Of a stretch of DNA of 30,952 nucleotides, positions 1-30,952 are shown piece by piece. Positions within the stretch are counted from its first letter, which is position 1. Each line of letters opens with the position of its first letter. The stretch spans positions 926,202-957,153 of the forward strand of contig NW_003314301.1 of NCBI RefSeq assembly GCF_000143415.4, given 5' to 3'. The DNA comes from Selaginella moellendorffii. Lineage: Eukaryota; Plantae; Lycopodiophyta. Below the pieces are notes generated by a model, which saw only the letters and a list, made by a program, of their open reading frames with translations, was not told where the DNA came from and ran no database searches. The translations under genes and the position numbers were made by a program.

Positions 1-1341
1 AAGTGCTAACAGATCACCAATGAGCGATAGAAAATGCTACAACCCTTTCCAACACCACAATGGGCGAAGTCAAGGAACTAAGGAACCAACTTAAGCTTAG
101 CATAATGGACCACCATTAAGAATCCAGTCAAAGCTACTACAATGCTACTTCATGCAAGTAGACTTAGCTTCACCATCAACAACTTTGGGGTTGATCATCG
201 TTTAACCAAGCAACTTCGTAAACACATTGCTCATTATCACATGGATATGATATAGAAATCACAATGACTTGATCATCAATTGAGCAACACCACAAGCAAT
301 GCCAATGTTATTACTTCAAAGGTTTATGTGAGTATCAAGTGCTAACTCAATTCGACAAAATGCAACATAAATGCCACACTCCACCGATAGAGACTTACAA
401 CACCCAACATCACTAACTTTTGTTCACTACATGGACAAGCTTATGCCACTCTCTTTCCGACCAAACTCAAAACTTAATCTAACACCAAGCTACTCAAGGA
501 GCAATAGCAAGGTTCCTCAGAAAAGAATTGAGCATTGCAACCCAAGTCTTTCAATAGCAAGCCTAGACAAAATGGTTTAGCGCTTCACCGCTATCCATCC
601 CATAACTCACCATTTGTAAGACCATCATCTCCAAGATGCATCAAGGTAGGGACTCTTGATTGCATGATGTGAACACGAGCAATGAGTCACCCCTCGTTGC
701 AAACCATCTCTCCAAAAGAGAAGATGATTTACGTGTTTGATCCTTCGTCCCCGACGACTCTCTTTTCGGTCTCATCTTTGACTACACTTCAAGCTTGCGT
801 TCGCACTGCCTTCAGTCCAATCCAAGAAAAGTTTATAAGAGAGCACGGCAATGATTACTTGAACCAATAGATTAATCCCTACAGTCTTGATTGATCCACT
901 TGTAATCATGCCTAGGAAGGATCTACTAGTGCCGTGCTAAATAGCTACGGACCAGCCTATTTGCCACTCATAGCAAACTCAGGGAAGGTTTGCTCTTACC
1001 CACGGTACATGGAACAACTCATGGAACCACTAGAACAACTCATGGAACCACTGAGAGGCTAACATTAATCCTGCCAACTCAAAGTGTAACCTTAAGTTGC
1101 TAATGTGCCTCATTCACGAGCCCAAGCGTAAACTCGTGTAACCGGAACAACTCAATCCCTTTTGTGAGCCCAAGCTCAAGCTCACAGAATATGGTACAAA
1201 AGGTAACCAAAACCATACCCAAGGAACGAATGTGAACCCTTTGCACCAAACGTGTACCCACTCGGATCATCGTTTTCATCTCTGCGTATGCAACGAGACT
1301 AGTTGCCCAATCTCATTGAATAGTACTCGCTGAGACTCATC

Positions 1342-1352
1342 CTCTGATACCA
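1342..1352 (-). promoter_or_regulatory. Primer-binding site complementary to the 3' end of tRNA-iMet
   Basis: Plus strand ctctgatacca equals TGGTATCAGAG on the minus strand, separated from the LTR end by 'aa'. Confidence 0.9.
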
Positions 1353-1354
1353 AA

Positions 1355-2503
1355 TGTAGCGCACGTGGTTTTGACCTTTTATCCTATGGTGATTTACCAT
1401 AGGATAACACCACGAAGCGGAACCTAAACCCTCTTTGTGCCACGTGACAGATGCCACATGTCACATGCCACGTGTCCATGCCACGTGTCCATAGGAACCC
1501 GAGGTTCAGGGCCTTGGGCCACTGAACGAAGGAACGGTGCCAAACTCCCAAGCATGAAGCCAAGGAGTGACGGAACCGAACCACGGAGCAACTCCCGAGC
1601 ATAAAGCCCAAGGAGCGAAGGGACAGAAGCCCGGAGCGACTTGGAACAGTCCTGGAGCAACCAGCATCCCAATGCCAGGACTAGCACACAAAACGGAGCC
1701 AAACAGAGTCTGGCGCTATTTCGGCATACCGGTGGCCTAACGTGAGGATATGGGTACTCCACCAACTAGCATGGAATGGAACTTGGGCTTAGACCCAAGC
1801 CGGACGCAGAACAAGGACAGGCACGCAAGCGGGAGCTAGACTATGCCTCAGGTTGGTCGGCCATGCCCGACCTACCCACTATCCCTACTATACATTTGGA
1901 ACCCCCCACAGCCCCCCCCCCCCTTGAGGAACACACGCTTTGGGCTTTCACCCCAAGCCTCCCTTAGTATCAGGAGTTAGTCTCTGGGACAAGCTCGAAA
2001 CTTACTAAATATGGAATGTCCTTAGATTGCGAATTTGGACACGGGACGAACACCATTGTGTTCAGGAAGATCTCTACATTCCGTAGATATGCTAAATGAG
2101 CAAATCTGGACACTTTCCATAAATAGCATTTGGGACCGAAATGAGACTAACACAAAGGGCATGATAGCGAGGGTGTTTTGCAGACACGGTAAGCTATCAT
2201 GTAGCGATATTGAGGGACCAATCTCAATACGCGAGGGTTCTTGTCAAGCCAGTGCAAGACAGAGCAAAAGAGAACTAACAAGCCGGGCCAAGTATGCTCA
2301 GCTCAATAGACACTTAGGAATTCCTTCCTTATGCTCATCCGGCCAAGTACAGATGCAAAGTCCAGTTTACTAACACTTGAACAAGAGGGGCTAATAAAGG
2401 GAACCAGCAATACCGACCTCCTGCCATCGTGGCAGTAAGGTAAGAGTGTCCGTAAGGACTAGTCGACAGGTAACTTTCGATACCCGAAGTCACATGCGCG
2501 ACA
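1355..2503 (-). repeat. Long terminal repeat (5' LTR, about 1149 bp)
   Basis: Starts TGTAGCGCACGTG and ends CACATGCGCGACA (imperfect terminal inverted repeat, 11/13). The boundary is confirmed by the second copy starting TGTCGCG at 8456. Confidence 0.9.
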
Positions 2504-2692
2504 CTACTATACATTTGGAACCCCCCATATCCCCTAGCCCCCCTTCCCTTGAGGAACACATGCTTTGGGCTTTCACCCCTATCTTTGAACCCCACGAATC
2601 GTTTCTCAAGTTGTTCTCTTTAGTTACTTACAGAAACTTACTAAATATAAAATATCCTTAGATTGTGAATTTGGACATGGGACGAACACCAT
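2504..2692 (-). repeat. Fragment of a related LTR directly abutting the 5' LTR
   Basis: ctactatacatttggaacccccc...cccttgaggaacaca.gctttgggctttcacccc...cttactaaatat...ttggaca.gggacgaacacca matches LTR positions about 1885-2057, with a divergent middle. Confidence 0.8.
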
Positions 2693-2699
2693 GGTTTAA

Positions 2700-4450
2700 G
2701 AGGCATTAGAAGGCTCTTATCCAGCCACATACCAAATATATGTGGATCTTCTCCTTGCTTTATTCTGCAGCACACTCACAAAAGGTGGCAATCTTCCTTG
2801 GGTACTACTAGTAGCAACCAACTCCTTGGCATCTTTATTTAAGGACTAGGCTTCTTGGGAGTTCACAGCCCTCTCTGCAATAGCCAATGAGATTTTAGCC
2901 AAGCTTGGAGCTAGGGATAATGTGAAAACAACAAGTGGTGATTTGCCAAATGCAAGTGACAACATTGTTGGTGTTCTAGTCATGATTTTCAAAGATCAAG
3001 AGACATCAGCCTCCACACTCATGAACAATCTCCTTCAACCACACAACTCAAACAACTTGGATCACATAATTCCCAACTAATGGTGTTTACCCCTATTGAG
3101 AAGATCTTGAATTTCTAGAGCCCTTTATTTGAACCTCATATCCACCATGTTGTATGTTCTTATCTACTAACTTTGCCTTTCCAGGACACACTCATAGATT
3201 TATGTACTTTATCATGGATCCCTACAAGATCAATAAACAACACTCTTGTGACCACTCAATTCACTATCACAACTCCAATTTGTTTTCCTCACTAGCAAGG
3301 AGCCTCACTCAAGGATCTATGCCACTCACATCACCCATTTGGATATGGCATATGCTAGCTATGGAGCAATAGTGAGTGCTCCAACCTCTTTTCTTAACTT
3401 TGGCCACACTTAAAAGCTTTTGCATAACTTCCTTGCCACTGAAATGAGTCTTCTTTAGTTGGCAATAGCTTTATATCATCCTAGAGTCACCACTCCAATA
3501 CTTCAATATGGCATCACACAATCACATGCCTTTGGGTTTCTTCATGTTTCAGCTCTGATTCTCTACATGGTGTCCTCAAGCATGGAGCCTTCCCAAACAC
3601 CCTACATATCACAGAGATCCAGCATAACTATAGCCATAAATTATATACAATTTCATAGTAGCTTTCTCAAGTACGTAAACAACTAAAGAAAACAACTCAA
3701 GATATAATTCAAAAAAGTTCAAATATAAAGAGAAATAGCCTATCCCTTAAAAGATTTTCCAATCTTAAGATATTTAGGGTTAAGCCCAAGAAGTTCAAAT
3801 TCAAGAGTTTGTAATTTGCCCATCGGACTTCTACAAGCACTTCAGATGACTTTCTCCTCTTTAGCAACATCAACATTCCCCATTTAGGAACAATCAGCAC
3901 AACCCAACATTATGCTCTAAGTTCTCATACCAATGTCTTTTGCAACTTCAGATTCTCTTGACATCACAAGCTTTAGACCATCTTGCTTGACTTTAACTTG
4001 ATTGTCCATGGAATCCAAAGCTTTCTCTAGGATTCCTTTTGCCCTTTAGATGCGAGCTTCTTCACAACAACACTCAAGAAAAACTCAAGTCACCACCTTC
4101 TTTACTAGTGCTCCTTTCTTTTCTTCTTTGTTTTCAGTTGCTTTTCATGTTCTTCTAGGTAATTTTCTCTTGCAAACACAATCTCAAGCTTGGATTCCAG
4201 CCTTGGATGCCCTTAACTCCTCTTTTCTAGGAGCTCATTTATTTCTTGGCTATTTCCCCTTTATTTCCAAGTTCTTGTCTTTATCACTTTTAACAACACA
4301 TCCTCCAATTTTATTTCCATCCACTTACATTTACAAAATATCACTCTATTCACTCTCAAAATCATCATCACAAATATCTGATCTCTATTTTTATCAATAC
4401 AATGCAGATATAATCAAGCTTTTTGAATGTCAGAAAAAAAAGATATAACT
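2700..4450 (-). other. Decayed, probably TE-derived coding sequence (unassigned)
   Basis: CpG-depleted, purine-rich on the minus strand, with short protein-like stretches broken by stops. No domain recognised. Confidence 0.3.
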
Positions 4451-5030
4451 TGAACCATCACAGCATGAGACTTATGGCAAATCTAAAGACATTCCAACTT
4501 TTTTTTTAGTCAATTGGGCTTGCATAGAAAAGGCATCTAGACATTCATTAGTGGAGTAGACAACTCCCCTGCCACTGATTCCTCATCACCTGGTCGTGAT
4601 GTTTGTTATGCAATTAGGGTCAAGTAGAGGATGTCTTCCATGTTGCCAAGCTTTTGTCTTGCTGTGAGATTAATTCCCCTGGCTTAGCAAAGTTATATCT
4701 CTCCTTGTGACTCTGGCCACTAGTACTGCAAAACACCTTGCAAACTAGAGATTAGAGTGCAGAAGGCGACTTGCTGATCTTGCTCAAAAGAGACCCAGCT
4801 CACCACGATCCAAACTCTCATCATCAGATTATAGAAAAAATATTCCACTTCCACCAAAGTATAACCTCTTAAGAGCGTCCTGCCAAGTTGCCCTGGAGCT
4901 GCTCACATCAGTGAAATCTCTCATTCCAGCTCTGGAGCTCTATGTAGCATCCTGCGACATGATCGGCTAGCTAGTGGGATCAATCCGTGGCTGACAATCT
5001 CCGCGATGTTAAGGAGCCGATTGAGCGAGG

Positions 5031-5841
5031 ATGAACCTTGTTCCGCTTGAGTCTATCTCAAGCAGTGAGGCAAAGTAAGAACCGATTTTGTTTTATTTCT
5101 TTCTTCCGGCTTTTTTTCTTGATTTTGATCTTGGGGGCTCTCTCGTTTGATCTTGTACCTCATTGTAGGTGCTATGCGATTCTCACTTCGTTACACATGT
5201 TCGAGAGCTCCGAAATCGGAAAAGCTCTTCTGTATGATCCAAAGATCTCGTCCAAGGCGGCCATCCGGCAGAAGCATCGTTCCTCGAGTCCATGCGGCTC
5301 ATGTTCCCCAACAAGCAAAAGCTTCGTGCACAAGCAGCGGCAGAAGAGTGTCCGTGATACTTTATACAAGAAAAAGAGAGGCTTGGTAGACGACAAAGGC
5401 GTGCTTGATGGCATCGCCAACGGTGGGAGCCATATCAACCTTGGAGAAGACGACTTGGACATCCTAGTTGATCTGGACGATCATGCTTTCTCTCAGATGG
5501 TCGATCTTCTTGCTACAGGAGGGATTGAAGCTGTCATTGGAGCTTTCCCTGTGAATCTGAGCTGGAACCGCAGCAGGATACCAAGGACGAAGTCTCGCTT
5601 GAGAGTTTACCCCCGTGATTCATCTCAAACTAAGCTTGACAAACCAAATGGAGCTGCCGAAAATGACGTGAGTGAAGATGCCAAGAAAGAGCTTCGTTCA
5701 AGACCAGAAATGATCAAGAGTAAAGAGACAGCACCTATTGAGAAAAACTATCATATTGAAGATGGAAGGGAATGCATGACGTCCGGGCCAGGGTACACTT
5801 TGCCTGCGAGTACCTGTCGGGTTTCGCCGTATTTGTTTTGA
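5031..5841 (+). CDS. Hypothetical protein of about 238 aa (exons 5031-5074 and 5169-5841)
   Basis: GTAAG at 5075, a pyrimidine-rich tract and TAG at 5168 define a 94-bp intron. Splicing joins ATG 5031 (MNLVPLESISSSEAK) in frame to the long open frame (CYAILTSLHMFESSEIGK...SPYLF*). CpG is retained, unlike the flanks. No family recognised, and it could be a gene fragment. Confidence 0.45.
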
Positions 5842-5909
5842 AGCAAAGGCGCAAGGATTTGGAGAAAAGGACCAAGAAAACTTTATTTGAATTCTTTAAT
5901 TTCCACTTA

Positions 5910-6361
5910 TCAAGCAACACTCCCATCAATAGTGAAGTGAGCCTCTTCACCATTAAAAGACCAATCCCATCGTCCTGCCTTTTGTGGACAGGCGTTTCGC
6001 CCACATGTGGCTTGCATGCATTGGCTAATGATATTATTACATCCAGTCTATTAAGATTCAAAATTACCATGTAATTAGTAAGTATTAGTTTGAAGCTTGC
6101 CTCGCTTACCGTACAATATTTTGCCTTGGAATTGCCTGTGAAAGTTAGAGTGACACTTCTTCTCCTTCCAGATGAATCAAACCCAAAAATATATGTTTTC
6201 CCATTGTTGGCTATATCAGCACCACAAAAAGTATTGGCAGCTTGTTGGTAATTAGACACTGTAAGCCCTGCTGGCATGGAACCTCCATAACAATCAGCAC
6301 TATAAATTACACCAAAGTACAAAAGGTTAAGAAACATAAGTGCAATAATTACTCTATCCAT
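5910..6361 (-). CDS. Small secreted cysteine-rich protein, 129 aa (exons 6361-6110 and 6047-5910)
   Basis: Signal peptide MDRVIIALMFLNLLYFGVIYSA. The 62-bp intron 6109-6048 has a GTAAG donor, TACTAAT branch site and TAG acceptor. The spliced frame continues ...KYCT|TGCNNIISQCMQATCGRNACPQKAGRWDWSFNGEEAHFTIDGSVA*. Seven Cys. Confidence 0.85.
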
Positions 6362-6423
6362 TGTGATTGAAAAGATGTATTGCAATGTCAGGTTTTCTAG
6401 GCAGTTCTTTAATAGTTGATTCA

Positions 6424-6640
6424 AATGTGTTCTATTAGAACACGCAAGTATTTGATATGATATGTGATAAGATCAATGACTTTTACTACTAATCCTACCC
6501 CATTAGTTGATTGAATGTTTTCTATTAGGACACGCAAGTATTTGATAAGATTCATGATAAGATCAATGACTTTTACTTCTAATCCTAAGGACACCCAAGT
6601 ATTTGATAAGATATGTTTATGATAAAATTTTATTTCTATC
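6424..6640. repeat. Tandem repeat, unit about 90 bp, about 2.5 copies, upstream of the secreted-protein gene
   Basis: acac(g/c)caagtatttgata occurs three times (about 6439, 6530, 6591). tgataagatcaatgacttttact.ctaatcct occurs twice. Confidence 0.85.
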
Positions 6641-7425
6641 ACTTTATTCAATTAATAGTTTATTTAAATGCCCATTATTAAAATAAATCAAATTTAGGAT
6701 TTTAATATAAATTTTCTAGGTTATATTTAGTGTAATATAGAGCCCAGAAATATTCAAAGCAATATTTCATGACAGTTTTAGACTGTAACCAAAGATAGCA
6801 GTATATAGAAGATCCACAGCATCTATAGTCTTAGGTGAGGCTTGGGGTCAAGTTGTACTGAGTCTTGTGGTGAGTGTCTAATGGAGTTAGCAAAGATCCA
6901 ACAGGACATTTATTCAAAACTTGCACAAATAAAAAAAATCAAGAACAATTCATATGTTGAGGTAGCAATGGAAGACTTATTGTCATATCTCGTTTAGCCA
7001 AAAATCAAGGGTGTCTCTTGTGCAAGAAGTGATACTCCTTCTGGAATGTCCAAGAGTGAATTTGCAAGCCCCTTATGTGTTTCTTACACAATTCTAACAG
7101 CCTGCTCTCACTTCAGTTTTGGCTTGTTATAAGCACAATACAAGTTTGGTCTACTAGTTTATACCTAGTGTGAGCTTTGTGTTAGTTTTATCCATGAGAA
7201 GGGATTTTGGTAGCTATGTAAATTAGTGGCAAAGGAGTAAATGAGTGAATGATAACTGACTTGGTCAGCCATTCATCTAATAGATTTGATCTTTTGTACC
7301 TTAGATAATATTATAAGAGTGTATGCCACTTTAGTATAGAAATTGCCTGGTAGTTTGGCAATCTAACTACCATATCATCATAAATTCCAAGAATATCTAT
7401 TAAATTTAATTTTTAAGGTTTGTAA

Positions 7426-7492
7426 ATATGTATGTATGTGTGTGTCTATATATATATATATAACTTATGTGTGTCTATATATATATATATAA
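7426..7492. repeat. Compound (TG)n/(TA)n microsatellite, duplicated
   Basis: tatgtgtgt...ctatatatatatatataa occurs twice in tandem. Confidence 0.9.
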
Positions 7493-8455
7493 TCGATCTA
7501 GGTAATATACTAATTATAGCACTATAGCATATTTAATCCATCCATTCTGCTATATAAGAAGGGGTCTACACCCCAATTAAGATATTTAATTCTCATATCC
7601 TAAACACTTACGTTGGTGGAAGTAAGGGGCATTGCAATTTATCGCTGAAGGGCAAAATTTTTACTGTAGTGTTTAGGATTATGCTTTTATTTTTATTCTT
7701 TTCTTTTTCTTTTAGATTTAGATTTGTATTAGCTTTTTGTAAGATCTAGAATTTTACCTATTGCTATGTTTAAATTTACTCTTTTTTTTAATCTTTATTA
7801 CATTCCCTTCTTCTATCATGCCATACTATCATTGATCAAGGAATATATCACTTAAAGCTATTACTCCATTGAATCAAGTCTTTGGTGCTATAGGGTGTGA
7901 TTATATTGGTGTTGCATTCATCTTTGATATATTGCTATCTCCAAGTTTTGTGAGATATAATTACATAGCTTTTCTTGTTCTTAGTGTTTTGCCATCTCTT
8001 GTTAATGTGGAGCGTGTTCATGATATTGATTAAAGAGTTGTGAATAATGCAATTCAATCCTTGAAGAATGTTTAAGGATCGAGTTTATAGGAAGATAATG
8101 TTTACGAGTTTGAATAGATTTTAAATTGTGATGGGGAGCTTAATTATTATGAAGATAGCTTTAAAGACAAATTAAAATTTTCATAAGGTAGGTATTAATC
8201 CTTCAATCTATCATTTGATCATCTCCTTTTACTTCTATTTGTTACAACCTTTTTTTATTTCTCGGTCTTTCTCAGTTTAAGCCATCTTCTCATGTTCTTA
8301 GTTTTTTGTTCCTTATTTCCAGTATCTTCTTCTCCTAGCATGTCAATCATTTATGACTTTTATGATTCTCATTCTCAATGTAGTGTTGAGTTGAGTGTTT
8401 TCTGTCCTCATACTAATTTAGATGTTAAGCATGTGCATAAAGTTAAGGATCTTGC

Positions 8456-9571
8456 TGTCGCGAATATGACTTCAGGTATCGAAAGTTACCTGTCGACCAG
8501 TCCTTACGGACACTCTTTCTTTACTGCCACGACGGCAGAAGGTCGGTATTGCTGAGGCCTGTTATTAGTCTCCACTTAAGCTAGTTGAGAAACTGGTTTT
8601 TGTGTGTGCACTTGACCAAATGAGCATAAAGACGAAATTTTTAAGTGCTATTAGTCAAGCATACTTGACTTGGTTAGAGAAACTCATCCGTTGACTTGCA
8701 CTTGCTAGTGTTGGGAACCCCCGCGATATTGAGATTGGTCCCTCAATATTCACTAAATAATAGCTTACCGTGTCTGCTAAACACCCTTGCTATTATGCCC
8801 TTTGTGTTAGTTTCATTCCGGTCCTAAATACTATTTATGGAAAGTGTCTAGATTTGCTTATTTGGCATATTTACAGAATGTAGAGATTGGCCTGAACACA
8901 ATGGTGTTCGTCCCATGTCCAAATTTACATTCTAGCACCATTCCATATTTAGTAAGTTTCGAACTTGTCCCAGAGACTAACTCTTGATACTAAGGGAAGC
9001 TCGGAGTGAAAGCCCAAAGTGTGTGTTCCTCAAGGGGGGGTGGCTGTGGGGGGTTCCAAATGTGTAGTAGAGATAGTGGGTAGGTTGGGCATGGCTAACC
9101 AACTCGAGGCATAGTCTAGCTTCTGATTGCGTATCTGTCCTTGTTCTGCGTCTAGCTTGGGTCTAACCCCAAGCTCCACACCATGCTAGCTGGTGGAGTA
9201 CCCATATCCTTGCGTTAAACCACTAATATGCCAAAAAAGTGCCAAACTCTGTTTAGCTCCGTTTTGTATGCTGGTTCTGGCATTGGGATGTTAGTTGCTC
9301 TAGGACTGTTCCAAGTCGCTCAGGACTTTTGTCCCTTTGCTCCTTAGGTTGTATGCTTGGGAGTTGCTCCGTGGTCTGGTTCCATCACTCTTTGGCTCCA
9401 AGCTTAGGGGTTTGGCACCATTCCTTTGTTTAGTGGCCCAAGGCCCTGAACCTTGGGTTAGTGTAGTGCATGTGGTTTTGACCCTTTATCCTATGGTGAT
9501 TTACCATAGGATAATACGAAATGGAACCTAAACCCTTCATGTGCCACGTGTTACATGCCACGTGTCTATAA
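8456..9571 (+). mobile_element. Solo LTR of the 1355-2503 family, with its 3'-terminal ~110 bp inverted
   Basis: 8456-9459 is the reverse complement of about 2503-1496. 9462-9571 matches 1355-1493 in the direct orientation. No adjacent PBS or internal domain. Confidence 0.9.
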
Positions 9572-11729
9572 GATAGTGGTGTGGTGCTTTTTTTTTCATT
9601 AGCAAAGTCTTTAATCAATTATGCTATTTAGTATTCCCTTATTCCAAGGTTGACTCACTTTTGCAAGAGTTTCGACTTGAATATGTATCCCTGGTTATGA
9701 GTGCCATTGAGAGCTTTTGCTTTACTATTGCTACTAAGGAGTTTATGTATTCTCTTAAAAGTATGGACATTTTTATTGATTTCCCATGTCAAGTATTGAA
9801 TTGTGTGTTGAAAAAGTTGAGTATTGTGAATTTTTTGCTTATATGGTGGTGGTGAAAGTATTTTATGACAAAAAGTCTTTTGTTTTCTAAACATTGAGCA
9901 CATATCCTTCTTTTTCATTTCCCTATTTTTGCATTAACAACTGCTAAAAGTTCCTCATTTAATATTTATATATCCCTTTTTTTTCTTCTACAATATTTCT
10001 TTCTCAATTTTTCTTACTTTCTCTTTTTTGCCTTGACACTTTAAACTTTTTTTCTTTAGAAAAGGGGGTAGAGAGGATAGATAGGAGTTCAACCTTGACA
10101 ATGGAGTAAGGATGAACAGATACAATAGTAGAGCAAAGTGGATTGTGAAGTGAGGACAAGTATAGTGAGTCCGAATAGAATATTTAACCCTAACATAATG
10201 AAGACGAATGAATATAATAAGGGAGTGAGGCCAAATATAAATAATAGAGTGAAGATAAGTGTAGTAAATTTGAATGAAAACAATACTTTTTTCTTTTGAG
10301 AAGGAGATAAAGAGGACGTGGAGGACAAATGGAGTGAGTCCGACCTCCTATATTTAGTGTTAGATAAAGATGAATGTCATAAGTTTGAGTTAATATAGGT
10401 TATGAATATTAATTGAAGGGAAAACACAAAGGCAAGTTCTACTTATGCTCATAAGTTTGAGTTAATGATGGTTTCAAAGAATCGTTAGCAGACAAATTTA
10501 AAGGCAAGATGTATTTTTTGTTACAATGATGTTTTATAGATTGTAGTGGCTCTTGAAGTCCCTTTTTTCAGTTTGATTTGAGGTTGGTTTAGACTATACT
10601 TAACCAAAGAAAATGACTCAAGATACATTCTATAAAGTTCAAATATAAAAAAAAAAAATCTATGAAAAAAAATGCATCTCCTTTTCGAATCAGTTAAGGG
10701 TATTAGTATATCTGAGATCTTTAGGTTTGAGTAGTATTAGGTTGGATGACTTCTTAAGAAATTTAAATTCAGAAGTTTACATTTTGTATTAGAGGGGTTT
10801 TAAGTTTGACTTTATTGGTTAATTAAGGGAATCGTAAGGGTCTCACGTTTGACTGTGTTGGTTAGCTAATGGAATTATACCATATATTGATATTGATATA
10901 TAGTGATTCAATTTACTCTAGTTGGGCTTGACCCAAGGAATAGAGTGTCAAGAGAGTTGCAACTTTCAACTTTCATTCACATAGGCATAAACTTGCAAGG
11001 AAATATGATGAATCATAAGTAATCAAAGAGAACGACTCAAAAAATAATCTATAGAACAAAAGTGCATTCTCATTTTCAATCGGTTAAAGGTCTTGAGATA
11101 CTTAAAATTAAGCATCCTTGGGTTATAAGAGCTTAGATGACCATTTTATTGCTACATACAAAGTTGTAATTGGTTCATCAGGATTCTGTAGTTAGCTAAT
11201 ACATATAATACATGTATTACATTATGTAAGTAATAGATTAATTAATAGTACTATAACATATGGATCATCCATTTAGAACTAAATCTAGTTCATCCATTCT
11301 CATATATAAGCAAGGGGTTAAACCCAAATTAAGGTACCTATTCCCAAATCCTGAGCATTCATAATTTTATATTAAAAAATGTCAAAATCATTAATGGTTT
11401 TTACATCATTTTGTTTTTTAGAAAACAAGATCATCACTAGCTTGTTTGTATGCAATAGTGGATAAACATAATGCATGAAGCGTTTTCATACTTTGTGTGC
11501 ATATCTGGGGGAAAAACACACTAAGTGATTATATTCTATGGAAATGTCAAACAAATTCTCTTAATTCAAACAAATTCTCACCTTTTATAAATAAAAAACT
11601 TTTTAAACACATGTTTTCTACTTACTTTTTCAATATATAATTACATCAGGCTACTATACAATTTCTGGCATAAAGTGGGAAATCTCCATGTTATAAACAA
11701 TAAAGAGAAAGAGGCTTAGGTAGGCTACC

Positions 11730-14137
11730 TTTTGAAGTTCATTGTTATCACTTGTAAACCTTTAGAGGTACAAGAGAAACTTGGAAATTGCAAACATACT
11801 TTTTGGAACCTCCAGGATCTTCCCTTCAATAAACTTTGTGATCTACAATACCTCCACAAATGCAAACTTTACACCGAGAGGTTACAAGCAAAATTTGGTG
11901 TTTATGGTATTCCTGAATCAGCCTTGGTTCAGCTGTGTTACCCACATTAGTGGGGAGTTAACATAGCTCAAATGTCTCCTTCCATTTAACAAGTCATACA
12001 ATTGGGTTTGAACACAGACCTCAAATACAAGGAATGGGAGTTGATGAGCAAAGAATGCTCTGATTGGCCTCGTTTACAACCTCGGCATGTGACAGGAGAC
12101 TTCATATTCAGCAAGTCCTCAAGAAATTGCCATCTACCATAGGGAAACAAGTTTCAATTCCATCAACTTCACTTCCTCCCCAAGAGTGGCTAAAACTAAT
12201 AGACAATATGAAGTTGGACAAGTGTTTTGATTGTAGAGCAAAGGGACATAGATAGGTTTGTAAGGCTTATATAGGTCAGCAATAAGGAGCAAGCATGAGC
12301 AGGTTGATGAGCATTTCAACAAAATGGTGAGGGAAATCTCATTCCAGTTGCTTTTGAGGATTTGGATTTGGAGTAAGAGTTTTTCGTTTAGGAGGGAAAA
12401 TTTCTGTCTCAAGCTCCTGGGGAAGAAGCCACATTGGGAGCCACCATTTCAGTGCCTAGGAAAACAGGACTCAAGTGCATTTGGGTAAAAGGGGCAGTCT
12501 TAGGTTGTAAAGCACATTGGTAAACTTAGGAGCTTCACATTCCTTTGTGACTGCTCATAGCTTTGGTTGATAACCAAGCCAGCTCTCATTGGGGATCACA
12601 CATTGAATCAAGTTAGAATCACTCTCCATTGCAGTTAACTCTTCAATAATTCATCTTAGCCCATTTGCATCACATGTGCTTCTTGTTCTTAAGGACTGTT
12701 TGTGGAGGATTACAGGGCTCTTAACAGGAGAACTGTCAAGAACAAGCTTCCTGTTCCCAGGGTAGATGAGCTTTTGGATGAGGCAGTACCAAGATTGACC
12801 TTTGTTTTGGTTAATATGAGATTGCCATAAGGCCAAGACAATGTTCAGGACTCACTGTTGAGATTTGTTTCATTTCAGAGTAATGCCCTCTGGCCTTATT
12901 AATGTGCCTGCCATGTTCATGAACAAGCTTTTGGCTAAGTATCTTTTCCAGTTCATTATCGTTTTGTTCATGACATACTAATCTATAGTCAGGACTGGAT
13001 TGGAAAATGGTGTTATCAATTTTGGAGAGTAATATTTACAAAGTTATTCATGTGTTCTTTGGGAATGGAGACCATTCAATACCTCAGATTTTGGTAAAGT
13101 ATGGGCTGATCAATCAAAATTACAAGTTGTTGCAAATTGGCCACTTCCCAAGTCTCTAAAGCATTTACAAGTATTTTATGGTTTTGCCAACTATCTATGT
13201 TGCTTTATATTGTGACCCCATTTGGCAATATTTCCTGCTCTTCTATGGTCAGATGCAGCACAATCGTTTGAGTTGTTGAAGTAACGACTTCTAACTGCAC
13301 CATTACTTTCACTTTCAGATTCCTTGGAACCATTTATTGTTAAGATTGATACTTCAGATATGAGTGGTTCTTCGCCAAGGAGAGGAAATAGTGGCCTTTG
13401 ATAGTCATAGTTTCTCTATTTATGAGTCTAAAATACCAGTGTATGAACAAGAAAGGTGGCCATTATCCATGCCATTGGTCACTAGTGCCACTACTTATTG
13501 CCTCAATGGTTTACACTCAGGACAGACCATTATAGCTTGAAATTCATTTTGGAGTAACAACAGTTATCCAAAAAGTAATAACACTAGGTGGAACAACTTC
13601 AAGCCTTGGATTTCACTATGAAGTTCTGGCTAGGGAAAAGCATTCTTCCATAGGCATTATCACAACAATTTGAATGTCTCAAAGTGTTAACGTTCTCTAG
13701 TATTTCCAGATGGGAAGCAACGTATGTGAATAAGATTCTACTCACTAGATTTGACACTATTGGGTATTTGGCAACAGTTCTGTGACAATCCCGATTATAC
13801 AGATGACAAGCTGACATTTCATAAGAACTTATTATGGCGGTCTTATAGTTCTCAGTTCAAGTCGTGATTTAAGCAAGGAGATCTTTCAGGAGTGTCATGC
13901 AAGCATTCTGGCACCCTGATGTTTGGAGAACAACAACTGCAATCAAATAATGGTTTTACATATTTGAAAGGTTTGCAACTGGACACATATCTGTTCTACC
14001 TATCAAACATAGAAAGGTCTTTTGGTTCCATTACCAGCTGCCTCTTCATCCAAATAGTATTTCAATGGACTTTATTGTGGGCATCCCTTCAGTGCATAGC
14101 CATGATGCTATTTTTGTAGTGGTGGACAGTTTTTCTC
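11730..14137 (+). mobile_element. Degenerate Ty3/gypsy gag-pol (gag zinc knuckle, protease, RT, RNase H, integrase N-terminal part)
   Basis: CFDCRAKGH (zinc knuckle, about 12222), ALVNLGASHSFV (protease, about 12512), FRVMPSGLINVPAMF (RT, about 12875), IVKIDTSD (RNase H, about 13335), ISMDFIVGIP...AIFVVVDSF (integrase, about 14060-14135). The order PR-RT-RH-IN is gypsy. Many stops and frameshifts. Confidence 0.9.
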
Positions 14138-14138
14138 C

Positions 14139-14850
14139 CTACATCTTCAACAAGCTCAGCACATCAGAAAGCTGAATCCTTTTGGTCTGAGGTAGTCCAG
14201 CATCACGGTTTTCCATAGAGCACCCATAGCTCCAGCTCACACTGTCTTCAACATAGACAATAAGCATAGCTGAAATAACAACCATCATGGACATGTAATA
14301 CCAGCTGAAGAAGGTGCTGGCCTGCTTCTGTTCAAGAGGATCCTCCTTATCAAACTGATTGCCTCTGAACGATGAGATGCAAGGCTGATATCCTCCATAA
14401 CCCATGGCTACTGTGTAAAGTCCAAGATCTAGAAGCGCTTCTTGTTCCAATGTGCTAACAGAGCATTTTGACACATTCGTTTCACAAGGAGAAGGTTTTA
14501 GCAAGGGCAGAGTTATGTGACTGTAAGTACACCATTCCCTGAATGATAACAGGTTAGGGAACGAGATTTTATTCTCAACCTCTTACCAGAAGGTAAATAT
14601 GAAATTTGTAAATTTGTACGGAATCCACCCAGCAAGGAACTGAGGTTTCCATGGAATTAAGAACGGCATTAGCTGCTTCTGAAATATGCTTATGTAGTAC
14701 ACTACTGAGATAGAGAATTAAGTTAGTCCAAACAGAAGCAAATGTTTGAGTTCCTCAAAGTTAAACTAAGAACAGTTCCAACATAACCCCAAATATATCG
14801 AGATGTGGCAGGCCAATTGGTTGTTGCATCCTTCCATTCCACAAGAAACA
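14139..14850 (-). pseudogene. NPF (NRT1/PTR, POT family) transporter, 5'-half pseudogene fragment
   Basis: TNLILYLSSVLHKHISEAANAV and LGLYTVAMGYGGYQPCISSFRGNQFD...FFSWYYM...LIVYVEDSVSWSYG match NPF TM1-TM6 motifs. Short intron GTAAG...CAG at about 14587-14540. Deletions and frameshifts are present. Confidence 0.85.
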
Positions 14851-15011
14851 AGGATCAGCCTAGCACTAATAAAGAAATAAAGGATTGTTATAATTCCTCA
14901 GCCGCATTATTAGCAGGCCCTTGTCTGCATCAGGAATCGTGACAGATATAAAAGTCCCCGATTGTGCATCTAGCCTCTACAACATTCTAGAAAGACCTTG
15001 CCAGACTCCAG

Positions 15012-15111
15012 NNNNNNNNNNNNNNNNNNNNNNNNNNNNNNNNNNNNNNNNNNNNNNNNNNNNNNNNNNNNNNNNNNNNNNNNNNNNNNNNNNNNNNNNN
15101 NNNNNNNNNNN
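15012..15111. other. Assembly gap (100 N)
   Basis: Run of N. True size and contiguity are unknown. Confidence 1.
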
Positions 15112-15270
15112 GTTATCCAGACATCAGAACATGTCTCGAAACAAATACCGTCGTCCAGAATAGGTCATGGAGAAGCTCCAACCTTTGCTGAACCTGTCCC
15201 CCAGAAGGTCTACAATACTGACTCACTGGCCTGTTTTTCTGCTGGTGGAAATTTTGCAACCCGTGTTTGA
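15112..15270 (+). other. Possible terminal exon of an unidentified plus-strand gene, convergent with the SSL gene
   Basis: Open frame VIQTSEHVSKQ...NFATRV* runs from the gap to TGA at 15270, 27 bp from the SSL stop codon. No family recognised. Confidence 0.3.
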
Positions 15271-15297
15271 ACTTAACTTCTAAATAAGTTTATGTGA

Positions 15298-16893
15298 TCA
15301 TGGGAGTATGAAGCTGGTAATCTGATCGTGCACGACAGTTCCAAACCAGATCTTCCCATCTTTTTCATACACTTCGCTTATAAGTTTCACGATCCGGGCC
15401 TCGCGGTCTTCCAGCCGCCGGAGCAACCGCCCCCGCTTGTCAAACAGCGCCGCAACTGAGTACATCTTCTCCCCGACTACGTACATGATCCAGCTCAAGG
15501 GAACCGGCACCCGGAACACGAGCGACTTTAGCCACGGAGTGGAGCTCATGATCTCCTGGATCCTGTTTCGGCAGCAGTCGATGGCCACCCAGAACTGGCC
15601 CTTGTCGTTGATACGAACGTTGTCAGGATAGCCGGGAAGATCAGCGAAAACTTCGAGAGTTCCAGTTAAGTTACCTTTGAGCCATAACTTGAGAACCCTG
15701 TCAAGAACACGAGCAAAGTTTTTTAAGAGAAGCTACTGATGCCATATCAAAATACAACAAGATCAATATGTATAACCTGCAATTGGTTGTCTCGACTACC
15801 AGGAGGAAAGATTGATCGCTTGCGAGCTGGACTCCGTTAGCAAATGCTAGGCCGCGAAGAACCACCACGGCGTTGCCTGTGTTTGGATCATACCGAAGTA
15901 GACGGCCTGTATTCTCTCCTTCAACGATCACCATGTGATGTAACCTGTATTGAAATGGAAAGAAAAAAGAGCAAGAAAAAGAAGCCATAGTAAAAAGAGT
16001 GTTAAAAAAACATTTCTGGCAAAAAACTGCGACTCAAAGAGCATGGAAGACCAGCTATACAACCAGCTATACAAAGAACAAGAAAAAGAGCAAAGTGTCA
16101 TGGAAGTTGAAGAAAGAAACTCTCCAAGAACAAAGACCCGAAGTGGAAAATGAAAAGAACCTGCGATTCCAGCGCGTGCTTGTGTCGGTAAAGTAGACGG
16201 ATCCATTGGGATGAACATCGAGATCGTTGGCAAACTTGATAGGAATCCCTTCCACCTCGCTCACCAGAGGTCTCGCAATCCCACCCTTGGGGCCAACAAC
16301 GAGCAAACCATAGTAAGAATCGGCAATGTAGAGATCGCCCGAGCGAGGATCGAAGCGCAATCCCAGCGGCCTGCCACAGACGTGCTCGTTCCTCACCCGC
16401 CGTCGCGGATCGTCTCCATTGTCGCATTCTTCCCTGTTCCTGCAAAGAAAGAAGATGAAGAACCCCACCCTAGAAAATATTTTGCTTACCAGTTGATCGA
16501 TGAGAGGGCAAACGTTTCCCATCCGCGATCCGGCATCCAGCGAACGATCCGGCCATCGCCCAGCCCAGTGTAAGGCCCATTCCCCTGTGGATCGAACTCG
16601 ATGCTCTCGGGTCCGAAGAGGCGATCCTGGAACTCGATGCTTGCGAATTGGAGCAAGCTATCGTTGCGCGATGGCCACTTGGGCAGGACGCTCTTAAGAG
16701 GAGCGATCTGGTGCTTCACGGGGTAGTATTTGAGGCCGCCCAGCGGCCCAGGCAGGATCGCGCAAAGAATCGCGGCTGTGGCGGCTATAATGGCGATGGA
16801 CACAAATCTCTTCTTGTTCTTGAGCTTGGAGAAGGCGCCGTCTTTGGAGTTTAGCTCCATTGATTGATCCAAGACTCTTTCCGGAGAAACCAT
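15298..16893 (-). CDS. LAP3: Strictosidine synthase-like protein, LAP3/MS45 type, about 416 aa (exons 16893-16490, 16439-16161, 15944-15777, 15697-15298)
   Basis: GT-AG introns of 50, 216 and 79 bp. Exons sum to 1251 nt in frame. Motifs GPESIEFD, CGRPLGLRF, FANDLD, YFTDTS, GRLLRYDP, FANGVQL, LPGYPDNVR and FWVAIDCCR, the last being typical of the LAP3/MS45 subgroup. N-terminal membrane anchor. An alternative ATG lies at 16860. The family call is firm and the orthology less so. Confidence 0.9.
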
Positions 16894-17019
16894 TCAAATT
16901 TTCTTCCAAGCTTCTTTTCTTCTTCTTCCATGCCAATTTCATGGGACACGAAATTGTGGAGTCGCACCTACCCAAACGTACTATCTTACTACCCTAAATC
17001 TCTTGTTTTGTAAAGGCCG

Positions 17020-17515
17020 TCATGGCACTGGGAAATGGCACTGTCCAATGACAATGGTGCTGGATGGTGCATTGTCCGGACTGTTGTGTTGATTATATCG
17101 TTGTTCTCCAAGAAGTTGCCCAATAGCAATCGGTAGCTGCCAGAAGACGCTCGGAAGAGGAGCTGAATTTGTTCTTGCCACGGACTTCAACCTGAAGATC
17201 TCCACAACAGTGGCACAGACCATTGCAGTTGTTACAACTACCTTGCCGGTTCCCATTCGTTGCAGGTTGGTAATTCCACGCTCTTTGCCTGTTAATGTAT
17301 GGGCTGCTGGAACTAGAAGCCACTCATATGCAGGACTGCATATGATGACACTTAGCGTGCAAAATGTTGACAGAGATCTTGGTGGTATTTTGAAGTTGCC
17401 TACCAGCGTGTTCACACCAGCGCCTTGCTCGACAAACAGAGTGCTCACTTGTGTGTACAATGTTGAGAATATAATTGTTGTTGACCAAATAGGGAGGAGT
17501 CGAATTGCATTAGTC
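17020..17515 (-). pseudogene. NPF (NRT1/PTR) transporter, 3'-half pseudogene fragment
   Basis: IRLLPIWSTTIIFSTLYTQVSTLFVEQG...FKIPP...GITNLQRMGTG...SVFWQLP matches NPF TM7-TM10. The sequence is degraded after WQLP. Confidence 0.9.
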
Positions 17516-18879
17516 TAGACCTACCAGTTAAGAGATTATCTTGAAAATAATGGTGTTGTTTAGATTTGGAATATAATACCATTTCATATTGGCAATGAAG
17601 GGTTCTAAATGAATAGTTAGGATAATGTGTAAGATGGGCATGATTGACCAACTTGAGATATTGTTATAGCTTCTTATTGGGTATATTTATTCCTATTTTG
17701 CATTTTGGTCTTGGCATTCAATGCTTTAAAATTATTTTAATATCATTATGTCTTCTAATAGTTTGCTCCTTTGCTTGTATGCTTAGGAGTTCAACTTTAT
17801 CCTTTTGTTTAGTGATGCAAGACTTTGAAATTTTAAGTTCCACTTTATTGTCCTATGTGTCTAAGAGTTAGATTCTGCCATGTGGTTATCTTATTAATTT
17901 ACTATAGGGTATAAAGTGAAAACTATATGCACTACATTTGGTATTAAAGGATTAGTTTTAGCAATTGCCAACTATGTCATCAACTTACACTAACAAAATA
18001 TTTCGAAACTGGAAGACTCACAAGGAACAAACAACCTTAACTTTATTATCCACTACATCTGAGAGTTCCACCATACTTGAAACCTCAACCATAGCAAATA
18101 AGAGTACTAATTTTAAGTTAGCTATCATATCTATAAGGACAAGAATAACTTTGAATTCAAGCTTATATATCTCAAAGAGCTCAATATCAAAATTTGATTT
18201 GGAGCACTAAAATTCTAATTACAGTCACTTATATTGGCATAGAAGATATTAACTATCAAGTTTATAGACAAATCTAACACATTGACATTAACACAATAAC
18301 ACAAATTTAACTCAACTCATCATAAAAATTCTCATGACTAAACTACGAAACTAATTTGCAATCTTCATCAAGATAAGAAAAGTTCAAAAAATCATTAAAG
18401 CTTCACAATAAAAAACTTAAATAGTATAAGACTACAAAAGACAATAATGGAATAGAATTAAAAGAAAAAGACACGATAATCGAAGAAATTATAATTATGA
18501 TATTTTTCATCTTTGAATATAGGATACAAGAATACTCCTAAAGCCATTCAAAAATCAAAATTTAAGAAAGAATCTTTAACTTAGTTTACAACAAAAAAAC
18601 TCAAAAAAACCATACACTAATACATTTACGAATCATCATCCATTAGGATAAATTTATAAAAAAAACAATACAAGCTAGAGTTTTATATATGGAAATTCAT
18701 TCTCAAGATTTCTTGGATTTCCCATATTTACCTAGATCAAAAGTACATTTGCTAAATAGAAGAAATACAATACACACAAAATAAAATTAATTGAATCTAC
18801 ATAAGATTTCCAATTTTTCTACTTCAAAAAATTAAGAAACTCATTAGACAAGAATTCTTTCAAGGATACATCACACTTG

Positions 18880-19657
18880 TTGGTGCAGCCATACACAACA
18901 GTTTAATGGATAAATTGAGTGCACCAACTAGACTCTATAAACATTTTTACAAGGCTACATGGTGGACTTTCCAACTACTTGGCTTCACTAATTACCATTT
19001 GTGGAGCTAGCAAACAACACCACAATTCACTCATCCATGGGACTGGCTCCTTACTCAATCCTCTATGGACAAACAGTGGCCACCTTGGCTTTTCCAGTGA
19101 AGGAAGGGTGTGTTCTGCTGGTTGAAAACCATCTCACTAAGCTCACCACTATTCATCAGGTGGTAACTCAACATTTGGAGTTTGCTTGGGCCAGGATGAA
19201 GTTCTATACAGATAAATCTCATTCTCCACTCACTTTCTCAGTGGGGGATTGGGTTTACGTCTGTTTCAAGCCCCAGTGTTATACATTGGGACAGAAAACA
19301 GTAACTAGGACCAAGCTTCATCCAATGTTTTGTGGCCTGTTCAAAATTCAAGAGCGAATCAATGAGGTGGCATTTCACTTGCAACTTTTAGCTTCAAGCA
19401 GGGTCCATGATGTCTTCCACATCTTCGACCTTAAGCTATACCATGGAGAGCCACGACAAGAGCAAGTTCCCTTCCCAGCCTTGTTGCCAAGGGATCTTCC
19501 TTTGCTCATCCCAGAAAGTATTGTTTGCATCAATGTGTGTCCACTGAGGAGTAGGTCCATCCTGCATTTCCTCATCCACTGGTCCAGTACTGCCCATGAC
19601 AGTGATACTTGGATCACTCAGCAACAGCTTGAGGAGCTCAAGCTTCTTTTCAACTGA
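18880..19657 (+). mobile_element. Ty3/gypsy chromovirus integrase C-terminal part and chromodomain (degenerate)
   Basis: PFVELANNTTIHSSMGLAPYSILYG, FSVGDWVYV, KLHPMFCGLFKI (GPY/F-like), VHDVFHI, and FLIHW...DTW (chromodomain-like). Confidence 0.9.
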
Positions 19658-19669
19658 GTTCCAGTCTGG

Positions 19670-20440
19670 CCCTTGTGGACAAGATCATCACGGAACACGA
19701 GATTAAATTGAAAGACAAAACTTCAACATGCTTGGAAGATTTTCTTGAGTTGCTGCTGAAGCTCAGGAGCACAGAGGATGTTCTTCAACATAACACTATT
19801 AGGGGCTTGATGATCGTAAGTACTTATATTTCACTTCGTTTAAACTTAACCAATGTTTAACAGAATTTACTTCAAGCTGATACACCATCTGTGTCCCTGG
19901 AATGGACTTTGGCCGAGCTGCATGTCCATGGTCCAGGATGAGATTGCTAATGTCGTTGGCTCGAACATAATGGTGGAAGAGAGGGACATCCCTAAGCTTC
20001 CCTATCTGCAAGGAATTGTTAAAGAATCACTCAGACTGGACCTTTGCTCTTACCTCGAGAATGCTCCAAAACTTGCGAAGTGATGGGCTACAAAATCCCG
20101 GAAACTACTACTTTAATGGTGAATGCATACGCAATTGGAAGAGACCCAAAAGTTTGGAAGGAGCCCCTTAAGTTCAAACCCGAGAGGTTCTTGGATCACA
20201 ACTGCTTTGATGTTGGTGGCAACAACTTGGAGGCTATTCCATTTGGAGCAGGAAGCAGGGCCTGTCCTGGAATATCTATAGCGTTCTCCATACTTCACTT
20301 GACGCTGGCAAACTTGGTTCATGTTTTCACTGGAGACTGCCTGCTGGAGTGGTGCATATTGACACAAGCAACGAGAAATATGGACTCACTGTGACCCTAG
20401 CAAAGAAGCTGGAAGCCATCCCTCTCTCCAAAACTAAGTC
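19670..20440 (+). pseudogene. Cytochrome P450 (CYP71 clan) pseudogene, 3' half
   Basis: Phase-0 48-bp intron 19816-19863 before the I-helix. Damaged AGTDT (QADT), KESLRL (ExxR), AIGRDP, FKPERF and PFGAGSRACPG heme motif. Frameshifts are present and the 5' half is replaced by the retroelement. Confidence 0.92.
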
Positions 20441-21719
20441 ATGCTAAAGAGAGGGCACATTTGAAGGAGCAACTGGATCAGTGATTGCTACAAGGCTCTA
20501 TGATTCTTTGATTGGTGAATCATGGTTACTTCATGCCAACTTTTGTATCCCAACTCAATGGCAGAAGTTAAGTAATCAAGTAACTCAAGAACAAAACAAT
20601 AAATTATATGAAGTTCTATTTTCTAAATGCATCTGTACTTCACTTTCTGTCTAATCAATTTGTGTTTGCTAGGCAGAAATTATTATTTCGTCTAACAATG
20701 CTCAAAACCTTAATGCAAATGTTCAATTTGTTTTTACTATTAGCGCTATAACAAGCTTGACCAAAGCCTAGCAAACTCTGAAATAAAAATATGTCATTGC
20801 GTTAGCTCCTCTTAGATAAATGTTGTTAGATTTGGAAATGTTTAAGTTTTTAGATCAACGAGCAATAGAAAATGGTAAGTTTGAAAGAATATACAGATCC
20901 ATAAACCTCATTAAGACCAACAAACCTTATTAAGTTTGTTCAACCTAGATTAACTTGCAACTAATCTGATCTATATTTACATGGTATATACTGATACCAT
21001 ATATAGAGACTTCACATACGAATAAACATTGTGGTAATTGATTTGGAAATGACATTCTAGAGAAGACATGATAACATTATAAAGCTGTTGGATTGGGTTG
21101 ATTCTGAACTGTTTAAGCCTGAAATGTACAAAATACAAAATTTAAAAACTTTCGAAAGGAAATACAGTGATAAACAGGAAGTGTCAAAGAAGTCTAGATT
21201 GTGGTTTCCAGCCCAGAAATGGCCAAGGATGATGTTCTACATTTAGTTCCAGGCTTTATCTTTTGGTCGGACACCGGCCTACCGCAACCTACAACACTCT
21301 TACTCCAGATCCTCACTAAAGAGCAAGCTTACAAGCTTTCTCTCTCACTCTACTAATTATCTACTAAGGTCACTGTTGAATCAACTGGTAATCATGGTGA
21401 AAAGAGGTGAGACGCAACCTAACCCTTTGTTGCCCAAGATCTCTTGATGTTGTCAACTTCTTGCCTGAATCACCCTGCATATCTTGCGGATTCTCCATAC
21501 CACAACCTTTAAGAAAACCAAAAAGTTTATATAGTTATTGGCCTTCTATAGTAAGATTCATCATTTAGCAATTTGCAGTTAGCTTGAAAGAACTTATATT
21601 TTAAATTTAACAAATAAAGTTAATATGGACATACAAGAAGTAAAGTTGCATGCATCAACCTCTATATCACACTCAAACTCTTGCTTCACTTCTCGGTCAC
21701 AATGCTACATTTGCTTCCA

Positions 21720-22570
21720 GGCCTTATCTTTGAGCTGGGGAATTCACCACCTACAACTTCAAGGGTGTCGCATTGGTAACAGCTGATTAGTGGAAGAACA
21801 TGAGGAAGATTTGCAGCACCAAGCTCTTCACGACGAGACACCTACAATCTTTCTGGAGCTTCCAGCTTGATCCAATGCAATCTCATCTCTAATAATCAAG
21901 GTTCATGATCAGCAAAGTGTAATCGATGTGAGGGAAGTCATTGCAGCCATGTCATTGAACATGATATCACAAATTAACATGAGCAAGAGATTCTTCAAGG
22001 AGCATGCAACCAATGATGACATAGTCGAAGCTAAAGTATTTAAGGAAGTAATAGATGAATCGGCCTGCATTGCTCTTCAGTTCCATATAAGTGATTTCTT
22101 ACCACCTTGTCTCAGATGGATAGACTGGAGCAGACTCCGAGCATGAAAACTTGTCGCCAAGCAAGTTCCTCGAAAAACTAATTGACGCAAATCCAGCCAG
22201 AAAAAATTAATGCATTTTTTAAACAATTTTAAATTATCATGCTCCTATACCGCTGCTGTTGCCAAGAATGTCAACTCAAGATTGTGTTCTGGCTGGTTAC
22301 AATGTTCCCAAAGATGCCACAACTATTGTCTGCGAGAGATCTGCGGTTCTGGGAGGAACCAACAAGGTTTTGGCCTGAGAGGTTTGATCCAAAATTGATC
22401 AGGATTTTGAGCTGGTGTGGGAGAAGGATATGTCCAGGAATGGCACTGGGCCTGAAAAATGTCTACTGAAACTTTTTCCACAGTTTTAATTGGAGTTATG
22501 TTCCTGGGAGGAGCTACTAGCTTGAGGAGACAAGCTGTAGCTTGGCCACAAACGCCATTGCAAGTGGAGA
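21720..22570 (+). pseudogene. Second CYP71-clan P450 pseudogene with internal deletion
   Basis: WKNMRKICSTKLF (WxxxR), ISDFLPPCLRWIDW, PLLLPRMSTQDCVLAGYNVPK, FWPERF and GRRICPGMALG. The I- to K-helix region is missing, with stops and frameshifts. Confidence 0.85.
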
Positions 22571-22742
22571 TAACTAAGTAAACCTCTGGTTTAACCTTTT
22601 TAAGTAAAGAATACTTTCGAAAATGTAATGGTTAAGCAAAAGGTAAAATTCTCCATGGCCAGTGAAAAGTATAAATTTGAACTTTTTGGGGGAAACGTTT
22701 TGATCGAGCTGACGGTTCTACAGGAGACAGATACGGTGGAAT

Positions 22743-23018
22743 TCACTTTTTGCAGCCACGGCCACCTCCTCCTCCACCACCACCACCACCACCACTTCCA
22801 CTTCCTCCAGAAGCACCAGGTGGAGCTCCCCCACAACTAGGCCCACCCTGGCCACCACCTCCACCTCCACCAGGACTGCTGCCTCCACCACCTCCACCGC
22901 CTCCACCAGGGCTGCTTCCGCCACCGCCGCCACCGCCGCCACCACCACCACCGCCTTGGCCAACTACAGAGGACACTGGAATGAGTAGTAACAAGATCAG
23001 AGCTGCCATCCTCGCCAT
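22743..23018 (-). CDS. Secreted glycine-rich protein, 91 aa
   Basis: ATG 23018 starts the signal peptide MARMAALILLLLIPVSSVVG, followed by poly-Gly with SSP spacers, two Cys and a basic tail RGCKK*. TATAAA lies at 23064-23059. Confidence 0.8.
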   Translation of the reverse strand: MARMAALILLLLIPVSSVVGQGGGGGGGGGGGGGSSPGGGGGGGGGSSPGGGGGGGQGGPSCGGAPPGASGGSGSGGGGGGGGGGGRGCKK

Positions 23019-23068
23019 GATCACTTTGATGGTGCATACGCTCATTTCAGTTCTGTCCTTTATAGTGT

Positions 23069-23186
23069 TTCAAGTGTCCGAGGAGCTGCAAGTCAGTCAA
23101 GCACGAGACGAGATAGTGCTTGATCACTGAACAACTGATCATCTCGTCTCGTGCTTGACTGACTTTCAGCTTCTCGGAGACTTGAA
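23069..23186. repeat. Inverted repeat (46-bp arms, 3 mismatches, 26-nt loop)
   Basis: 23069-23114 ttcaagtgtccgaggagctgcaagtcagtcaagcacgagacgagat pairs with 23141-23186 atctcgtctcgtgcttgactgactttcagcttctcggagacttgaa. Confidence 0.95.
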
Positions 23187-23526
23187 TCAAGTATCGCAAG
23201 TCGGTCAAGCTCGAGACGAAATTAACCAGTTGTTCAGTCAAGCACGGAACACTTGAAAATTCCTACAGATCGCGACTTGTTTTGCCTCCCTCGTCCAACC
23301 ACCAGCACGACTGGCGTGCTACATTTGGCGTGAAGCGCATACAGATCTCTAGTAATCACGACTTATTTTGCCTCGCTCGTCTATAGATTTCTACTACCAG
23401 CAGCAGTGCCGTGCTTGACTTTGTTTCTTGACTGACTTGGAAACTTGAAACGCTACAAAGGATATAAAGGCCTGAAATGAGCACTACAGCGTATGCCACT
23501 ATCACAAATCAATCAAGCATCACAAC

Positions 23527-23718
23527 ATGGCTGGACATGCACGATTTCTTCTCACTCTTGTTGTGTTGCTCCTCCTTGCTTGTAATGTAGCAATGGCTGC
23601 GCGTTTCTTAGGCGGCGGCGGTGGCGGCGGCGGTGGTGGCGGTGGCGGTGGCGGCGGTGGTGGTGGCGGTGGCGGTGGTGGCGGTGGCGGTGGCGGTGGC
23701 GGTCACCGAAGGAAATAA
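23527..23718 (+). CDS. Secreted glycine-rich protein, 63 aa
   Basis: Signal peptide MAGHARFLLTLVVLLLLACNVAMA, then ARFL, an uninterrupted run of about 30 Gly and HRRK*. TATAAA at 23463-23468 and AATAAA about 20 bp after the stop. Confidence 0.8.
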   Translation: MAGHARFLLTLVVLLLLACNVAMAARFLGGGGGGGGGGGGGGGGGGGGGGGGGGGGGGGHRRK

Positions 23719-23761
23719 TGATTACTATCATCCTCTATAATAAAATCTCTGTTCCCACCAA

Positions 23762-23796
23762 ATCCTGGCCGTCCACCTCACACGGACGGCCAGGAT
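23762..23796. repeat. Perfect 13-bp GC-rich hairpin
   Basis: atcctggccgtcc, a 9-nt loop, then ggacggccaggat. Confidence 0.9.
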
Positions 23797-24099
23797 ATGA
23801 CTTAGCTTTGTTTCATATTTTTGGTTTTTTTTATTTTATGAAGTCGTCAGTCATGGGCGAAGGCTCCTCGCACCGAGCTCGGCCAGGAAGAAACCAAATC
23901 TATCCATCTCCTTGCTCGATCTTGCTTGAATCGCTCGAATTTCGCTCCAGCAGCAATGGCGTCAGTGGCAGTGCCATCGCCAACGCATCAGTGGTTCCTC
24001 TCAGTTTTTTTCATTAGCAGCATCTGTCTCCCAGCCTTTTCTCTTTCTTTCTGGGCAATATTGGCTTCTATTTTGTTTGTTCTCTTTTTCTATCAAATA

Positions 24100-27000
24100 T
24101 TCTTCATTGAAGTACTGCAGCAAATGATTTGAGTTACTTCATGGTCCCCATGGAGAGAGATTCATCGAGCTTCTAGATAGATAGGATGTTGAATGAGATG
24201 GTTGTGACTTCCCTCATATTGGTTATAGATGTGATTTCGAAGCTTCACGTTGTGCACAGCTCAGCAGTGCAAAAGACCTATAAACCCTTGCAGTTATAGG
24301 TTATGGAAACAAGGTGACCAAGCCTTTCTACTAAGTTCTTTGGAGTGTGCCAGATTGGAGCTCGTGGGATTTTTGCCAGGGTTGGAGCAGAGGTGGGGTG
24401 CTGCTGAGCTTGGCAAGATTGTGTCTGGGCAGGAATTTTGAGAGACCCAACTGGGTTTCTTGGCATTTCCATCAGCCCGCCATCAATGGGGAAAGGTGGT
24501 GTGCTACTTGTTTTCCCCTTATCCATGACAAAGAGTTGTAGGTAGCTCATAGTGCACCACATGGACAAGAATGGGTCCAACATGGGAAAATGGCAATGTC
24601 TACAATTGTACGACCATCCCTTGGTATTAGAGGGTTAGAAGATAAAAAGATTGTTGAAATAGGAGTTCAAGCTCGGAATAGAAAGATCCTGCAAGATTCT
24701 TGGTCTTAAAAGGATCTAAAACAATGGCTAGAGGTGGATCGACCTCAGCACCTCTAGATGAAGAATCTTAAAGGAGGACAGAGCGGTGTTCCTGGGCAAA
24801 CATCAATGAGGAAAAATGAGGTTGTGAAGAGGAACTTGGAAGTTCCTATTGGGCATTTGGCAGGATGATGCTAGCAGCTACAATATAGTCAATTAGGAAT
24901 TTGCCAAAACCTGGGGCCATGGCTTCTACAAGAATCGTCAGACCTTCCCTAGTGTCATAAGAAGTGCTAAATCGACCCAGGACAGGTCATTTGGGTCCTA
25001 CCACCAGAGGCATATTGTGACAAGTATGCATCATTCAGTCAAGGCAAGGGACCTCAGCAAGGGAGAGGCTAGGATTTTTCCTTGCCTATAGAGGAAGTGA
25101 TGCAAGTTGCTGAGACTGGAGAGACTGGTACCAATCTTCTCTGTCAAGTCACCCCAGCAACTCTGAGGACATGTGGTATTTGGAGAAAGAATGCAACAAG
25201 GGGAAGTGTTCATAATAGGCAACCATGCTGTGTTTGAAGGGACTGAGGGGGCCTGAGAAATGCCCCCTGACCCCTTCACAGGTGAGCTGCTTCATTGGTT
25301 GGGATGGAGGCATACAGAATTGGAAAAATACCCAAGCATGCATCAAAAGGAGGGTTTGCACCATGTTCAATAAGGGACTGTAATTCACCCTTCAAGAATA
25401 TTTCAAGGAATAGGAGGTTTGGCCTGGCAAGTAAAGATAGCAGAACTAATGACATTATTTATAGCAAAATAGGTCAATGGGTGGTCAGCATACAACAAGT
25501 TGTTATGGGCTAGGAGCACCATAGCCACTAGGCTAGCAAGAGTTTGGTGGAATTCTTCAAAATATTCTATCATAGGGCATCCAAAGGGAAGTGAGATTAA
25601 GCTGAATTGGTTTGAATGTAAGTTTGGAGATTGTTTCCTGAGCCAGCAGAGTAGAGGTGCATGGTGGTCAAGGAAACTGCTGCATGAATTGGCAACTAGA
25701 ACTTAGAAGGAGAACAAGACAGTTTGAACTTTTGATTTTGTGGAGGGACTGCAAACACCTTTAAAGGATTGCATAAAAAATACACTCCCCCAAGCAGTAG
25801 AATTTGAATTGTGAGAATGCTTTTATGAAATAGAGATACCTTGCGGCAATAAAATCTTAAAAAATGAAGGTCTCAGAGGATGCAGCAACAAAGAATTTGA
25901 GGGAGGAAGTCAAAGGGTTTACCACGACACTCACACATGAAATCAAGGCACAACTCACGAAGAGGGATCATCAAATGGCTCCATTGTAGATTAAGGGCAG
26001 AGTGGTAGTAAGACTTCAAGTGTGGAGGAGATCATTGGGCTTGGGACTACTTGTAGTGGCAATAGACCTTAACAACCAATGTGCCTTGATTAGGGAGCCA
26101 ATAGAAGATGAAGATGATCTGGAAGAGTTGATTGAGCAAGAAGCTTCTAGGGAGGAGACATTTGTGTCTATGCTATACATTGGGGAGTAGAAGAGGATGG
26201 ATGAGTGGCTTAAGAAGGCCCTGGCTGATAAGAAAGATGTTGCTGCAAAAGCTAAGTTCATGAGAGCCAAAGCCAGAAATGCAAGAAATGTTGAAGCATA
26301 TGAAGGAGTCGCCTATGCAATTGCAACTATAGAAAATCTTAACCACAGATGATGGTTGAAGGACTTAAAGACTCTTGGTGAAACAGGTTGACGAGGATGG
26401 ATACTAAGCAAAAGTAGAATGGAAACAAACTTAAGTAGAGAAGATAAAAGAGCATTTGTATTATTCAAAGGGAATTTGCCTATGTGGCCATATGGGATCA
26501 TAGAGACTACTATTTGAGGTTGGAAGGTGGAGACACTCTTGGATTTAGGGGCAAACCATGATCAATGCTCAATTTAACACCTTGTTGAGCTAAAACCACC
26601 GATAGTTCTGGGGGCCAATGGTGAACAACCAAGATTGTTTCTTCATGCTTTTCGGGTTGGAGGCTCATATACTCTTGAATGGGTATTTAAAGCCTTATAA
26701 GCAATTGTTCTGATTCTATACTAGTGATCAAGTACTAGTAACAATCTATACATATTACAACATCAAAGGCAGAACCATCTACCTAACCAGTAGGACTATA
26801 GAATTTACCCAGGCTAAGAAGGCAATGGAAGTTGCAATGGAATATTTGGCAGGGGCAACTGCAAATAAGATCTCCAATTTATTACACAAGGTTGTGGTTG
26901 AGGAGAAGTGAAGGACATACACCATGACTTAAGTAGCTAAGAAGAAGAAGGAAATCTTTAAGAAAGGTGTAAAGGCAACAGTTGAGGAGGATGAAATGGC

Positions 27001-27250
27001 AAACTTTCCAATAAATGTGAAGTTTGGGAATTTGGTTGTGACAGATGCAGAGTTGATGGAACATGTATGGGCCATGATTAGTGAGCATAAGGTGGTGTTC
27101 CAGCAGGTGAGATGGGAATTTCGTTGGTGGAACACAGAATTGGCACTAGGGATGCCACACCAATTGAAAAGGTGGCATATTGGTACTTAGAGATGGAAAC
27201 TGAGGCAATCAATAATAGTGTAGACATAATGCTATAAGCAGGATTGGTGG
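24100..27250. mobile_element. Decayed coding sequence of a probable large transposon (unassigned)
   Basis: Strong CpG depletion and protein-like fragments broken by stops (plus strand about 25860-27200). No diagnostic transposase or RT motif was recognised. Confidence 0.35.
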
Positions 27251-27899
27251 ATGTCAGTGGTAGAGATTGTTTGTTTGGTTTTTTTTTTTTCCAGTTGAGA
27301 GTTTATGTGAAGAAAATGAGAAGAAAATGAGAAGATTCAAAAAGAATATATGAATATTCTAAAGGAATCTGCATAGTTACTTGCGGAGGTGGATGGTGTG
27401 GTTAGGGGGTGCATGCAAAGAAGGAAGGAGAAAGAGAGATGTCACCTAAGAGAGAAGGCAGTAGAGAGGTATGGGTGCAGGAGAGAGCTAACAGAATCAC
27501 CAGGTGGTTGTGAGTATGGAGACAAATGGAGCACACACGTCTTGTTGGTGAGTAGAGGGTGGAAACAATCTGTTCGCATTGTGGGCAAGTGTGGCTGAGG
27601 CTTCTTGTTGATCTACTGGCTGAGCTTCTTTATGATGAATAGAAAGCCTCTTGCTCACCAATGCAGCTCCTTTTTCTTGGGTTTTTTTTTTTTTAGTGTT
27701 AGTGGAACCTTTAGTATCCCCTTAGTGCTTCCCAATGGTGTTGGCACCAAAGTTAGATGGTAGCTTGTGGATGCATTTAACTACAAACCCTTCGTACTTC
27801 CAATATATTTTAATCACTACAACATGTGATCAACTAAATTTTTAGTTTCTAGTTTAAAAAAAATTGTTTTATACCACTTAAATTTTAGTCATTAAAATG

Positions 27900-28320
27900 A
27901 GAGTAGTTGTTATTTGAAATAAAGAACAACTAAATTTATTTATTTATTTAGTTGAATTAAAGAACTAAATAATTAAAGAAATAGTTGAACTAAAGAACTA
28001 AATAACTAAAGAACTACTCTCTTAGAACTAAATAAATAAATTTATTTATTTATTTAAAAAACTACTCTCTTTTATAGCTAGTTCTTTAGTTCTTTAGTTA
28101 TAAAGAACTAGCTATAAAATAAAGTTGAAAATAGTAGCCATAATAACAAGTGAAAATATTTAGTCATAATTTATATTATTTTGTGAAAATATATTCATAA
28201 TTTATGTTTGAATTCTATACTATCATGTTGAAAAATTAGTCATAATATATATTTGATTTTATATTATATTGTTGAAAATATTAGTCATAATTTATATTCT
28301 GATTTGAATTGGTAAATACA
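27900..28320. repeat. AT-rich short tandem and inverted repeats
   Basis: Reiterated (aaa)gaactaaataa units in both orientations, then repeated tgaaaa...tagtcataat units. Confidence 0.75.
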
Positions 28321-28750
28321 AATTTTAGTTAAAAAATTAATTAATAAAACCTTTAAATACTAATTTAAATTCTTATTTCTTATACTCTAATCTTATGAAG
28401 GTCGTAGCCATAATTCTCAACCTAAAATAAAATTTTAAAAATTTGGAAAAAAAATTAAACTATTTCAAAGACTTCCAATTCCTCTAGAGCCAATTCTGTT
28501 GATATTTTTCACTTGTTGTTATGCTACTACTTGCTTTAAATTATTTTTCCAACTTGCTTTTCCACATACCTTTTAACAGCTTCAAAACCTTCTTCATTGA
28601 GTTTTAGCCACAATCCTCTTTGTATTGTTTAATCAAACAATACATATAAAATTTTGCTAGAGTTTTAAATTGTTCTCCCATCCAGCTTTTGCTTATACCA
28701 CCACTAAAATAGTTTTTCATATATTGTGGCCTAGTGTTGAGGTTGTTGGG

Positions 28751-29300
28751 CAGCAAAAACAAAGAGTAAGAATCAAAAGTCTTTTAAAATACTTTACCTA
28801 GTGCTGCTTGTGATGGCTGTGAGTGTCGAGGCTAGAGGGATATAACTGGCTACCCTAAGGTTGAGACCAAGTGGAGAGGCTATTTGGCTGTAAAACGGAA
28901 ATAAAAATCAAAAGTTTTTTAAAAAAATTTACTTCAGTGTGTTGGAGGGCTATTGGCTGCTCTAGGCCTGAGACCAATGTTTGGCTGCCAAAATAAAGAG
29001 AATCAAAAGTCTTTTAAAAGACTTTACCTAGGGCTTTGTTGGGAAGGCTGTGTAAAGTTGGCCACCCTGGAAAAAACCAAAAATGAAGGTGACAGAAAAT
29101 TAAAAGTTCTATTTACTTAGAGCTAAGTGTTGAGGGTGCTCTAGCAAATGTCTAGGTTGTTGGGCTGCACAAAGAAGAATTATAAAACATAGCAATTTTA
29201 AAAAGCACTTTACCTGGAGCTACTACTAAGTGTGATAGTTGTTGGGAAGGCTAGGAACTCCCTAAAAATAAATGAAATCAAGGTGACAATTTGAAAGCTT
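28751..29300 (-). pseudogene. Array of duplicated micro-exon/short-intron units (decayed)
   Basis: Repeated minus-strand GTAAA donors and pyrimidine-rich CAG/TAG acceptors delimit introns of 43-50 bp. The intron sequence aatcaaaagtcttttaaaa.actttaccta is repeated. Confidence 0.6.
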
Positions 29301-30952
29301 ATATCATTTAGAGTAAAAAATGGGAAAACACTTATTCTCAAACAAGTTTATCAACTCAAGTTTATATATCTTTTGAAGATGTGATGAACTTGTTTCACAC
29401 TCTTTCAAAGATATTCTTGGTTGAAGTGTAGTAAGACTTCTAAGTTCAACAACCTCTTATGTACTTAGAAATGATATTGGATCTTTATTAATATCTATGG
29501 TCTCAGAGCTAGAAATGTCAACTCCAACTAAAGACTCAATTAAATTTTTTCTAACAAATAGATAAAAATAAAAAATTATGATAACTAAATAGTTACTTAC
29601 TATTTAAATCTTGGAGGAGTTTTTGAACTATTGGAGATGGATTTTTGACTTGAGAAATTTTGAAGAAATATTTCCTCTAGATAATATAAATAGGAAAATG
29701 AAGAATAACAACAAAAAAATTACCTTCATTGTCATTTTGATTGTATTTATAGCAAAATATCTAATATTTGAGATGTAGCTTTGCTGGAAGTAGGATTTAA
29801 AAGAGGTTCTTCTCAAACCTCCTCATGTACCTCTTGTGAATGCTCAATAACATCTAAATAATAAAACTTCAATAGCAAATAAAAATTCTAATCAAATTTA
29901 TTACTTGAGAGTGATCCTGCTTTTTTTTTTTCTAGTTTACAAGGTTTTTACAATTACTTTTACTTTATTTGTAGAGGTTTTCTTGGAATTTTTTGGTTCA
30001 CCATACCTTGAAAGTAAAATTCAAAAGAACATCATAAGTGAATCTCCAACATAAACCAAAAAGCAAAATCTAAAGTTCACATTAATCTAGACCATACTTC
30101 AATTGTTGCTTGCAAAATTCCTATTGATCTCTAGATCAAGGCAGAAGTGTTCAAATGCAGCACAAGTGATGGCAGCCTAGTGTGATCAATTGTACCTTAC
30201 AAATCTCATGAATTCTTTGCAGATCATTGCCAAAATCCCTAAATTACATAACCCTACCACTCACATAACTCACAAAACCATAGTGGGGATTGAGGACGGT
30301 AGTGATGAGAGGATGGTGTGCTTTGACCAAGCCACCTCTGTAGTGACATCATCAGACATATGCACATATGAAACAGCCTTTAGATCCTGCTTATGGACAC
30401 AAACCTTCGTAGCCTGTAAAAAGTTAAAACTATTTTAAAAATATTATTATTCTAGAGCTTCTCTCAATTTTGTGTCACCATTTTATTTAGCCTTCCTGCG
30501 GACAAAGCAATCTTGTCTAAAGTAAAATGTGCGCCACTTGATAGTTGTGAGGAAGAGAACTATACCAATTGGTGGGATAATCCTTTTGTGGAGCTATCAA
30601 ACAAGAGTTTAAATCCAGCATCACTTGGGAACAGAAAAAAAGTGCTATTGATATTGCATGCCTGACTGCAAACACAATTAGTGAGACAGAGCCACAAGCA
30701 CCAGCTTGACATATGCTAAAGTCGGGAAAAAATTCCCAAGAAACAACATGTCATGATCAGAGGGTCAATAGGCTTGATTCAATTCTTTTTAGTTATGTCT
30801 TACCATGATCAAATTTTATTGCAATGCAATTGCAAATTAGTAAATAATATTGTTTTTAAACATTTGATCAATCATAATTACACTCTTAATTAGTACCTAG
30901 AATATTCAAGTATGTTCTAGGATATTCCTCAATCAAATGCTGATTTACTCCA

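Follow-up and report, generated by a model that had tools for sequence, protein, structure and literature searches.

The locus described here lies in a window of 30,952 nucleotides (the whole stretch of DNA analysed), which is 100% identical to scaffold GL377605.1 of GCA_000143415.2 from the lycophyte Selaginella moellendorffii; this identity covers positions 1-15011 and 15112-15841, two parts that are split by a run of 100 N. The matching part of that record falls within 921,232-942,042, and the candidate would occupy about 932,111-932,562 of it if the locus runs in the orientation of the record. A preliminary description had placed the locus in a plant genome, which proved right, and the other open reading frames (ORFs) of the window that fit a plant host are a strictosidine-synthase-like gene, two PTR2/NPF pieces, a cytochrome P450 piece and a chromovirus integrase piece. 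The candidate gene occupies the minus strand and converges on the annotated gene SELMODRAFT_418985, from which it is separated by 69 nt (Table 1). Since the annotation of GCA_000143415.2 contains no gene call between SELMODRAFT_418985 and the PTR2 piece, the candidate is unannotated.

Table 1. Coordinates of the candidate gene and of the surrounding features (positions in the window)
Feature	Position	Strand	Remarks
Candidate, exon 1	6361..6110	-	84 codons, ATG at 6361; Cys 24, 46 and 83 in the mature part
Candidate, proposed intron	6109..6048	-	62 nt, GTAAGC...AATAG, phase 0, GC 0.31
Candidate, exon 2	6047..5910	-	45 codons (6047-5913) and TGA (5912-5910); four Cys, predicted beta-hairpin tail
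Signal-peptide-like residues 1-21	6361-6299	-
CTAAT branch-site matches	6088-6084, 6078-6074	-	37 and 27 nt ahead of the TAG acceptor
TATA-like TATTAAA	6408..6414	-	47-53 nt 5' of the ATG, inside the 90-nt tandem repeat (by sequence reading)
AATAAA	5882..5887	-	23-28 nt 3' of the stop codon (by sequence reading)
Unspliced ORF	5735..6424	-	229 codons from TTG; 208 codons from ATG (6361..5738)
90-nt tandem repeat	6413..6587		1.9 copies, 89% identity; directly 5' of the ATG, over the presumed promoter
SELMODRAFT_418985	5031..5841	+	Convergent neighbour, 238 aa; one 94-nt intron (5075-5168), GTAAGA...TGTAG
Inverted repeat, left arm	1496..2503		About 1 kb
Inverted repeat, right arm	8456..9459		About 1 kb
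Repeats of about 108 nt	1355-1462, 9462-9566		Just outside each arm
Third copy of the 108-nt repeat	17895-17962
PTR2/NPF piece	14139-14669	-	Profile positions 30-103
Scaffold gap	15012-15111		Run of 100 N between PTR2 piece and 3' end of the strictosidine-synthase-like gene
Strictosidine-synthase-like gene	15298-16893	-	About 345 nt of intron in total, if the ATG is at 16893
PTR2/NPF piece	17020-17460	-	Profile positions 217-334
Chromovirus-type retrotransposon piece	19001-19657	+	Integrase SH3 and chromodomain; fragment
Cytochrome P450 fragment	20044-20394	+	C-terminal
Glycine-rich short ORF	22743-23045	-	Signal-peptide-like start
49-nt inverted repeat	23066-23189		92% complementary, between the glycine-rich ORFs
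Glycine-rich short ORF	23527-23715	+	Signal-peptide-like start

Elsewhere in the window, the two PTR2/NPF pieces flank the strictosidine-synthase-like gene and are not collinear, thus they are separate gene fragments, one of which is annotated as a 160-aa product. The P450 fragment lies within 400 nt of the chromovirus piece. The two glycine-rich ORFs stand head to head, and their runs of Gly codons form inverted repeats.

Read directly from the sequence, the two exons of the candidate join into a reading frame of 129 residues. The start ATG, with A at -3 and G at +4, stands in a good context, and the proposed intron is poorer in GC than the exons on either side of it (0.37 in exon 1 and 0.46 in exon 2). 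The splice signals are canonical and of host type, as comparison with the intron of the neighbouring gene shows. The proposed donor is the sole GTAAG-type donor within the whole ORF, and the proposed acceptor is the first AG downstream of both CTAAT matches. The length of the intron is also in keeping with its surroundings, where the intron of SELMODRAFT_418985 measures 94 nt and that of a PTR2 piece 48 nt; the intron-length distribution of S. moellendorffii is reported to be sharply unlike that of other land plants and to cluster with that of most fungi (PMC6157073). The layout given in the preliminary description, with a canonical 62-bp intron, a product of 129 aa, an unspliced ORF of 229 codons, and a particular spacing of cysteines ahead of a quoted tail motif (present at 5934-5969 and around), is thus confirmed in the sequence. 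However, this intron was chosen after the ORF had been seen, so that neither the splice signals nor the signal-peptide features count as independent tests of the model.

The stop-free run in which the candidate lies extends over 245 codons, and it is probably this run that drew attention to the locus in the first place. By chance about 0.05 such runs are expected per window of 31 kb, that is, hundreds in a genome of about 200 Mb, and this expectation favours an explanation without any gene, namely that the frame is open by chance in intergenic DNA that is rich in AT and flanked by repeats, in which case the GT...AG pair, the hydrophobic start and the Cys codons would all be fortuitous. The frequency of GTAAG (0.84 per kb per strand) and the post hoc choice of the model point in the same direction, and we regard chance as a serious rival to the spliced gene, possible if somewhat improbable. 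The frame of exon 1 also stays open for 124 codons beyond the donor, which has a chance probability of about 0.001 on the local make-up and is a coincidence under the spliced model. This coincidence would be removed if the product were the unspliced ORF of 208 residues, or if the intron were usually retained, in which case the Cys-rich tail would never be made. On the other hand, about 35 codons of the unspliced tail run antisense to a coding exon of SELMODRAFT_418985, the unspliced ORF matches no Pfam family, and an exact-product look-up found no such protein on record.

Evidence that bears on all three readings comes from three-base periodicity and codon-position make-up, which are features the preliminary description had not used. 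Exon 1 is strongly periodic, with G at 0.30 in position 1 and T at 0.49 in position 3 (chi2 22.8, chi2 p 0.0009), and only 0.5% of simulated stop-free stretches of local make-up reach this chi2 (p about 0.005); among control pieces from the window itself, 2 of 24 were as periodic. When a position-specific model built on exon 1 was applied to exon 2, the pattern was found again in the shifted frame that splicing predicts: the fit was +5.4 bits in the spliced frame as against -10.5 bits in the unspliced frame and -18.9 bits in the third frame, and only 1.4-2.3% of control open pieces of 45 codons fitted as well. No periodicity was detected in the open stretch 5' of the ATG (p 0.90) or 3' of the stop codon of the spliced model (p 0.39), and no frame of the proposed intron fits the codon-position model of exon 1. 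The codon periodicity thus begins at the ATG, shifts phase over the 62-nt intron as predicted and ends at the stop codon. That its bounds coincide with ATG, intron and stop counts against a chance open frame, as do the periodicity of exon 1 and the repetition of its pattern in exon 2.

The same tests speak against an unspliced product, since the tail beyond the donor is not itself periodic over three bases (p 0.21-0.39) and does not fit the make-up of exon 1 (-10.5 and -13.4 bits). A codon table derived from local genes gives a different answer: the unspliced tail scores +0.12 bits per codon, and over the region of exon 2 the unspliced frame is preferred. However, this preference is misleading because the training genes are rich in GC at third codon positions (GC3), and GC3 therefore confounds it. 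Taking both sides together, we consider translation of the unspliced frame improbable. GC3 itself is 0.26 and 0.33 in the two exons of the candidate, compared with 0.51-0.55 in neighbouring genes, and equals the GC content of local non-coding DNA, which is again what a chance open frame would be expected to have. The spliced gene is nevertheless rated above its rivals, mainly because the onset, the phase shift and the end of the coding signal all fall at the positions that the model predicts, and in this respect the preliminary description, which had put the spliced form forward, offered the best reading of the locus.

At the protein level, the N-terminal residues 1-21 satisfy a crude signal-peptide rule, in agreement with the secreted nature claimed for the product, and a helix is predicted at residues 2-21. 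Hydrophobic N-termini are common in frames read from T-rich DNA, and the same rule is satisfied by 6 of the 105 ATG-first ORFs of the window (5.7%), a point in favour of a chance frame. Seven cysteines (24, 46, 83, 87, 94, 99 and 104, the last four being residues 3, 10, 15 and 20 of exon 2) follow the spacing C-x21-C-x36-C-x3-C-x6-C-x4-C-x4-C. The product had been called Cys-rich; the number and spacing of the cysteines hold, but with 7 among the 108 residues of the mature part they are only about twice as frequent as in control open frames, an excess that lacks significance (p about 0.06, and 11% of control stretches match it). This again suits a chance frame, and the count of cysteines is odd. 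AlphaFold models of the single exons, made with no alignment, gave helices at 2-21 and 38-44 and three strands for exon 1 (pLDDT 51.5), and a short helix with a hairpin at residues 27-40 for exon 2 (pLDDT 57.5). The low-confidence hairpin agrees with the beta-like tail of the preliminary description, while both models are too low in confidence for a fold search.

Relatives were sought exon by exon, with exon 2 (45 residues) being a weak query. Pfam hmmscan of the two exons apart returned no real family at E up to 1; a V-ATPase subunit row (18.7 bits against a cut-off of 30.7) fell on the hydrophobic start and, like a DUF6429 row at E 0.3, is attributed to chance. The unspliced ORF was included in a further Pfam scan together with nine flanking ORFs, and again no family was found for any of them. 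Word-based protein searches were blank for exon 1 and for exon 2, the latter search covering only proteins of 25-79 aa and hence saying little. When exon 1 was compared by HMMER with 1.84 billion representatives of public genomes and metagenomes, no true relative, fungal or other, was obtained. The ten matches were all long repeat proteins in which many matches of 2-16 bits were summed; in one of them (P0010) a motif of about 24 residues was in common, the alignment placing the signal peptide over a strand of the repeat with 10-13 bits for each unit, and this likeness too is ascribed to chance. Among PDB sequences, phmmer at E up to 10 listed only chance rows for each exon (an RCC1 repeat at 0.017, a Fab and a hemolysin). 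Metagenome scans with exon 1 and with a degenerate pattern of the exon 2 tail were blank, as was a prokaryote genome scan. No second copy of either exon was found in the window or the locus, and no annotated paralogue in S. moellendorffii.

Because no relatives of exon 1 were found and word-based searches gave nothing for either exon, conservation cannot vouch for the gene. The lack of relatives, together with the absence of annotation and of a confident fold, fits a chance open frame, and the same points, with the low GC3 and an odd and non-enriched set of cysteines, stand against the spliced gene. Under the spliced-gene reading, this total lack of relatives is what the term "lineage-specific" in the preliminary description would lead one to expect.

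A comparable kind is that of small secreted Cys-containing peptides and proteins of plants that are missed by annotation pipelines. The candidate resembles such missed genes in that it is a short, unannotated two-exon gene model with a signal-peptide-like start, fewer than 160 residues and several cysteines. It differs from them in having no family signature and an odd number of cysteines (seven) that are not enriched beyond chance. Plant secreted Cys peptides also usually form multi-copy families, whereas the candidate has no paralogues. Neither exon matched a Pfam family of plant Cys-rich proteins (defensin, thionin, LTP, snakin/GASA, RALF, EPF and others), and the earlier statement that the product does not fit known plant peptide families is thus borne out. 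The candidate would be of the same general kind as Gnk2/DUF26 (PF01657, "stress-antifungal"), a Cys-containing alpha/beta domain of about 100 residues that plants secrete, but its spacing of x21, x36, x3, x6, x4 and x4 lacks the defining C-x8-C-x2-C arrangement and it has no Pfam match.

The preliminary description had gone further and likened the protein to fungal small secreted proteins of the KP4 or Ecp2/Hce2 class, putatively a toxin or antimicrobial gene acquired horizontally. KP4 has ten cysteines, and the seven of the candidate do not fit. The likeness to KP4 (PF09044) lies in a small, putatively secreted protein of a non-seed plant for which a short helix and beta strands are predicted, in pieces and at low confidence, and that to Ecp2/Hce2 (PF14856) in putative secretion and a similar size. 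There is a precedent in non-seed plants, as mosses acquired KP4-like genes from fungi according to Guan et al. 2023 as cited in PMC12513842, and the codon make-up of the candidate is unlike that of neighbouring host genes. However, the KP4 profile was listed neither for the separate exons (E up to 1) nor for the unspliced ORF, Hce2 was equally absent from the Pfam results of both exons, and no killer toxin occurred among the PDB sequence matches of either exon. The search of exon 1 for a fungal relative and the metagenome and prokaryote scans were negative, as described above, and the intron is of host type. The sole positive sign of transfer is the low GC3, and this is the same as the GC of the non-coding DNA nearby. 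The proposed affinity to KP4, Ecp2/Hce2 or Gnk2 is therefore not upheld by the Pfam and PDB searches of the separate exons or by the database search of exon 1, and we consider a horizontally acquired effector-like gene highly improbable. Fungus-to-plant transfer, or membership of a toxin family, is unsupported by the present sequence evidence and is a part of the preliminary description that should not be carried forward.

The position of the candidate among repeats raises a further alternative. Two inverted arms, 84-88% complementary, enclose a stretch of roughly 6 kb that contains both the candidate and SELMODRAFT_418985, and the candidate might belong to a segment that is mobile or was duplicated, either as its remnant or as its cargo, and would then not be an independent host gene. 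The neighbour is likewise without relatives: its ORF (5038-5841) shares 95% identity with [quoted passage not shown], 5.8 billion clusters contained no other match at an E-value of up to 0.001, and Pfam domains are absent from it. The local codon table gives it a weak score, 0.04 bits per codon compared with 0.18-0.33 in domain-supported exons. The two orphans are alike in lying in the same inter-arm stretch, in having a single short GTAAG-type intron each and in having no relatives outside the species; they differ in that the neighbour shows no sequence likeness to the candidate, has a GC3 of 0.51 and has no noted signal peptide. Against a mobile segment stands the finding that no TE protein domain, transposase included, occurs in the scanned ORFs of at least 65 aa between or in the arms, that the ORFs of the left arm gave no protein domain of any kind, and that the exons are not duplicated in the window or locus and have no annotated paralogue. 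The repeats of about 108 nt just outside the arms are in direct orientation, share 85% identity and contain a palindrome; with a third copy present, they seem to be a small dispersed repeat family that sits at the arm ends in either orientation, and not a target duplication. We find it improbable that the candidate is part of such a segment. The candidate had also been described as intact among decayed TEs, which is a loose statement: its near flanks do contain non-coding repeats, but its nearest neighbour is an annotated gene 69 nt away and the sole remnant of a TE protein is 13 kb away.

Our best explanation is that the locus holds a real, unannotated and lineage-restricted orphan gene of two exons, whose secreted product would have about 108 residues once the signal peptide is cleaved off, and we give this explanation roughly an even chance of being correct. 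Transcription would start a few tens of bases 5' of the ATG at 6361, and the 62-nt intron, whose shortness is typical of this genome, would be removed by splicing. The product of 129 residues would then be directed into the secretory pathway by its first 21 residues or so, acting as a cleavable signal peptide, and the mature protein, putatively beta-rich and with as many as three disulfides, which would leave one Cys unpaired, would be released to the apoplast. An extracellular role in defence or signalling would be a guess only. In a more far-reaching version of this explanation, the gene would be the founder of a new fold family among secreted proteins with disulfides, having arisen de novo from AT-rich non-coding DNA in the Selaginella lineage or come from an unsampled donor; the latter is hinted at by the difference in GC3 from the neighbouring genes and by the second orphan alongside between the 1-kb inverted repeats, and we think this version unlikely.

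If transcripts confirm the spliced gene, it would add one more unannotated, lineage-restricted secreted protein to the gene set of S. moellendorffii. With its AT-rich codons, an intron of host type and a second orphan adjoining, the locus would then provide a clean small case for the study of orphan-gene origin in a lycophyte.
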